DNA of 64,000 bases, from NCBI GenBank assembly GCA_028820845.1, contig JAPPII010000119.1, forward strand, positions 1,228-65,227. Reading direction: 5' to 3'. The notes beneath the pieces were generated by a model that saw nothing but the letters and a program-made list of their open reading frames with translations, was not told where the DNA came from and ran no database searches. A program made the translations under genes and the position numbers. Origin of the DNA: Candidatus Poribacteria bacterium. Lineage in GTDB: Bacteria > Poribacteria > WGA-4E > WGA-3G. Below, in pieces: positions 1-64,000 of this stretch (positions within the stretch are counted from its first letter, which is position 1; each line of letters opens with the position of its first letter).

Positions 1-2700
1 CCTCTCGATGCCCTTCGCGCGAAACTTCACCAACCTGTTTCCCAAAGCGTCCAAGACAAGGAGGACATTTCCGAAGCACCCTACTCTCTCGGATCGGGTA
101 AACTGGATCTCGCCAAAGAGGCGTTTTTCAAGCGCGGATTTTCTTACGCCAGACAAGAAGATGGATTTCACTATTGGAGACGGCAGGGAGTGGAGATTGG
201 CAACACAGAGGTATCATTGTGGGAGCGCGAGGGTGGCGTGTGGATATGTGCCTCTACAGCGAATACGGGGCTGCCTACGGAGGCAACGCTCATCACAGAT
301 GTTTGGAAGGATACGGGTATCCTGCCGCCGCTCCCCGCGACGGGGCTGCCGATAGATGATAAGGTGCTTGCCGTTCGGGAAGGGACACTCAGTCCACTGG
401 GAATAAAACGCCCTCGGCCGGTGTTAGAGAAGCCGACACCTCCAGAAAAGATTCATGAGACAGATGAAGCAATTAGCACTCAGGTGCAGCATGCTTTCGA
501 TAGAAACGTGCGCGTTCTTGGATTTATTTCCGATACAGCTCCAGAGGAAGATCCTGAAGTAGAATCGTTTCTGCAGAATAATGAGGCAATCTGTTTAAAC
601 GTCTCAAACGTCGCACTTGCGGCAGAAGCGGAACAACTTCTTGAAAAGCGAAATGTGGGATCGGTCCCACGGTGGCGGGATCGGATGTATCTCTGGGATC
701 AAGTGAAAGATACCCCCATCGCCATGCGTATAGCAGCTCCCTTTCAACGTGGAAACGTCTGCGTGGATCCTGAGCGGTGCGAAGCACTTGAGAAAAAGGG
801 CGGGAATCCAGACGAAATTATCTGTCCACAGTGCCCCGTCTATACAACATGTCAAGAGCGTGGCTATCTATCGCAATTCTCTACATTACAAACTTCCGAA
901 GCACAAATATTAGAGGATTCCCAACTGTTTTTGGACCCACAATACGCAAAAACAGTGGAACAACTTCTCGAAGCGCGCGATGGAACACATCGGCTTTGTA
1001 TTACCAATTCCATGAGAGAGACTGAACTGTTTCTTGAATGCAATCTATCAAAAACCACATTGGAGGCGTGGGTTGCCAACTGGCAAGGCAGTGCTTTAGG
1101 CAATTTCGCCATAGCCCTACTGAATGCAGTAACAATCAGAGACAAATCCCATGCCAACGCCATCAAACGCCTGCGAACAGTGACACAGACGTTTGAATGG
1201 TTGGAAGCAGAAATCATTCAACAGATGTGCCATGTTGAGGTACAGGGGAGAGTGGTCGAGCGAGGGACTATTGATGCCGAGACCGAAGAGGAATTAGCAC
1301 GCTTTACGATCGAGTTTGAAGGCGGGATTTCTGCTTACATTCCTTTAGACGCTGCGGCTGCGGAGAGACTGGCGGCAGAAGGGTTGCCCTTCTTTCGACC
1401 CGACGCTTTTGTGCCTAACGAAGAGGTAAAAATCCTGATGTCAATAGCGGATGCCGTCAGGTTGGGTATCTTGGATGCATCGACTGTTGAAAATATTCAG
1501 GCGTTTCCAACGGTTTGTGGGGACCCAAACTGGACGTTTTGGCATCAACTCAAGGGTTTCTTCGCATATTACACCCGAGACGCTGATGCACCGATGCGAT
1601 GGGAAGACGAAGTGCTACAATTTTGGGTGCCGCCGGTCCTACATCCGGGCATCAGACACCTGTTGGTCACCTCCTCGGCTCTCCATGGCAGACACCTACA
1701 TCGAGCGTTCTTGGATGAGGAAGTTGAGATCCTTCCCGCCCAACCGATGGCCTGGGTTCCCGGAAACTGTGTTTTTCAGGTTCGCACCGGTATTTATCCA
1801 CGGGAGACAATCTTAGAACTCGACAACACTTGGAACGTTCTCGGGGTGTCTGAAACAGGACAGGACATTTTTTGGCGGATTCAAGCTGAAATTGAAAGGG
1901 ATCGGAACATTAAGCATGGAATTATAACCCATGTTTACTCACTGTTACAGTTAAAGGATATCGCGAAAAATGAGAACGTCCGTTTCTTGACAGCTTTCCG
2001 ATGGATGGAAGGATTGGAAATGGCTTGTCAAGAGGCAGAGGTCATCTGGATAGTTGGCTTGCCGGAAGTAGGACCACGCGCCATTTTGGAGCGCAGTCGG
2101 ATCTTGTTCGGAAACGATGAGGAACCCCTCTCTTATGAAATGGACCCTGAGTCCCACCGTTACAAAGACGAACGCGTCCAGAGCGTTTGTGAAAAAGCGG
2201 TCGCCCATATATTCACAGAGATTATAGCACTCGCTCAGCTGAACCGTTTGGAAACCAATAAGAAAGTTATGTTGATTACGGGTTTGCGGATTCCCGAGAT
2301 TACCGACAGACCTGAAACGCACCTTTTTGACTGGGCAGATTTGGAGGTTGCCGGTGGCTTAGATAAACTTTCAGAGGTAATAGCGACACGCCAAGGTTTT
2401 GAGACCGAACGCGACAATCTGACACCTGAATCCCCCAGAAAAGAGGTAGAGCGGATTCTGGGATGCTCCCCAAGACAGGCGAACCGAGTGTTACGAAGAC
2501 TCAGGGGTGGGAAACTCGCACGTGTCCCTTTCCGCGAGCAAATCCTCGCGTTTCTCGCCGATGGAGACAAAAAAACACGGGAACTAACGGATGCGATTCA
2601 AGGACATCCAAAAGCAATAAACACAGAACTTACGCGCCTTGTAGCCCTCGGTGAAATTGTAAAAATTCGGCGAGGGGTCTATACACTGCCGAAAACATAG
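1..2700 (+). CDS. Large hypothetical protein, 5'-truncated at window edge, with C-terminal winged-helix DNA-binding domain (possible replication/primase-like protein of a mobile element)
   Basis: Frame 1 is open from nt 1 to TAG 2698-2700, so the track start (GTG 190) is probably internal. C-terminal ~75 aa (CSPRQANRVLRRL...KKTRELTDAIQGHPKAINTELTRLVALGEIVKIRRGVYTL) reads as a wHTH. Cys cluster VCVDPERC...CPQCPVYTTC. N-terminal GFHYWRR...LITDVW is only weakly reminiscent of AEP primase motifs. No Walker A seen. Confidence 0.6.
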   Translation, partial: PLDALRAKLHQPVSQSVQDKEDISEAPYSLGSGKLDLAKEAFFKRGFSYARQEDGFHYWRRQGVEIGNTEVSLWEREGGVWICASTANTGLPTEATLITDVWKDTGILPPLPATGLPIDDKVLAVREGTLSPLGIKRPRPVLEKPTPPEKIHETDEAISTQVQHAFDRNVRVLGFISDTAPEEDPEVESFLQNNEAICLNVSNVALAAEAEQLLEKRNVGSVPRWRDRMYLWDQVKDTPIAMRIAAPFQRGNVCVDPERCEALEKKGGNPDEIICPQCPVYTTCQERGYLSQFSTLQTSEAQILEDSQLFLDPQYAKTVEQLLEARDGTHRLCITNSMRETELFLECNLSKTTLEAWVANWQGSALGNFAIALLNAVTIRDKSHANAIKRLRTVTQTFEWLEAEIIQQMCHVEVQGRVVERGTIDAETEEELARFTIEFEGGISAYIPLDAAAAERLAAEGLPFFRPDAFVPNEEVKILMSIADAVRLGILDASTVENIQAFPTVCGDPNWTFWHQLKGFFAYYTRDADAPMRWEDEVLQFWVPPVLHPGIRHLLVTSSALHGRHLHRAFLDEEVEILPAQPMAWVPGNCVFQVRTGIYPRETILELDNTWNVLGVSETGQDIFWRIQAEIERDRNIKHGIITHVYSLLQLKDIAKNENVRFLTAFRWMEGLEMACQEAEVIWIVGLPEVGPRAILERSRILFGNDEEPLSYEMDPESHRYKDERVQSVCEKAVAHIFTEIIALAQLNRLETNKKVMLITGLRIPEITDRPETHLFDWADLEVAGGLDKLSEVIATRQGFETERDNLTPESPRKEVERILGCSPRQANRVLRRLRGGKLARVPFREQILAFLADGDKKTRELTDAIQGHPKAINTELTRLVALGEIVKIRRGVYTLPKT

Positions 2701-2746
2701 GACACCCACAGCCACTGAAAGACCCCTGAATTCCCTTATTTTTCCC

Positions 2747-2775
2747 TTGACAAATTCTGGAATCTATGGAATTAT
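2747..2775 (+). promoter_or_regulatory. Putative sigma70-type promoter upstream of J-domain gene
   Basis: TTGACA at 2747-2752 followed 17-20 nt later by AATTATAAA. The -10 register is ambiguous. Confidence 0.3.
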
Positions 2776-2809
2776 AAATACCGTATCTATCAGAAACGTT
2801 GTATTTATC

Positions 2810-3670
2810 ATGCGAATTCCAGACTATTATCAAATCTTAGAGGTCAAGCGGAATGCTACCGCTTCTGAAATAAAACGCGCCTTTCGGCGACTCGCAAAAC
2901 GCTACCATCCCGATAAAAATCCGGAACAGATTGCCTTTGCTGAGCAGATGTTTCGTGAGGTGTGTAGGGCATACAACACCTTACGGAATAAAAAACAGAA
3001 ATCGGCTTACGATCAAAAGCTACAGACAATTGAACGTCAGCGTAAGGCGCGCGAAGCATACCTCGAAAAACTCAGTAAACTCAACCAGAGTTATGCCAAG
3101 TTAGAACTCCTGCTCGAAGCACTCCTCCATCAAAACTACGAAACCGGTATCTCTTTATACGAGCAGTTGTGTCATACTAAAAAGAAAACAGGCAAAGCGT
3201 GGCGCATCGACGATTTCCTTAGCTACGAAGAAAGTCGCGACTGTGAATTCCTCATTGCCGAAGCGTACCAGTCCCTCGGATTCTCCAACGGAGATGCGTC
3301 CTCCACTTTCGAGCGGCACCGAAAAATTAAGCAGGCAATGTTGATGTACGAATCCCTCCTGTCCGCCGAAGCGAAACGTCCCTGTTTCAGACACTTCACC
3401 CGAGAGGTCAAGGAACGCCTCAAGTTCATCTATCTCTACCATTTCAGCACCGATGGATACGATCAAGCACATCACATTTCCCTAACCAAGATCCGCGCAC
3501 TAAAACTCCCGAAACGTGAAACCGCATGGATGTACAAAAAAATCGCTGAATTCTACGTGGAAATCGATCGACTCCCCGAAGCACGCATCGTTTTGAAGAT
3601 GGCATTTGAATTGCAACCCCGTCTTACCGGTGCCAAAAAGATTTGTAGAACTTTAAATATAGAATATTAG
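2810..3670 (+). CDS. J-domain (DnaJ-like) co-chaperone with helical/TPR-like C-terminal region
   Basis: MRIPDYYQILEVKRNATASEIKRAFRRLAKRYHPDKNPE is a canonical J domain with HPD motif. ATG 2810 chosen because the track start 2747 is the TTG of a TTGACA box. Confidence 0.85.
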   Translation: MRIPDYYQILEVKRNATASEIKRAFRRLAKRYHPDKNPEQIAFAEQMFREVCRAYNTLRNKKQKSAYDQKLQTIERQRKAREAYLEKLSKLNQSYAKLELLLEALLHQNYETGISLYEQLCHTKKKTGKAWRIDDFLSYEESRDCEFLIAEAYQSLGFSNGDASSTFERHRKIKQAMLMYESLLSAEAKRPCFRHFTREVKERLKFIYLYHFSTDGYDQAHHISLTKIRALKLPKRETAWMYKKIAEFYVEIDRLPEARIVLKMAFELQPRLTGAKKICRTLNIEY

Positions 3671-3727
3671 TTGTCGGTTATTGGATATATACAGAGTATG
3701 TTGGGACACTCACACTTCAACCGATTA

Positions 3728-4255
3728 TCACCGCTCGGCATCTATATGAGACGCAATCACAGCGACTCCCCCTATTAGCATTATACAACCGGAAAGCGCG
3801 CCCGCAACAACTGACTTCATTTTATAGGTTCGCATCCTCTCCTGATAAGCATCGGCGTAAAATGCGACATATTCCGGCGATTTCCCGATCAGTCTCTCAG
3901 GTTGCGGATACGGTGGGCGGATATGATATCGAAATAGCAGACTGAAGACACCCGCAGCACTTACCGCAGCCGTTAGATAAAAAAGCTCGTCCTCCCCATC
4001 TCCAAGCGTCAAGTCGGCGATGAATCCCGTCATCAAACCGCACATCGCTGCGGCGAAAGTTGCACCCATGCCTGTGGCAAAAGACATCAGTACTTCTGTA
4101 TCGCGTTTAGCATCCAACTCCGCAGCGGCTTTTGCCTGAAGATGTATTGGGTGCTCTGCCGCAAATGGTATCTGCACAGAATGTTTAGCACCGCAGCCGT
4201 TAAGCGCAAGGCCCCACACAATTGACAAACACCCTAAACATCGTAAGCATTTCAC
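3728..4255 (-). CDS. Hypothetical membrane lipoprotein
   Basis: Lipobox-like N-terminus MKCLRCLGCLSIVWGLALNGC plus three hydrophobic segments. No family recognised. Confidence 0.6.
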   Translation of the reverse strand: MKCLRCLGCLSIVWGLALNGCGAKHSVQIPFAAEHPIHLQAKAAAELDAKRDTEVLMSFATGMGATFAAAMCGLMTGFIADLTLGDGEDELFYLTAAVSAAGVFSLLFRYHIRPPYPQPERLIGKSPEYVAFYADAYQERMRTYKMKSVVAGALSGCIMLIGGVAVIASHIDAER

Positions 4256-4282
4256 AAGAAAGCTCCTTCAGATTGTGGAAAG

Positions 4283-4842
4283 TTACCGGGCGACCAGCAG
4301 TGTCACCCGATGCGGTTCGGTGGTGGATGGATGATACATCAAAACATCCTGCTTAGCGTCCCTATTCAAATTTACCAGCCAAGTGTGTCGCTCATCAAAA
4401 GGGGTGGCGACTGCTATTTTTTTAGGCTCCTGGGTGAATACATCAGGCCCTGACACACCCATGAAAACGTGCAGTTCTTGGGGTGCGTGCTGCACTAATA
4501 GATCCGCGCGTTTATCGCCGTTCACATCTCCGATCAGCACAGACGATAAGGTGGACCGTTCACCTGTTTTGTCGCCAGGATATAATTTGACCGTGCGGAT
4601 AGCGTTCGGCGCGTCAAGGTAGTGACCATCCACCATGCGGTAGAACTCAATATCCAACGGCACGGAGCCTGTCAAAACCCCGCGGCGGCAGATACCATGG
4701 AATCAACAGTGTCGCCAAGCGTCCCTGCGCATCCCGATAGAAAGACATTGGGCACCAATAGCGGCAACAGGCCAAGTCGACAATATTTTCTGAACTCGGC
4801 TGCGGAAAAAAAGAGGCTTTGGAATAGATTTCGTTTTTTCAT
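4283..4842 (-). pseudogene. FG-GAP/VCBS-repeat lipoprotein interrupted by a frameshift (pseudogene or homopolymer sequencing error)
   Basis: ORF 4672-4842 (MKKRNLF...FLSGC lipoprotein signal, SD GAGGAA) stops at TGA 4672-4674. ORF 4283-4675 continues in the neighbouring frame with GDVNGDKRADLLV (FG-GAP-like). One extra base in the A4 run at 4674-4677 would fuse them into a ~187-aa protein. Confidence 0.5.
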
Positions 4843-4858
4843 TGTATGTTCCTCATAT

Positions 4859-5548
4859 TCATCGGCGGACATCCGATACCCGCACAAACGTGTATCCCTC
4901 CCGTTTAAGGGCAGTAATGATCCTGTCTGTTGCCTCGACGGTCCCCAGACGTTTGGCATTCCCATAGACACCTTTCCCATCGTGTAGGACGATAATGGAA
5001 CCCGGCTTTACCTTCTTCAACACCGTTTTGGTGATTCTGTCTGGGTTCTGTGTTATCCAATCCCAACTCCATACATTGCAGCTCACATGTGCGCGATCCC
5101 GCTTCGCGAGCACCCACGCCACCGGCAGAAACCTTGTTAGCACAGGTGCCCGAAACACAATCTCACCCTTTACTCCGATTTGCCGAAGCAGGGCATCCGT
5201 CCGTTCAATTTCCCGTCGGACCTGGGACGGCGGCAGCAAACCCAGTACAGGGTGACTGTAGGAATGGTTACCGATCTGGTGTCCTTCAGCGATCACGCGG
5301 CGAACCGTTTCAGGATGCTGTTTGACCCGATTCCCGATCATAAAGAAAGTGGCTTTAACATCGTGTTTGGCGAGGACATCCAGCAAGGGATCGGTATAAG
5401 ACGGACTCGGGCCATCATCGTAGGTAAGCGCGACAACCCGTTGATTTGTGTTCAGGTGAACAATGTTCTTACCGAAGGGCGGTTTGAAGAAAATCCACAA
5501 CAGCCCCACGATTGCGACCCCTGACACAGCAGCAATTATTGATTTCAT
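4859..5548 (-). CDS. Polysaccharide deacetylase (NodB homology domain, CE4)
   Basis: Motifs ALTYDDGP and HQIGNHSYSHP. ATG 5548 preferred (SD AAGGAT, N-terminal TM MKSIIAAVSGVAIVGLLW). Confidence 0.9.
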   Translation of the reverse strand: MKSIIAAVSGVAIVGLLWIFFKPPFGKNIVHLNTNQRVVALTYDDGPSPSYTDPLLDVLAKHDVKATFFMIGNRVKQHPETVRRVIAEGHQIGNHSYSHPVLGLLPPSQVRREIERTDALLRQIGVKGEIVFRAPVLTRFLPVAWVLAKRDRAHVSCNVWSWDWITQNPDRITKTVLKKVKPGSIIVLHDGKGVYGNAKRLGTVEATDRIITALKREGYTFVRVSDVRR

Positions 5549-5994
5549 GTTTTTATCCTTATTAGACAGGTTTTTCCTTAATGGTTTTTTAGGACGACCG
5601 AGAAGAAACCCGATCAAAACAGTGATTTTTTCCCTTGTTCACGGTTTTTTAGTACCCATCACCTCATCTTTGATTTACAGAGTCATCTAAATTAACAGTG
5701 TTAATATTATATCAGGTGTTTTTCTTTTTGTCAAATAATTTACGCTTGAAGTAGTTCCGATAATCTGATAACATAGTCTCTAAACGGAAAAAAGGATCTA
5801 TTTTTACACATCCTTAAAAAAATATATCCTTGGTTAAACCGGCAACTACGGTAGATTTCAGAATTACCTATACATTACGTATCAGCAAGAAGCCGTCGGG
5901 ACTCGGAAATCTCTCCTACACAAAAAGAACTGAAATGTAAATGTATTTTCGTAATTCACCATAATAACCAATAATGTTCCAAAAGGAAGGACAC

Positions 5995-6882
5995 ATGCGA
6001 AAAGAGGTACGTTGGGAACGGATGTTCCCTGATGAATTAGAAGCAGCATTTGATGAATGCCCCACTGTCTATTTCACTTACGGTCTGTGCGAACCCCACG
6101 GCCCCCAAAACACTGTAGGATTGGATGCGCTCAAAGCACACGCAATCGCTTGTCGCGCGGCACAAACCCACGGCGGCATTGTCGCACCCCCGGACTACTG
6201 GCACATCCACGAACACGGGATGTATGCGAATTGGGCATATCGAAGTGTCGGCGAAGTGCGGAGCTGGCTCACTGCAATGCCTGCATGGCAACACTTCAAA
6301 AACGTCTGCTACCACGTCCGCGCTGCCGATGCACTCGGATTTCACGCAGCCATCTTCCTCACAGGACACTATGGACCCAACTGGCAAGACCTCAAGACCC
6401 TCCTCTCTCTAATTCAACCGCACTTCGCCATGCGTCTCTACGGACTCCCTGATTTCGAGGCGAACACACCCGGATTTGATCAACAAGGTAACGGTGGAGA
6501 CCATGCCGGTAGAGTCGAAACATCACTCCTATGGGCATTAGAACCCGACTGCGTTGACATGTCACGCATGCCCGAAACTGATGCAGGCAGCCCGCATTTC
6601 GCTATGGGCGCGAATGCCTTCGAGTCAGACAGACGTATCGGTGAACGGATGGTGAACGATGAAGTCGCATGGCTCGGACAAAAGATGCAGGAACTCTTGG
6701 AGGCTTACGCAGCAGCGGATATTTCTGACCGTCAACAGGTAACTTTTGAGGAAGTCGAACGAATATGGGCAGAAACAGTGTCACCTGCTTTGAAGACTTT
6801 TGAGACAATGAAAGATCCAGATGAATCGCCACCGGAAGATTCACAATGGTTTCGACAGTGCAAGATCCCAGAACTCCTCTGA
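5995..6882 (+). CDS. Creatininase-family amidohydrolase (putative)
   Basis: LCEPHGPQNTVGLDALKAHA resembles the E-x-H-G metal-site region of creatinine amidohydrolase-family proteins. SD AAGGAAGGA lies before ATG 5995. Confidence 0.6.
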   Translation: MRKEVRWERMFPDELEAAFDECPTVYFTYGLCEPHGPQNTVGLDALKAHAIACRAAQTHGGIVAPPDYWHIHEHGMYANWAYRSVGEVRSWLTAMPAWQHFKNVCYHVRAADALGFHAAIFLTGHYGPNWQDLKTLLSLIQPHFAMRLYGLPDFEANTPGFDQQGNGGDHAGRVETSLLWALEPDCVDMSRMPETDAGSPHFAMGANAFESDRRIGERMVNDEVAWLGQKMQELLEAYAAADISDRQQVTFEEVERIWAETVSPALKTFETMKDPDESPPEDSQWFRQCKIPELL

Positions 6883-6907
6883 CCCAATCGCAAGGAAGAA
6901 TAAAAAA

Positions 6908-7657
6908 ATGGAAACGAAAAACCCACAACTCGCCGAACTTTACCGAAAAGACGGATTTTTGACCGGTATTCCTATTTCTAATGAAACTGAAGCGACACAG
7001 CATAGACGTGCCTACGATGCATTGGAAGCAGAAGTTGGCAAAGAGATATGTGAAATCGGTCTTATTGACTGGCACTTTGACCATCAATTTATCTGGGACC
7101 TCGCAACGCATCCAAAGATTGTAGATGTTATTGAAGCACTTATTGGTCCCGATGTTATGTTATTAGCGACCCACTTTTTCTGCAAATATGGACCTCGCGA
7201 CAAGTTTGTTGCATGGCATCAAGATGTGACATATTGGGGTCTTGAACCCCCGGACGCGATTACGGCTTGGTATGCGATAGATGACAGCGACACCGGCAAC
7301 GGTTGTATGCAGGTAATTCCCGGAAGCCATCAGCGCGGTATCCAAGAACACGGCACATCTGAACAGGCGGGCAATCTGCTAAGCATCAATCAGGAAGTTC
7401 CTGTCACCGAATCGGAAGCAGACAGTGCCGTTGATCTCGTGTTGAAAGCGGGAGAGATGTCCATCCACCACGGACAGATGATTCACGGCAGTCTACCGAA
7501 TCATTCTACGCGTCGGCGATGCGGTCTCACAATCCGCTATATTGATCCATCCGTGAAACAAGCAGAAGAAAACTCACTGAAACGTCCGTGGAAACCGATC
7601 CTACTGCGCGGCGAAGATCGGTATCAGAACTTCACGACCGTGCCAAATCCATTTTAA
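6908..7657 (+). CDS. Phytanoyl-CoA dioxygenase (PhyH) family Fe(II)/2-oxoglutarate dioxygenase
   Basis: WHQDVTYWGLEP, AWYAIDDSDTGNGCMQVIPGSH and HHGQMIHGS fit the PhyH 2-His-1-carboxylate pattern. ATG 6908 (METKNPQ) preferred over the upstream track start. Confidence 0.85.
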   Translation: METKNPQLAELYRKDGFLTGIPISNETEATQHRRAYDALEAEVGKEICEIGLIDWHFDHQFIWDLATHPKIVDVIEALIGPDVMLLATHFFCKYGPRDKFVAWHQDVTYWGLEPPDAITAWYAIDDSDTGNGCMQVIPGSHQRGIQEHGTSEQAGNLLSINQEVPVTESEADSAVDLVLKAGEMSIHHGQMIHGSLPNHSTRRRCGLTIRYIDPSVKQAEENSLKRPWKPILLRGEDRYQNFTTVPNPF

Positions 7658-7658
7658 T

Positions 7659-7714
7659 GGTTCCTGGTTATTGGTTGTTAGTTTTCAGTTACCAATAACC
7701 AACAACCAAAAACT
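7659..7714. repeat. Eight tandem heptamers forming an imperfect hairpin
   Basis: GGTTCCT GGTTATT GGTTGTT AGTTTTC AGTTACC AATAACC AACAACC AAAAACT. The first and last three units are near-complementary. Confidence 0.8.
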
Positions 7715-8887
7715 ATGAACACTCACATCTACGACGCAATCGTTATTGGTGCCGGTGGAATGGGCAGCGCAACGGCATACCACCTTGCTAAATCGGGGGC
7801 AGATGTCCTTGTCTTAGAACAGTTTCAGCGCGGACATAAGTTCGGCAGCTCACACGGAGAAACTCGGATTATCCGTTTCTTTTACGATAAGCCTTTCTAT
7901 ACCGAGTTGATGAAAACCGCTTATGCCGAGTGGCGCGATCTGGAATCCGTATCGGGGAAACCGCTCCTCTTCATCACAGGGAGTGTTGGTTTCGGTGCAA
8001 GGGGAAACCCCTACGGACGGGCGACAAAACAAAGCTTAGATGCCTCAGGTGTCGAATCTGAGTGGTGGAACGGGACACAATTAGCAGATCGTTTCCCGCA
8101 ATTTCAAGGCGTGAAGGATATGGACGTTCTCTGGCAGAAGGATACCGGTTTCCTCCGCGCCGCTGCGTGCACCGCTACACATCTACAACTGGCAGAAAAA
8201 CACGGCGCAACGGTTCAAGAAGAGACCCCAGTAATCAAGGTTGACTGGCAAACGGATGTTCCAACTGTTCAGACTAAAAACGATCAGTTTCAGGGAAAAA
8301 AAATCGTCGTGACGGCGGGAGCGTGGGCGGGTATTCTTCTCACAGAACTGAAGCTTCCACTCACCGTTACAAAACAACAAGTCTGCTACTACCAACCCAC
8401 AAATATCGACCGTTTTCAGCCAGACCGGTTCCCAGTTTTCGTGGAATCAACAGTAGATGGGGAATTTATTTACGGTATCCCGGCTTTCGGCTCTTTTGAT
8501 ACGGGTGGCGGATTAAAAATTGCGCGTCACGGAAGGGGTGAGATTATCTCTCCTGATACGCGCGATCGCACACCCGATGCGGATTACATTGCCCATATAG
8601 ATGCTTACGTGCAAGAACGCATCCCAGAACTTGGAAAAGCCACACACGCCGAAGTTTGTCTCTACACTGAAACACCAGACGAAGACTTTATCATCGACAC
8701 ACACCCAGACCGCTCAGACATCCTGATTGCGGCAGGCTTCTCAGGACACGGCTTCAAGTTCTGTGCTCTTGTCGGACGCATCATGAGCGAGCTTGTCCTT
8801 AACGGCGAAACCCACTTTGACATCCATCCATTTCGTATTGAGCGAAAACACAAAATCTCAAGCGGCATTCCGAGGCTTCAAGCATGA
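7715..8887 (+). CDS. solA: N-methyl-L-tryptophan oxidase / monomeric sarcosine oxidase family flavoenzyme
   Basis: FAD fold DAIVIGAGGMGSATAYHLA and SSHGETRIIR. C-terminal CLYTETPDEDFIIDTHP...AAGFSGHGFKF parallels E. coli SolA/MSOX, including the flavinylated Cys position. Confidence 0.8.
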   Translation: MNTHIYDAIVIGAGGMGSATAYHLAKSGADVLVLEQFQRGHKFGSSHGETRIIRFFYDKPFYTELMKTAYAEWRDLESVSGKPLLFITGSVGFGARGNPYGRATKQSLDASGVESEWWNGTQLADRFPQFQGVKDMDVLWQKDTGFLRAAACTATHLQLAEKHGATVQEETPVIKVDWQTDVPTVQTKNDQFQGKKIVVTAGAWAGILLTELKLPLTVTKQQVCYYQPTNIDRFQPDRFPVFVESTVDGEFIYGIPAFGSFDTGGGLKIARHGRGEIISPDTRDRTPDADYIAHIDAYVQERIPELGKATHAEVCLYTETPDEDFIIDTHPDRSDILIAAGFSGHGFKFCALVGRIMSELVLNGETHFDIHPFRIERKHKISSGIPRLQA

Positions 8888-10353
8888 GTAAACAGAAAAA
8901 ACTGATTGTCGGTGCGATCTTTCTTGGTGCCGTTTTAATGCTAATCACGTTATTCTTGCTGCTGCCACGAAAGTCGGACCTTACCCTCAAAGCACCGGCA
9001 CCCCCGCGAGCAGTCACACCCGTGCCATTACCGCCCCCTATCCCTTCAACTATTGTTGCGAAAGCAGACCTGCCAATACAAGATGTCAAACAATTAACGG
9101 AGTCCGTCCTCAAAGACTATCTCAGTAAGCCGATCAAGTGGAAAGATGGCATTATTGATGCCTCTATCAATTTACACCTCGATGCGCTGACAATGACAAG
9201 CGCGGCTGATGGAACGGTATCAGTCCGAAGTCCGTTTCGGTTCAACGGTTGGATACGCGTCTCAAAGGAAATTTTTGGGAAGGTCCTCGAAAAACGCGAA
9301 AATTTTGAAGGGAAAGCGACGGCATCTTTAACCCTCACACCAACGCTTAATCCTGACTGGCGCATTACCACAAAAACTACCTCTGACATCTCTATTCAGA
9401 AAGCAGAACTTGAAATTTTGGGGATTACAGTCTCAGTCCGCCGGATTCTTACCGAATTGGTCAGAGAGAAAGTCCTTCCGAAATTAGAGGATCTCATCGT
9501 CAAATATATCACCAGTATAGATATAAAAACGCGAGTTGCGGGTTTATGGGCAAAACTCTATGAACCGATGGTCCTAAAACAAACGCCTCCAATCGTTCTT
9601 ATCATGGAGCCGCTGGAAATTCTGTCAGAAAACCTATCAAGCGATGGAGAGATGCTCTTCCTCAGCTTCGGCATAAAAACGTACATTCAAGCCAACATCG
9701 GAGAGACCTCAACCGATTCAGTCTCCCACGTGGGTCCCCGCGCCGATTTGCCGAATATTCATTTCGTGGATTCACTCGAATCCGGCTACCATATTATCGC
9801 GCCAATCGACGTAACTTACGCTACTATTGAAAACTTCGCCAAGCCGCATGTCGAAAAAACACACAAACTCAAAGGTGTTGACACATTCGTTGAAAATTTA
9901 ACACTCCACGGTAGCGGTACGCAGCTGGCGGCAGGTGTTGGATTTAGCATGCCATCTTTCGGAGCAAACGGGCAGCTTTACATGCTCGGAACACTTGTGT
10001 ATAACGCAACCACAACATCGCTTTCTGTCACCGAATTCGATTATTCTCTGACAACCCAAAGCCTACTCTTAGAAGTCGCTGAACATGTAGGCGAAGGGAT
10101 TTTCCCAAATCTACGCACGACTGTTGAAGAAAAGCTTCTTTTTCCTTTAGAAGCAGAACTCACGACACTGCGTGAAAGATTATCAGACGTTATCGCAGAC
10201 CGTTCGATCGATCCTTACCTCCACTTGCACGGCACTGTTGATACCCTCACACCAGAGACGCTCTATCTCACACAGGAAGGTGTGCGCGTCCCCGTCCGTT
10301 TACAAGGCAACTTGACATGTGAAATTACTCTCAACGCCTCAAACGCGCCATAG
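8884..10353 (+). CDS. Hypothetical membrane-anchored protein (possibly DUF4403-like, unverified)
   Basis: N-terminal TM LIVGAIFLGAVLMLITLFLLL, Pro-rich linker, ~430-aa soluble part. ATGA overlap with the solA stop at 8884-8887. Confidence 0.65.
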   Translation: MSKQKKLIVGAIFLGAVLMLITLFLLLPRKSDLTLKAPAPPRAVTPVPLPPPIPSTIVAKADLPIQDVKQLTESVLKDYLSKPIKWKDGIIDASINLHLDALTMTSAADGTVSVRSPFRFNGWIRVSKEIFGKVLEKRENFEGKATASLTLTPTLNPDWRITTKTTSDISIQKAELEILGITVSVRRILTELVREKVLPKLEDLIVKYITSIDIKTRVAGLWAKLYEPMVLKQTPPIVLIMEPLEILSENLSSDGEMLFLSFGIKTYIQANIGETSTDSVSHVGPRADLPNIHFVDSLESGYHIIAPIDVTYATIENFAKPHVEKTHKLKGVDTFVENLTLHGSGTQLAAGVGFSMPSFGANGQLYMLGTLVYNATTTSLSVTEFDYSLTTQSLLLEVAEHVGEGIFPNLRTTVEEKLLFPLEAELTTLRERLSDVIADRSIDPYLHLHGTVDTLTPETLYLTQEGVRVPVRLQGNLTCEITLNASNAP

Positions 10354-10389
10354 CCCTGAACGCATCGGTTCGCACTTCAAAGCAGAAAA

Positions 10390-12411
10390 CTATATCCAGC
10401 TATACACCGCCGACCTCAGCACAAGGCTTAACAGGGGCCAGAAGCATCCCATCAAAGCCTCGCCCAACACCAAACCGATGAAAAACGGTACTGCTTTCCG
10501 ATACGCATTGATACCGCCGAGTCGTAAGATAATCCATTTTGTCACCATCGCAATGAACAACGGAAACCAGATTACATCCGTCGTTCCCGGTGCAACGCCA
10601 ATCACATAGCCAGCTGGATGTAAGGGACACCACACGAAACGCGACCGCAAAAATATAATCCCCAAATTCGCCGCAAAGGCTAACCCTAACACCGAGGTTG
10701 CGAGCCAGTCTGTCGGCTTCGGGCTCACCAACCACGACGAAAGAAAGTTGTAGGTATCCGCACCACCGGCATGGATCTGCTCCGAACCCGCGGCAACCCC
10801 CTCACTATAAATCGCATACGGATAGAGAATAAGTCCCGATAAGATACCGGCGAGACTCGCAATGACCAATACGCCGAACATTGTCCGGTTTCGGATACCT
10901 GTGCGCTCGGCAAGCTTGAACGCCTCTAATTGGTCGGGCATTGGATGCGTCCGGAAAGAGGCGTAACTTGCGCCACTGAGCCAATTCAACAACGAGAGCA
11001 TTGTCAGATTTCCCGCTCGTAAACGTCGCGTGCCCAGCAGCGAAATTATCATATATTGCGGTGTTAGATAACCGATAGCGTGGATTGGTGGCCCCAGTTC
11101 CGCCCGCATTCGCGTCAATCCGACCACAATCAGAAGATAAACACATATAAAAATTGCAAACGCCCAGAGCGTCATTCCGCTACGAACACAAAAAATTGCG
11201 AGGAGCAGTACACAGACTCCAAGCGTTATGACAGCACTCCGATGCGAGATTGCTTCAGTTCGCGACTCAGCGCGATTCGGACGCACGACTTGTTTTAGCA
11301 CAGATGTCAAGTGATGTCGGGCATACCAGCACGCAATCGCGAGGAGTGCCAATAACGCCCCTGCCCCCTGTTCTCCTAAAAACGGGTAGCCTTGTAATGT
11401 TGCTATACCTACCGCACTTCCGAATAGGAGCTGGACTTTCTTCATAAGGTAGAAAAACGTACACGAGAACGCTAAGTCTAAGGGTAAAATAAAAGAGAAG
11501 CCTATGAGATAGGGATGAAACCGTAAGGGTGTACTGCCCATTGCGTTCCACGGTTTCTGGGTAAAATAGATATTAAGGTTATATTCTCTGACAGGAATGT
11601 GCGGAAGCACGGGAAAAAAGAATTGCAATCCGTTGAGTAGGTTGATGCCCACGGCTATCGCGAAGCCAAACCAGAGCAACCGATTAAAAAAGATGCGACG
11701 GTTGGTCGTAATCTCAAGTGGGATTTGGATAATCGGATACGCCAGCTTTTCGTTTTCTATCCACTGCTTGCGGATGATAGAGGTCAAACACAAGAAGATC
11801 ATCATCAACAGGAAAATAACCACCGACCAAGAGAGTATCGGTACAATCCAGTGCTGTACATACCCTTCTGTAAAAAAGTTGACCTCGCCTTCATAAAAAT
11901 CGTTGACCGCTCTTGGGTCTTTTACCACAAGCCATTCTGGAAGATAATGGAAGAGCAATGCCTCCCAATCGTTCTCTGGGGTCGCGAAGCGAAACGCGTA
12001 AGGTATCAGTCCCATAAGGCGTGGCAGACAATCGTGTCCGGAAAACGCGCTGCCCACAGCGAGCATGCTGTAAACCACAAGCAGATCGCGCGGCTGTAGC
12101 GCGACCCGCGGAAAAATACGCTGGACCCCCATGTTCAGCAGTGTCATCATCAAAATGCCAAACATCACATTGACAGACATTGCAACCGTCGTCAGATGTG
12201 CGGTATGCCAGATCATTTCTACATACGCTATCCAGTAGCTATTCGCGATAATGAGAACCGTGCCAATTAATACCGCACGTTTTGCAATCCGCTGCGAGGA
12301 ATGCCGATCCGTATTTTGCATATCTTTAGGAGAAGGACGAAAGTAACTTAGTTTTTCAGTAGCCTTAGGTGTCTGTTCGCTGCTCACCAGCAACAGGTGG
12401 GGCCCGAGCAC
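10390..12411 (-). CDS. Large polytopic integral membrane protein, unknown function
   Basis: Many hydrophobic helices along 673 aa. No transporter signature recognised. Start uncertain (GTG 12411 or ATG 12321). Confidence 0.7.
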   Translation of the reverse strand: MLGPHLLLVSSEQTPKATEKLSYFRPSPKDMQNTDRHSSQRIAKRAVLIGTVLIIANSYWIAYVEMIWHTAHLTTVAMSVNVMFGILMMTLLNMGVQRIFPRVALQPRDLLVVYSMLAVGSAFSGHDCLPRLMGLIPYAFRFATPENDWEALLFHYLPEWLVVKDPRAVNDFYEGEVNFFTEGYVQHWIVPILSWSVVIFLLMMIFLCLTSIIRKQWIENEKLAYPIIQIPLEITTNRRIFFNRLLWFGFAIAVGINLLNGLQFFFPVLPHIPVREYNLNIYFTQKPWNAMGSTPLRFHPYLIGFSFILPLDLAFSCTFFYLMKKVQLLFGSAVGIATLQGYPFLGEQGAGALLALLAIACWYARHHLTSVLKQVVRPNRAESRTEAISHRSAVITLGVCVLLLAIFCVRSGMTLWAFAIFICVYLLIVVGLTRMRAELGPPIHAIGYLTPQYMIISLLGTRRLRAGNLTMLSLLNWLSGASYASFRTHPMPDQLEAFKLAERTGIRNRTMFGVLVIASLAGILSGLILYPYAIYSEGVAAGSEQIHAGGADTYNFLSSWLVSPKPTDWLATSVLGLAFAANLGIIFLRSRFVWCPLHPAGYVIGVAPGTTDVIWFPLFIAMVTKWIILRLGGINAYRKAVPFFIGLVLGEALMGCFWPLLSLVLRSAVYSWI

Positions 12412-12742
12412 CTAAAAACTAAATCGTTCTGGTGTATATTTTGGTTAGAAAACTTAGAATTGTAGATTGGAGTGGGTGTTAGCGTCTATCTTGCGAGTCG
12501 CAACCTACCCTATGTTGAAATCTATAATTTTTTCTATGCTATATCCGTGATAATATGTTATACTAAATGTAGGTGGTTGTCAAGATTTTTATTGGATAGG
12601 CGAAACCTTTCGGCGAGAAATTATCAGGTTTCGTCATTGGCGCTGCCACTGCACTGTTTAACACAAATTTTTATGTAGAGGTGCCTTACGTTTTAAGGAA
12701 AATCGCATCTATCGTATAGACAAAGAATAAGGAGAAATTGGC

Positions 12743-13855
12743 ATGGAACTAACTTTTGAAAGAGATGATCTCCTGTATGCCCTACAGGTACTACAAGGCG
12801 TTGCGAGTGGACGGAACACTTTACCTATCCTCTCAAATGTTCTCATCCACGCGGAAGGGAACAGTATCGAATGTATGGCAACCGACCTCGAAATCGGTAT
12901 CAGAATGAAGGTCGAAGGCAAGGTTACAGAGGAGGGAGCAATTACCGTTTCTGCGAAAAAATTGGGCGATATCGTCAAAGAGCTCCCCAGCGATAAACCG
13001 ATAGATCTCGCAACTACCGCCAACGATCGCGTTGAGCTCATCTGCGGGGACGGTGTTTACAAAATTATTGGGATGCCCGATGAAGAGTTCCCACAACTCC
13101 CTTCTGTTGAAGGTAATGCTGTCGCTATCGGTGGAGAAACGTTGCGCGACGTTCTCCAAAAAACGGAATTCGCAGCTTCCACAGAGGAGGTCCGATACTT
13201 CCTAAACGGACTCTATTTTAATTTCCTTGACGAGAAAACCGAAGTCGTCGCTACCGATGGCAAACGCCTCGCCCTTGCACACTGCGAACCCCTTAACTCT
13301 CCCGGCGAAGCCAAGGGATTTATCGTCCCACTTAAAGCCGTCCGAGAGATTGAACGGACGTTTGCGGAATCTGGCGAAGTTAATGTTTCTGTCTTTGAAA
13401 ATCAAATCCTTTTTACCGACGGAGATGCCACTTTAACAACCCGACTTGTCGACGGCGAATATCCGAGTTATCAGAAAATCATCCCTGAAACCAGCGAAGG
13501 CAAGACAACCGTCTCAAAGGAACATATCCTCCGTGCAACTCGGCGGGTCGCTGTGCTCTCAAACCCAAAAAACTTTTCCATCTCTTTAGAGATTGATACA
13601 GAACAGATTCGGGTCTCCGCGAAGACCCCCGAATTAGGTGAAGCACACGAAACATTGCCGGTTGAGTCGAGCACTGGAACCGTCCGAATCGGTTTTGACG
13701 CACGGTTGCTGGTAGAGGCGTTCGCCCATATCGAAACTGAGTCTTTGTCAATTGAATTTTCAGGCGAGTTGAATCCTGTCCTTATTAAACCCGTTGGCAC
13801 GGACAACTATCTCACCCTTATCATGCCGATGCGTTTGGAGCCTGTTTCGGCATAA
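12743..13855 (+). CDS. dnaN: DNA polymerase III beta sliding clamp
   Basis: MELTFERDDLLYALQVLQGVASGRNTLPILSNVLIHAEGNSIECMATDLEIGIRM and full-length three-domain size (370 aa). SD AAGGAG. Confidence 0.95.
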   Translation: MELTFERDDLLYALQVLQGVASGRNTLPILSNVLIHAEGNSIECMATDLEIGIRMKVEGKVTEEGAITVSAKKLGDIVKELPSDKPIDLATTANDRVELICGDGVYKIIGMPDEEFPQLPSVEGNAVAIGGETLRDVLQKTEFAASTEEVRYFLNGLYFNFLDEKTEVVATDGKRLALAHCEPLNSPGEAKGFIVPLKAVREIERTFAESGEVNVSVFENQILFTDGDATLTTRLVDGEYPSYQKIIPETSEGKTTVSKEHILRATRRVAVLSNPKNFSISLEIDTEQIRVSAKTPELGEAHETLPVESSTGTVRIGFDARLLVEAFAHIETESLSIEFSGELNPVLIKPVGTDNYLTLIMPMRLEPVSA

Positions 13856-13893
13856 CTGACAGGATCGTTTTGGCAGGTTCTCCAGACATGACG

Positions 13894-13918
13894 CTGGTGC
13901 GGTAGCAAACCGCACCAG
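13894..13918. repeat. Perfect 10-bp hairpin of the GGTGCGGTT...AACCGCACC family
   Basis: CTGGTGCGGT AGCAA ACCGCACCAG followed by TAG. Related copies at 28409-28433, 47869-47895, 49758-49781 and 58213-58237. Confidence 0.8.
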
Positions 13919-13986
13919 TAGTCGGTCTAATTACTGTGCCAATCGCAATCAGGGTTACAAACCCATCCTACAATTCGGACCAAACA

Positions 13987-14907
13987 CTAATCTATCTCGA
14001 CACCGGACATCTGCTCTAATGCCAACATCAAGGCTTGGGTTCCCAATCTACCGTGCCCTTGTGCTTGTACTGCCGTGTAAAGTTGATGTACCAACGCCAA
14101 ACCCGGTAGACTTAAATTCATTTTGCGTGCCTCGTCCAAAGCGATACTCATATCTTTGATGAAATGCTCCACGAAGAAACCGGGATCGAAGTTGCGTTGC
14201 AGCACCCGTGGTGCTAAGTTATCAAGGGACCAACACGCCGCTGCGCCACCGCTAATTGAGGACAACATCGTCTCCAAATCCAAACCGGCTCTGTAGCCGT
14301 AAATCAACCCTTCGCAGACCCCAATCATCGTTCCAGAAATCGTAATTTGGTTACACATTTTGGTGTGCTGTCCCGCGCCTGCGCCACCTTGATGCACAAT
14401 ATTTTTACCCATCGCCTCAAAGAGCGGCATTACAGCTTGCACAGCAGCCTCATCCCCACCGACCATAATCGAGAGGCGTGCTTCTCGGGCTCCGACATCG
14501 CCGCCCGAAACAGGAGCATCCACCGACGAAACATCTTGTGCCTGCGCTGCAGCATAAATTTCCTGCGCCAGTGACGGCTCGGTTGTTGTCATATCAACGA
14601 TGATACTTCCAGACTTCGCACCCTTCAAGATGCCGTTATCGCCGAGATAGACCTCCCGGACATCCGGTGGAAATCCGACTATTGTGAAGATAATATCGGA
14701 AGTCGCTGCAACATCTTCCGGCGAATCTGCCCACGCTGCGCCTGCCTCCAGAAGTGGATCCGCTTTCGATTTCGTTCGGTTATAGACCGTCATCGCGTAT
14801 CCCAAATCCATTAGATGTTGACACATCCAGCGTCCCATGACCCCGGTGCCAATCCAGCCGAGCTTTGTTGTCGTAGGTTCAATTTTCTCATAAGTAGTAG
14901 CTGCCAT
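13987..14907 (-). CDS. NAD(P)-dependent beta-hydroxyacid dehydrogenase (3-hydroxyisobutyrate/2-hydroxy-3-oxopropionate reductase family)
   Basis: [17 protein letters not shown] Rossmann motif, typical ~300-aa length and C-terminal 6PGD-like helical domain. SD AAGGAAA. Confidence 0.85.
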
Positions 14908-14954
14908 AATTTTCCTTTCAGACGTAGTGTCTCATTCATGCCTTTTTTATCCGA

Positions 14955-15800
14955 TTACGATTCAACGAGTGTCAAGGTAAGGCTAATATCCATCGGCATC
15001 GCCGAGTGAGTGAGTGCTCCAACAGATATGAGGTTCACCCCTGTCGCTGCGACAGCCTGCACCCGATCCAGCATAATCCCACCTGACGCTTCAGTTATCA
15101 CCCGATCGCCTACCTCTTGAACAACGCCTCGCATAATGCCAAGCGGCATATTGTCAAGGAGTAAGATGTCCGCGCCTGCTGCCAATGCCTCGTCAACTTG
15201 GTCAACGGTCTCAATTTCAATCTCTATCTTCGCCGTATGTGGAACAATCTCCCGTGCCCGCCGCACGGCATTGTGAACACCACCAGCAGCAACGATATGG
15301 TTATCCTTGATTAGCACCCCGTCGTAGAGACCAAAACGGTGGTTGGAACCGCCGCCGACGCGGACAGCATATTTTTGAACCGCGCGCCATCCGGCTGCAG
15401 TCTTCCGAGTGTCCACTATTTTGGCATCATAGTCAGAGACGGCTTCCACAAATTGTGCCGTGAGCGTCGCTATTCCTGAAAGCCGCTGTAGGAAATTAAG
15501 AGCAGTCCGCTCACCTATCAGAATCGCCTTGGCACTGCCTTGTACTTCAGCAATCGGGGTCCCTGCCTTCACTGCATCCCCATCACTGACAAGGGCTCGA
15601 AATCCCAACGTCTCATCCAATTTCGCGAAGACGCGTTCGGCGACCGGTAGTCCTGCGACGATACCGTCACTCTTGGCAAGTAGGGTTCCTATACCCTTCC
15701 GCGTAGGCGGCACTGTTGCCTCTGTCGTTATATCGCCAATACCAATATCTTCCGCAAACGCCAAGTCAATTAGGGAATCCAATGAACGCAGATTAAGCAT
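14955..15800 (-). CDS. nadC: Nicotinate-nucleotide pyrophosphorylase (carboxylating)
   Basis: GERTALNFLQRLSGIATLT, DTRKTAAGWRAVQKYAVRVGGGSNHRFGLYDGVLIKDNHI. Confidence 0.9.
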   Translation of the reverse strand: MLNLRSLDSLIDLAFAEDIGIGDITTEATVPPTRKGIGTLLAKSDGIVAGLPVAERVFAKLDETLGFRALVSDGDAVKAGTPIAEVQGSAKAILIGERTALNFLQRLSGIATLTAQFVEAVSDYDAKIVDTRKTAAGWRAVQKYAVRVGGGSNHRFGLYDGVLIKDNHIVAAGGVHNAVRRAREIVPHTAKIEIEIETVDQVDEALAAGADILLLDNMPLGIMRGVVQEVGDRVITEASGGIMLDRVQAVAATGVNLISVGALTHSAMPMDISLTLTLVES

Positions 15801-15807
15801 CTAACCC

Positions 15808-16722
15808 TTAATACCTTTCCAAATAGGGTGTTAGGAATTTCTTTGCGTCTTCCGTGACATCCCAAGCATTGGGCCAGAAACAGAGATCGATGGAGAACCA
15901 ATCGCCGTCGTATCCAGTCTCTTCCATGATGACTGGAATAATCGCGTCAAAGTCGAGGACACCATCTCCGAAAGGCGCGTGTGTGCTTGTTTCGTCGTCA
16001 TGGAGCGTATTATCGGAATCGATAAGGTGGAAATGACCGATTTGCCCTTTCAGTTGCCGTGCAAGGTCGATGACCCCATTCTCACCGAGTGTCTCCTGTT
16101 CTCCGGGCTGCCTGGCACCGACAACGGCACACATTTGTGCGTGGCAGGTATCGAACATCACCTTGAAATTCGGGTGGTCGACTGCCTTCGGCATTTCAAT
16201 AATCTCGCTGGGTTTGTTGAACATAAATCCGGGTTCAAATTCCCAGAGCATCAGCACACCATGATCTTCAGCGACTTGCGCGCAGCGCCGCCAGACGGAA
16301 ACGATCCGATCCCACGCTTCCTCACGCTCAACGCCCTCCACGCCTGCTTCGGGATCGCTCACTGTATCGACTCGGATAGCCGGTGAGCCGAGGTCCAACG
16401 CGAGCTGGAGACTCTCTTTGAAGAGTTTGTAATACCTATCGTCCTCTTGTGCCTCATCTGTAGCGGGCCCGGGGTGCGACCAGAAATCTGCCGCCAATCC
16501 AGAGACCTCTAAACCGTAATAGGCGATTAAGCCCCTGACGGCATCCCGCTCACTTTTCATGGGATAGTCGTTAATGTCAATATGCGGTTTAAACGCTCCA
16601 ATTTCAATACCATCAAATTCAAGTTCGCTGAGTGTCTTGACGACGGTATCAAACGGAATCGGGTTATCTTCATAGGGCCCAAACGCGTAAGCCCAACTTC
16701 CAATTGACAATTTTTTTGCCAT
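15808..16722 (-). CDS. Sugar phosphate isomerase/epimerase (xylose isomerase-like TIM barrel)
   Basis: Typical AP-endonuclease-2/xylose-isomerase-like TIM barrel pattern (FDGIEI..., MFDTCHAQM, HFHLIDSD). ATG 16722 follows SD GGAG, which the TTG at 16734 would include. Confidence 0.8.
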   Translation of the reverse strand: MAKKLSIGSWAYAFGPYEDNPIPFDTVVKTLSELEFDGIEIGAFKPHIDINDYPMKSERDAVRGLIAYYGLEVSGLAADFWSHPGPATDEAQEDDRYYKLFKESLQLALDLGSPAIRVDTVSDPEAGVEGVEREEAWDRIVSVWRRCAQVAEDHGVLMLWEFEPGFMFNKPSEIIEMPKAVDHPNFKVMFDTCHAQMCAVVGARQPGEQETLGENGVIDLARQLKGQIGHFHLIDSDNTLHDDETSTHAPFGDGVLDFDAIIPVIMEETGYDGDWFSIDLCFWPNAWDVTEDAKKFLTPYLERY

Positions 16723-16747
16723 GTTTTTCTCCAAATTTTTTAAACTT

Positions 16748-16868
16748 AGGACTTACGCAATTTTGGCGGCAGGACACTTTGTGAGAGGAAGATGCCCTGA
16801 GAAACACAAGCGTTTTGGATGCACAACCTAACAGGTTATGCTACAAAAGAGCATTCTGCGTCAGTCCT
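16748..16868. repeat. 121-bp MITE-like element with 12-bp terminal inverted repeats
   Basis: AGGACTTACGCA at 16748-16759 and TGCGTCAGTCCT at 16857-16868 (11/12 complementary). Internal hairpin CAACCT-AAC-AGGTT followed by GCTAC. Same termini as the element at 28341-28452. Confidence 0.6.
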
Positions 16869-16880
16869 GAAACTATTGAA

Positions 16881-18098
16881 TTATGATATACCCCTGACCA
16901 AATCCTGGACTACTGTCTCAAGTTCAAGGGTTATCTGCTCCACTGTCTCTCTTTTCTGTGCCTTATAGGTATCGTAATATTCTCGGAGATTTTTGGGTTC
17001 ACCGACACGGACGGATGCGACCCTTGGACCCCGCATTTTTGACGTACCAAAGACTTCTCTCTCCAGACGGATGATCACTTCAAGAAATCGCTCCGGCGAC
17101 TGCTCTTCAGCAACATACCCATCCGAAATTGCTATGAAATTAATTAACCGCTCCAAATCTGGATAGAATTGTTGAAATTTCTGGAGCAGCTCCTCATGTA
17201 TCTTCTGTTCATATTCGGTCATCTGATCAATGTCTCTATAGACTTCAGCATCGACCAAGTTTTTCAATGCCCGGACCCTTGTGAGTACATCAGCGTTAGT
17301 GTCGATCCCCATGATTCTTTCAGCATGGGATAAAATGTGCTCTTTCATTCTTTGGATGTGTACATCAAGCGGTACGGTTTCATCCACCTTGTATTGATAT
17401 TCGGCTGCAAGCGTTCTGAACATTGTCACACCGATGCGTCGCAACCGATCATAGCGTTCAACCGACTTTCGTTCGGCAGGTGGTAGAATGCTCTCCTCTA
17501 ATTCTGTGAGGGCAGCATCAATGTCGCCCCACATGTCTTGTGGATAACGGTATTTGATCCCGATAGGAACAACATAAAGCGGTTTGCTGACTTCCGCCTT
17601 CGCCATATCGTCCAACGCCCAGAAACAGAGTTGTACAATCCCCCTCTCAAAGCGCATAACAGTGTCATTCTGCAGCGAAATTTCCCCTTCCGCGAAGATA
17701 ACAAGGGATGCGTTGTCTTCAGATAGGAGTGCCCGCGTTGTGCGGAAGGCGTTTCGGTCGGCGGTGCCCCGCACAATTGAATAAGCACCGAACCGTTGCA
17801 ACAGAAAACTGCGTAAACCGCCGAATCTTCCTTTGTCAAAGGTCTCCCGTGCAGTCAGGTAGTAATACTGCTGAGAGAGTTCTTTGGACAAGAGGAATGT
17901 AACGGCAGGATCGGCACGTGCCGCATGATTGGGTGCTAATACGGTAGGGTAGCCATCTGTCATTTTTAGACGGGCAATAGATTCCGCATCAACATCCAAC
18001 GCCAATCCCTTCAAACACAAGCGGTTGACAAGCGGCATAAGTGCTTTCGCAACCTGAATTGCGGTTGTACTCGGTTTAGGGGGTTTAAAATCTAACAT
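16881..18098 (-). CDS. Glycerolipid acyltransferase (PlsC/GPAT-like)
   Basis: HX4D motif NHAARAD and motif III FAEGEIS. 405 aa with a long C-terminal helical extension. Confidence 0.75.
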   Translation of the reverse strand: MLDFKPPKPSTTAIQVAKALMPLVNRLCLKGLALDVDAESIARLKMTDGYPTVLAPNHAARADPAVTFLLSKELSQQYYYLTARETFDKGRFGGLRSFLLQRFGAYSIVRGTADRNAFRTTRALLSEDNASLVIFAEGEISLQNDTVMRFERGIVQLCFWALDDMAKAEVSKPLYVVPIGIKYRYPQDMWGDIDAALTELEESILPPAERKSVERYDRLRRIGVTMFRTLAAEYQYKVDETVPLDVHIQRMKEHILSHAERIMGIDTNADVLTRVRALKNLVDAEVYRDIDQMTEYEQKIHEELLQKFQQFYPDLERLINFIAISDGYVAEEQSPERFLEVIIRLEREVFGTSKMRGPRVASVRVGEPKNLREYYDTYKAQKRETVEQITLELETVVQDLVRGIS

Positions 18099-18106
18099 TT
18101 TATAGT

Positions 18107-18205
18107 TTTCAGTCTTCAGTTAACAGTTAACAATCACAAGAGGTTTTGGGTCAAAAAATTCTCTTTAACTGACTGTTGACAACTGACAACTACTGTTCTG
18201 TCACA
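18107..18205. repeat. Heptamer repeats arranged as inverted arms
   Basis: TTTTCAG TCTTCAG TTAACAG TTAACAA on the left, TTAACTG ACTGTTG ACAACTG ACAACTA on the right, around a ~25-nt spacer. Confidence 0.75.
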
Positions 18206-18352
18206 TCTAAACTGAGAGGCAGTTTGTAATAGGGAAACCATTCATTGCCCGTTCTGACGTGCGATAAATCGCACTACTACGAACCGGGGTTTCCCCATCA
18301 TTTGAAGGTTGACAGACTACTACGCTTCGGCACACAGGGCGTACCTAATTTT

Positions 18353-19459
18353 TTAGAGCCTCGGTGGATAGCAACAAATTATTTCCATCGGTGTATCGCC
18401 AGTGCTAACAATGACATAACTCGACAAGCACCGCGGAATAAAGACGGATTTGCCCCGTTTGAGCGGGACATCTTCAAAGTCCCCGCGAAGCACACCTTCA
18501 CCCCCCAAGGTCACAAGTGCATAGAAGCCTTCGCCTGCTGGCATACTCAGCGTCGAATTCACCGTCAGACGTGAGCACCCGAAGAATTGCAGTGCCTCCT
18601 CTGGCACAATCCGATCCTCGCGGTTATCACCCTCTGCCCGAACGAGTTCCGGCGTACGTCGGATGTAGTTGTTCAGATAGTCGAGCTCCAATTTATCAAA
18701 CTCAGCGGCATCGACTGCCAGATCCCATCCGAGACCGAGGTGTCCATCGTCTCTTTCAAACGGGAAACCTTCCCATTCAGCGAGGATGTTCCAGTCGGTA
18801 GGTTCCTGAGGTTCAAGGACGCAGAGTCCTGTACCGAGTGAGTGGACAATCGGTGTGCGTAAAAAATAGACTTCTCCGACTTTCGGTTCAACGACGTGCA
18901 TGAGACTCCGCAGCGTTGGGACATCTTGTGCCTCCATCAGGCGACGGAACTCTGCCTTGTCTATCGCTTCTTTCCAACCGATCCACGCTTTTGCGCCTGG
19001 ACGCGTGCCGATTAAAATCCATGCCTCATTTTTGCCGAAAGGTGAATTCAGATGCTCCTTTGAAAAATCGGGGTTCGGGTGCCAGTGGATCGGGATATGC
19101 GCGCCTTCACCGACATCAAAAATTTTGAGAAGTACACCGAGATCTGTGCCGTATTTGGCGACATGCGAACTGCCAAGCGCCTCCTCTGGAAACGCGTCCA
19201 ACAATGCTTTCAATAACACGACTTCACCACTGGGAAGTTCGATACGGCTGAAGCCCTTGTCGGGCGGGTTTTCCCTACCCGGGGTCTCTGCCCGGTTCGT
19301 GGAGAAGATCCATTCCTCGGAGTAGTAGTCATCTTTGGGGTCGGGTTCGCCCATAAACTCGGCGCGGAGTTTCCCACCGTTATAGAAATGGAGGTAGGTA
19401 TTGGGTGCTAAAGCGATGGGAGCGTTTAGCATTGACTGTAGTTCGTTTTGTGATGCCAT
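18353..19459 (-). CDS. Class I mannose-6-phosphate isomerase-like cupin
   Basis: LLKIFDVGEGAHIPIHWHP and KNEAWIL resemble PMI type I zinc-site motifs. ATG 19459 (MASQNEL) follows SD-like AAAGGAAAC. Confidence 0.7.
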   Translation of the reverse strand: MASQNELQSMLNAPIALAPNTYLHFYNGGKLRAEFMGEPDPKDDYYSEEWIFSTNRAETPGRENPPDKGFSRIELPSGEVVLLKALLDAFPEEALGSSHVAKYGTDLGVLLKIFDVGEGAHIPIHWHPNPDFSKEHLNSPFGKNEAWILIGTRPGAKAWIGWKEAIDKAEFRRLMEAQDVPTLRSLMHVVEPKVGEVYFLRTPIVHSLGTGLCVLEPQEPTDWNILAEWEGFPFERDDGHLGLGWDLAVDAAEFDKLELDYLNNYIRRTPELVRAEGDNREDRIVPEEALQFFGCSRLTVNSTLSMPAGEGFYALVTLGGEGVLRGDFEDVPLKRGKSVFIPRCLSSYVIVSTGDTPMEIICCYPPRL

Positions 19460-19521
19460 GTTGTTTCCTTTCTCTATCTTTAAAAAACTCAAGGCGTAAA
19501 GGTTTCCCTTGTTTGAAAGTC

Positions 19522-19550
19522 AATTTATCATTTTAGACAGGTTTTGTCAA
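19522..19550 (-). promoter_or_regulatory. Putative promoter of the isomerase gene
   Basis: Minus strand reads TTGACA-17 nt-TAAATT. Confidence 0.45.
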
Positions 19551-19556
19551 GTCAAT

Positions 19557-19587
19557 TTCATAGTGATTCATAGTGATTCATAGTAAC
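19557..19587. repeat. Tandem 10-mer TTCATAGTGA x2.8
   Basis: TTCATAGTGA TTCATAGTGA TTCATAGTAAC. Its reverse complement GTTACTATGAA recurs at 19675-19685 and 19775-19785. Confidence 0.85.
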
Positions 19588-19632
19588 GGTCTGGAAACTG
19601 TGCGATGGGAACTGCCCGGAGGTTAGACGGGC

Positions 19633-19785
19633 CGTGGGTTGAGAGGACTTTTGCGGCTCTGGTGTTTTTTCGCTGTTACTATGAATCGTGATTTTGAGGC
19701 GATTAAAAAACCTCGTGAAAACCCAGTTGTGGCGTGGGTTGAGAGGGCTTTTGCGTTTGTCTGCTTTGGGGTGGGTTACTATGAA
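19633..19785. repeat. Two 53-bp related units exactly 100 bp apart (iteron-like)
   Basis: CGTGGGTTGAGAGGRCTTTTGCG - 18 variable nt - GTTACTATGAA at 19633-19685 and 19733-19785. Confidence 0.8.
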
Positions 19786-19812
19786 AATAACATACCAATG
19801 AAAATAACATAC
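19781..19812. repeat. Direct 15-mer ATGAAAATAACATAC x2
   Basis: Copies at 19781-19795 and 19798-19812, separated by CA. Confidence 0.85.
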
Positions 19813-19907
19813 TTATAAATTATTTTATACAAAGTGTGAATAATTAAGGAACATCCAACCCGAATTTTTAGATGTTTGATGCGATTAGATGTATCAACAT
19901 CCGTTAG

Positions 19908-20279
19908 TTACAAAATCCACGACTGCATACGATCTGCAATTACTTCAATATCGGTTATAGTTCCATCGGCAATCTTGAAGCCGAGATCAATAATGGAGTC
20001 ATCAATGTCTGCCCGACGGAAATAACCGTTCAATTCTAAAAACTGGAACGCACACGTTAGACCGATACGTTTGTTCCCATCGAAAAATATATGTCCTGTA
20101 ATGATATGGTGGGCATACACGGCAGCTTTTTGAAATACAGTTGGAAACAGGTCGATGTTACCAAATTTCTCACCCACTATGTCCACCAAATAATGTAACT
20201 GATTTTCATTTAGCAGCTGATAGTCACCCACATGCCCCACGGCAATGATTAGAATATCTTCAATTGTCAAATATTTCAT
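19908..20279 (-). CDS. doc: Doc (death-on-curing) family Fic-fold toxin
   Basis: HIITGHIFFDGNKRIG matches the Doc motif HxFx(D/N)GNKR. ATG 20279 overlaps the upstream TGA (ATGA at 20276-20279). Confidence 0.85.
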   Translation of the reverse strand: MKYLTIEDILIIAVGHVGDYQLLNENQLHYLVDIVGEKFGNIDLFPTVFQKAAVYAHHIITGHIFFDGNKRIGLTCAFQFLELNGYFRRADIDDSIIDLGFKIADGTITDIEVIADRMQSWIL

Positions 20280-20671
20280 GCGCTGCCGAGGACTTTCCAC
20301 GCGCGATCGTGGTCTTGTAGTATCTTGTCTAAGGTGGTGAGGGCATCACTCCCCAAATTTCTGGCGGTCCCCAGATCTGCTTTGGCTTTGTCGCGCTCCC
20401 CGAGGCGTAACCACGCACCACCTCGATAGTAGTACGCCTCAGCGAAATCGGGCTTAAGTTCTATCGCCTTGGTATAGTCTGCAATCGCAAGTTCAACTTC
20501 GCCTTTTTTGGCGTAAGCAAGGCCGCGTTGGTAATATGCCTCGGCAAACTTTGGGTTTAGTTCTATCGCTTGGGTGAAATCTTCAATAGCGCAGTCATAA
20601 TCTCCGCTTTCGGTGTAGGCAACGCCGCGCTTGTAATATTTATTAGCAAATTCTTGATTCGGTTTTTGCAT
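20276..20671 (-). CDS. Small TPR protein (2 TPR + capping helix) in the antitoxin position upstream of doc
   Basis: YYKRGVAYTESGDYDCAIEDFTQAIELNPKFAE, AYYQRGLAYAKKGEVELAIADYTKAIELKPDFAE, cap AYYYRGGAWLRLGERDKAKADL. SD GGAGGAG before ATG 20671. Confidence 0.85.
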   Translation of the reverse strand: MQKPNQEFANKYYKRGVAYTESGDYDCAIEDFTQAIELNPKFAEAYYQRGLAYAKKGEVELAIADYTKAIELKPDFAEAYYYRGGAWLRLGERDKAKADLGTARNLGSDALTTLDKILQDHDRAWKVLGSA

Positions 20672-20715
20672 GATTTTTCTCCTCCATAAGTCAATTTTGC
20701 CTATAAGCACACCCG

Positions 20716-21207
20716 CTAATCCATCTCATCTGCTTCTTGTAGCGCGTAATTGATGAGCGATTCACTCAGATGCATCCCGTTAGCCCGCAACCGAATTAAA
20801 AGCGGTTTGATGACCTCAATCAAACCTTCTTCTTTCGCCTCCAGCAAGATGCCTACTGTTCCTTTAGTCATTAATCCGATTTCTTTCGCCTCCCGTCTTC
20901 CGTCACTGTCATCAATAAGAACGAGGCGTGCATCATGTTCGTTGGCAAGAGCTAAGGCATGGGCTTCACCGTCATCAAGTCCCGCATAAACCGCAGCGGC
21001 TTGCGGATCCGTTAAATCAACAGTTTTAATCCAAGGGGCATTTTCGAGGGCTTTCCGGCGGATTATTGGATCCCTTTTGAGAAACTCTTTTTCAACTTTT
21101 CGTGGAATCCATACCTCTGTATAAAGATCTCTCAATAGAGAAAGCAGGTTGATCCCCAAGAGTCCCACAAGCGGACTGTTATTGCTAATAACTGGTTGTA
21201 TCGGCAT
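20716..21207 (-). CDS. DUF3368-type PIN-like nuclease toxin
   Basis: SNNSPLVGLLGINLLSLL, LDDGEAHALALA, LVLIDDSDGRREAKEIGLMTKGTVGILLEAKEEGLI match the DUF3368 pattern as I recall it. The start lies 2 nt after the upstream stop. Confidence 0.8.
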   Translation of the reverse strand: MPIQPVISNNSPLVGLLGINLLSLLRDLYTEVWIPRKVEKEFLKRDPIIRRKALENAPWIKTVDLTDPQAAAVYAGLDDGEAHALALANEHDARLVLIDDSDGRREAKEIGLMTKGTVGILLEAKEEGLIEVIKPLLIRLRANGMHLSESLINYALQEADEMD

Positions 21208-21209
21208 TC

Positions 21210-24089
21210 TTAAAATCCGCTATTGACAAGCTCCTCCTCATCAACATAAAAAGGAGAGAGTCCATAATCCCCCATTAGATACCAGAATTCTTCGCGTGAT
21301 ACCCCTGCAAGCTTCGAGGCAAGCCCACTGCTAAGTTCACCGCTCCCGTAGTACTTCATTCCTAACGCGATCCGCGCTTCCTGATCAATCTCAAATGGTC
21401 CTGTTAGCGGGGTCAGCAGTGTCACAATTTCTTTTGGTAACTGAACCTCTATCTTTTGCTCAAAGGCAGCAATGCTCTCATGGTTGCTCCGAAATGCTGC
21501 GGCGACATCTACGTCTTGTAGGAGTGCAGCTGTCAGGTCCGTCTTCGCTTCTTCCCAACCTTTCGCAAGCAACCAAGCCTCGCCCCGTATATAATAGAAT
21601 TCAGCAATTTTTGGTCTGAGTTTTAGTGCCCCGGTATAATCCTCAATCGCACTGTCTAACTCGGCTTTGGCGCGGTAGGCGTTGCCCCGATGCGTGTATG
21701 CCTCCACAAGTTCTGAATTGATCTCTATGGCTTTGTCATAATCTGTTATCGCCTTGTCCAATTCGTTTTTGTTGTAGTAAGCCTGACCCCGATTGAGGTA
21801 TGCCTCGGCAAATTCTGGATTCAATTCTATTGCTTTGCTATGATCTCCGATCGCCTTGTCTATCTCGCCTTGCTGATTGTAGATGAGACCGCGGCAGGTA
21901 TAAGGCTCAGCAAGTTCTGGGTTAAGTTGTATAGCTTTGTCATAATCTTCAATCGCCTTGTCTATCTCGCCTTTATCACGGTAAGCCTTACCGCGCGCCG
22001 TATAAGCCTCTGCAAACTTTGGCTCCTGTGCGATCGCAGCGTTATAGTCCTCAATTGCCTTGTCTACCTCACCTTTGCAATGGTAGGTTATACCGCGCTC
22101 GGTATAGGCATAGGCAGCTGCTTCCGGTTTAAGACTTATTGCCGTGCTAAAGTCTTGGATGGCTTTCTCAAAAACCAAGAGATTGCGGTAAGCCATCCCG
22201 CGGCCATAGTAGGCAAGTGGATCGTCAGGGGTGAGACTTATGACTTTGCCGAAATCATCGACTGCTCGGTAAAACCTGCCCTTGTTGTAGTAGGCTGTAC
22301 CGCGATTGTAATATGCCTGGACAGCATCTGGGTTCAGTGCTATCGCCCTGCGGAAGCTTGCAATAGCAAGATCATAATTACCCTTTTCCTTATAATCAAT
22401 ACCTTGGGCTATATGGATGTAAACATCAGCGGTCTTTAATGAGTGTGGGGTCAACAGTGCTACGATGTCCACTGGCAATTGAACCTGATTTGTTTCTTCA
22501 AAGTTTGCGACGTTTTCATAGTCGTAACAGAACGCGGTAAGAAGATCAACATCCATATTCTTGGCAGTGATGAGATCCACCCTAGCTTTTTCCCATTCTT
22601 TCAGGAGCAACCACGCCTCACCGCGGTTATAGTACGCAATAGTAAATTCTGGATCAAGTCGTATCACCATACTATAATCCTTGATAACTTGATGTATCAA
22701 GCGTTTGCTGCTTTTCCGACAAGCGAAGCCTCGGTTGTAATAACCCTCAACACGCTGGGGATCTATTTCTATTGCAGTGTTAAAGTCTGCAATGGCTTTG
22801 TGAAGTTCGCCTTTTTGGTCATAAGCGTTTCCACGGTTATTATAGGCATCGTAATAACGTGGATTCAGTTCTATCGCCTTGCTATGATCTGCAATCGCTT
22901 TGTTAAAATTCCTTTTACTGCTATAGGCATTACCACGGTTGAAATATGCTTCGGCAGACTCGGGATTCAGTTCTATTGCCTTGTTGTGATCTGCAATCGC
23001 TTTGTTAAAATCTCCCTTATTATAATAAATTATCCCCCGGCTGTTATAGGTCCCAGCAAAATTGGGTTTACATTTTATAGCGGTACTTAAGTCTTCAATA
23101 GCTCTATTAAAATCTCCTTTGCTAAAATAAATAGCACCACGGTTATTATAGGCCTCGGAATTCTTAGGATTTAGTCCTATCGCAGTGTTGAAATCTTCAG
23201 AGGCTAGGTCAAGATATCCAATGCTTAGGTAGGCAGTGCCGCGGTTGTTATAGGCACTAGCATAATCTCGTTTTAGTTGTATTGCCGTATTATAGTCATT
23301 AATCGCCAAATCAAAAGATTTCATGATTTGATAAGCCAATCCACGATTATCATAGGCTTCAGGGAGAGCTGGTTTTAGTTGTATTGCCGTATTATAGTCA
23401 TTAATCGCCAAATCAAAATTCTTTTTTATTCTATAAGCATTACCGCGATTAACATAGGCTTCGGCAAAATGTGAGTTCAGTTCTATTGCCATGTTATAGT
23501 CATTGATAGCCAAATCAACTTTGCCTAACTCGTAGTAGACAAACCCGCGATTGTAATAGGCCACAACATCATTAGGTTTTAGTTGTATTGCTCTATTACA
23601 ATCTTGAATTCCTTGGGTAAAATTGCCCTTACTAAAGTAAGCGAAACCGCGGTTGAGGTAAGTTTCGGTAAGTTGGGAATCTAATTTTAATGCGTTGTCA
23701 AAATCAGCGATAGCAAGGTCATACTCACCTTTTTTCGCGTAAGTAATACCACGGTTGTTATAAGCAGCAAAAAACTTTGAATCTAGGGCTATTGCTCTAA
23801 CATAGTCCTCAATAGCCTTATCATATTCGCCCTTCCTATCATAAGCAACACCGCGATCGTTATAAGCACCAATATGCTTTGGATTCAGTTCTAATGCCTT
23901 GCTAAAATTTTCGATGGCAAGGTCATACTCGCCTCCCTTATTATGAGTAATGCCGAGAGTATTGTAGGTTTCGGCCTCATGAGGAATAATGTCTATAGTT
24001 TTGTTAGAATTTTCAATATTGCTGTTAGGTGCATTTATGTAACCGTAAACAATGTCGGCTGCGGAAAAATCCAGATTCGGTTGTAACAT
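21210..24089 (-). CDS. Giant TPR protein (13+cap and 8+cap repeats) with C-terminal UPF0175 antitoxin-like domain
   Basis: Regular 34-aa A-Y-x-N-R-G...A-I-x-D-Y/F...A-I-x-L-x-P repeats. C-terminal ARIALGMKYYGSGELSSGLASKLAGVSREEFWYLMGDYGLSPFYVDEEEL fits UPF0175. ATG 24089 follows SD GGGGAGGAAG; the TTG at 24182 would include the promoter. Confidence 0.85.
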   Translation of the reverse strand: MLQPNLDFSAADIVYGYINAPNSNIENSNKTIDIIPHEAETYNTLGITHNKGGEYDLAIENFSKALELNPKHIGAYNDRGVAYDRKGEYDKAIEDYVRAIALDSKFFAAYNNRGITYAKKGEYDLAIADFDNALKLDSQLTETYLNRGFAYFSKGNFTQGIQDCNRAIQLKPNDVVAYYNRGFVYYELGKVDLAINDYNMAIELNSHFAEAYVNRGNAYRIKKNFDLAINDYNTAIQLKPALPEAYDNRGLAYQIMKSFDLAINDYNTAIQLKRDYASAYNNRGTAYLSIGYLDLASEDFNTAIGLNPKNSEAYNNRGAIYFSKGDFNRAIEDLSTAIKCKPNFAGTYNSRGIIYYNKGDFNKAIADHNKAIELNPESAEAYFNRGNAYSSKRNFNKAIADHSKAIELNPRYYDAYNNRGNAYDQKGELHKAIADFNTAIEIDPQRVEGYYNRGFACRKSSKRLIHQVIKDYSMVIRLDPEFTIAYYNRGEAWLLLKEWEKARVDLITAKNMDVDLLTAFCYDYENVANFEETNQVQLPVDIVALLTPHSLKTADVYIHIAQGIDYKEKGNYDLAIASFRRAIALNPDAVQAYYNRGTAYYNKGRFYRAVDDFGKVISLTPDDPLAYYGRGMAYRNLLVFEKAIQDFSTAISLKPEAAAYAYTERGITYHCKGEVDKAIEDYNAAIAQEPKFAEAYTARGKAYRDKGEIDKAIEDYDKAIQLNPELAEPYTCRGLIYNQQGEIDKAIGDHSKAIELNPEFAEAYLNRGQAYYNKNELDKAITDYDKAIEINSELVEAYTHRGNAYRAKAELDSAIEDYTGALKLRPKIAEFYYIRGEAWLLAKGWEEAKTDLTAALLQDVDVAAAFRSNHESIAAFEQKIEVQLPKEIVTLLTPLTGPFEIDQEARIALGMKYYGSGELSSGLASKLAGVSREEFWYLMGDYGLSPFYVDEEELVNSGF
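23270..23418. repeat. Identical 47-bp segments 102 bp apart inside the TPR gene
   Basis: GTTTTAGTTGTATTGCCGTATTATAGTCATTAATCGCCAAATCAAAA at 23270-23316 and 23372-23418. The offset equals one 34-codon TPR unit (FDLAINDYNTAIQLK twice). Confidence 0.9.
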
Positions 24090-24127
24090 CGTTCTTCCTC
24101 CCCTACAATACGGATAATTTAAGGGTA

Positions 24128-24157
24128 ATGATAACACATTTGAAGACCTGATGTCAA
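24128..24157 (-). promoter_or_regulatory. Putative promoter of the TPR/toxin operon
   Basis: Minus strand reads TTGACA-18 nt-TATCAT, ~40 nt upstream of ATG 24089. Confidence 0.45.
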
Positions 24158-24214
24158 CCGAATTTGGAGATTTGAAACCCAATTAATTGCATGTGTCACA
24201 TACCGCTCCGAAAT

Positions 24215-24247
24215 CAACGGTATGAATGCCTTATGGCATTCCCCGGG
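24215..24247. repeat. Conserved-flank hairpin, copy 1
   Basis: CAACGGTATGAATGCC TTAT GGCATTCCCCGGG. The partner at 32808-32840 has identical flanks and a different but still complementary stem. Confidence 0.8.
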
Positions 24248-24302
24248 AGCGGAAGATTGGAAACACCATGCAGACTATAGACATAACGCTCCGCTGGAGC
24301 GT

Positions 24303-24348
24303 AATCCGCGAAATCTGCGCAATCCGCGATAATCCGCGATTCAGACAA
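24303..24348. repeat. Nonamer-periodic CGCGGAT repeat
   Basis: Minus strand reads TTGTCTGAATCGCGGATT ATCGCGGAT TGCGCAGAT TTCGCGGATT. Homologous to 57107-57152. Confidence 0.8.
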
Positions 24349-24349
24349 A

Positions 24350-27300
24350 CTATCCTTTCCCCTTCAAACTCCGCGCCTTCCGCAACCGAGATTCTACCAA
24401 ATTAACAACCGCTTCATACACCCCATCCCGTTCACCTTGTGTGAGACCGAGCGCATCGAAAATGATTGTGTCAAGGACGCGACGGTCATCCGAAGGATCA
24501 AGCATTTCCCATGAAGAAGATGTGAATATCGCTGCATCTTCAAATGCAAATATCTTTGGATCTAAACAGAGTAACTCCGACACTTCATAGGTCTGAATCT
24601 TCAGTAAACCGCCACCGAAATTAGAACGTCCTGCCATATTTACCATCAGTTGAAACAGGGACGAATTCAAAGAGGCACACAAGGGCAATATCAAATCCGA
24701 ATCCGTATGTACTTCCTGAAAATTGTCGCTTGTATAGCAACCGTTTCGTGCATATAGCGTTCTTGCGGTTGAAGAAATTAGATAGTTGAAAGCAAGCGAT
24801 GGGATTTCTCGTTTACCTAAATCCCACCACCTTACCCTTGACCTACAACTCGGTTTCTGATGAAATCCCTGTGATTCACCCCATTCAATATAGTCCAACG
24901 CAGCAGTGCCTGCCAATACCGCTCTGTCCGTATGACACATAAATAACTTGAACTGCAACTGACTGGGATCTACGCGGATGCTTTTGCATTCCCGCGGACT
25001 TTTGATGACGGGCTTCAAGAATTCATCTTCGATTCCCCATTCTCGAATCCGTTCAGCGTCAAGATAGAAGAAGTCATTGGCACCTGTTGTGAAGCCACGC
25101 CTTACCTCCGCAATGTCTCCCAGACGCACCAGTTTATCCTTGCCTTTCTCCAGCAGCGTCCAGTAGATGTCTGGGGCGCGTAGATATTTCCCACCCCACT
25201 TGTCACCGGTGTATTTATTCTCACGCGTGCCTGCTTGTGCTAATTCGGTATAGGGGCGCGTTCGCTCTCGTCGGTTCTCTATATCTGGGTCACCTATGAA
25301 CGTCTTGAAGGTCAGAAAACGGATCTGAGAATCAGGATTGGGGATGCCGTTGTGGAGAACACTCACAATCGTGTTGATGTCGGCACTCTCAAACTCACGT
25401 TCTGCTTCGCTGTGACAGATAACGGCACTCTTCGTATTGTCTAAGAGATACTTCTGTAACGGGGCACCGTAGTTGACATCCAACCAGCTGTTGGAACAGA
25501 TAAAGGTATGGATACCCTTTGGACTCAGCAGTTGCAGTCCGCGTTCATAGAAATAGACGTAAAGGTCGGCTGCGCCGGTGTAGCAGGTATAGCGTTTTTT
25601 CAACGTCGGTTTGAGGGACTTAATCTTCTCTTGACGGACGTAAGGCGGATTGCCAATCACGACATCGAACCCGTCTGTAATGCCGAACATCCACTCAGGG
25701 TCAAAGAAGTTGGCGGAGGCGTTTTGGTTGTATGGATCCCACGCCGAAATCTTTTCAGTCGTCTCGCTTGGAAACCCGTCCTGTTGCAGCAATGTGCTAA
25801 TCTCAGCGCGGAGCTCAGCGTCTTGTTTTCTGTACCGGTCTTTCGTGCGCGGGGTGCGGGCGGTGAAGTGTCTACGCCTCACCTCTTCGAGTGCTTTCTC
25901 CTTGCTGTCTATCTCTGGGTTGCGGAGTGTCATCTGCTCGGGTTTCTCCACGTCAAGAAGCGTATTCGCCGCAACGAACTTCGTCTCTAAGTTTGGCAAC
26001 GGACGCACGCCTCGGTTCTCGCGGGTATCGTCAATTTTCTGTTCTACGATAAGGGAGATGAAAAAGCGGAGTTTGGCAATTTGTGTGGCAATGGGTTGGA
26101 TGTCCACGCCGTAGATGCAGTTCTCTATGAGATAGAGTTTTCTGCCGTAGTCGAGTTCGTTGCGTTCAAATGCTTCATTGATGCTGTCGATTTCTCTTTC
26201 CAATTCGCTGATGGCACTCTCACGGAAGGTGCTATCGTCGATTTTCTCTGACGCGGTGATGGCACCTTGGACGCGGTCAATTTGGCGTTGTCGCCATTGT
26301 GCGTTGCGGGGATCAAGTTTGCTGAGTAGGAAGACGAGTTTGTGTAAGATGCCCATCGGGAAGGCACCGGAGCCGCACGCTGGGTCGAGAATCTTGAGGG
26401 TGTCGATGGCACTGATGAGGTGTTCGACTTCGGTAGTGGTGAATTGATGAGGTTCGTCGTTGTATGCGAGGAGGTGACGGAGTTTGGTTTCTGACGGGCA
26501 ATGAATGGTTTCCCTACTACGAACCGTGTTTTTGAAGTAGGCGATGAGGGACTCGTCTACCATGTAGTTGACGACTTCACGGGGAGTGTAGAAAGAGCCG
26601 GTCTGTTTACGCGCAGTTGTGCCGGTTTCTGGGTTGTATGCGGCGAGGAGGTTTTCAAATACCTGCCCGAGGAGTTCGGGGTCAAGAGCGACTTCTTGCT
26701 CTATGGGTGTGTTTTCGGCAATCGTGAACTTGTAGCGGTTGAGGATGTGGATTAAACCTCGCACGGTGTATCGGCTGTTTTTCGTATCATAGACGGCGTT
26801 GAGATTTACTGACTGCGGTTCGGAGAAGAAGAGTTCGTTTGGCACCGAAAGCGGGTTGTCCTCTCTGTCGGAGAAGCCGTCGATTCGTAGAATTGTTTTT
26901 GCGTCGTCTGGATCGGGTTTATCCAAACATTCAAATAAGCCGCCGTTGAGGAACGGGATTGTCTCAAACAGATGCAGCGCTGCGTCCGGGTCTCTGAAAT
27001 AGCGTTTGTAGCGGTAAAGTGAGGTGATGTTGTAGTGCTGTCGTCCCTCGCCTCGGAACTTGCGAGTGTTCGGTTTTTCAGACGTGTTCATCTCCTGATT
27101 TAACGTCGCGAAGAATAGGTTTTGGAGGATTGCCTTGTAGTAGGTGCTTTCCTGTGGATCAACGTTTGCGAGCAGTTCCGAGATGGTGTCCTCCTCAAAG
27201 AGCGCGTTCGGGACGAGTTCCTTCCCCTTGAGAAACCAGACGAAGATCAGCCGTGTAATCAGGCGGATGACACACGTGGCATTGTGGACGGTGAGGTGAG

Positions 27301-28072
27301 AAACCACGCCTACCGATGTGTCGGCATCGGCTGGAAACGTCACCTTATCCACCGCCCAGAAATACCAATCGGCAATCTCTTTGAAGAAACGTCTGTTGAG
27401 CTCGGAGGTGTCCAAGGTCTGCTGCCACGCCTGATGGAGTTCAAGGAAGTTCGTAAACCCGTGCTGCTGATAGAGGGCACTTAGTGACAACTCCGCTAAG
27501 ATGTCAAGGTGTGCGCGGTGGGGATTCACAAGGTCAATATCCTTGATGAGTGTCACTTTTTCAAGCACATCAAGGTCCCTATCACGCTGACTCGGTCTGC
27601 GGTTGATAATGGAAAAGGTTAGGGTGCGTCCGTGTTGAAAAATCAGGAGTGCTGGTATGGCGTAGAGCTTGTTGATTTCGCGGGTGATGTTGGCGAGTGC
27701 GGTGCGAGAGTAGGTATCTCCTTTAAGTTTGATAGCGAGAAAGAGATAGGACTGATAGATACTCTCATCAACGCCTGCGTCCTCATGGAAGGTGATCGTC
27801 TCTTGGGTCTGCTGTCTGATTTCGTCAGCGGTGAGTTGGAAGAGGAAATCGGCGGTCTGCCAGTCGTTTAGGTGCGCTTTCTCAGGGTTTATGAGGTTGT
27901 CAGGATCGAAGTCTTCGCGAAATGCCTCGGTTGTGTTTGCGTCTCGGTTGAGGGTCCGTTGGCTCTCGTAGCCTAATACCTTGAGGAGATGAGTTGCGTT
28001 TTTGGCGAGTTCACCGTCCATGAAGTTGTTGAGGGCACTTTGAATTTCGGTTCTGATATGTGTTTCAGGCAT
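24350..28072 (-). CDS. Type IIG/IIL-like restriction-modification enzyme (Eco57I-family N6-adenine DNA methyltransferase with N-terminal putative nuclease region and C-terminal TRD)
   Basis: Motif I ILDPACGSGAF, motif IV GNPPYVRQE, TRD-type RRGFTTGANDFFYLD. Size 1240 aa. ATG 28072 (MPETH) with SD-like AAAGGAAAAG. Confidence 0.8.
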   Translation of the reverse strand: MPETHIRTEIQSALNNFMDGELAKNATHLLKVLGYESQRTLNRDANTTEAFREDFDPDNLINPEKAHLNDWQTADFLFQLTADEIRQQTQETITFHEDAGVDESIYQSYLFLAIKLKGDTYSRTALANITREINKLYAIPALLIFQHGRTLTFSIINRRPSQRDRDLDVLEKVTLIKDIDLVNPHRAHLDILAELSLSALYQQHGFTNFLELHQAWQQTLDTSELNRRFFKEIADWYFWAVDKVTFPADADTSVGVVSHLTVHNATCVIRLITRLIFVWFLKGKELVPNALFEEDTISELLANVDPQESTYYKAILQNLFFATLNQEMNTSEKPNTRKFRGEGRQHYNITSLYRYKRYFRDPDAALHLFETIPFLNGGLFECLDKPDPDDAKTILRIDGFSDREDNPLSVPNELFFSEPQSVNLNAVYDTKNSRYTVRGLIHILNRYKFTIAENTPIEQEVALDPELLGQVFENLLAAYNPETGTTARKQTGSFYTPREVVNYMVDESLIAYFKNTVRSRETIHCPSETKLRHLLAYNDEPHQFTTTEVEHLISAIDTLKILDPACGSGAFPMGILHKLVFLLSKLDPRNAQWRQRQIDRVQGAITASEKIDDSTFRESAISELEREIDSINEAFERNELDYGRKLYLIENCIYGVDIQPIATQIAKLRFFISLIVEQKIDDTRENRGVRPLPNLETKFVAANTLLDVEKPEQMTLRNPEIDSKEKALEEVRRRHFTARTPRTKDRYRKQDAELRAEISTLLQQDGFPSETTEKISAWDPYNQNASANFFDPEWMFGITDGFDVVIGNPPYVRQEKIKSLKPTLKKRYTCYTGAADLYVYFYERGLQLLSPKGIHTFICSNSWLDVNYGAPLQKYLLDNTKSAVICHSEAEREFESADINTIVSVLHNGIPNPDSQIRFLTFKTFIGDPDIENRRERTRPYTELAQAGTRENKYTGDKWGGKYLRAPDIYWTLLEKGKDKLVRLGDIAEVRRGFTTGANDFFYLDAERIREWGIEDEFLKPVIKSPRECKSIRVDPSQLQFKLFMCHTDRAVLAGTAALDYIEWGESQGFHQKPSCRSRVRWWDLGKREIPSLAFNYLISSTARTLYARNGCYTSDNFQEVHTDSDLILPLCASLNSSLFQLMVNMAGRSNFGGGLLKIQTYEVSELLCLDPKIFAFEDAAIFTSSSWEMLDPSDDRRVLDTIIFDALGLTQGERDGVYEAVVNLVESRLRKARSLKGKG

Positions 28073-28103
28073 CGTTTCTTTTCCTTTAGGGTTATATCTG
28101 TTG

Positions 28104-28132
28104 AGTTTACACGATTTTTTAAGGAAAAGCAA
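28104..28132 (-). promoter_or_regulatory. Putative promoter of the R-M gene
   Basis: Minus strand reads TTGCTT-17 nt-TAAACT. Confidence 0.45.
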
Positions 28133-28148
28133 GTGTTAATTGTCTGCA

Positions 28149-28331
28149 GGGCCATTCAGTTTTCCAATAATTTACATCCGGATGCCCGGATTTAGTCTGG
28201 GAATAGACTAAATCCATTCCTTATATTACATTCTTGTTGGGGAAAAGTGTGCTGTCCCGAATAAATTCGGGCTTCCGGAAGCGTGAAGGCTTTACATAGG
28301 TAAACTTAACTCTTAAAACTAAATAGCCCTG
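28149..28331. repeat. ~150-bp intergenic repeat element, copy A (with 46-bp insertion)
   Basis: Near-identical to 48918-49058 in two blocks (GGGNCATTCAGT...TTTACATCCGGATGCCC and TTGTTGGGGAAAAGTG...AAATAGCCCTG). Copy A additionally carries a perfect 11-bp hairpin, GGATTTAGTCT/AGACTAAATCC, at 28188-28215. Confidence 0.85.
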
Positions 28332-28340
28332 TGTTAATTC

Positions 28341-28452
28341 AGGACTTACGCAAAATTAAGTTGAGACATGTATCTTCGGACGATAAAGACACGGACCACC
28401 ATAGGATCGGTGCGGTTAGAAACCGCACCTACCGGTAGAGTGCGTAAGTCCT
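28341..28452. repeat. 112-bp MITE-like element with perfect 12-bp terminal inverted repeats
   Basis: AGGACTTACGCA at 28341-28352 and TGCGTAAGTCCT at 28441-28452, flanked by TTAATT on both sides. Contains the hairpin GGTGCGGTT AGA AACCGCACC TAC at 28409-28433. Confidence 0.65.
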
Positions 28453-28467
28453 ATTAATTGAAAGATT

Positions 28468-28496
28468 TTGCACTTTGAAGCCTCATGTGTTATAAT
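28468..28496 (+). promoter_or_regulatory. Putative promoter of the LolA-like/ABC operon
   Basis: TTGCAC-17 nt-TATAAT. Confidence 0.5.
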
Positions 28497-28567
28497 AAAA
28501 AATGTAGATAAAATTGGCAGGTTCCCCATATTGCACAACCTAAAAAGCAAAAAGGATACACAAGCAA

Positions 28568-29359
28568 ATGGCGAAATCTCAAAATAAGACACTGATAGTA
28601 CGAAACTTGACAATATGTTCTTTGCTCCTCACGGCTCTCCTCCTTTGCCCGTTCGCATTAGCCCAAGAAACAATATCTGACATCGAATCCGTCATCAAAC
28701 ATATCGATCAACTCTATCGGAGTGAAACCAGTCACGCCGAGATGGAGATGCACATCGTCACGCCGCATTGGGAACGTACGCTGGCGATGACAATATGGAC
28801 ACAGGGGATGAGCAAGACCTTTATCCGCATTACCGCCCCAAAGAAAGAACAAGGGGTCGCGACACTCCGCATTGGGAATGAGATGTGGAACTACCTTCCG
28901 AAGACGAACAAGGTGATGAAGATTCCACCGTCTATGATGATGGGGTCGTGGATGGGTTCTGATTTCACGAATGACGACTTGGTTCGGGAGTCGTCCATGC
29001 TCAATGATTATACCTACCAGTTTGTTACACCTGAAGATGCATTGCCAGATCATCTCTATGTCCAACTTGTCCCGAAAGAGGATTCTCCGATCGTTTGGGG
29101 AAAGATTGTTGCATCTGTGCGATCCGACGATTATATACCGGTGTGGCAGCACTTTTATGACGAAAAAGGGAATTTGATGCGGGTTATGAACTTCAAAGAG
29201 ATTAAGACGTTTGGTGATAAAATCGCACCGTCTGTGATGGAGATGATTCCTCAAAACAAAGAGGGACATAAAACGGTTGTCCGGTGGTTGAATGCCACAT
29301 TTGATTCAGACATTGACGATAAAATCTTCACACGCCGAAATCTTCAGAGAAGAAGATAG
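28568..29359 (+). CDS. Outer membrane lipoprotein-sorting protein (LolA-like)
   Basis: Signal peptide. RSETSHAEMEMHIV, FIRITAPKKEQGVATLRIGNEMWNYLPKTNKVMKIPPSMMMGSWMGSDFTNDDL is the hallmark of the LolA_like family associated with ABC permeases. Confidence 0.85.
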   Translation: MAKSQNKTLIVRNLTICSLLLTALLLCPFALAQETISDIESVIKHIDQLYRSETSHAEMEMHIVTPHWERTLAMTIWTQGMSKTFIRITAPKKEQGVATLRIGNEMWNYLPKTNKVMKIPPSMMMGSWMGSDFTNDDLVRESSMLNDYTYQFVTPEDALPDHLYVQLVPKEDSPIVWGKIVASVRSDDYIPVWQHFYDEKGNLMRVMNFKEIKTFGDKIAPSVMEMIPQNKEGHKTVVRWLNATFDSDIDDKIFTRRNLQRRR

Positions 29360-29360
29360 T

Positions 29361-30575
29361 ATGATACTCAAAATTGCGTTTCGTAACATCTTCCGTCAGA
29401 AGCGACGGACAATCCTTACCGCACTCGCAATGGTTGTCGGTTTCACACTCTTGTCGCTAACCATCGGTCTGTCCGACGGTGCGTATGGGGACATCATCTC
29501 CATGTTCACGCGAAATCGCATCGGACACATTCAGGTGCACCGTGATGGATACCTTGATAAGCCATCGCTTTATGAGACGATTGATGGGTATACTGCTGTC
29601 GGAGAGGTGATACAGGATGTTGCAGGCGTTGAAGCGTGGACACCACGGGTATATGCAGCGGGACTCGGCTCGGTTGGTGAAAAGAGTACAGGTGTACAAA
29701 TCATCGGCGTTGATGTGACACGAGAAGTTCAAGCGACGCGATTTGATCAAAAAGTAATTGAAGGCACGGTATTAGCGGAAACCGCTTCGCACGAAGCCGT
29801 TATTGGGAAAAACTTGGCAAAGACGCTTTCTGCAAAGATTGGTAGTGAGATTGTGATCTTCTCGCAGGGTGCAGACGGTTCGCTTGCGAACGATGTGTAT
29901 AAGATTGTCGGTATTGCAGAGAGTGGTGACGACGCAACAGATCGAACAACATGTTATCTGCACATTGAAGATGCTCAGGAATTGTTTGTGCTTGAGGGGC
30001 GCGCCCATGAAATCGTTGTGATTGTCTCAAATATCAATCAGGTCGGTAAAATTAAGACTGCAATCGAAGCGAACCTTAACGATTCAACGCTTGATGTTGC
30101 CCCGTGGCAAGTAGTTGCTAAATCCTTTTATCGCGCCATGAAATCCGATCAACAAGGGGATGCCATTTCACGTTGGGTGATTATGCTGATTGTGGCTATC
30201 GGTGTCCTGAATACAGTGCTGATGTCAGTACTGGAGCGGACGCGCGAGTATGGGGTGCTAAAGGCGGTTGGGACAAAACCGATGCAAATTTTCTGGCTCG
30301 TCATCTGCGAAGTCGTCATCATAACACTCGGTAGCATCTGCGTTGGTGCGCTCCTTGGGGTCCTTGTTAATTATCTGCTGTCTATATACGGCATCACATA
30401 TCCCGAAGAAATCACCTTTGGGGGCATGAAAATCAAGACGTTGTATGCTGTAGTGAACGTCCGATGCCTGATTATTCCGGCGATCACGGTTATGGCATCA
30501 GCAACGGTGGTCGGTCTGTTCCCTGCGATAAAAGCAGCCCGGATTCTGCCAGCAAGAGCGATGCGGACACATTAG
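29361..30575 (+). CDS. ABC transporter permease, FtsX/MacB-LolCE type
   Basis: N-terminal KIAFRNIFRQKRRT, large periplasmic loop, C-terminal FtsX 3-TM domain (RTREYGVLKAVGTKP). The start lies 1 nt after the upstream stop. Confidence 0.85.
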   Translation: MILKIAFRNIFRQKRRTILTALAMVVGFTLLSLTIGLSDGAYGDIISMFTRNRIGHIQVHRDGYLDKPSLYETIDGYTAVGEVIQDVAGVEAWTPRVYAAGLGSVGEKSTGVQIIGVDVTREVQATRFDQKVIEGTVLAETASHEAVIGKNLAKTLSAKIGSEIVIFSQGADGSLANDVYKIVGIAESGDDATDRTTCYLHIEDAQELFVLEGRAHEIVVIVSNINQVGKIKTAIEANLNDSTLDVAPWQVVAKSFYRAMKSDQQGDAISRWVIMLIVAIGVLNTVLMSVLERTREYGVLKAVGTKPMQIFWLVICEVVIITLGSICVGALLGVLVNYLLSIYGITYPEEITFGGMKIKTLYAVVNVRCLIIPAITVMASATVVGLFPAIKAARILPARAMRTH

Positions 30576-30603
30576 ATTAGCGGTCAGCGGTCAGCAGTCA
30601 GCA
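30576..30603. repeat. Heptamer tandem repeat GTCAGCR
   Basis: ATTAGCG GTCAGCG GTCAGCA GTCAGCA, immediately after the stop codon. Confidence 0.8.
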
Positions 30604-30733
30604 AAGAAGCATTAAGTATATCACAACCTTTTTTAGAAGAGCGCGAAGCTTGGAACGAAGTGGAAAGCGGATCTACGGAAAAGCACTTTCAACCTTCAAC
30701 CTACCTAACCGAACCGCAAGGAAAATTAGAAAA

Positions 30734-31963
30734 ATGTGGTTGATTTTAGTAAAACTCGCATGGCGCAATATCTTTCGGAATAAACGGCAGACCATTATCG
30801 CTGCGACAGCGATCGGTATCGGTTTGACTGCTCTCATCTTTATGGATGCACTCATGATAGGGATGCAAGAGATCTTGATTCGGACGGCTACCGCTTCTTT
30901 CCTCGGTGATGCGCAGATTCATCGGGAAAGTTTCCGAGACGAACAAGAGGTTTCATTGACAATCCAAGCCCTCGATGAGGTGACAGCGAGTCTTTCTGAA
31001 GAAACCATCGTTCAACATTGGACGCAAAGAGTGCTCGTTTTCGGGATGATCACGTCTCCAGCGAATGTCAGTGCGATTAATCTCGTCGGCGTTGATCCCA
31101 CTACAGAAAGGCACCTGTCGCTGATTGACGACGCGATAACGGAGGGGGTCTATTTTGAAGGGGATAACAGCCGCGATGTCGTCATTGGTGCAAAACTCGC
31201 CGAAATCTTAGAGGTTGGACTTGGCGATCGAGTGGTTGTGACGGTGGCACAAGCTAAAACCGGAGAACTTTCCCAAGAGATGTTTCGGATTTCCGGTATT
31301 TATAACTTTGCTGACGAGGCGATGAACAGCGGTATGGCATTTGTCCGGATTCAAAAAGCACAAGAAATGCTTGCGATTGGTAATGATGTCCACGAAATCG
31401 CTATTAAATTCTCTTCCATCGCTTACGCACAAGACTCGACACTACCATTTTGGGACACTTACTCCCAGCATGGCAACGAAGCATTAAGCTGGACAGAACT
31501 GATGTCACAATTAACTGTTGTGTTAGACATGACGACATACAGCAAATATATCATAGGCGTTATATTATTTGCGATAGTTGTCTTCGGGATTATCAACACA
31601 CTTTTCATGTCGTTGTATGAACGGATGTTTGAGTTTGGTGTGCTACGCGCCGTTGGCACCCGTCCTTTTGGGATGGCGCGCGTCATCTTATTTGAAGCGG
31701 GTGCTTTAGCGATTGTGAGCATTGGCGTAGGAATGATACTTGGATTCCTCGTGACAGCACTGTTGGCATACACAGGTATAGATTACACCGGCATTGAAAT
31801 GATGGGTGTGACGATGCAGGAGTTCATCCGTCCAGTCATGACGGTTGAACAGTTCATCATCTATCCGATATGGGTTTTCGTTTTCACCCTCATTGCAGGG
31901 TTGTATCCGGCTCGGCATGTAGCTAAAATGGCTCCCGTAGACGCGATGCGGCGCATCTTTTAA
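30734..31963 (+). CDS. ABC transporter permease, FtsX/MacB-LolCE type (second paralogue)
   Basis: KLAWRNIFRNKRQT N-terminus and ERMFEFGVLRAVGTRP FtsX domain. ATG 30734 preferred. Confidence 0.85.
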   Translation: MWLILVKLAWRNIFRNKRQTIIAATAIGIGLTALIFMDALMIGMQEILIRTATASFLGDAQIHRESFRDEQEVSLTIQALDEVTASLSEETIVQHWTQRVLVFGMITSPANVSAINLVGVDPTTERHLSLIDDAITEGVYFEGDNSRDVVIGAKLAEILEVGLGDRVVVTVAQAKTGELSQEMFRISGIYNFADEAMNSGMAFVRIQKAQEMLAIGNDVHEIAIKFSSIAYAQDSTLPFWDTYSQHGNEALSWTELMSQLTVVLDMTTYSKYIIGVILFAIVVFGIINTLFMSLYERMFEFGVLRAVGTRPFGMARVILFEAGALAIVSIGVGMILGFLVTALLAYTGIDYTGIEMMGVTMQEFIRPVMTVEQFIIYPIWVFVFTLIAGLYPARHVAKMAPVDAMRRIF

Positions 31964-32097
31964 TTTTTTAACTATTAAATCTGGGCACCGTTCCACTTCG
32001 TTTCACGGTGATCTCCGATGAAAGCAGATACTCTGGGCACCTGGGACGGATCAGTAGAAGCGGTTTCACAATTGATTGGAATCCTAAGGTACTCACA

Positions 32098-32799
32098 ATG
32101 GCACAAACTGAGAACAAAGATGTTATCGTCACAGAAGGCGTGACGAAGGTTTACGCAGCGGACGATATTCCTGTCAACGCGCTTAACGGGATTGATTTAA
32201 CCATCGAATCGGGAGAATTTACGGCATTGGTGGGTCCCTCGGGTTCTGGTAAAACAACCTTTCTCAACATCATTTCTGGATTGGATAGCCCTACAGAAGG
32301 GAAAGTGTGGCTTGCTGGCAAGGTGTTATCAGAAATGAGCGGCAATGAACTCTCCGACTTTCGACGCGATAACATCGGATTTATTTTTCAGGCTTACAAT
32401 TTAATTCCTGTATTGACAGTCGAGGAAAATGTTGAATATATCATGCTTTTGGCGGGTGTGCCGAAAGCAGAACGGCATGAACGGGTCATAGCAATGCTTG
32501 AAACCGTTGGGTTAAAGGGGGTTGCCAACCGGACACCGACGCAGCTTTCAGGTGGACAGCAACAGCGTGTAGCGATCGCCCGCGCTATGGTCTCTGAACC
32601 GACGATTATTCTCGCCGACGAACCGACGGCGAACCTCGATTCTAAAACGGGTGCCGACCTGCTTGAGATGATGCGCCACCTTAACTCAGAAACCGGCATG
32701 ACATTCATCTTCTCAACCCACGATCCGATGGTGATGGCGCGTGCAAGGCGTTTGATAACCTTACGCGATGGACGCATAGACACTGACGAAATGAGATAA
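32098..32799 (+). CDS. ABC transporter ATP-binding protein (LolD/MacB-type)
   Basis: Walker A GPSGSGKTT, signature LSGGQQQRVAIARA, Walker B ILADEPT. ATG 32098 (MAQTENK). Confidence 0.9.
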   Translation: MAQTENKDVIVTEGVTKVYAADDIPVNALNGIDLTIESGEFTALVGPSGSGKTTFLNIISGLDSPTEGKVWLAGKVLSEMSGNELSDFRRDNIGFIFQAYNLIPVLTVEENVEYIMLLAGVPKAERHERVIAMLETVGLKGVANRTPTQLSGGQQQRVAIARAMVSEPTIILADEPTANLDSKTGADLLEMMRHLNSETGMTFIFSTHDPMVMARARRLITLRDGRIDTDEMR

Positions 32800-32807
32800 G
32801 AGATAAT

Positions 32808-32840
32808 CAACGGTATGAAGCCCGTGTGGGCTTCCCCGGG
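32808..32840. repeat. Conserved-flank hairpin, copy 2
   Basis: CAACGGTATGAAGCCC GTGT GGGCTTCCCCGGG, 9 nt after the ABC ATPase stop. Confidence 0.8.
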
Positions 32841-32908
32841 CATTCCCTGGGTTTTTAGTTTTAATAGTTTGCAGTTATCGGTTATCAGTTAAAAGAGGCT
32901 TTCAGTTG

Positions 32909-34129
32909 ATGCAAAAGATTCTGACCGCCATCATCTGTTTGATGGTAACGTTTCTTGCAGGAACCGCTGCGGCTGAATTCCGAGCTGGTGGTTACTACAA
33001 GAACTTTTCTACGGCATTTAACTCCCCGCTTCCAGAGGCATCGATGATGGGGGTCGTGGTTAACCGACTGCGTTTCAACCTCTCTTACGCACCAACAGAT
33101 TCACTCTCATTTGCCTTCGCTTACGATTTCACCCCGCGCGTTCAAGACCCACTCCTTTTCTCTCAATCTCCGTTTGCCGTCGGTATTGCTTCATCCCGTT
33201 ACCGCGTCGCAGATTTCGAGTCCCAGCTCTATCCGAGTGAGGATGAACTGGTTGGCAGCGTTGGTATCTATCATAATCTCGATCGGGCTTCGGTGCAGTT
33301 CAGCACAGATTTTGCGGATTTTTCCATCGGTCGGGATGCGATTGCCTGGGGTAGTGCTCGAATTGTGAATCCAACCGACATCATCGCTCCCTATACCTAC
33401 GACCAGCTTGATACCGAAGACCGCGTTGGCGTAGACACCATTCGGATGCGGATTCCTGTAGGGGTCCTGGGCGAGATAGATACAGGATATATTTTCGGGT
33501 CTAATTTCGACTTTGATGAGAGTGCCATCTTTCTCCGAACCCAATTGAACGCCGTAGAGACAGACTTCTCAATTCTACTTTTGGAATTTCAGAAAGATCT
33601 GCTCGTCGGTTTAGATATAGCCCGTGGTATCGGGGGTGCTGGCTTTTGGCTGGAAACGGCTTATGTGTTTGCCGAACCCTTTGATGACGAACCGAACACA
33701 TCGGACAATTATCTGCGTGCCTCTATCGGGCTTGACTATAGTTTCGGTGGGGAGACCTATACGTTTATCGAATACCATTTCAACGGTGCAGGTGCGACAG
33801 AACCCGAAAATTTTCTTACCAATTTGGAGAAACCGGCGTACACGCGCGGCGGTGTTTATCTACTTGGCACCCACTATCTGGCTCCCGGATTCACCCGTCA
33901 ACTGACCCCCCTGATTAGTCTCAGTGGACAAATACTGCTTAACCTATCCGATCCGTCAACCTGGATTGCACCGCAGATCGCATACAACGTTGCAGAGGAT
34001 ATTCATCTCTCTGTCGGTGGTTTCATCAGCATAGGCAAACGCCCTAAAAACGGTGATTCTACCGAATTCCAATCCGAGTTTGGCAGTTATCCGAATCTCG
34101 TATTTTCTTCATTCCGCCTCTATTTCTGA
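32909..34129 (+). CDS. Putative outer-membrane beta-barrel protein
   Basis: Signal peptide MQKILTAIICLMVTFLAGTAAA, alternating beta-strand-like pattern, aromatic C-terminus FSSFRLYF. Last gene of the LolA-like/ABC cluster. Confidence 0.55.
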   Translation: MQKILTAIICLMVTFLAGTAAAEFRAGGYYKNFSTAFNSPLPEASMMGVVVNRLRFNLSYAPTDSLSFAFAYDFTPRVQDPLLFSQSPFAVGIASSRYRVADFESQLYPSEDELVGSVGIYHNLDRASVQFSTDFADFSIGRDAIAWGSARIVNPTDIIAPYTYDQLDTEDRVGVDTIRMRIPVGVLGEIDTGYIFGSNFDFDESAIFLRTQLNAVETDFSILLLEFQKDLLVGLDIARGIGGAGFWLETAYVFAEPFDDEPNTSDNYLRASIGLDYSFGGETYTFIEYHFNGAGATEPENFLTNLEKPAYTRGGVYLLGTHYLAPGFTRQLTPLISLSGQILLNLSDPSTWIAPQIAYNVAEDIHLSVGGFISIGKRPKNGDSTEFQSEFGSYPNLVFSSFRLYF

Positions 34130-34132
34130 GTC

Positions 34133-35191
34133 TCACTTAAAGACTATAATGAGTTTCCGATAGACGGCTCGCTGCGAACCCGTTCTTGCCCGAATTACAA
34201 GTAGATAACGTCCATTTCGGACAAGCGTACCATTATCCGTCAATCCATCCCACTGCACAGCGTTCGGTCCGATGTAACGTGGCACCTCTTCAAGCAACCG
34301 TCGAACCTGTCTACCGCGAAGGTCAAAAATATCTATTGTCACAAATACCTGCGTTGCATCGGGGGCGTTGAGTCGATAGGCTATCGTCAATCGATGTCTA
34401 TCGGGTGCGAAAAATACGCGCGGCGAGAGTTCAAGGTTCCGAATCTCCAGCCGTTCACTACGTTTCAAATCTTCAGGCACAGCAGCCGTCAAGGCATAAA
34501 TTCCGAAGTGGTTGATAGAAGTTGTCACGCCCTCTTGTGCCTTATCCTCACGACCTTGCAACGGCACCCATTTTTTTCCATACGCTTCCCAAAAATAGAG
34601 TTGTGGTTTCGCAGCCATAAACGCGGCACTTTCAAATAGAAATGCCAACTGTGCAGGGCGTTTCAAGACAAGTCCTTCGGGTGAAATCTGGACGACATGG
34701 ACGAATCGCTGCAGTGTTGGTGGTAATGCGGGTGGTGCCACAATTTCTATCCCTATTTTTTCTTCGGCAGCAAGCGCGCCCTTCGGCAGGTCTATTGCTA
34801 CATCCGCCGGACTTTGGAGTTTTCCACCACTATCCCCAATCGTTTTTGTTGCAGGGACAATCCTTAACCTTACCCGTTGTTCCACACCTTCCACACGACA
34901 GATAAGAATACCATCTCCTACAAAAACCGCCGTAAGCATTGGCGGCATATCTGTTGTAATTTTGCCTAAATTTCCCGATAGAAACCACTGTGCTGGCAGA
35001 ATTTTTTCATCAGAGGAGATTGCTTGAAGTCGGTACTGTTTGCCAGATATGAGCGTATAGGGTCGCATGATTTCTGCTGCCCCATCGAATATCTGAATTT
35101 CAAAGGAGCTCGCCGCCTTAATACTCGAAGAAAACAACACTATCAGTGCGATGAATATAAGTCCTGTTATTCGGTGAAAAAGTGTTTGCAT
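34133..35191 (-). CDS. Secreted hypothetical protein with C-terminal FlgD-Ig-like beta-sandwich
   Basis: Signal peptide. The C-terminal ~90 aa (TIDIFDLRGRQVRRLL...WDGLTDNGTLVRNGRYLLVIRA) resembles FlgD-Ig/T9SS-CTD-like domains. Confidence 0.55.
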   Translation of the reverse strand: MQTLFHRITGLIFIALIVLFSSSIKAASSFEIQIFDGAAEIMRPYTLISGKQYRLQAISSDEKILPAQWFLSGNLGKITTDMPPMLTAVFVGDGILICRVEGVEQRVRLRIVPATKTIGDSGGKLQSPADVAIDLPKGALAAEEKIGIEIVAPPALPPTLQRFVHVVQISPEGLVLKRPAQLAFLFESAAFMAAKPQLYFWEAYGKKWVPLQGREDKAQEGVTTSINHFGIYALTAAVPEDLKRSERLEIRNLELSPRVFFAPDRHRLTIAYRLNAPDATQVFVTIDIFDLRGRQVRRLLEEVPRYIGPNAVQWDGLTDNGTLVRNGRYLLVIRARTGSQRAVYRKLIIVFK

Positions 35192-35215
35192 GTGCTTATG
35201 TTACTACACATTCCC

Positions 35216-35244
35216 TTGAATCGCAAGCCTTCTTGTGGTAAACT
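35216..35244 (+). promoter_or_regulatory. Putative promoter of glgB (extended -10), implying a leaderless or near-leaderless mRNA
   Basis: TTGAAT-17 nt-(TGG)TAAACT. The -10 ends 8 nt before ATG 35253 and no SD is present. Confidence 0.5.
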
Positions 35245-35252
35245 GATACACT

Positions 35253-37310
35253 ATGGGAAAGCAACGCTCAAAAGGCAGACAAGCAGACGGCACTGCTCTC
35301 ATCAAAAGAGATCCTTTGTTAAAACCGTACGCTGAACAACTACGCCAACGGTTCATGCACTATCAACGTCTCAGAAGGAAGATAGAAGAAACTGGCGGCT
35401 TATTAGGTGAAATAAGCCAAGGACACCACTATTTCGGCTTCAATCGCGGAGAAAACGACGGCGAAAACGGGGTCTGGTACCGTGAATGGGCACCGAACGC
35501 GCAGGCACTTTCACTCATTGGCGATTTTAACGGCTGGGATCGCGCTGCAAACCCGATGTCCATTGATGAATGGGGAGTCTGGCATCTCTTCCTACCCGAC
35601 AAACACTATGCTGAACGACTCTCACATGGAAGTAAAATTAAGGTACATGTCGTATCAGCACTCGGTGGACTCGATCGAATCCCGGCTTATGTTCAGCGCG
35701 TCATTCAGGAAGACGATGCCGACTTCAGCGGACAGTATTGGACACCATCGTATCCGTATCAGTGGAAATACCAAGCCCCTGATTTTAATGCCGAAACTGA
35801 AGGATTGCGAATTTACGAAGCACACGTCGGCATGGCGCAAGAAGCGGAAAAAGTCGGCACATTCGCTGAGTTCAGAGAAAATGTCCTCCCCCGAATCGCT
35901 GACTTAGGCTATAACGCCGTTCAACTAATGGCGGTGATGGAACATCCCTATTATGCGAGTTTCGGGTATCACGTGAGTAACTTCTTCGCTGTCTCAAGCC
36001 GTTTCGGAACGCCAGAGGAACTCAAAGCGCTTGTTGATACAGCGCATAGCATGGGATTGCTGGTTATCATGGATTTGGTGCAGAGCCACGCCATTAAAAA
36101 TCTTAACGAAGGGCTGAATCACTTTGACGGCACGGCACATCACTACTTCCACGCCGGTGAGAAAGGCGAACATAGCGCATGGGACTCGCGGTGTTTCGAT
36201 TACGACAAATACGAGGTGCAGCGTTTTCTTCTTAGCAACATCCGCTATTGGCTGGAGACCTATCGATTTGATGGGTTCAGGTTCGACGGCATCACGAGTA
36301 TGCTCTATAGCGACCACGGACTTGGACGGGTGTTCGCTGGATACGCTGATTACTTTGATAGCCGAGTTGAATTGGATGCCATTGTCTACCTGATGTTAGC
36401 AAACGAAGTCCTCCACACCGTCAACCCTGCTGCGATTTCGATCGCTGAGGACATGAGTGGAATGCCCGGTCTCGCGCGCCCCATTGAAGAAGGCGGACTC
36501 GGCTTCGACTACCGCCTCGCAATGGGAATTCCAGATTATTGGATTCAGTTGTTAAAGGAAAAAGAGGATGAAGACTGGCACATCGGTGAGATTTACGGTA
36601 TGTTACGCAACCGCCGTACAGGTGAAAAACACATCGCTTACGTCGAAAGCCACGATCAGAGCATCGTCGGCGACAAAACGCTTGCTACCCAACTCATGGA
36701 TACTGAACTCTACACGAACATGAGTATTTTCACGACAAGCCTCGTGGTTGCAAGGGGAATCGCGCTCCACAAACTCATCCGCCTTCTGACGTTCAGCTTG
36801 GGTGGTGAGGGATACCTTAACTTTATGGGAAATGAATTTGGACACCCTGAATGGATCGACTTTCCGCGCGCAGGCAATAATAACTCCTACTGGTATGCGC
36901 GCAGGCAGTGGCAACTCCTCGACGATGAAGCACTCCGATACAAGCATCTCAACGCTTTTGACCGCGCGATGCAGCACCTTGATATAGTACACCATCTGCT
37001 TGCTGAAGAAGGCATTCATCTCTTATTTATCCACGAAGAGGCAAAACAGATTGCCTACGAGCGAAGCGGACTTGTCTTTGCCTTCAACTTTCATCCGACG
37101 GCATCCGTTACAGATTGGCGTATTCCAGTGCCGCAGCGGGCAGATTACCGCCTCATTCTGAACACCGATGATATTGCTTACGGCGGCCACGGTGCCGTAG
37201 AGGGTGTCCATTACCCGTGGCAAGATGTAGCGATGGCGGGGCAGACGCAATCTATTCAGATTTATGTGCCTGCCCGGAGTGCGTTGGTGTTAGTGTCTAA
37301 GCAACACTAG
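35253..37310 (+). CDS. glgB: 1,4-alpha-glucan branching enzyme, eukaryote-like GH13 type
   Basis: DGFRFDGITSMLY, GNEFGHPEWIDFPR, ESHDQSIVGDKT and N-terminal GVWYREWAPNA are typical of GBE1-type branching enzymes. Confidence 0.9.
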   Translation: MGKQRSKGRQADGTALIKRDPLLKPYAEQLRQRFMHYQRLRRKIEETGGLLGEISQGHHYFGFNRGENDGENGVWYREWAPNAQALSLIGDFNGWDRAANPMSIDEWGVWHLFLPDKHYAERLSHGSKIKVHVVSALGGLDRIPAYVQRVIQEDDADFSGQYWTPSYPYQWKYQAPDFNAETEGLRIYEAHVGMAQEAEKVGTFAEFRENVLPRIADLGYNAVQLMAVMEHPYYASFGYHVSNFFAVSSRFGTPEELKALVDTAHSMGLLVIMDLVQSHAIKNLNEGLNHFDGTAHHYFHAGEKGEHSAWDSRCFDYDKYEVQRFLLSNIRYWLETYRFDGFRFDGITSMLYSDHGLGRVFAGYADYFDSRVELDAIVYLMLANEVLHTVNPAAISIAEDMSGMPGLARPIEEGGLGFDYRLAMGIPDYWIQLLKEKEDEDWHIGEIYGMLRNRRTGEKHIAYVESHDQSIVGDKTLATQLMDTELYTNMSIFTTSLVVARGIALHKLIRLLTFSLGGEGYLNFMGNEFGHPEWIDFPRAGNNNSYWYARRQWQLLDDEALRYKHLNAFDRAMQHLDIVHHLLAEEGIHLLFIHEEAKQIAYERSGLVFAFNFHPTASVTDWRIPVPQRADYRLILNTDDIAYGGHGAVEGVHYPWQDVAMAGQTQSIQIYVPARSALVLVSKQH

Positions 37311-37352
37311 AATTAAAAACACTACATGACTACTTAGGAGGTTCCACATAAA

Positions 37353-37589
37353 ATGGATAAGAAAATTGATCTTTGTAGTACAGAAATGAATGAAGTAGTT
37401 AAGGAAGTTCGCGAAATGCGGATGAAAATTTCAGAAAAATGCGGACATGATCTCAATCGGTTAATTGCTCATTACCAAGAGGTAGGGAAAAGATTAAGGA
37501 AAACAGGTAAGTATAAGTTTGTTGATCCGAAACCGGCAGCCGAGAAGCCTGAGCCTACAGAATCGACGCGTGGTGAAGCTGCAGATTAA
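37353..37589 (+). CDS. Small hypothetical protein (78 aa)
   Basis: Strong SD AGGAGG 8 nt before the ATG. Charged helical sequence, no family recognised. Confidence 0.55.
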   Translation: MDKKIDLCSTEMNEVVKEVREMRMKISEKCGHDLNRLIAHYQEVGKRLRKTGKYKFVDPKPAAEKPEPTESTRGEAAD

Positions 37590-37701
37590 GACGTAGTATG
37601 ACCTTAGCCCGAATACGTGCCGTATGGACGGTGTTTTCCTCTTCGGAAAAATAGGGACAGCCAACCGTGACCTCTACCACCACGATATGTCTATGTTGGA
37701 T

Positions 37702-37730
37702 TGCTGGAGCCAGACACTCCAGCATTTTTA
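37702..37730 (+). terminator. Rho-independent terminator after glgB/small ORF
   Basis: TGCTGGAG CCAGACA CTCCAGCA followed by TTTTTA. Confidence 0.6.
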
Positions 37731-37804
37731 ATGTCTTTTTCGGGAGAGGCGCGCTACTGGTACTATAACCCCACCTGCTGAGCGCGCTAAATTAACCCAT
37801 CTTA

Positions 37805-38641
37805 TCACGTCGTGTTATTCTCTAATGAATACTCACGGTTGCCGCCAGGACCCCCGCCAATCGCCCATGTGCCACGGAATAACGATTGGCGTTTCGGCGG
37901 CATGGTTTCAATAACCTCATGGCTCAGGTTCAGCCGGTGCCATTGTGCCCAGATGGAGTTGTAGCAATTAAAGACAGCACAGCGTGGATTCGACGGATTC
38001 GTCCAGTCGTTCGCGGCATGGACGAGGCTCTCGGTAAAGATAACAACAGAACCCGGTGGGCAGCTATAGTCGTCCATCATCTCGCGCATATTCGCTTCCC
38101 ACGGCGATTCACCGATGTTCGGACGATACGGATCGGGACCGCCATAGTTGAAGTGTGCCTTATGCGATCCGCTGAGAAAAGAGGTAGCACCCTGTCCTGA
38201 TTTGACTTCTTCAAGTTCCCAGACGACGCGCGTCAATCCCGCAAAGATTTTGCCACCGGCGACCTGATAGCGCATCGCATTCGCCTGTTGGGGCGGACGG
38301 ACGACGTGTGGCAGACCGTTATCGCCACGTTCGGATACGCCCCAGCCGGGCGGTCTGACAGTCGTAAAAGACCCTTCACACCGAAATCCATAGCAATCAT
38401 CTCTAACAAACGGATCTTCGGACAAAATCTCGTTTAGGATTCCAACAATTGCCGGATGGTCAAGCAAGGTCTGTAAGGCACCTTGATAACTCTGTCTGGC
38501 ACCCGCATAGACTTCTGCTTTCATCTCTTCTATCTCTGAATCCGACAATATTGAGGGTATCAGAATCCAGCCGCGAAGATCAAAGAAAAACTTCTGTTCC
38601 GGTGTCATCAGGACTGCAGTTTGGTTTGACATTTTTTTCAC
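37805..38641 (-). CDS. Phytanoyl-CoA dioxygenase (PhyH) family protein
   Basis: N-terminal TPEQKFFFDLRGWILIPSILSDSEIEEMK is typical of PhyH-like proteins. Start is GTG 38641 or ATG 38632. Confidence 0.7.
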   Translation of the reverse strand: MKKMSNQTAVLMTPEQKFFFDLRGWILIPSILSDSEIEEMKAEVYAGARQSYQGALQTLLDHPAIVGILNEILSEDPFVRDDCYGFRCEGSFTTVRPPGWGVSERGDNGLPHVVRPPQQANAMRYQVAGGKIFAGLTRVVWELEEVKSGQGATSFLSGSHKAHFNYGGPDPYRPNIGESPWEANMREMMDDYSCPPGSVVIFTESLVHAANDWTNPSNPRCAVFNCYNSIWAQWHRLNLSHEVIETMPPKRQSLFRGTWAIGGGPGGNREYSLENNTT

Positions 38642-38742
38642 CTTATTTTCTCCTTAAAAGTAGTAGATACGCTCCGCTGTGCCGTTCACTAAACCCCAAA
38701 AAACTTACTTGTTGTTACGGCATACGGCGTATGCGCACTACT

Positions 38743-40491
38743 TTATAACGCCTGTTTCAATCCAGGCAAGAAATAATTCGCAACGACAACCTCCCAACTC
38801 ATGCGGGAAGCGATGTCATAGCCTTCTCGGATCATATCCTCTACATCGCGAGGTTTACGCGGCAGCCGTCCAAGCAGTTTCGCAGCAATATCCCGACTAT
38901 TCTCCAACTCAATCGCATTCCGTTCCGTCAAGCCGATGTGCAGCACATCTTCTAACGATTCTGGGGGTATCCGCAGCTCCGTATAGTCGGCAATAACGAC
39001 ATTCGGCACCTCTTGCCCATCCGTCGCACGGTGAATGAAACCGCAACACCCACAGACATTACTCACAACACAGATCGCACCAAAACTCAACGGTTCTACC
39101 TGTGCGATCCCGAAAGGTTCATAAATGGATTGTCCAAATTCCGCATCGCTCCCTTTGCGGATGTCCATGAACTCCATCTCTGCGGGCATTCGCTTTCCAC
39201 ACGCCTCTTGGCTCCATCCGAACTGATTGACAAACACCACCTTAATTGCCTTAGACCGCAAATTGAACGCAGACACGCCGTTGTTTAACTCCACCTCGGC
39301 ACCCACGAGATCTGGATAGCCTATCTTGTGGTACACAGGCCAACCGTACTCTTGCTCCATTTCATGGATAGTCTCATACGGACGACCCGTTGCAATTTCT
39401 GTGGAGAGGATGAATAACACCGCCGTTTTATCGTTGGAGGCAAGCAAGGAATCCAGATGTGTAAGCACCTGTAAATCGCGCCATAAGCCTTTGCTTTTAA
39501 CCAAACGCGTTACGTGTGTAAAGACGTAATCTGGACGGTAGTCGAGCAGCGTCGTTGCATACTTTTGAAGCAGTGCCTTTGATTTTAATTTTTCCTGTAG
39601 GCTCACCTCAAACGCAGGAATGCCGTTGTAAACAAGGTTAATTGGGAAACCCTCAAACGGTTTCGCCAAAAACCGAAGTTCATCTACAACGAGGTCACCA
39701 ACGGCAAAAATAGCGTCACAGAGATGTGCTTTATCAATCAAGGCGTGCTTAAAATACCAAAATGGATCATCAAAAACATCATGAATCGCCTGTCCGTGCG
39801 CCTTCGCCTGTTTTAAAACGTTATAGAAACGGACATCGTGGCCCGGGTGTCCTTCAACAATAGGGCGGATTGTTGCAACTTCATGGGCGTAAAAGATGGT
39901 GCGCATGTTTTTCGCACTCGCATCGTTTTGCCGCGCAATAAGCGTTTTGAGCGCAAGCGGCATCCCCATAAATTCATGAGAAATAATGAATACCGGTGTC
40001 TCTGCCTGTCTACCGATAAGTGTCCGCAGCGCATCATAAGCAGGTTCCGCAAGACGGATATACTCCTCGAATTCCCACTCGCTCTCGTAACGGCTCGATT
40101 CAAGGTGGAAGTGTTCATAGAGTTGCCACTTGAATTGACTGGTCAAATCTTCATTGCTGCTTGATACATTCACCAAAATAACATCTGTAAGGGTTGTAAC
40201 TTTTTTATTTTTATCATCAAACCGCCGTTGCCCGTAGACAAGTTCAACGTGATACGTCTGCTCAATCCCACTGAGCGCATCGGCGTGCGGCGTGTCTTTT
40301 ATTCCATCGCTGGCGCGATAGAGTATCGTATCTAATTCTCCTAAATCTGCCCCTGGAAAGAGTGGACCCACGAGAAACGTACGCTCAACTGTAGCATTGT
40401 AACTATGGGTTGTCAACAACCCTTCCAAAACCGCCCCAATGCCTCCCATTTTTTGGATGGCTTCGTGTGTGGCGTGAACAACAATACTCAA
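38743..40491 (-). CDS. Glycogen synthase-like GT-B glycosyltransferase (GT3-like)
   Basis: N-terminal THEAIQKMGGIGAVLEGL resembles the E-x-x-x-K-V-GGI motif of GT3 glycogen synthases. C-terminal SIYEPFGIAQVEPLSFG is a GT-B signature. TTG start 40491 is supported by SD GAGG 7 nt upstream. Confidence 0.65.
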   Translation of the reverse strand: MSIVVHATHEAIQKMGGIGAVLEGLLTTHSYNATVERTFLVGPLFPGADLGELDTILYRASDGIKDTPHADALSGIEQTYHVELVYGQRRFDDKNKKVTTLTDVILVNVSSSNEDLTSQFKWQLYEHFHLESSRYESEWEFEEYIRLAEPAYDALRTLIGRQAETPVFIISHEFMGMPLALKTLIARQNDASAKNMRTIFYAHEVATIRPIVEGHPGHDVRFYNVLKQAKAHGQAIHDVFDDPFWYFKHALIDKAHLCDAIFAVGDLVVDELRFLAKPFEGFPINLVYNGIPAFEVSLQEKLKSKALLQKYATTLLDYRPDYVFTHVTRLVKSKGLWRDLQVLTHLDSLLASNDKTAVLFILSTEIATGRPYETIHEMEQEYGWPVYHKIGYPDLVGAEVELNNGVSAFNLRSKAIKVVFVNQFGWSQEACGKRMPAEMEFMDIRKGSDAEFGQSIYEPFGIAQVEPLSFGAICVVSNVCGCCGFIHRATDGQEVPNVVIADYTELRIPPESLEDVLHIGLTERNAIELENSRDIAAKLLGRLPRKPRDVEDMIREGYDIASRMSWEVVVANYFLPGLKQAL

Positions 40492-40573
40492 ATTTTTACC
40501 TCACTTCGTGTCTTTATTTATCGAGATTCGCGCTTATCATTTAAGATTCCGATCCGACGCTATAACAATTTTT

Positions 40574-40603
40574 AAATTACCATGTGTCTGAGTAAACTGT
40601 CAA
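40574..40603 (-). promoter_or_regulatory. Putative promoter of the glycogen synthase-like gene
   Basis: Minus strand reads TTGACA-18 nt-TAATTT. Confidence 0.4.
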
Positions 40604-40717
40604 GGTATTTTCAAAATACGCGGTTGCAGGACAGGTTCGCCCCATTACCGTCCTCAATGATATTCGTCTGGGTACAATCCGCAATCTTTTTGCTGGTGCG
40701 ATCTGAGATTTTTGTTC

Positions 40718-40746
40718 TTGACAACCCCACCAAAAGCAACTATAAT
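40718..40746 (+). promoter_or_regulatory. Consensus sigma70-type promoter of the wHTH-glgP operon
   Basis: TTGACA-17 nt-TATAAT (perfect hexamers). Confidence 0.6.
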
Positions 40747-40751
40747 ATAAT

Positions 40752-40878
40752 AGTAGTCGGTTGTCAGCCATCAGTCATCAGTTAAGAGATTTAGATGTAA
40801 CAATTTACCCCTTCGTTGCGTACCCAAAGTTTAGGAAGATTGTTACAAACCGCTCTTAACTAACAACCGATAACTACT
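40752..40878. repeat. Long imperfect hairpin built from heptamer-type arms in the 5' UTR of the wHTH-glgP operon
   Basis: AGTAGTCGGTTGT...CAGTTAAGAG (40752-40788) pairs with CTCTTAACTAACAACCGATAACTACT (40853-40878). Inner pair TGTAACAAT/ATTGTTACA. Confidence 0.7.
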
Positions 40879-40899
40879 TATAATCTTTCGGAGGTAAAG

Positions 40900-41124
40900 A
40901 TGTTAGATAATATTGGACACATTGCCGGCACCATCTGGCACTATCTTGAGGAAAATAACGAAGCCACTGTTACAAAAATAACCCGAGAAATCGGGGAAAC
41001 TGAACGTTCAGTCCTGATGGGAGTCGGTTGGCTCGCTCGCGAAGGAAAATTAGATTTCGAGAAACGAAAACAAGGCACTTACATCACACTCAAAACACAA
41101 CAATCAGACGCAGATGTTGCATAG
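40900..41124 (+). CDS. Small winged-helix protein (DUF2582-like)
   Basis: IAGTIWHYLEENNEATVTKITREIGETERSVLMGVGWLAREGKL is a wHTH pattern. SD GGAGG. Confidence 0.7.
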   Translation: MLDNIGHIAGTIWHYLEENNEATVTKITREIGETERSVLMGVGWLAREGKLDFEKRKQGTYITLKTQQSDADVA

Positions 41125-41148
41125 ATTTCGGAAGGAGCACGGAACTAA

Positions 41149-43776
41149 ATGAAGCCACTTCGTCAATTAACAGTGGTCCCTACGCTACCGCCGAATCTCG
41201 AACCTCTGCGTGAGCTCGCTCTAAATTTATGGTGGACTTGGGATCGTGAAGCCCTCGATCTCTTCCGCTATCTTGACGCTGGGTTGTGGGAAAAAACTTA
41301 CCACAACCCAGTCGCAATGCTTGGACAGATTTCCCAAGAGCAGTTGGATGAAGCATCAAAAAACAGCATGTTTCTTGCTCGGTTTGAGGTCATCCACAAG
41401 AAGTTCAAAGAATACCATCAAACATCTTCATGGTTTGAAACAAATTACAGTGATGATACGCTCGAAAACCTGAAAATTGCTTATTTTTCTATGGAATATG
41501 GGTTAACAGAGTGTATGCCGCTCTATTCCGGTGGCTTAGGGGTCTTAGCGGGTGATCACCTGAAATCTACAAGCTATCTCGGATTGCCTTTCGTTGCAGT
41601 TGGTCTCCTCTATCAACACGGCTACTTCCGCCAAACGCTTACCGCAGACGGGTGGCAGATGGCTGATTACCCGACAAACGACTTCTATAATATGCCCATC
41701 CGACCGGAGAAACGTCTGGATGGAAGCCCACTCCTCATAGAAGTCTCATATCCAGAAGGGACTGCCGTCGCTAAGGTTTGGCGTGCCCAAGTCGGACGTG
41801 TTTCGTTATATCTCCTTGATACCAACATCCCAGAAAACCAGAGCGAGGAATTACGGAATATCACTGATTACCTGTATGGTGGCGACGAACGCCTCCGCAT
41901 CAAGCAGGAAATTCTACTCGGGATCGGTGGATATCGTGCCTTAACCGCTCTCGGCATCCAACCCACCGTCTGCCACATGAATGAAGGACATGCAGCCTTC
42001 CTCGCAATTGAGCGGATCCGGCAGTTGATGCAGAGCACTGGCATCCGTTTTGAAGAAGCCTGCGAAGCCACGAAAGCCGGAAATATATTCACAACCCATA
42101 CACCTGTTCCTGCTGGCATTGACTGGTTTCCACCGGATTTGGTGAATTACTATTTCAGCAACTCCTACGACGAGCTCGGCGTTTCTGCTGAAACTTTTCT
42201 CGGCCTCGGCAGAGCTAACCCAACCAACACCAACAGTGAATTCAGTCCCGCGCTCCTCGCACTCAGGCTATCGGCAATGCGTAATGGTGTGAGCCAACTG
42301 CATGGAGATGTCTCCCGCGATATGTGGAAAAACCTTTGGCAAGGCATTCCTGCCCATGAGATACCTATCAGTGCGATTACCAACGGCATTCATACTCGGT
42401 CTTGGGTCTCCGATGATATGCAGGGGCTCTTCGACAGATACCTTGGACCCCACTGGATCGTTGAACTCACAAACCAAGCCGTTTGGACGCAAATCTCAAA
42501 TATACCTGATCCCGAATTATGGCGCATACATGAACGCCGACGCGAACGTCTTATCACCTTCGCCCGTCAACGGCAAGAACAGAAACACACACTCGGTGGC
42601 ACTTTAGGGCGGAGCTCACAAGCCCAACTAACCCAATCTAACCGGAGAAAAGAAACTGATAGTGCAGCGATTAAAGTCCTTAATTCTGCTGCATTGACTA
42701 TCGGATTCGCACGCCGATTTGCGACCTACAAGCGCGCAACGCTACTCTTTCAAGACGTAGACCGACTCGACAAGATTTTGAATCATCCTGAACGTCCCGT
42801 ACAACTCATTTTTGCTGGGAAAGCGCATCCGCACGACTATGAGGGGAAACTACTCATTCAGCGTATCGCTCGTATCGCAGCAGAACCCCGCTTTTATCAT
42901 AAAATCGTCTTCGTTGAGAACTACGACATTTGCGTTGGACGTTATCTCGTTGAAGGTGTCGATGTCTGGTTAAACAACCCGCTACGTCCCAACGAAGCAA
43001 GTGGCACCAGCGGTATGAAAGCCGCCGCAAACGGCGCACTCAATTTGAGTATCGCAGACGGTTGGTGGGCAGAAGCAAACCACTTAGGCGGCGGATGGAC
43101 AATCGATACCGGAACGGCTTCAGACGATACAAAATCCAATGACGAAGTACATGCCAACGCTATTTATGAACTCCTTGAAAAAGAGATTGTCCCGCTCTTT
43201 TACGAGCGTAGTGCTGTTGATGATGTCCCTTATCAGTGGGTCGCACGCATGAAAACCGCAATGCAGAATCTCGCACCCATTTTCAACACGAAACGGATGG
43301 TAACCGAGTACGCCGAGCAGTTATACTTCCCAACGCACCAGCGCTGGTCGGAACTCAACGAAAACGAAGCAAAACGTAGCATCGCCTTAGCGCACTGGAA
43401 AAGCCACATTCAGGACCATTGGGGGAACCTCTGGATTGAGGAAAAATCCCCGAATAGCACATCGCTTACACTTCAAAATCTTGAATTAGGTGTGGGTGAA
43501 TCCACAACAGTGGAGGCAATCATACACACCGATGTCTTATTTCCACATGAACTTGCTGTCCAAATTTATCACGGCGTGTTAGATACCACCGGCGAAATTC
43601 ACAACGGCAACGCTACACCCATGGAATATAAGGCGGATCTTGGGGGTGGTGCTTATCTCTTTGAAGGAACGCTTACCTTGAAACAGACCGGATTGCACGG
43701 CTACACCGTGCGCGCCTTACCCTATCATGAAGATCTGGAATCGCTCTCTGAACTCGGTCTTATAACGTGGGCATAA
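41149..43776 (+). CDS. glgP: Alpha-glucan phosphorylase (GT35, DUF3417 N-terminal type)
   Basis: LRELALNLWWTWD (DUF3417 hallmark) and the PLP site EASGTSGMKAAANGALNLS. SD GGAAGGAG. Confidence 0.9.
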   Translation: MKPLRQLTVVPTLPPNLEPLRELALNLWWTWDREALDLFRYLDAGLWEKTYHNPVAMLGQISQEQLDEASKNSMFLARFEVIHKKFKEYHQTSSWFETNYSDDTLENLKIAYFSMEYGLTECMPLYSGGLGVLAGDHLKSTSYLGLPFVAVGLLYQHGYFRQTLTADGWQMADYPTNDFYNMPIRPEKRLDGSPLLIEVSYPEGTAVAKVWRAQVGRVSLYLLDTNIPENQSEELRNITDYLYGGDERLRIKQEILLGIGGYRALTALGIQPTVCHMNEGHAAFLAIERIRQLMQSTGIRFEEACEATKAGNIFTTHTPVPAGIDWFPPDLVNYYFSNSYDELGVSAETFLGLGRANPTNTNSEFSPALLALRLSAMRNGVSQLHGDVSRDMWKNLWQGIPAHEIPISAITNGIHTRSWVSDDMQGLFDRYLGPHWIVELTNQAVWTQISNIPDPELWRIHERRRERLITFARQRQEQKHTLGGTLGRSSQAQLTQSNRRKETDSAAIKVLNSAALTIGFARRFATYKRATLLFQDVDRLDKILNHPERPVQLIFAGKAHPHDYEGKLLIQRIARIAAEPRFYHKIVFVENYDICVGRYLVEGVDVWLNNPLRPNEASGTSGMKAAANGALNLSIADGWWAEANHLGGGWTIDTGTASDDTKSNDEVHANAIYELLEKEIVPLFYERSAVDDVPYQWVARMKTAMQNLAPIFNTKRMVTEYAEQLYFPTHQRWSELNENEAKRSIALAHWKSHIQDHWGNLWIEEKSPNSTSLTLQNLELGVGESTTVEAIIHTDVLFPHELAVQIYHGVLDTTGEIHNGNATPMEYKADLGGGAYLFEGTLTLKQTGLHGYTVRALPYHEDLESLSELGLITWA

Positions 43777-43787
43777 CTATAGTAATT

Positions 43788-43892
43788 GGCTGTCAGCAGT
43801 CGGAAACCGTTAGCGGTTCGCTTAGCAGTTGAGAACGTTTGTAATCCACCAATGCTCTCTTGACTCATTGCTGATGGCTAAAGGCTGAAAGC
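43788..43892. repeat. Heptamer-type CAGC-rich arms in partial inverted arrangement
   Basis: GGCTGTCAGCAGTCGG...TTAGCGGTTCGCTTAGCAGTTGAG versus CATTGCTGATGGCTAAAGGCTGAAAGC. Confidence 0.6.
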
Positions 43893-43900
43893 TATAAAAA

Positions 43901-44488
43901 ATGGACAGAACAGCAGAAATTGCGCGTGAAACAGCAGAAACCCAGATCCAACTTCGCCTGAACCTCGACGGAACGGGCACCTCCACTATTAGCACGGGTG
44001 TTGGATTCCTCGATCACATGTTGGAGCTCTTCGCCAAGCACGGCTTCTTCGACTTGGAGATCGAAGCAAAGGGAGACCTACACGTAGACGCACACCATAC
44101 CACCGAAGATGTCGGTATCTGTTTAGGACAAGCCGTCCAAAAAGCCGTCCTTGACAAAGCAGGCATGCGACGCTTCGGCAGCTTCGCTGTCCCGATGTAT
44201 GAATCCCTTGCCAAAGTAGACCTTGACGTTTGTGGGCGACCCTACTTACATTATGAAACACCGCTTCGTGACGCGAAGGTCGGCGATTTCGATGTTGAAC
44301 TTGCAGAGGAATTTTTTCACGGATTCGCCAACCACAGCGGCACAACCCTACACATCAACGTCCCTTACGGTACAAACCAACACCATATCATCGAAGCGAT
44401 TTTCAAAGCTGTAGCGAAAGCCTTGCACATCGCTACACGTCTCGATGCGTCCATCACCGGTGTGCTATCCACTAAGGGGAGTTTATAG
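43901..44488 (+). CDS. hisB: Imidazoleglycerol-phosphate dehydratase
   Basis: RETAETQIQL, TGVGFLDHMLELFAKHG, HHTTEDVGICLG, HHIIEAIFKAVA. Confidence 0.95.
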   Translation: MDRTAEIARETAETQIQLRLNLDGTGTSTISTGVGFLDHMLELFAKHGFFDLEIEAKGDLHVDAHHTTEDVGICLGQAVQKAVLDKAGMRRFGSFAVPMYESLAKVDLDVCGRPYLHYETPLRDAKVGDFDVELAEEFFHGFANHSGTTLHINVPYGTNQHHIIEAIFKAVAKALHIATRLDASITGVLSTKGSL

Positions 44489-44593
44489 TAAAGCGAAGTA
44501 AAGATATTAAATAGGGCAACCACAAGGGGTGCTCCTACAGACGTTACGCAGCAACCCATACTGATGACTAATAACTCTTGAAAGGAAACGCTT

Positions 44594-45886
44594 ATGAGTA
44601 ACGGAAGCGTTATCGCGGTAATTCTTGGCGGCGGTCGTGGCACACGGCTCTTCCCACTCACCCGAGACCGCGCGAAACCCAGCGTCCCCATCGCGGGCAA
44701 ATTTCGACTTGTAGATATACCAATTAGCAACTGCCTTCATTCTGGATTCGACCGCATCTTCGTCCTGACCCAATTTAACTCCGTCTCACTGAACCGACAC
44801 ATCGCACGAGCGTACCGATTTGATAGCTATCGACGTGGGTTTGTCCAAATTCTTGCAGCACAACAGACCCTCATGGGGGACGAGTGGTATCAGGGCACAG
44901 CCGATGCTGTTAAACATAATCAACCCTACATTCTCAATCCAAGATTCAAAGATGAACACGTCCTCATCCTTGCGGGGGATCATCTCTATCGAATGGACTA
45001 CCGCAAAATGTTGGCTGTCCATACGGAATCTAAAGCCGACATTACAGTGTCCGTCATTCCAGTCAAGAAGGAAGATACCAGCGGCCTCGGTATTCTCCAA
45101 GCAGATCGCACTGGGCGCATCGTTAACTTCGTCGAAAAACCACAAACCGAAGGGGAACTGCTCCCCCTACGCGTTGAACCGGAAGTGTTTACATCGCGCG
45201 GCATTCAAGCAGAAGACCGCGAATATATCGCCTCAATGGGGATCTACATCTTTAATCACGAGGTACTCCACGAATTCCTTAAAGATGACTCGAATGTAGA
45301 CTTCGGTCAGGATATCATTCCAAAAAGTATCAAAACACATCAGGTATCCGCTTACTTTTTCGACGGCTATTGGGAGGACATCGGGACGATCCGTTCGTTC
45401 TACCACGCGAACATTGCCCTTACCGATACCTCACCGGCTTTCAACTTCTACGATGAGCAAGGACCTATCTATACCAACCGCCGCCACTTACCCAGCACAA
45501 AGGTCAATAGTAGTAGCGTCCGCTCCTCAATTCTCGCTGAGGGCTCTATTATTGATGATTCGGAACTCGACAGAACAATTGTCGGCATCCGAAGTATTAT
45601 CTCCAGTGGCAGCCGAGTTTATCAATCTGTACTTATGGGTGCCGACTATTATGAATCCAATGCTTCGCAACAGGAGAACACACAAGCAGGTATTCCTCAC
45701 ATCGGCATCGGTCAAAATTGCTTAATTCAGAACGCAATCATTGACAAAAACGCGCGAATCGGTGATAATTCCGTACTCGTCAATCGAGATGGACTTGACA
45801 ATTATGATGCCGGAAACTACTATATTCGAGATGGCATTGTGATTGTCCCGAAAGATGCGACAATACCCCCCGAAACCATTGTTTAA
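44594..45886 (+). CDS. glgC: Glucose-1-phosphate adenylyltransferase
   Basis: AVILGGGRGTRLFPLTRDRAKPSVPIAGKFRLVDIPISNCLHSG, C-terminal left-handed beta-helix. SD AAGGAAA. Confidence 0.9.
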   Translation: MSNGSVIAVILGGGRGTRLFPLTRDRAKPSVPIAGKFRLVDIPISNCLHSGFDRIFVLTQFNSVSLNRHIARAYRFDSYRRGFVQILAAQQTLMGDEWYQGTADAVKHNQPYILNPRFKDEHVLILAGDHLYRMDYRKMLAVHTESKADITVSVIPVKKEDTSGLGILQADRTGRIVNFVEKPQTEGELLPLRVEPEVFTSRGIQAEDREYIASMGIYIFNHEVLHEFLKDDSNVDFGQDIIPKSIKTHQVSAYFFDGYWEDIGTIRSFYHANIALTDTSPAFNFYDEQGPIYTNRRHLPSTKVNSSSVRSSILAEGSIIDDSELDRTIVGIRSIISSGSRVYQSVLMGADYYESNASQQENTQAGIPHIGIGQNCLIQNAIIDKNARIGDNSVLVNRDGLDNYDAGNYYIRDGIVIVPKDATIPPETIV

Positions 45887-45939
45887 CCGATAGCCTCGAT
45901 TTTGCAATCGAAGGCCTGCGTAACTAAGGAGAATTTCCG

Positions 45940-46725
45940 ATGCACAGAATACTAACACTTCTAACCATAAGCTTCTCTGCTGTGATACTTTCCATGTCAC
46001 CGCACGCCACAGCACTGGATACAGACGGACTTGTCGGGGCATGGTTGTTTGATGAAGGCAAAGGGGACACTGTCACCGATTCCTCTGATAATGGACTGGA
46101 TGGCAAAATCGCACAAGGAAAACCGAAATGGGTTGATGGGAAATTTGACGGTGCGATGGAGTTCGGCGGCTCCGATATGGTGACGGTCCCCGATGATAAT
46201 GCACTTGACCTTGAGAACTTCACGCTTGCTGCATGGGTGAATATTCCGAAAATCTCTGGCGCATGGCAGATTATTGCCTCTAAAGAGACCCGAAATCCTA
46301 CGGGTAGGAACTATGGGCTCTTTGGTAACATTAACACCGGCGTTATTCATTACTCCTTTACAACAAACGCCGGTTGGAAATCGTTTGACGCGAAGACCGC
46401 TGTCACTGATGGTGATTGGCATCACGTCGCAGGCACTTACGACGGTTCTGACTTCAAACTCTACCTTAACGGAGCGTTAGACGCACAAGTGTCGCCAGGG
46501 ACGAAACCCGATACCAGCGATAATCTCTTCTTTATTGGTGGATGCGACATCGGTAACTACTGGATGTCGGGGGCTATTGACGAAGTTGTTCTCTATGACA
46601 GACCCCTGAGTGAAAAAGAAATTACCGAACTCATGGAGGATGGAATGTCAGTAGCGTTGGACGTACAGCCCGGCGGAAAACTGGTAACCACGTGGAGTCA
46701 AATTAAGGCACACGCAACTCGGTAG
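45940..46725 (+). CDS. Secreted LamG (concanavalin A-like lectin/glucanase) domain protein
   Basis: Signal peptide. LVGAWLFDEGKGDTVTDSSDNGLDGKI...KWVDGKFDGAMEFGG...NFTLAAWVN...DEVVLYDRPLSEKEI is the Laminin_G_3 pattern. Confidence 0.8.
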   Translation: MHRILTLLTISFSAVILSMSPHATALDTDGLVGAWLFDEGKGDTVTDSSDNGLDGKIAQGKPKWVDGKFDGAMEFGGSDMVTVPDDNALDLENFTLAAWVNIPKISGAWQIIASKETRNPTGRNYGLFGNINTGVIHYSFTTNAGWKSFDAKTAVTDGDWHHVAGTYDGSDFKLYLNGALDAQVSPGTKPDTSDNLFFIGGCDIGNYWMSGAIDEVVLYDRPLSEKEITELMEDGMSVALDVQPGGKLVTTWSQIKAHATR

Positions 46726-46760
46726 ATTTCAAGAAGCGTTAAGGAGAATCAACGTATATT

Positions 46761-47039
46761 ATGTCTGAGTTAAGACAGCAACTCCTTGTACTGCATCTGC
46801 ACACGCCTGACCTGAACAGTGGCGTGGTCGCTTGGGCGATGTACGATGGAACGGGTCAAAAACGCCATACCACAGGTGACAGCGAGACACCGCCCTACAG
46901 CTCGGTCGTGGAAGCGATGCAAGACGGCTGGCGAGTGATTCAGTTTCCACAACAATTTCCTGCCTATCCCGGCATGGAATATCACACTTCATATCTCAGG
47001 TTTGAATATATTCTTGAGAAATTGGAGAAAATCTCATGA
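46761..47039 (+). CDS. Small hypothetical protein translationally coupled to a PhyH gene
   Basis: SD AGGAGA. The stop overlaps the next ATG (ATGA at 47036-47039). No family recognised. Confidence 0.55.
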   Translation: MSELRQQLLVLHLHTPDLNSGVVAWAMYDGTGQKRHTTGDSETPPYSSVVEAMQDGWRVIQFPQQFPAYPGMEYHTSYLRFEYILEKLEKIS

Positions 47040-47854
47040 TTGACAAAAATTATCTACTCAGTACGGAACAGATGGCGAACTTCGTCGCGGACGGTTACCT
47101 TCGTTTCGATGAACTCATCCCCCGCGAATTGAATGAAGCCGCACATGCAGAAATGGAAGCCGGTGTTATTGTGCGTGGACGCGGCGGCACGGTTTTAGAT
47201 GAGGTGTGGGACGACGATTCAACCGTCGGCAAAGTCTTTCGACTGCCGGAAGTGAAAGGTATCATCCACAGCCTTGTTGGTGAGAATCCGCTCTACGATC
47301 ATCACGCCGTTCATATCGTCCGTCCCCAGAACGAAATAGGACAAAGTTGGCACGCCGATGCGATCATCGACCTGCGGATGCATTTTGACATCCAGTTCTT
47401 TTATTTCTCGCACGACACACCGCGCGAAATGGGCGGAACGATGATTTTACCGGGAAGCCACTATCGCCGCGTCTGTGAGACGGACATCGCCCGCTACCAA
47501 AACTTCCTTGGGCAGCATCCTGTTGTCTGTAAGGCAGGCACGTTGCTCGTTGTGCATCATGGCATGTGGCACTGTGCACAACCGAATCTGACCGACCGGA
47601 CGCGCTACATGTTCAAACTCCGCCTTAACCCAACGGTACGTCAGTGTCAACTCTGGAACACAGACGATCTCGATACAGCAGCTTTCCACGGCATCTTAGG
47701 GAGAAATCACAGATGGTACGGGAACGATGTCAGGCTTGAAATCGTCAATCGGATCAAGCAGTGGCGTTTCCTTACGGGTGATGATTCCTTCGATGTCGGC
47801 TACTGGCTCTCTCGACTCGAAAACATGCCAGAGAATACGCAAGCGGCAGCGTAG
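47036..47854 (+). CDS. Phytanoyl-CoA dioxygenase (PhyH) family protein
   Basis: LSTEQMANFVADGYLRFDELIP, SWHADAI, ILPGSH, HHGMWHCAQPN. Confidence 0.8.
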   Translation: MIDKNYLLSTEQMANFVADGYLRFDELIPRELNEAAHAEMEAGVIVRGRGGTVLDEVWDDDSTVGKVFRLPEVKGIIHSLVGENPLYDHHAVHIVRPQNEIGQSWHADAIIDLRMHFDIQFFYFSHDTPREMGGTMILPGSHYRRVCETDIARYQNFLGQHPVVCKAGTLLVVHHGMWHCAQPNLTDRTRYMFKLRLNPTVRQCQLWNTDDLDTAAFHGILGRNHRWYGNDVRLEIVNRIKQWRFLTGDDSFDVGYWLSRLENMPENTQAAA

Positions 47855-47859
47855 CGTTC

Positions 47860-47893
47860 AAAATAAAAAGGCGCGGTTCTCACAACCGCGCCT
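47860..47893 (-). terminator. Rho-independent terminator (minus strand), member of the GGTAGG-hairpin family
   Basis: Minus strand reads GTAGGCGCGGTT GTGAG AACCGCGCCT followed by TTTTTATTTT. Perfect 10-bp stem between convergent genes. Confidence 0.7.
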
Positions 47894-47917
47894 ACAAACC
47901 GTGTAACCCTCAAAGGA

Positions 47918-48775
47918 CTATCTATCTGCCCGTCGTCTGTTACCTGCCCTATTTGCTGCTCTTCTTGCGCCAGCACGTCTTCTAACTTCCCGCATTATTT
48001 CTTGCCGCTCCGCTGGCGAAGCATTCTTAAGTTTTTCTGCCAACTCTTTCTGGTTTATCCCTAATACCTCAATTTGTTCTTTCATCTCCATCTGTCTGCG
48101 CTTTGCAGCTTCCGCCTGTTGGTTAGCGTTGGCTTGGTTTTTCGCCGCATTATCACCGCCCTCTTTTTCAGAGCCGCCTCCACCAGCCCTGCTGGCACTC
48201 CCCCGTTTCGTCGTAAGAAACTGAAGTGCCTCCGTTTTCAGCGTTATCGGCTCCCCATCTTTTTCCAACACAACCTGTTTCGCTTGGATGTCCTTTACAG
48301 TTATGTCTCCCAGTTTTTCGCCTATAGTAACAAAATGGTAGCGGTTCGATCTTTTCTCCAGCAGCGTTGCCTGTGCGATCACACCGTCCGGGTGCACAGC
48401 CGTGCCAACCAGACTATAAGCCGGTTCGTTGTTGGGTGGTGTCCACCCTAAGGGTCGAAAGAGATTGTTATCAATAATCACCTTGTAGAACGCCGCATTC
48501 TCTCCAAAGTCAACTGTCGCTCGGTTTTGACGTTGCCGAAATCTGTTACGTTGCGTTTCAGTTTGTTCCTTTGCTTCTATCATCTCTTGCATTTTCGCTG
48601 CGTCCGCTTCTGGTTTTTCGACCGAACGCATTTCAGGCTTCGTGGCAATAAATTCCGTCTTTGTTTTATCTTGTGCGTGCAGCAACACCCCAAAACCGAG
48701 GAGCGAGCATACGATACACCCAATCCCGAGCTTCGCAACGATGTTGCGTTGACTACCGGCAACCTTCAATTTCAT
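47918..48775 (-). CDS. Hypothetical membrane-anchored protein (weakly GspC/PilP-like core, Lys/Arg/Ala-rich tail)
   Basis: TM IVAKLGIGCIVCSLLGFGVLL. Core YSLVGTAV...IGEKLGDITVKDIQAKQVVLEKDGEPITL. ATG 48775 follows SD GGAGGA. Confidence 0.6.
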   Translation of the reverse strand: MKLKVAGSQRNIVAKLGIGCIVCSLLGFGVLLHAQDKTKTEFIATKPEMRSVEKPEADAAKMQEMIEAKEQTETQRNRFRQRQNRATVDFGENAAFYKVIIDNNLFRPLGWTPPNNEPAYSLVGTAVHPDGVIAQATLLEKRSNRYHFVTIGEKLGDITVKDIQAKQVVLEKDGEPITLKTEALQFLTTKRGSASRAGGGGSEKEGGDNAAKNQANANQQAEAAKRRQMEMKEQIEVLGINQKELAEKLKNASPAERQEIMREVRRRAGARRAANRAGNRRRADR

Positions 48776-48868
48776 TTCGTTTTCCTCCGTCGCGTCTTCC
48801 AAGCGTACTTCCGAAAATACCCGTTTCTGATTAAGACAATCTCTATTACAAAAAGTTCTATTTCTTTA

Positions 48869-48897
48869 ATTTTATCATATTCTTTGCCGAATGTCAA
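48869..48897 (-). promoter_or_regulatory. Putative promoter of the 47918-48775 gene
   Basis: Minus strand reads TTGACA-17 nt-TAAAAT. Confidence 0.5.
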
Positions 48898-48905
48898 TTA
48901 TACTC

Positions 48906-49091
48906 GGCGTTGCCGTAGGGTCATTCAGTCTTACCAAAATTTACATCCGGATGCCCCAACTTGTTGGGGAAAAGTGCGCTGTCCCGAATAAATTCGGGCT
49001 TCCGGAAACGGGAAGGCTTCAGATATATAAACTTAACTCTTAAAACTAAATAGCCCTGGCGTTGCCGTAGGGTCATTCAGTCTTACCAAAA
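48906..49091. repeat. ~150-bp intergenic repeat element, copy B, with 34-bp perfect direct repeat at both ends
   Basis: GGCGTTGCCGTAGGGTCATTCAGTCTTACCAAAA at 48906-48939 and 49058-49091. The body matches 28149-28331. Confidence 0.85.
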
Positions 49092-49095
49092 AGCA

Positions 49096-49124
49096 TTGAC
49101 TTTATAGAAAAAATGGAGTAAACT
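49096..49124 (+). promoter_or_regulatory. Putative promoter of the 49167 gene
   Basis: TTGACT-17 nt-TAAACT. Confidence 0.45.
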
Positions 49125-49166
49125 TTATAGCAAGAGATCTGTTTAAAATAATAAAGGAAGAAACCG

Positions 49167-49709
49167 ATGAAATACCATAGTACCTCTCAAAAATATATTG
49201 CACTTGCGTGCAGCTGCGCCTTTATTTTTCTCTTAGCAAATGGACAGGCAGCGGCGGCGCGCCGTTCGCGTGTTCTCTCAATAGCACTCTTTGCCTCTGG
49301 CATGAGCCTTCAATTCGGTAGCAGCATCCTTAAAGCATCTGCGCAAGACCAGTACGATACTTATCTCAACGCCGCAATTCAAGCAGATATTCAGACGCAC
49401 AAGGACGCTTTTCTCGTTAGGCGAAATGCCAGCACCATCATGTCCGGCGTTGGTCTCGGATGTGTCGGTCTTGCCGTGCTTTTCTCAATCTACAACCAAC
49501 TGGATACACCAGAACCTGTGGACACCTCAGTTTCCTCAGTACACGGATCGAATGCGCAAGTTGAAACATCACGGGCACGCCTAAGTGGCTTCGCAAATCG
49601 TCTCTCTCAAAACACGAGTCTGCTATTCCCACGCACCACATTCCAACTGCACCCGCATTACGATTTCCAAACGCATCGCGCGAGTCTAAGGCTCTTGCAC
49701 CATTTTTAG
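49167..49709 (+). CDS. Hypothetical membrane/secreted protein
   Basis: SD AAGGAAG. N-terminal hydrophobic segment and one internal TM (GVGLGCVGLAVLFSI). No family recognised. Confidence 0.55.
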   Translation: MKYHSTSQKYIALACSCAFIFLLANGQAAAARRSRVLSIALFASGMSLQFGSSILKASAQDQYDTYLNAAIQADIQTHKDAFLVRRNASTIMSGVGLGCVGLAVLFSIYNQLDTPEPVDTSVSSVHGSNAQVETSRARLSGFANRLSQNTSLLFPRTTFQLHPHYDFQTHRASLRLLHHF

Positions 49710-49757
49710 GACGCATCTCATAGCCTACCATGGATCGGAGAAAACTAACTGAAGACC

Positions 49758-49781
49758 GGCGAGGTTGGAAACCTCGCCTAC
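49758..49781. repeat. GGTAGG-hairpin family copy
   Basis: GGCGAGGTT GGA AACCTCGCC TAC. Confidence 0.75.
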
Positions 49782-49877
49782 CAAATGGAGATTAAAAACT
49801 TATCTCGTAGATACACGGTCTCGTGCTACAGGACTTTGCATCAATTTCGTTACAGTTTCTTTAAAAGGAAAAAAGCA

Positions 49878-50987
49878 ATGTACTTAATCCGATACCTATT
49901 TAACAACAAGTCTATTCTGCTCAGTCTTCCGATATGCCTTGGCCTCCTTCTGTTGAGTGCTTGCACAAACACGGAAGATTTCGCCAACCCGCTCGATCCG
50001 GAGAATCTACGCACTGCTGGCGCGCCAGACGGTCTGATCCTTTTTGCTGGAGATAAACAGGTCCGGGTCACGTGGAACGACATAGGTCAGGTAGGCATTA
50101 AAGGATACCGTATCTACAGACGTTCTACAGGTGGAACGGATACGGAATTTACATTAGTCGGCTCGGTTGACGCGCCTGCCAACGAATTCATTGATACCCA
50201 AAACCTCGAAAACGATCGCATCGACGCGTCTGGCCGCCTCCTCGCCTATGAATATCGCGTCACTTATGTAGATGTCAACGGTGTCGAAACACCAGACCCG
50301 ACCAACCCACCTACTGAGGGTGAAGAACCGCGTCGTATCTGGAAAACAGCACTCGCCACACCGAGTGTCCCGCCGCCTGCCCCTACTGTAACACTCGGTG
50401 ACCCAACCGATCTTACCGTCAAACTTTTTTGGGACGGTTATGAGTTCCCGCGCGATTTCTCTATTTTCCGCGTCTACGCTGCACTTGACCCCGGAGAGGA
50501 CAAACCGCTCCGATTCAAACTGATTGCTGAGCCGAAGCGCGATAAACTTTACTATTTTGATCACGATTTTGAAAGTGACGGTATCCGCAAAGTCTATCGT
50601 ATCGCTGGTGTTGACGAGTTCGGCGCGGAGGCAATCACTGTAGTTACCGCAGCCGCCCCAAACCTGCCCCCCGCGCCACCAAAAGATGTGAGGGTACGTT
50701 ATTTGCCGCGGTCCCTATTCAATACAAAATACGATGCGGCCATTTCATGGACACCCAACACCGAACCCGACCTCGCTGGATACCAACTCTATACAAGAGA
50801 CGCAGCAGGCAATCTACTGCCCCGACCCGCAGTCGGACGAAAGGATCGCAACTTCACAATCATTGGTGAAGACCCTATCCTCGTCGGTCAGTCATTGGAA
50901 TTCAAGAAATACTACATCACTGCCTTTGACGATACCCCGGGTCCCGATGGACGGCGCGACGAAAGCGCGATGGTAGAAGCAAAGTAA
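49878..50987 (+). CDS. Lipoprotein with fibronectin type III-like domains
   Basis: Lipobox LLLLSAC after MYLIRYLF. VRVTWNDIGQVGIKGYRIYRR and AISWTPNTEPDLAGYQLY are FN3-like. ATG 49878 is preferred because the upstream part of the track ORF overlaps a repeat hairpin. Confidence 0.7.
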   Translation: MYLIRYLFNNKSILLSLPICLGLLLLSACTNTEDFANPLDPENLRTAGAPDGLILFAGDKQVRVTWNDIGQVGIKGYRIYRRSTGGTDTEFTLVGSVDAPANEFIDTQNLENDRIDASGRLLAYEYRVTYVDVNGVETPDPTNPPTEGEEPRRIWKTALATPSVPPPAPTVTLGDPTDLTVKLFWDGYEFPRDFSIFRVYAALDPGEDKPLRFKLIAEPKRDKLYYFDHDFESDGIRKVYRIAGVDEFGAEAITVVTAAAPNLPPAPPKDVRVRYLPRSLFNTKYDAAISWTPNTEPDLAGYQLYTRDAAGNLLPRPAVGRKDRNFTIIGEDPILVGQSLEFKKYYITAFDDTPGPDGRRDESAMVEAK

Positions 50988-51113
50988 AGTGGCAGTCGGC
51001 GGTTAGGACGTTCCGCTACCGCTTCACTTTTAGCCGTTGACGAAGAAAACTTTTTTACCAATTGCTAAAAGCGCAGCGTCCTAATTGCTAATTACCACTA
51101 AAGGATAAACATC

Positions 51114-52088
51114 ATGCACGTTAAAAACAGAACACGCAATACGCAATATTTCATTTACACTATCTGTACCGTCCTTCTCGTTAGCATCGCACTGCCGGTT
51201 TCAGCACAGTTACCAAAGGTTTCACAACTGAACACCATCCAGACAGCGGAACCGCTCGGTAAAGGCGGCTCGAGTACCACATTCGGACTCCTACAATACG
51301 CTAAAGTCGATCTGCTACCCGATTTAAGCCAAAGGGTAGATATCGGAGGGTTTGAGGAATCGCATCGCGTAACGTTTGAGATTGAGACCTTTCTGGTGCC
51401 AGTTAGATTCGCTTACGGCTTAAACGATGCACTCGACCTCCTGCTCGGTGGTACATTTTCGACAGGCGGCGCGCGGAAAGTTGTTTACGATTTCTACAAT
51501 ACAGCCACAGAGAACAACACAGATCCAAATGTTAACCGTCGTGTTTATGAACAGCCTTTGTTTGACGGTATCATTGGACTGAAGTACAATATCAAACCCG
51601 ATCGGAACGATAACCTTCCAAGCATCTCCGTCGGTGGAGACGTGCAGTTCGGTCTCACAGCCGATGACCGACTTAACTCGGACAACGAATTCCTCGATCA
51701 TAGTCCCGCTGACGGCTTTCCATTTATGGGTGTCAATACCTATCTGGTCGGCACGCAAAGATTTGGGGATCTCTTTAAAGTCCATGCCGGTGTTGGTGTC
51801 TTCTTAACATCAAAGTCCCTGAAAACAACGGACTTTTTTACCCTTAATTGGCAGGTCGGCACTGAGGTCGCTGTTTCAGATAACATGTGGTTTGTCGCCG
51901 ATTTTTCGCGCGAACTCCCTTATGCAGGCGTGCATGTGACGAACCTCATCGGACTTACACTCCGCTACGAAATTTCAAATACACTTGCCTTCCAACTCGG
52001 ATTCAACAGCCGTCCCGGATTCTTGTTTAACCTAACCTTCGGAGGTGAGGAGACGCAGGCACTCGAAGGCGAGAATTTGCTCTTTTAA
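51114..52088 (+). CDS. Putative outer-membrane beta-barrel protein
   Basis: Signal peptide ending PVSAQ, alternating amphipathic strands, C-terminal ...NLLF. Confidence 0.5.
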   Translation: MHVKNRTRNTQYFIYTICTVLLVSIALPVSAQLPKVSQLNTIQTAEPLGKGGSSTTFGLLQYAKVDLLPDLSQRVDIGGFEESHRVTFEIETFLVPVRFAYGLNDALDLLLGGTFSTGGARKVVYDFYNTATENNTDPNVNRRVYEQPLFDGIIGLKYNIKPDRNDNLPSISVGGDVQFGLTADDRLNSDNEFLDHSPADGFPFMGVNTYLVGTQRFGDLFKVHAGVGVFLTSKSLKTTDFFTLNWQVGTEVAVSDNMWFVADFSRELPYAGVHVTNLIGLTLRYEISNTLAFQLGFNSRPGFLFNLTFGGEETQALEGENLLF

Positions 52089-52112
52089 TAGAGAGATCTG
52101 GGGAGACCGCCG

Positions 52113-52562
52113 ATGAGAGCAGTCGTTCAACGCGTTAAATCCGCCAGTGTTAAAGTAGAAGGCAAACTCGTCTCTGAAATCGGAGCGGGTGTCCTCATCT
52201 TTCTCGGCGTTGCCCATGAAGATACCGCAACGGAAATAGTATATATTGCCAACAAAGTCGCCAATCTCCGCATTTTCGAGGACGAAGACGGCAAGATGAA
52301 CCGCTCCCTTCTCGACACAGGTGGTGCTGCGCTTGTGGTTTCGCAATTCACGCTCTACGGCGACTGTCGCAAAGGACGGAGACCGAGTTTCATCAAAGCC
52401 GCCCGACCCGAATTGGCGAATGCCCTTTATGAGCAGTTCATCATCGCTCTTGAACAACAGAATATACCAACGCAAGGCGGCACTTTTCAGGCGATGATGG
52501 ACGTGGAACTCATTAATGACGGTCCTGTCACGATTCTATTGGATAGCGATAAACAGTTTTAA
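52113..52562 (+). CDS. dtd: D-aminoacyl-tRNA deacylase
   Basis: [43 protein letters not shown]. Confidence 0.95.
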
Positions 52563-52580
52563 CCCGCAAAGGAGAAACCT

Positions 52581-53546
52581 ATGGCTCGTAAAATGCGCCT
52601 CGGTTTAGGTCAATTCAGCCAACTCAGCGAAGAACGCTTACGGTTCATCAAACAACTCGGTGTCGAAGACGTCCTGCTCAACACGCCACAACTTCCCGGC
52701 ACAGAACGCTGGGAGTTCATGGACATCCTTCAACTCCGCACAGAAGTAGAAAACGCTGGACTCCGATTGGCAGCCCTTGAGAACGTCCCTGTCTCCTTCT
52801 ATAACGAAGCCATGCTCGGACTGCCGTGCCGCGACGAACAAATTGAAAATATGGCGACGACAATCCGCAATATCGGTAAAGCAGGTGTAGAAATCTTCGG
52901 GTATCATTGGATGCCCAATCAAGTCTGGCGCACCTCTCGAACCACTCCCGGCAGGGGTGGTGCTGCGGTTACTAGTTTCGATATGGAACAGGTAAAAGAC
53001 GCACCGCTAACGCACGGACGTGTTTTCACTGAAGCGGAAATATGGGAAAACTACGAGTATTACATGAACGCAATTCTACCGGTCGCGGAGGAGGCAGGCG
53101 TTAAACTCGCACTTCATCCAGACGATCCACCTGTCGAATCGCTTGCAGGTGTGCCGCGTCTGTTTCGTAATTTTGAAGGTTTCAAACGTGCGATGGAAAT
53201 CGCTGACAGCCCGATACACGGACTCGACTTCTGCGTCGGTTCTTGGTCTGAGATGGGACCTGGTGTCACGGATGCGATCCGTTATTTCGGGGAGCGTGAC
53301 AAGATTTTCTACGTCCATTTCCGAGATGTCCAAGGACATGTCCCAAAGTTCGCTGAATCCTTTGTAAATGAAGGCAACTGTGATATGTTCGAGGTGATGC
53401 GGACGCTCAAAGAGGTCGGCTTTACGGGTTTCATGATTACCGACCATGTTCCGCACGTTGTTGACGATACAGATTGGGGGCACCGGGGTCGGGCGTATGC
53501 TATCGGGTATATGACGGCATTTCTTGAAATTTTAATGGCGACATAG
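52581..53546 (+). CDS. uxuA: D-mannonate dehydratase (short UxuA form)
   Basis: ILPVAEEAGVKLALHPDDPP...GVPRL, FYVHFRDV, CDMFEVMRTLKEVGF, MITDHVPH align by eye with E. coli UxuA ([48 protein letters not shown]). Confidence 0.8.
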   Translation: MARKMRLGLGQFSQLSEERLRFIKQLGVEDVLLNTPQLPGTERWEFMDILQLRTEVENAGLRLAALENVPVSFYNEAMLGLPCRDEQIENMATTIRNIGKAGVEIFGYHWMPNQVWRTSRTTPGRGGAAVTSFDMEQVKDAPLTHGRVFTEAEIWENYEYYMNAILPVAEEAGVKLALHPDDPPVESLAGVPRLFRNFEGFKRAMEIADSPIHGLDFCVGSWSEMGPGVTDAIRYFGERDKIFYVHFRDVQGHVPKFAESFVNEGNCDMFEVMRTLKEVGFTGFMITDHVPHVVDDTDWGHRGRAYAIGYMTAFLEILMAT

Positions 53547-53568
53547 CAGATATGAAAAGGAGTACAAA

Positions 53569-54357
53569 ATGGCGCAAGTTGTTCCCTTACGATACGATAC
53601 TGCTTTCAAAAAAGCGTTCAGTCAACCAGAAATCTTCTGTCAATTTGCTGAAGATGTCTTAGGTATCAATTTCCACACCGATGAGGTGCACCGTGGTTAC
53701 AAATTTCTTGAACCCATCGGGCAAGTTGATATTGAATACGATTTGTTTGCTGAGGATCCGGAATCTCGTATTGTGGTTGAGATACAACACGTCAAAGAAC
53801 GACACTTCTACGATCGTTTCTTATATTACCACCTCATCAACCTCGTCGAACAGGTGAAAAATAGCAAAGCATATCAGTTCGATCGAACAGTTTACACAAT
53901 TGTTGTCCTAACAAGTCCATATAGCGAGAGCGAGATTGACTTCAGTGTTGCCATCACAGATTTCAACCCAATCAACGAATTTAACCGCAAAGTCGATGTC
54001 TATCCGCATCAACTTGTGTTTGTGGTACCGCGTATGGTTAATGACAAAACGCCATCTGGCATCAAAGCGTGGTTGGAACTCGTGTTGGATTCTCTGGATG
54101 GTGAGATAGACGAAAACTCCTACAACTCCCCAATTTTTGGGAAGGTGATTGATGCGGTTAAACGTGACAATATTTCTCCTGCGGAGCGTCGGATACTCAA
54201 AGATGAAGAGTCTTGGGAAGATACGCTAATAGATGTGAAAGAAAAGGAAAAGGAAACCATCGCACGCGCACTGATTAGCGAAGGCATAAGCACTGAAGTC
54301 ATTGCAAGAGCAACGGGCATCCCAGAAACAGAAATCGAAAAACTGAGGCAATCATGA
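53569..54357 (+). CDS. PD-(D/E)XK nuclease family, Rpn/transposase-like protein
   Basis: YDTAFKKAF N-terminus, DIEYDLFAEDPESRIVVEIQHVK (D...E-x-Q core), FYDRFLYY. C-terminal helical HTH-like tail. Confidence 0.7.
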   Translation: MAQVVPLRYDTAFKKAFSQPEIFCQFAEDVLGINFHTDEVHRGYKFLEPIGQVDIEYDLFAEDPESRIVVEIQHVKERHFYDRFLYYHLINLVEQVKNSKAYQFDRTVYTIVVLTSPYSESEIDFSVAITDFNPINEFNRKVDVYPHQLVFVVPRMVNDKTPSGIKAWLELVLDSLDGEIDENSYNSPIFGKVIDAVKRDNISPAERRILKDEESWEDTLIDVKEKEKETIARALISEGISTEVIARATGIPETEIEKLRQS

Positions 54358-54415
54358 GCACCGAGGTGTGTTAATATAATGAATCAGAAAAACAGATACA
54401 CAAGGAGGCTATATC

Positions 54416-56056
54416 ATGCAGAACAGACCTCCGACAATCGGCGAATACTTACTCAGGAAACTGGAAAGTTATGGCATTGAACACATCTTCGGCATCCCTG
54501 GCGATTATGTACTGCGGTTCTACAACCTCATTGAGCAGAGTCCAATCCAGCATGTCGGCATGACCCGTGAGGACGCAGCCGGTTATGCAGCGGATGCCTA
54601 CGCACGTACAAAAGGGATGGGTGCTGTCTGCGTTACCTATTGCGTCGGCGGGTTGTCAACGGTGAACGCTGTCGCGGGTGCCTATGCCGAAAAATCACCC
54701 GTTGTTGTTATCAGCGGCGCGCCGGGTATCAAAGAACGTGGAAACGATGCCCTCCTTCATCACAAAGTTAGGGATTTCCATACACAGCAACGCATCTATG
54801 ACGAGATAACCGTTGCGACCGCCCTACTCGACGAACCCTTTACCGCTTTCAACGAAATCGATCGTGTACTTGATGCCGTGTATCGCTATAAACGTCCGGG
54901 ATACATTGAAATCCCGCGCGATATGGTAGATGTCCGCGGCACACTCTATCAAGGTCCTTCGACTGGCAAACATATTAGCGACCCAGATGTGTTGGACGCT
55001 GCCGTTGACGAGGCATGCGATTTTATCAATAAGAGCAAAAAACCGGTAATCCTTGCAGGCGTAGAACTCCACAGATTCGGCTATCAAGACAAATTGATGC
55101 GGTTGGCGGAAGAAAAACGGATTCCCGTCGTGGCGACGCTCCTCGGGAAATCCGTGATCCCCGAATCGCATCCGCTCTACTTGGGGATTTATGAAGGCGC
55201 GATGGGCAAGCAGGAAGTGAGAGCGTTTGTCGAAGATTCGGATTGCGTGATTATCCTCGGTGCTTTCATGACCGACGTGAACCTCGGAATCTATACCGCA
55301 AATCTTGACCGCGCCCGTTCTATCTATGCTACGTCCGAAAAACTTACTGTCCGCTACCACACCTACGAAGATGTGATGTTCGACGATTTCATCGACGGTA
55401 TTAATTCCGCCAAACTCCGAAAACGAAGGAAACTCAACTTAAACCGGGCATTTCGAGACACAGAACCGTTTGCGGTTGACCCTAAAGCACCGCTGACAGT
55501 CAGTCGTCTCTTCCAACATCTCAACGAATTTATTAGCGATGAACTCACAGTGATCGCCGATGTCGGTGACAGTCTCTTTGGAGCCGTAGAACTGAAAATA
55601 CATCAACACACCAACTTTATCAGTCCGGCTTACTATACTTCAATGGGTTTTGCAGTGCCAGCATCCGTTGGCGCGCAATTGAGTATGCCAGATACGCGGT
55701 GTCTTGTTATCGTTGGAGACGGTGCTTTCCAGATGACAGGTACCGAACTCTCAACGACCGTACGCCACGGATTTAACCCGATTATCCTTGTTTTAAACAA
55801 CCACGGATATGGCACGGAGCGACACCTGCTTGAAGGCCCTTTTAATGATATTGGGTGCTGGAATTACAGCGGTATGCCAACACTCTTCGGAACAGGACGC
55901 GGGTTCCACGTCCGAACCGAGGGCGAATTTGACGAAGCCATTAAAGCCGCACTTGCTGAGACGCGACACTTTACGTTGATTGAGGCAGAACTTGAAAAGT
56001 TGGATACCTCACCCGCACTTGCTCGGCTGGCAGAGCGGATGGCTGGCGAAATCTAA
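54416..56056 (+). CDS. Thiamine-diphosphate-dependent alpha-keto-acid decarboxylase (indolepyruvate/phenylpyruvate/pyruvate decarboxylase family)
   Basis: TIGEYLLRKLESYGIEHIFGIPGDYVLRFYN, TPP motif GDGAFQMTGTELST...NNHGY. SD AAGGAGG. Confidence 0.85.
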   Translation: MQNRPPTIGEYLLRKLESYGIEHIFGIPGDYVLRFYNLIEQSPIQHVGMTREDAAGYAADAYARTKGMGAVCVTYCVGGLSTVNAVAGAYAEKSPVVVISGAPGIKERGNDALLHHKVRDFHTQQRIYDEITVATALLDEPFTAFNEIDRVLDAVYRYKRPGYIEIPRDMVDVRGTLYQGPSTGKHISDPDVLDAAVDEACDFINKSKKPVILAGVELHRFGYQDKLMRLAEEKRIPVVATLLGKSVIPESHPLYLGIYEGAMGKQEVRAFVEDSDCVIILGAFMTDVNLGIYTANLDRARSIYATSEKLTVRYHTYEDVMFDDFIDGINSAKLRKRRKLNLNRAFRDTEPFAVDPKAPLTVSRLFQHLNEFISDELTVIADVGDSLFGAVELKIHQHTNFISPAYYTSMGFAVPASVGAQLSMPDTRCLVIVGDGAFQMTGTELSTTVRHGFNPIILVLNNHGYGTERHLLEGPFNDIGCWNYSGMPTLFGTGRGFHVRTEGEFDEAIKAALAETRHFTLIEAELEKLDTSPALARLAERMAGEI

Positions 56057-56062
56057 TAAGGG

Positions 56063-56173
56063 CTGTTAGCAGTCAGCGGTCAGGGCGGATTTTTCAAAAA
56101 TCCTTTCAGCAGTCAGTTTTAAGAGGTTTTCGTCTAAGTAAGAATCCTTCTTCTTGCTGATGGCTGATAACTA
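56063..56173. repeat. Heptamer-type arms in inverted arrangement with central perfect palindrome
   Basis: CTGTTAG CAGTCAG CGGTCAG ... CTTGCTGATGGCTGATAAC. Palindrome GGATTTTTCAAAAATCC at 56087-56103. Lies between convergent genes. Confidence 0.7.
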
Positions 56174-56974
56174 TCATAGGGCAGCGATTTTTTCACGTAA
56201 GAAACCTGTACAAAATGGCACCTGTTCTTCCGAGAGTCCGTGCAGCACCACAGCCCCGTCATAGCCGCTCTCCTTCAGCAAGCCGAGGTATTGGTCGTAG
56301 TCCAGCAGCCCTGTTCCAGCGGCGAGGTGTCCGGCTTGACCGTCGCGGTCTAAGTCCTTCGCGTGGGCAAGTGCAATATCGTCGCCAAGCAGTTCAAACG
56401 CCTCGTCAAGGATTTCGCGCATCTTCGGGAGTTCGCCTTCGTGGAAGATGTTCGCGCCATCCATACACACTTTTAGATACGGCGACTGCATCTCATCAAG
56501 CAAACGACGCGCTTTCTGCGCTGAATCAATCACGTTTGCGACTTCAGGCTCAAAGGCGAGTGTCACGTCGTATTCCTCGGCGACCTCTAACGCCTGCCGC
56601 ATCGACTTAACGAGATCCCGCCATGCCGATGCCGAGTTATTATCGGGATGTGCGCGCCACATGCTGTCCGGATCCCGTGAGCCGGTGCAGATCGTGATTA
56701 CCGATGTCCCCATCGGGGCGCACTGCTCAGCGACAGAACGCAACATTCGCAATCCGGCGTGCCGCTTCTCAACATCGGGATCAATCATATTGTAAGTCCC
56801 TCCAAGTGCTGAGATTGTGATCTGTCGGTCATCCAGTGCCTTGCGGACCTCCGCAAGCGACAGTCCCGCAGGCACATGATATTGTAAATGATGGACATCG
56901 TGTGCCGCAATGGCATCCAGTGTTTCACTGAGCGTCTCCCGTCGAATCGTCCCCACCATAAGTCCAACGTGCAT
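56174..56974 (-). CDS. Sugar phosphate isomerase/epimerase (xylose isomerase-like TIM barrel)
   Basis: Typical pattern LAFEPE, VCMDGANIFH, HAKD. 266 aa. Confidence 0.8.
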   Translation of the reverse strand: MHVGLMVGTIRRETLSETLDAIAAHDVHHLQYHVPAGLSLAEVRKALDDRQITISALGGTYNMIDPDVEKRHAGLRMLRSVAEQCAPMGTSVITICTGSRDPDSMWRAHPDNNSASAWRDLVKSMRQALEVAEEYDVTLAFEPEVANVIDSAQKARRLLDEMQSPYLKVCMDGANIFHEGELPKMREILDEAFELLGDDIALAHAKDLDRDGQAGHLAAGTGLLDYDQYLGLLKESGYDGAVVLHGLSEEQVPFCTGFLREKIAAL

Positions 56975-57106
56975 AAATCTCTCCTGTTAAATGATAGTTC
57001 GTCGTCCGTTCAGTCTAAAAAAACATGGTGATTATACAATACAAAAGATCGGATGGCAAGAAAAAATGCCTTGCTCATTTTGGGGCATGTGTAAATATTT
57101 TGTCAA

Positions 57107-57152
57107 TTGTCTGAATCGCGGATTGACGCGGATGACACAGATGACGCGGATT
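57107..57152. repeat. Nonamer-periodic CGCGGAT repeat
   Basis: TTGTCTGAATCGCGGATT GACGCGGAT GACACAGAT GACGCGGATT. Homologous to 24303-24348 (opposite strand). Confidence 0.8.
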
Positions 57153-57357
57153 TTAAGACTTCCTTCTGTCAAATTATGGCTTATATAACTGTCGCGAGCG
57201 TGAAGAAACTCCCAAGCAAAAACACTCGCTCCTACAGCAAAAAGCTGTCAGCGGTTAGCAATTAGCGAACAGCCGTCTTGACATTATAATATGTTCATGA
57301 TAGGATATTCCACATTCAACAACGGGACTATACATCAAAAAATATGAAAGGGAAATT

Positions 57358-58134
57358 ATGTCAAGAATACCAATTGGTTTAGAGTTGTTTTCTGTCCGAA
57401 ATGAGTTGGCTGAAGATGTCCGCGGCACGATAAAAGCGGTCGCTGAAATGGGATATGAAGGCGTTGAATTCGCGGGTCCACCGCAACATTCGGCGGAAGA
57501 GTTGAAAGGCTATCTTGATGAGTTCGGTTTGGTCTGTTGCGGTTGGCACACGCCGTTCAACCTCGTCCAAGAAGACACCCTCGACGCAACGATTGAATTC
57601 AACAAGGTCTTGGAAAACCCTTATATCATCGTTCCCGGTATCCCAGGCGAACTCCGTCAATCGCGGGCGGACTGGCTGAAGTTAGCGGATATTTTCAACG
57701 GCATTGCCGATAAACTCGCCGCACACGGTATGGTGACGGGGTATCACAACCACCACGTCGAATTTACACCCCTTGATGGCGAAATACCGTGGGACACCTT
57801 TTTCGGTAATACCAACGAAGGCGTTGTGATGCAGCTGGATATGGGCAACGCGCTCTCTGGGGGTGCTGATCTCGTAGGTATTCTGGAGAGATACCCGGGT
57901 CGCTCTGGCACCGTCCATCTCAAACCTTACAACGAATCGCTCGGTGAGGCGGATAGACACGCCGGTTTCCGTCCCATCATTGGGGAGGATAGTGTGCCGT
58001 GGGATGAGATCTTCCGGGTCTGTGAAACCACGGGTGGCACGAAATGGTATATCGTTGAATACGAGAGCGATGCGTTTCCGCCGCTTGAGGCTGTCGAACG
58101 CTGCCTGAAAGCACTCAAGGCGATGGGGAAATAG
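57358..58134 (+). CDS. Sugar phosphate isomerase/epimerase (xylose isomerase-like TIM barrel)
   Basis: GYEGVEFAG, GYHNHHVEF, MQLDMGN, VHLKP pattern. Confidence 0.8.
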   Translation: MSRIPIGLELFSVRNELAEDVRGTIKAVAEMGYEGVEFAGPPQHSAEELKGYLDEFGLVCCGWHTPFNLVQEDTLDATIEFNKVLENPYIIVPGIPGELRQSRADWLKLADIFNGIADKLAAHGMVTGYHNHHVEFTPLDGEIPWDTFFGNTNEGVVMQLDMGNALSGGADLVGILERYPGRSGTVHLKPYNESLGEADRHAGFRPIIGEDSVPWDEIFRVCETTGGTKWYIVEYESDAFPPLEAVERCLKALKAMGK

Positions 58135-58195
58135 CGGTTAGTGGTCAGCAATCAGCGGTCAGCAGTCAGCAATCAGCGATTAGCAGTCAGTTCGG
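58133..58195. repeat. Nine tandem heptamers AGCRRTY
   Basis: AGCGGTT AGTGGTC AGCAATC AGCGGTC AGCAGTC AGCAATC AGCGATT AGCAGTC AGTTCGG, starting inside the stop codon of the upstream gene. Confidence 0.9.
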
Positions 58196-58212
58196 AGACG
58201 CTTTCACCCTCG

Positions 58213-58237
58213 GTAGGTGCGGTTTCCTAACCGCACC
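58213..58237. repeat. GGTAGG-hairpin family copy (inverted orientation)
   Basis: GTAGG TGCGGTT TCCT AACCGCA CC. Confidence 0.8.
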
Positions 58238-58289
58238 GGGCACAACGTTCAAGTAATTCTAAAATTTACTATAGTTGGAGTAAACTTTG

Positions 58290-59048
58290 ATGAGAACCTA
58301 TCGGGCAAGCACGCTTCCCTTCTCCCAGTTCTCTTTGACGGAGTTCGTGGGTGAACTACACCAAGCGGGAGTATCTGCTATTGAACTCGCCCAAGTCCAT
58401 TATTCAGATGTGGCAGCCGAAACTATTGCAACACTCCGAGACGAAACGGGCCTCCATTTCACATCTATGCTGAGCACGGTGGGGGTGGACGCGCCAGATG
58501 GGCTTGCAGCGTTAATCTCGATTCTCGACACTGCCCAAAGGCTTTCTATTTCAACAGTCAGTATCGCGAGTGGTGGCAATGAAACCGCCACCGCTCGTGA
58601 GATTGAAATAATCATTGATCATCTCAAGACAGTCACTGCTGAAGCAGCGGCGCGCAATCTGAACCTTATCCTCTACGCCCATGAGGGAAGTCTCGCCTAC
58701 AACCTTGAACGCACGCAACACATCCTCAACGCGATTCCCTCTGACAATTTAGGCTTCTACTACAGCCCGTACCACTTTCATCGCGCTGGAGACGATCCTG
58801 TTGTCGCCTTGCGCGCCTTGTCAGAACGGTTGTCCAGTGTCTATTTCAACTGTGGTGTGGATTCAAAGACAGGCAGCGAGCCGTTTTGGGCACCCGAGAT
58901 GGATTTTCGCGCCATCTGTCAGGAGATAGAACGCGTCGGCTACGCTGGGGAAATCATGCTCATCTATCTGGGATTGCAAGCGGAGACACCGCAACCGATT
59001 ATTGAAGGTGTCGCAAACGCACGCGCGAAATTAGAAACTTATTTCTAA
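58290..59048 (+). CDS. Sugar phosphate isomerase/epimerase-like TIM barrel protein
   Basis: Weak but typical pattern (AIELAQ..., LILYAHEGS, YYSPYHF). ATG 58290 or TTG 58287. Confidence 0.65.
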   Translation: MRTYRASTLPFSQFSLTEFVGELHQAGVSAIELAQVHYSDVAAETIATLRDETGLHFTSMLSTVGVDAPDGLAALISILDTAQRLSISTVSIASGGNETATAREIEIIIDHLKTVTAEAAARNLNLILYAHEGSLAYNLERTQHILNAIPSDNLGFYYSPYHFHRAGDDPVVALRALSERLSSVYFNCGVDSKTGSEPFWAPEMDFRAICQEIERVGYAGEIMLIYLGLQAETPQPIIEGVANARAKLETYF

Positions 59049-60302
59049 TTACTGGCTCCCTTGCGAATCTTTCAATCTTTCCAATAGATCCGTCATCTCG
59101 GCGTGAATCTGTTCTTCAACCGATGGTAGTAATGCTAACCGATAGGGACCGCTGAGGGCGTGGTTCCGCGGTCCCGCTTCATAGCCCGCTCGTAACCCCA
59201 AATCGTAAGCCTTCTTGGTCGCAATGTAGACTTCGCTGCCGTTCGTATAGCCGAAGACAAAAGTATGTAAGAACGGCGATGTTTCGTCTACAAAGAGTTG
59301 ATACGCCGAAAAGAGTTCATGAGATACGGACAGGAAACAGAGCGCGTCCCCAACAGCAAACGCACTCATGGGGAAGGGTAAGGTGCGTTTCTCACCGCTC
59401 TTCGCGACCTCTAACAGGGCAACGTAGCGTTCATCGCCAGGGAATTCTTCAATCAACTGCTTACATTCCGCAACCGAAGGCGGATCTCGGAACGGTAAAT
59501 CGACGAGCTTTGAACACACTTTAAGGGGTGCGACAGGAACCTCTTTTGCTGTTTTCAAGGCTTGGTGTGTCGCAAAGGCGAGGGTGAATCCAGCGACATC
59601 GCAGGCATCGAAACCACCGCGCAGCGGATATCCGTTAATATCCGCTGCGCAGCCTTGGGCAAACAGCAAAACGCTTTCCGGCTTCAGATCCAAGAAATTG
59701 CGAAGATGTTCAACGGCATAACCGGGATAATCGGCACCCATCTCCTCGCTCGACCAGTGGACAATCACGGGGTGCGCAGCGTGTGAGAACAACACGGCGA
59801 TGATTTGTCCATCTGTATCGTAAGCACCTAACACATCAACCCACGGAACAACAGAGCCCTCTGGGTTGGGTGCCATAATAATATAACCCTCGTCATTCAT
59901 TATGCGGCGGTTGTAGCCGATTTGGACAGGCGCGCGTCCTGACCGCAAGGTTGCGGGTTCAAGGGCATCTACCGCATCTTTCACCAATTCAGCGAGACCG
60001 GTTGCTAACCACGCCTCGGACTCTTTCGTTATCCACCGTCCGTCAACCCCCGGTGCATTATGCGTATGGCTACAGTTGATGACGACGTGCGCTGGCGGTA
60101 TGCCTGTGGCACCCTGGATTGCATCGAGTAGTACTTTGTTGTAGTGGAGCGGGAATTGCCCATAGTCGGCTGTTACGATAGCAAGTTGTTTTTCACCATC
60201 AGCGAGTACCAAAGCGCGAGCATACAACTCAGCATAAACATCGGGTTTGTCCTTTATGGAGGTAATCGTAGTCTCTGCTGCACCTACCATGAGGGTGGTC
60301 AT
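59049..60302 (-). CDS. Hypothetical protein, neutral/alkaline ceramidase N-terminal-like (tentative)
   Basis: N-terminal MVGAAETTIT...ARALVLADGEKQLAIVTAD resembles ceramidase-like hydrolases. SHTHNAPG and FSHAAHP are His-rich motifs. Confidence 0.45.
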   Translation of the reverse strand: MTTLMVGAAETTITSIKDKPDVYAELYARALVLADGEKQLAIVTADYGQFPLHYNKVLLDAIQGATGIPPAHVVINCSHTHNAPGVDGRWITKESEAWLATGLAELVKDAVDALEPATLRSGRAPVQIGYNRRIMNDEGYIIMAPNPEGSVVPWVDVLGAYDTDGQIIAVLFSHAAHPVIVHWSSEEMGADYPGYAVEHLRNFLDLKPESVLLFAQGCAADINGYPLRGGFDACDVAGFTLAFATHQALKTAKEVPVAPLKVCSKLVDLPFRDPPSVAECKQLIEEFPGDERYVALLEVAKSGEKRTLPFPMSAFAVGDALCFLSVSHELFSAYQLFVDETSPFLHTFVFGYTNGSEVYIATKKAYDLGLRAGYEAGPRNHALSGPYRLALLPSVEEQIHAEMTDLLERLKDSQGSQ

Positions 60303-60366
60303 AAGAAGTCTCCCGGTTTCGTCCGCTACAAATCGTAAAGGGCAACGGCACGCGGCGCGTGCCTGC

Positions 60367-61425
60367 TTATGTCAAATCTGTGAGTTGCGGCATCACTTCA
60401 TTCTTAAGAAGCGTCATCGAATTCAACCATTGCTCCTTCGGCTCCCACTCGTGCCCCATGGCGAGCAAGACCCCAAAACCGCCGACTTCGTCGTAGAGTT
60501 CGCGCAAGCGATTCGCGACGTGATCCGGACTTCCGACAATCCACAAAGTATCCAATAGATGTTCGAGCGTCATATCTGCGTCGTCCATATCTGGATCGGG
60601 TTTGAAGTTTCCTGGGCTAAACAGGTTAAACCAATAGTCCCTAAAATCGCGTCCGAGCGTGCCTTCGAGTGCCTCTTTTCGCGCTTGCTCGGTGGTATCC
60701 GCAACGTAGACCTCGCGAGCAATACGCCACGTTGAACGCGAGGGCGATAATCCCGCCTGCTCTGCGCCTTCTTCGACCGCGTCCCAATGCGTCTTGATAA
60801 CAGAAACATGTGCCAGATTAATGCTCATGGGAATCCAACCGCGTTCGCCAGCAAGAACGAGTGTATCAGATCTGGGTGACGATCCTGCCATCGCAATCGG
60901 CGGATGCGGTTTCTGGTACGGTTTCATGTGGACGCTGACAATGTTTGGGCGGTCTTCGGGAATTTTAAACTCCCAGAAATCGCTCTTGTAATGTCCAGGT
61001 TCTGGATCCGTCCAAATCTTGAGTACTGCTTCAATCCCTTCTCGGGTTGATTGCCGTCTGTCGCCGTCCGCCATGAACATTTCCGCATCGCTTGGTGTGG
61101 AACTTGAACCAACCCCCCAATGAAAACGTCCATGCGTCTGATGGTCCAGTTGTGCGATGCGATGCGCCACAACCGCAGGATTGTGTATCGGCATACATGT
61201 AATTCCCGTGCCGAAGATGATGTTTTCTGTCATCGCAGCCGCTTTTGCAATAAAGAGATCCGGAGACGGAATGTTCTCCCATGTAAACGTAAAATGCTCA
61301 CCAACATAAGCTTCTTTATAACCCAACTCGTCCAAGACGACCATCTGCTCAATATCGTGATCGAGCGTTTTAGTGGTGTCGCTACCCGGGGGGTGTAAAG
61401 GCATTGTGAAAAAACCGAGTTCCAT
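60367..61425 (-). CDS. LLM-class (luciferase-like) flavin-dependent oxidoreductase
   Basis: MELGFFTMPLHPP...LDELGYKEAYVGEHFT and overall TIM-barrel LLM pattern. Confidence 0.8.
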   Translation of the reverse strand: MELGFFTMPLHPPGSDTTKTLDHDIEQMVVLDELGYKEAYVGEHFTFTWENIPSPDLFIAKAAAMTENIIFGTGITCMPIHNPAVVAHRIAQLDHQTHGRFHWGVGSSSTPSDAEMFMADGDRRQSTREGIEAVLKIWTDPEPGHYKSDFWEFKIPEDRPNIVSVHMKPYQKPHPPIAMAGSSPRSDTLVLAGERGWIPMSINLAHVSVIKTHWDAVEEGAEQAGLSPSRSTWRIAREVYVADTTEQARKEALEGTLGRDFRDYWFNLFSPGNFKPDPDMDDADMTLEHLLDTLWIVGSPDHVANRLRELYDEVGGFGVLLAMGHEWEPKEQWLNSMTLLKNEVMPQLTDLT

Positions 61426-61602
61426 TTTTTAATTTTTCCTTGCGGTTCGGTCAGGTAAGTTTGATAGATAAAGGGTCTCTCCGTAGACCCGCCCTCCGCT
61501 ACGCTTACGGGCTACGTGTTTAGGTATAACGGACACCCCTTCACCGAAAATCGACAACTGAGTGCAATTCCTAAATAGATATGTTTCGGTATGTTTCTAA
61601 AT

Positions 61603-61631
61603 TTGACAAAACCTGTAGTGTCTGTTATTAT
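61603..61631 (+). promoter_or_regulatory. Putative promoter of the substrate-binding protein gene
   Basis: TTGACA-17 nt-TATTAT. Confidence 0.5.
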
Positions 61632-61712
61632 TTTTCTTGGATAAGAGATTACCATAAACCTAAATATTTTTCAAATATTTTCTATTTTTTGCCAAAAGGA
61701 GAAAACCACAGT

Positions 61713-62906
61713 ATGCGTGCGAGAATTTTCGCTTTAACCTCGGTTATCCTATCCGCTTTTCTAAGTATTTATCTATTCGGATGCGACCGTATCAGTCATG
61801 TCGTTCAACCCGACGCCGTCACGACTCCGATCGAAACGACTTTAAAAATCGGTGTCATTCAGCCATCTAACACTTTTACAACCTTTAGCCAAGGCACTGA
61901 AACCGCTCGTGCCCAAATTAATAGCAACGGTGGCGTGCTGGGTATGGAAGTCGTCTTTATCAGCCGAGATAATCAACCCGTTGCGACGGAACCACCGACT
62001 CCGGAAGCAAGCGTTAGTGCTGCGAAAGAACTTATCGATATGGAAAACGTTTTCGCACTCTTAGGTCCCGTCTATTCTACCAATGCTGTCGAAGTCGGTC
62101 CGATTGCGCAACAAGCACAACGGCTCATGCTCCCCGGCTCCAGTGGTGCAAATGTACCCGCAGCAGGAGATCACGTCTTTCTCATTACCGTCCCGAACCC
62201 ATTTCAAGGGAAGGTGATGGCGGGTTTCGCAATGAACCCTGATGAACTTGGTGCTAAAACGGCAGCAACGATTATCGAGGAAGGCGATGTCTATACAATT
62301 GATCTTGTAGCGGCGTTTGAGGCGGCTTTTCAGGCAAACGGTGGAGAAATCGTCTATAGTGGTGCCTACACCGTAGGCGATACCAACTTCACTGGGCTGC
62401 TCACAGAAATCCACGAAACAATGCCTGATGTTATCTTCTGTCCGGGTTTCCAACCAGAAGTGCCATCGTTGATAAATGAAGCACGACAGATCGGTATCAC
62501 AGCAACTTTCCTCGGCGGGAGTGCGTGGGACGACAGGGAACGCTTCCTTAGCATCTTAGCAGATAACACTGTATTGGACGGGAGCTACTATCCTACGAAT
62601 TTCTCCGTAGCGACACAGGACGCAGATGTTCAAGAATTTGTAGGAAATTACATGGCACTGTTCGAGAGTCCACCGGACGGTATCGCTGCGTCGGGCTACG
62701 ATGCAATGCGACTTTTAGCACAAGCGATAGAGACAGCGGGTTCGCTTGATCTTATGGCAGTCCGTGATGCGTTCGCAGCAGTCAGTGGCTACAAAGGTGC
62801 TACAACTATCTCTCATTATGATGAAAACCGTCATCCTGTCAAAAGCCTTGCACTCCAAGTAATCCGCGACGGACAGGTTGAGCTCTACAAAGTCGTGGAA
62901 CCCTAA
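61713..62906 (+). CDS. ABC transporter substrate-binding lipoprotein (LivK/branched-chain amino acid-type, Peripla_BP_6-like)
   Basis: Lipobox YLFGC. LKIGVIQPSN, ALLGPVYS, pattern of type I periplasmic binding fold. ATG 61713 follows SD AAAGGAGAA. Confidence 0.75.
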   Translation: MRARIFALTSVILSAFLSIYLFGCDRISHVVQPDAVTTPIETTLKIGVIQPSNTFTTFSQGTETARAQINSNGGVLGMEVVFISRDNQPVATEPPTPEASVSAAKELIDMENVFALLGPVYSTNAVEVGPIAQQAQRLMLPGSSGANVPAAGDHVFLITVPNPFQGKVMAGFAMNPDELGAKTAATIIEEGDVYTIDLVAAFEAAFQANGGEIVYSGAYTVGDTNFTGLLTEIHETMPDVIFCPGFQPEVPSLINEARQIGITATFLGGSAWDDRERFLSILADNTVLDGSYYPTNFSVATQDADVQEFVGNYMALFESPPDGIAASGYDAMRLLAQAIETAGSLDLMAVRDAFAAVSGYKGATTISHYDENRHPVKSLALQVIRDGQVELYKVVEP

Positions 62907-62909
62907 GAG

Positions 62910-63170
62910 ATGAGTAGCCGCCAAAGTAGAATTAAAATCTTCTATGACCAAGAAGTTGATGTCCTTTATGTAACACGGGGCAACCCTAAATATACAGACT
63001 ACGTTGAATACGCAGAGGATATTATACTCCGTTTCCATCCAGAAACAAAGGAGTTAGTGGGATTCACGCTTATTGATTTTTCGCGTCACTTTGCCAATAA
63101 AGAATCGGACATCTCACTCCCCTTTAATATTGATTTCCACATGTTCGATACAATAGATATGTCATATTAA
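62910..63170 (+). CDS. DUF2283 domain protein
   Basis: IKIFYDQEVDVLYVT...EDIILRFHPETKELVGFTLIDFS is the DUF2283 pattern. Confidence 0.7.
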   Translation: MSSRQSRIKIFYDQEVDVLYVTRGNPKYTDYVEYAEDIILRFHPETKELVGFTLIDFSRHFANKESDISLPFNIDFHMFDTIDMSY

Positions 63171-63206
63171 AAACCGCTTTCACAGAAGAAGTAGAGGGAC
63201 CTTTTT

Positions 63207-64000
63207 ATGGCGAACCAACTTATCCAACTCGGCGTTGTTGGATGTGGATGGGCAGGTTGTCGAGCGATTGAAGCTGCGAATGCGACCTCTCGGCTAAACG
63301 TTATCGCAATCGCTGAGCGCGACCCGACCCGCCGAGCGCAGGCAGGCGATGACAATGCAGTACCACACCGCTATGCCGACTACCACGAGCTCCTTGACGA
63401 TTCAACTGTTGAAGCCGTCTATCTCGCTACCAATCCAGACGTTAGAAAACAGCAGGTCTTGGATACGCTCAGTGCAGGCAAGCATGTCTTGGTACAAAAA
63501 CCGCATGCAATCCGCGCACCCGAAATATTAGAGATGGCAGCAGCGGCGCAAAAAGCCGAGAAAACGCTGCAATTCTGCTATTTTATGCGTCATTTCCCAA
63601 ACAATAGGAAGATTCGGCGCGCCGTCCTGAACGGGGCAATCGGCGACCTGTATCATGCCCGCATCTTTGGGAAATACAACTTTATTCCAGACCTTAACGC
63701 CAACAGTCGATGGTTACACGTCTATGGACAGAAAGGCGGTTCGTTAGGGCAACATTACTCACACGAACTTAACTTGACGTGGTGGTGGATGGGATGTCCG
63801 AGGCCGGAGTGGGCATTCGCTGCGAAACACGTGCTTTACCCGCAATACGACGGACCTGAAGGCGCAGCGGAGGACTATTTTACGGGTATCCTCGGCTGCG
63901 AAGGTGGAAAAACCATCCAGATTGATTGTTCCCGGATGAGCCATTCAGACTCGGCAAGCGTCGTTGAACTCTACGGCACAACTGGTGCAATTACAAACGG
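63207..64000 (+). CDS. Gfo/Idh/MocA family oxidoreductase, 3'-truncated at window edge
   Basis: Own translation from ATG 63207: MANQLIQLGVVGCGWAGCRAIEAA...YADYHELLDDSTVEAVYLATNPDVRKQQVLDTLSAGKHVLVQKP. Open to the window end, hence absent from the ORF track. Confidence 0.8.
   Translation, partial: MANQLIQLGVVGCGWAGCRAIEAANATSRLNVIAIAERDPTRRAQAGDDNAVPHRYADYHELLDDSTVEAVYLATNPDVRKQQVLDTLSAGKHVLVQKPHAIRAPEILEMAAAAQKAEKTLQFCYFMRHFPNNRKIRRAVLNGAIGDLYHARIFGKYNFIPDLNANSRWLHVYGQKGGSLGQHYSHELNLTWWWMGCPRPEWAFAAKHVLYPQYDGPEGAAEDYFTGILGCEGGKTIQIDCSRMSHSDSASVVELYGTTGAITN

Follow-up and report, generated by a model that had tools for sequence, protein, structure and literature searches.

[quoted passage not shown] The pairs lie within a 64,000-nucleotide stretch of DNA (hereafter, the window) and combine a TPR-UPF0175 protein with a DUF3368 PIN-like protein, and a mini-TPR protein with Doc. 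The first-pass annotation of the window knew of no described TPR-UPF0175 fusion or TPR-Doc pair, and our searches of the available literature likewise found none. We consider it rather probable that this chromosomal site holds a conflict or defence cassette, with two TA-like pairs whose antitoxins are placed on a lineage-specific TPR scaffold, and with the TPRs acting as ligand-binding or scaffolding elements that control toxin release. TPR-based antitoxins may thus link toxin control to the recognition of another protein.

Layout of the locus

The four genes, g1 to g4, are listed in Table 1 with their domains and neighbors. The stop codon of g1 is separated from the ATG of g2 by 2 nt, g2 and g3 are 44 nt apart, and the TGA of g3 overlaps the ATG of g4 (ATGA, 20276–20279). 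These open reading frames, gaps, and overlap had been noted in the first-pass annotation and were all confirmed, as were its putative promoter, which is the top sigma-70-like match within 19600–24400 (11/12, with the TG; a match to the consensus only), and the absence of any further antitoxin, since the ORF listing of the locus contains no antitoxin-like ORF besides g1 and g3. Gene calls recorded for a public scaffold that is 99% identical (L006) have the same lengths of 959, 163, 131, and 123 aa. The architectures seen in the locus are repeated in dozens of other, independent genomes, which is more than chance. It is plausible that g1–g4 form one single operon.

Table 1. Features of the TPR-associated locus and its flanks, in the order of transcription (positions in the window).
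Feature	Positions	Strand	Residues or length	Remarks
Type IIG restriction-modification (R-M) gene	24350-28132	minus		Eco57I/MmeI-like; directly upstream of g1; PADLOC REase_MTase_IIG, E=1e-75
Promoter candidate	24128-24157	minus		sigma-70-like, upstream of g1; TTGACA-18-TATCAT, extended -10 TG
Shine-Dalgarno-like GGGGAGGAAG	24094-24103	minus		4 nt ahead of the g1 ATG; seen in sequence
g1	21210-24089	minus	959 aa	TPR-scaffold antitoxin candidate: array A, cap, motif A, array B, cap, motif B, UPF0175
TPR array A	22542-23975	minus	39-516	13 units and cap, 34-aa register
Motif copy A, FEETNQVQLPVDIVALLTP	22446-22502	minus	530-548	
TPR array B	21504-22427	minus	555-862	8 units and cap
Motif copy B, FEQKIEVQLPKEIVTLLTP	21408-21464	minus	876-894	
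UPF0175 (COG2886) antitoxin domain of g1	21228-21401	minus	897-954	PF03683
g2	20716-21207	minus	163 aa	DUF3368/COG2405 PIN-like toxin candidate
g3	20276-20671	minus	131 aa	mini-TPR protein, candidate Doc antitoxin
Doc-partner tail helix of g3, DALTTLDKILQDHDRAWKVLGSA	20279-20347	minus	109-131	
g4	19908-20279	minus	123 aa	Doc (death-on-curing, Fic-fold) candidate toxin
Doc catalytic motif HIFFDGNKR of g4	20067-20093	minus	63-71	seen in sequence
MPI-cupin gene	18353-19492	minus		context anchor; directly downstream of Doc; Pfam MPI_cupin_dom

Profile searches uphold all four family assignments made earlier from the letters, i.e., UPF0175, DUF3368, Fic/Doc, and TPR. The product of g4 matches Fic (PF02661, 40 bits) and the TIGR01550 Doc model (52.4 bits against a cut-off of 38.65), it matches the solved Doc proteins 9vzc and 3k33, and the HIFFDGNKR motif, previously described as intact, is so and aligns with the motif region of those proteins. 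The product of g2 matches DUF3368 (PF11848, 52.3 bits) and the PADLOC candidate PDC-S70 (E=1.8e-43), and an identical protein is present in Poribacteria MAGs. In g1, TPR_1 was detected in 20 stretches and UPF0175 scored 49.5–55 bits (cut-off 27.9), with a weak match to the PDC-S70 partner; g3 matches TPR_1 with 83 bits.

The Doc partner and its terminal helix

Orthologues of g4, 61–96% identical, were found in approximately 46 Poribacteria genomes. In all 45 evaluable poribacterial loci, the ORF upstream of Doc overlaps its start, mostly by 4 nt (13 nt in five loci), and ends in a common conserved helix (…LDKILQDYDRAWKxLGN); 42 of these ORFs bear TPRs. They range from 73 to 1126 aa and contain from one to about 30 TPRs before the tail helix, the smallest TPR form having one TPR and a cap, and some have an N-terminal TIR or FRG domain. 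Thus, the tail is found on mini-TPR proteins, on long TPR arrays, and on TIR_2-TPR (L014, 96.9 bits; L022) and FRG-TPR (L032) proteins, as well as on a 70-aa protein without TPRs in three loci (L025, L039, L043). As the tail is constant in 45/45 loci while the part preceding it varies, we regard it as the constant partner of Doc.

The tail is also the most conserved segment of the g3 family, with W125 and L128 invariant and R123, A124, G129, and N130 nearly so, and its HMM matches g3 at E=1e-13. In the AF2 model of g3, the tail has a pLDDT of about 50 versus more than 95 for the TPR core. A low-confidence segment beside a well-modelled core is typical of segments that fold on a partner. At the same time, the tail corresponds in position to the solvating helix that normally closes a 3-TPR domain at its C-terminus, and hence it could be partly structural. 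The core resembles the designed protein CTPR3 (RMSD 0.7 Å; 45% identity). Of the earlier description of g3 as two TPRs and a cap, the 131-aa TPR protein stands and the count does not: structurally it is a 3-TPR domain, the "cap" being the third unit.

A search of the PDB yielded no match for the tail. In the nearest outgroup, the Doc antitoxin ends in a similar YKRAWEDLAR and ranks first when 1528 ORFs are searched with the tail HMM (E=0.006); only in this one outgroup does the tail significantly resemble the C-termini of canonical antitoxins. Docs more distant than that are paired with MazE or Phd antitoxins. In our reading, g3 consists of a 3-TPR domain and, at its C-terminus, an amphipathic helix some 22 aa long (…LDKILQDHDRAWKVLG). 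This translationally coupled helix most likely neutralises Doc by binding to it, in the way that Phd/MazE-type antitoxins use their C-terminal segment, the TPR domain standing where those antitoxins have a DNA-binding domain.

The double TPR array and its junctions

Recomputed coordinates agree with the proposed order of g1, namely 13 repeats, cap, 19-aa motif, 8 repeats, cap, and the second copy of the motif. Both motif copies are recovered by cap-helix-motif profiles (copy A by profile A1, domain E=8e-26; copy B, E=2e-29). In the AF2 model of the C-terminal part (pLDDT 91, pTM 0.84), the TPRs, junction, and UPF0175 make a single compact unit, in which PKEIVTLL of motif B, as a short helix, packs between cap and UPF0175; the latter is a three-helix HTH-like unit (pLDDT >90). 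We read g1 as a double TPR array of 21 repeats that is linked, via the conserved cap-helix-motif junction, with a complete UPF0175 antitoxin domain, and g2, which follows it, as the usual UPF0175 partner; the pairing of UPF0175 with COG2405 is well established as a predicted TA system (PMC2701414, PMC5499597). In 15/15 loci with relatives of g2, a TPR-cap-motif-UPF0175 gene lies directly upstream. Together with the 45/45 Doc loci, this strongly conserved linkage favors the original proposal that TPR modules extend (UPF0175) or replace (the Doc partner) the usual antitoxin body. All poribacterial DUF3368 proteins, including g2, have Asn instead of the expected first catalytic Asp (beta1), which makes the toxicity of g2 uncertain; it may be no active nuclease.

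The motif that occurs twice in g1 is not particular to this gene, as the cap-motif junction module is common to 603 representative clusters. Among the best 146 of these, TIR was found in 17, FRG in 30, TaqI_C-like in 10, and UPF0175 in 4. Partners are located N-terminally (TIR, FRG, trypsin) or C-terminally (UPF0175, Doc-tail, TaqI_C, Toprim-like); by sequence, the cap-motif is a junction element of a large combinatorial protein family.

Array A is a mosaic: its amino-acid identity is 74% with L071 and drops to about 38% with L016; its closest relative is the N-terminal half of a 1246-aa protein in L002 (57%). Array B is 83–97% identical to L016, and stand-alone antitoxin genes of the array-B type occur in L001, L009, and L068. 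The layout of g1 recurs in the L002 protein and in a 1043-aa ORF of L016, a complete chromosome. Variation among the TPR repeats peaks at positions 2, 5, 9, 12, 13, 33, and 34, which form the concave ligand face of the TPR (PMC1261162). TPRs in general vary on this face, and hence the pattern is no specific evidence of sensing. The arrays, varying where ligands are specified, might bind a protein ligand, either phage- or stress-derived, or scaffold an assembly, and the state of the TPRs would then control when the antitoxin segment holds or releases the toxin, leading to growth arrest or abortive infection. That release is triggered by a ligand, i.e., gated by the TPRs, is speculation.

Genomic context and alternative readings

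In 20 poribacterial loci, Doc is followed directly by the MPI-cupin gene, and type IIG R-M homologues adjoin TPR-UPF0175 or TPR-Doc modules in L001, L005, L009, L014, L022, L025, L027, L032, L039, L046, and L047. By synteny, g3-g4 is apparently an ancestral pair in Poribacteria and not a recent acquisition, and only the type IIG R-M gene and g1-g2 appear as variable inserts at the site. Thus, the horizontally acquired islet of the first-pass annotation may hold for these inserts but not for g3-g4. No relatives were found on viral contigs. A defence or conflict role is plausible because relatives carry TIR or FRG on the same scaffold; an antiphage operon with TIR and TPR has been described (bioRxiv 10.1101/2023.05.26.542521). 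The type IIG R-M gene adjacent in many loci and the PDC-S70 match of g2 also fit a defence setting. The synteny and apparent vertical inheritance of the Doc pair would be no less expected of a domesticated regulator with a housekeeping role than of a defence gene.

That g1 is an artefact, i.e., the product of misassembly or of a decaying fusion that joins separate TPR genes to a small UPF0175 gene, the TPRs being "eukaryote-like" host-interaction proteins of a sponge symbiont beside TA genes, is highly improbable. TPR arrays do break short-read assemblies (Logan contigs L007 and L008 end within array B), L001, L002, and L009 have versions with frameshifts or truncations, and the sponge-symbiont literature sees TPR proteins as host-interaction factors. 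However, the 959-aa ORF is intact in the independent scaffold L006; adjacent repeats are only 73–79% identical in DNA, which makes collapse or chimerism unlikely; no signal peptide-like N-termini were seen in the sequence; and start/stop overlap with the toxin genes is kept across dozens of genomes. Besides the L016 equivalent, a collinear 961-aa orthologue in L071 has equal repeat numbers and a dN/dS of about 0.17 in both arrays (about 0.15 in motif A), and hence g1 can be taken neither for a mis-assembly nor for a pseudogene; the full architecture is under purifying selection.

The same selection on long arrays also counts against a more serious competitor, to which we give roughly one chance in five: classical addiction or stabilisation pairs without sensing, in which TPRs are a structural or oligomerisation stand-in for a lost DNA-binding or dimerisation domain, stabilising the antitoxin and perhaps setting its proteolytic turnover, in a selfish or island-stabilising element beside R-M. 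N-terminal antitoxin domains are freely exchangeable among TA families (PMC2701414), the minimal forms (one TPR and cap, or two and cap as in g3) are too small for an elaborate sensor, the g3 core is near a consensus TPR as its CTPR3 identity indicates, and the pair has been inherited stably at a single site. Growth of the TPR part to 20–30 repeats and the gain of TIR or FRG effectors in orthologous positions would nevertheless be needless for a simple stabiliser, and it is mainly on the concave ligand face that the repeats vary. It is unlikely, in turn, that the TPR proteins serve for targeting or scaffolding and not as antitoxins. In that case, they would tether Doc, a Fic-fold kinase, through the tail and present substrates to it; the system would be an enzyme for regulated post-translational modification, with the PIN-like protein as a non-catalytic or RNA-binding partner. 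In metazoan FICD, to which TPR-Doc would then be likened, the TPR domain recruits BiP to the Fic domain and so engages the substrate (PMC8373988); the Asn of the DUF3368 proteins and the vertical conservation of the Doc pair at a housekeeping-flanked site in many species fit as well. Yet a partner upstream of Doc with a 4-nt overlap is the canonical TA layout, the three loci with the tail on a non-TPR protein show that Doc can be partnered without TPRs, the motif of Doc is of the Doc type (HxFxDGNKR) and not the AMPylating Fic motif, and R-M, TIR, FRG, and PDC-S70 components occur in the neighborhood.

The visibly AT-rich composition ascribed to the locus is clear only in array A, where GC falls to 0.38 (23001–24000); elsewhere it is 0.45–0.47, compared with about 0.49 in the window.

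Organization and integrity of the locus

In the best-supported interpretation, the locus comprises two toxin–antitoxin (TA)-type pairs with TPR-scaffold antitoxins, g1–g2 and g3–g4, and the evidence for both pairings is strong. The genes encode, respectively, a TPR–UPF0175 fusion, a DUF3368 PIN-like protein, a mini-TPR protein, and Doc. The spacers are 2 nt between g1 and g2 and 44 nt between g2 and g3, and the g3 stop overlaps the g4 start in an ATGA at 20276-20279. An ORF check placed all four genes exactly where the first-pass annotation had put them, and profile searches upheld its UPF0175, DUF3368, Fic/Doc, and TPR assignments. These are TPR_1 (20 stretches, E=7e-183) and UPF0175 (PF03683, 49.5-55 bits; residues 897-954 at 49.5 bits) in g1, DUF3368 (PF11848, 52.3 bits) in g2, TPR_1 (E=6e-24) in g3, and Fic (PF02661, 40 bits) and death-on-curing (TIGR01550, 52.4 bits, cut-off 38.65) in g4. 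Residues 63-71 of g4 form an intact HIFFDGNKR, fitting the Doc-type motif HxFx(D/N)(A/G)NKR, and its PDB matches are Doc proteins (9vzc, 3k33).

The repeats of g1 and g3 are 34-aa helix-turn-helix units with the W4/L7/G8/Y11/A20/F24/A27/P32 pattern (consensus AEAYNNRGxAYxxKGxxDxAIxDYxKAIELNP). The register proposed for g1 (13 units and a cap, motif A, 8 units and a cap, motif B) was confirmed, and both 19-aa motifs had been located correctly. The suggested promoter is the top sigma-70-like match of the region (11/12, with TG) and agrees with the consensus, while the upstream neighbor, a 1260-aa gene, is indeed a type IIG restriction-modification (R-M) gene (PADLOC, E=1e-75). The reported AT-richness holds for array A (markedly AT-rich, GC 0.38), and for array A only. 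Opposite g1 lie two antisense ORFs of 199 and 215 aa, which most likely arise from the repetitive codon composition of the array and are not genes.

Mis-assembly of g1 is, on comparative grounds, very unlikely, since the DNA identity between adjacent repeats is only 73-79%, a locus from a different metagenome (L071) contains a collinear 961-aa orthologue with equal repeat numbers, and a complete chromosome (L016) contains a 1043-aa ORF with the same layout. The double array–cap–motif layout, found in L002 as well as in L016 and L071, also rules out a one-off deletion fusion. The ENA scaffold L006 has the same gene calls and identical g2 and g4 proteins, and is 99.1% identical to the window in DNA; hence, the intact four-gene arrangement exists in no fewer than two closely related strains or assemblies. 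Two Logan assemblies match at 99.9-100% from the g1 3′ end through g4. The exact g1 and g3 sequences were absent from the protein collection searched, and Candidatus Poribacteria MAGs contain annotated Doc and DUF3368 proteins that are nearly identical to those of the window.

Features of the locus and of related loci (L numbers: other genomes, scaffolds, or metagenomic loci compared with the window)
Feature	Location	Strand	Size or number	Basis or remark
g1	window 21210-24089	-	959 aa	ORF
g2	window 20716-21207	-	163 aa	ORF
g3	window 20276-20671	-	131 aa	ORF
g4	window 19908-20279	-	123 aa	ORF
g2 residues 8-10, SNN	window 21178-21186			Asn-bearing: also L016, L018, L040, L009, L067-L074
Site anchors	window 18353-19492, 28568-30575			also L010-L036
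Antisense ORFs opposite g1	window 21840-23090	+	199 and 215 aa	
Before Doc tail: one TPR and cap			97-98 aa	
Before Doc tail: two TPRs and cap			131 aa	
Before Doc tail: long TPR arrays			up to ~30 TPRs	stop-to-stop ORFs ≤1126 aa
Before Doc tail: TIR_2 and TPRs	L014		~17 TPRs	96.9 bits
Before Doc tail: TIR_2, TPR, cap, motif	L022			
Before Doc tail: FRG and TPR	L032			
Before Doc tail: non-TPR helical protein	L025 5738-6004; L039 5738-6004; L043 5783-6004		70 aa	
Same non-TPR domain, different tail	L043 9896-10183			
Two small ORFs	L027 4809-5450		93 and 97 aa	
Tandem mini-TPR–UPF0175 genes	L005 8001-10723		three, 170-172 aa	
Decayed modules	L001 7244-8786; L002 8520-8744; L009 6692-7997			
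g1 layout with TaqI_C-containing C-terminus	L002 1931-7143; L001 1433-7017		1246-1389 aa	
After motif: UPF0175			4 cases	best 150 of 603
After motif: TaqI_C-containing domain			10 cases; ~350 aa	best 150 of 603; PF12950, 55 bits
After motif: Toprim-like segment			3 cases	best 150 of 603; no Pfam match
After motif: TIR/SEFIR and pentapeptide repeats				
After motif: antitoxin-like tails, including the Doc tail				

The TPR–Doc pair and its chromosomal site

Scanning species-representative genomes with Doc yielded 46 poribacterial loci at 61-91% identity, and other phyla gave distant matches only. The window, which corresponds to a metagenomic scaffold, is therefore from a poribacterial sponge symbiont. 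The ORF immediately preceding doc terminates, in 45 of 45 evaluable poribacterial loci, in a common helix of about 22 residues (the tail; residues 109-131 of g3) with the pattern …[LI]D[KE]I[LIV]xxY[DE]RAWKxLG[NK]x, and overlaps the doc start; the overlap is mostly 4 nt long but extends to 13 nt in five loci. The first-pass annotation had proposed a check for such a conserved gene order. The part preceding the tail varies from a single TPR to long arrays, TIR_2 or FRG fusions, and a non-TPR helical protein; with a constant tail and a variable remainder, it is the tail, not the TPRs, that is the constant partner of Doc. The non-TPR helical domain (MRKADLQQQAVELIKQLS…) occurs once more in L043 with a different tail (…DLEIVKSLERAEADVKAGRLKRWSDVRQDV), which suggests a second exchangeable antitoxin chassis.

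Among 41 aligned mini-TPR proteins, conservation is highest in the tail, and in the AF2 model of g3 its helix has pLDDT ~50, as compared to >95 for the TPR core; conservation combined with low model confidence is typical of segments that fold on a partner. The model is a consensus-like 3-TPR domain, with profile matches to TPR families only, whose core superposes on the designed CTPR3 with an RMSD of 0.7 Å (Foldseek), the tail sitting at the place of a solvating helix. In the nearest outgroup, L055 from Spirochaetaceae, the Doc antitoxin ends in …NKYKRAWEDLAR and is the top match of the tail HMM (E=0.006 among 1528 ORFs). The antitoxins of L056, L057, L059, L060, and L065 gave no significant match to this HMM, and since only L055 did, we do not claim general homology of the tail to canonical Doc-antitoxin C-termini. 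A PDB sequence search with the tail returned no meaningful match. Unlike FICD and class I Fic antitoxins (VbhA-type), the g3 tail (DALTTLDKILQDHDRAWKVLGSA) and 33 distinct tails lack, by inspection, the inhibitory motif [S/T]xxxE[G/N].

As in the Phd–Doc and MazE/AbrB–Doc systems, a Fic-fold Doc toxin with HxFxDGNKR is preceded directly by a translationally coupled partner gene, and, as in Phd–Doc, the C-terminus of this partner is a conserved helical segment; in Phd, this segment is the Doc-neutralizing element. More distant Docs from other phyla have MazE- or Phd-type antitoxins. In contrast, profile searches found no Phd/YefM or AbrB/MazE DNA-binding domain in g3; its place is taken by a 3-TPR domain, extended in orthologues to ~30 TPRs and in some joined to TIR or FRG, and hence autoregulation by DNA binding is not expected. 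Thus, g3 is very probably the cognate antitoxin, predicted to bind Doc, and very probably keeps the neutralizing helix, with TPRs where the DNA-binding domain would be.

Again unlike Phd–Doc, the pair is syntenic throughout the lineage and not patchily mobile. At least one anchor gene of the window is present in 25 of the 46 poribacterial Doc loci, the MPI-cupin gene being directly downstream of doc in 20 and LolA-like or FtsX/MacB genes upstream in 14. These common anchors indicate that the pair is syntenic and apparently ancestral. In many Poribacteria species, the site is flanked by LolA-like/FtsX-MacB genes on one side and MPI-cupin/acyltransferase genes on the other. On the upstream side, insertion of the type IIG R-M gene varies: the gene is found within 6 kb in 8/46 loci and in the window, and it also adjoins TPR–UPF0175 modules in three compared genomes (L001, L005, L009); g1–g2 and the TIR/FRG–TPR genes are likewise variable inserts. 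Because all these genes vary at one conserved site, it looks like a cassette hotspot. The initial suggestion of a horizontally acquired islet therefore fits g1–g2 and the R-M gene but not the syntenic g3–g4. Viral contigs scanned with Doc and DUF3368 contained no relatives. In L027, two small ORFs separate an FRG–TPR gene from the TPR–Doc pair, and the second of them resembles, by eye, a HicB-type antitoxin.

The TPR–UPF0175 fusion and its PIN-like partner

UPF0175 (COG2886) and COG2405/DUF3368 form an established predicted TA pair (PMC2701414, PMC5499597), and UPF0175 has been reported exclusively with COG2405 (PMC5499597). The PADLOC candidate PDC-S70, which represents this pair, matches g2 with E=1.8e-43 and the C-terminal tail of g1 with 2e-4. 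As in this system, a DUF3368 PIN-like gene comes directly after the UPF0175 domain here. Usually, UPF0175 proteins are stand-alone and ~80-100 aa long, whereas in g1 the domain constitutes the C-terminal 6% of the protein, after two TPR arrays and two junction motifs.

Such fusions, sought at the suggestion of the first-pass annotation, turned out to be recurrent, with a DUF3368 gene adjoining. The non-TPR C-terminus of g1 retrieved 40 proteins, many of them consisting of 2 TPRs, cap, motif, and UPF0175 (~170-183 aa), in loci with a DUF3368 gene directly downstream. The relatives of g1 range from 165 to 1043 aa and always have TPR, cap, and motif before UPF0175. A DUF3368 alignment search added eight metagenomic loci, and all eight have a TPR–cap–motif–UPF0175 gene upstream (321-963 aa where complete; two are cut by contig ends). 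Judging by these loci, an upstream TPR fusion is the rule for the DUF3368 subfamily of g2. A 3.95-Mb genome, L005, has three tandem mini-TPR–UPF0175 genes, flanked on one side by an N6_N4 MTase-HNH gene and on the other by a type IIG R-M gene; a DUF3368 gene (163 aa) comes after copy 1 and again after copy 2, but not after the third.

Comparison with L071 yields dN/dS ~0.17 in array A, cap–motif A, and array B, so the whole of g1 is under purifying selection. Relative to L016, g1 is a mosaic: it is 83-100% identical from array B to UPF0175 and only ~38% identical in array A, where the repeat number differs. The last 172 residues of g1 are modeled by AF2 as one compact unit (pLDDT 91, pTM 0.84), with PKEIVTLL of the motif forming a short helix between the cap and the three-helix UPF0175 domain. 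Foldseek matched only the TPR part of this model, hence no solved structure resembles the composite, and PDB sequence searches with the UPF0175 tail and with g2 gave no meaningful match.

Another difference from UPF0175–COG2405 pairs concerns the first acidic residue of the PIN-like protein. The beta1 Asp position is occupied by Asn in g2 and all its poribacterial and metagenomic relatives (S-N-N/T-SPL; variants ISNNSPL, ICNTSPL), and by Asp in the two L005 copies (S-D-N/T-SPL; SDNSPL, SDTSPL); other acidic residues (GEA, IDD) are retained. This substitution makes the nuclease activity of g2 uncertain, and the presumed toxin may have weakened catalysis or none. Active-site conservation in COG2405 has been reported as variable (PMC5499597). 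Related genomes contain decayed versions of the module, namely a frameshifted array-B TPR–UPF0175 gene and DUF3368 genes of which only 73-77 aa remain, which indicates cassette turnover.

A shared TPR scaffold and its possible role

The cap–helix–motif profile matched 603 representative clusters, 329 of them at E≤1e-10. The best 150 matches comprised 146 newly returned proteins, of which 145 matched on local re-scan; the module is the extreme C-terminus in 111/145 and is followed by at least 40 aa in 28/145. Among the best 150 of 603, N-terminal domains include TIR (17), FRG (30), and Trypsin_2. That the motif is merely the N-terminal strand of UPF0175, whose canonical N-termini are IPDEIL-like, is not supported as a full explanation, since it terminates those 111 proteins and precedes TaqI_C, Doc-tail, or Toprim-like segments elsewhere. 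NCBIfam NF047558 ("TPR end-of-group domain") does match g1 (158.5 bits) and g3 (58.5 bits) above cut-off, but these matches are ordinary TPR units (model positions 1-35); isolated cap–helix–motif segments are unmatched, so this family does not cover the junction module. Residues 1-892 of g1 align with residues 1-895 of a 1246-aa protein of L002 that has the same double array–cap–motif layout and a TaqI_C-like C-terminus, with an AAA_15/SMC-type ATPase encoded downstream. Given the shared layout and different C-termini, the duplicated motif is a recurrent junction for exchange of C-terminal modules.

The components belong to known families, and the architecture is new among type II TA systems and is part of a large undescribed combinatorial TPR family. 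Full-text literature searches found no account of TPR-containing antitoxins, TPR–Doc pairs, or TPR–UPF0175 fusions, in line with the initial impression that none had been described; databases annotate the TPR partners merely as "tetratricopeptide repeat protein". Type II antitoxins are usually small DNA-binding proteins. Here a presumed Doc-binding tail or UPF0175 is attached to protein-binding TPR arrays that differ greatly in length, and in sister genes the same scaffold bears TIR or FRG effector domains.

These facts are solid, and from them we infer a mechanism. Knowledge of the families suggests that the tail and UPF0175 would neutralize the respective toxins. The TPR arrays could plausibly act as ligand sensors or assembly scaffolds gating toxin release, given the TIR/FRG relatives, the R-M neighborhood, the hypervariability of the arrays, and the antiphage precedent of a TIR + TPR operon (bioRxiv 10.1101/2023.05.26.542521). 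Repeat-to-repeat variation is highest at positions 2, 5, 9, 12, 13, 33, and 34, the concave ligand-specifying positions of TPRs (PMC1261162); this would suit ligand binding, although TPRs in general vary in this way. Alternatively, the locus may be a classical addiction module with the TPRs as a purely structural substitution. The TPRs might also be a targeting scaffold, as in the metazoan FICD/HYPE, where a TPR module is likewise functionally joined to a Fic-fold enzyme and contacts the substrate (PMC8373988). However, FICD consists of one chain, whose Fic motif is of the AMPylating type and which contains an intramolecular inhibitory helix, whereas here TPR and Doc are encoded by separate overlapping genes and the Doc motif is of the kinase type. 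An artefact or a role in host interaction is largely excluded by the comparative data.

Gating of toxins by TPR arrays would resemble Avs/STAND proteins and the TIR–TPR operon BcTir/Tpr, which protects against phage; with these systems the locus shares TPR arrays joined to effectors (TIR and FRG in the relatives), R-M-rich neighborhoods, and variation concentrated on the concave ligand face. Profile searches and PADLOC found no STAND/NACHT/NB-ARC/AAA NTPase domain in g1 or g3, and, unlike in Avs/STAND, in the TIR/FRG–TPR relatives the effector adjoins the TPRs with no central NTPase, while the effectors of the locus are separate TA-type toxins, probably held via antitoxin segments, rather than fusions activated by oligomerization. 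A broader proposal, which we consider possible though rather unlikely, is that Poribacteria, and probably other sponge symbionts, use a combinatorial NTPase-less immune scaffold. Diversifying TPR arrays would serve as exchangeable sensors, restraining different toxins (the Doc kinase, the PIN-like protein, TIR, FRG, trypsin-like, and nuclease-like domains) via the shared cap–helix–motif junction and short antitoxin modules. Once the concave face has bound an invader or stress protein, the toxins would be released or activated.

If so, these systems would constitute a class of TPR-gated toxins bridging type II TA systems and NLR-like sensors. In sponge symbionts, TPR "eukaryote-like proteins" and enrichment in TA and R-M systems have hitherto been regarded as two distinct adaptations; in the loci compared here, some TPR genes, a conserved subset, are physically linked to toxin genes, and part of the TPR expansion would then reflect conflict and defense, not host interaction. 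Ligand-sensing arrays would provide a simple NTPase-free coupling of foreign-protein recognition to toxin release and a natural toolbox of modular sensor–toxin switches. Because a whole uncultured lineage keeps the Doc pair at one chromosomal site, expressing a few short genes in a heterologous host would put the hypothesis to the test.

The scaffold may also support a further system. In L001 and L002, proteins with the layout of g1 continue into a ~350-aa TaqI_C-containing domain that resembles the specificity domain of type IIG R-M enzymes, and an AAA_15/SMC_N ATPase gene lies downstream of them.
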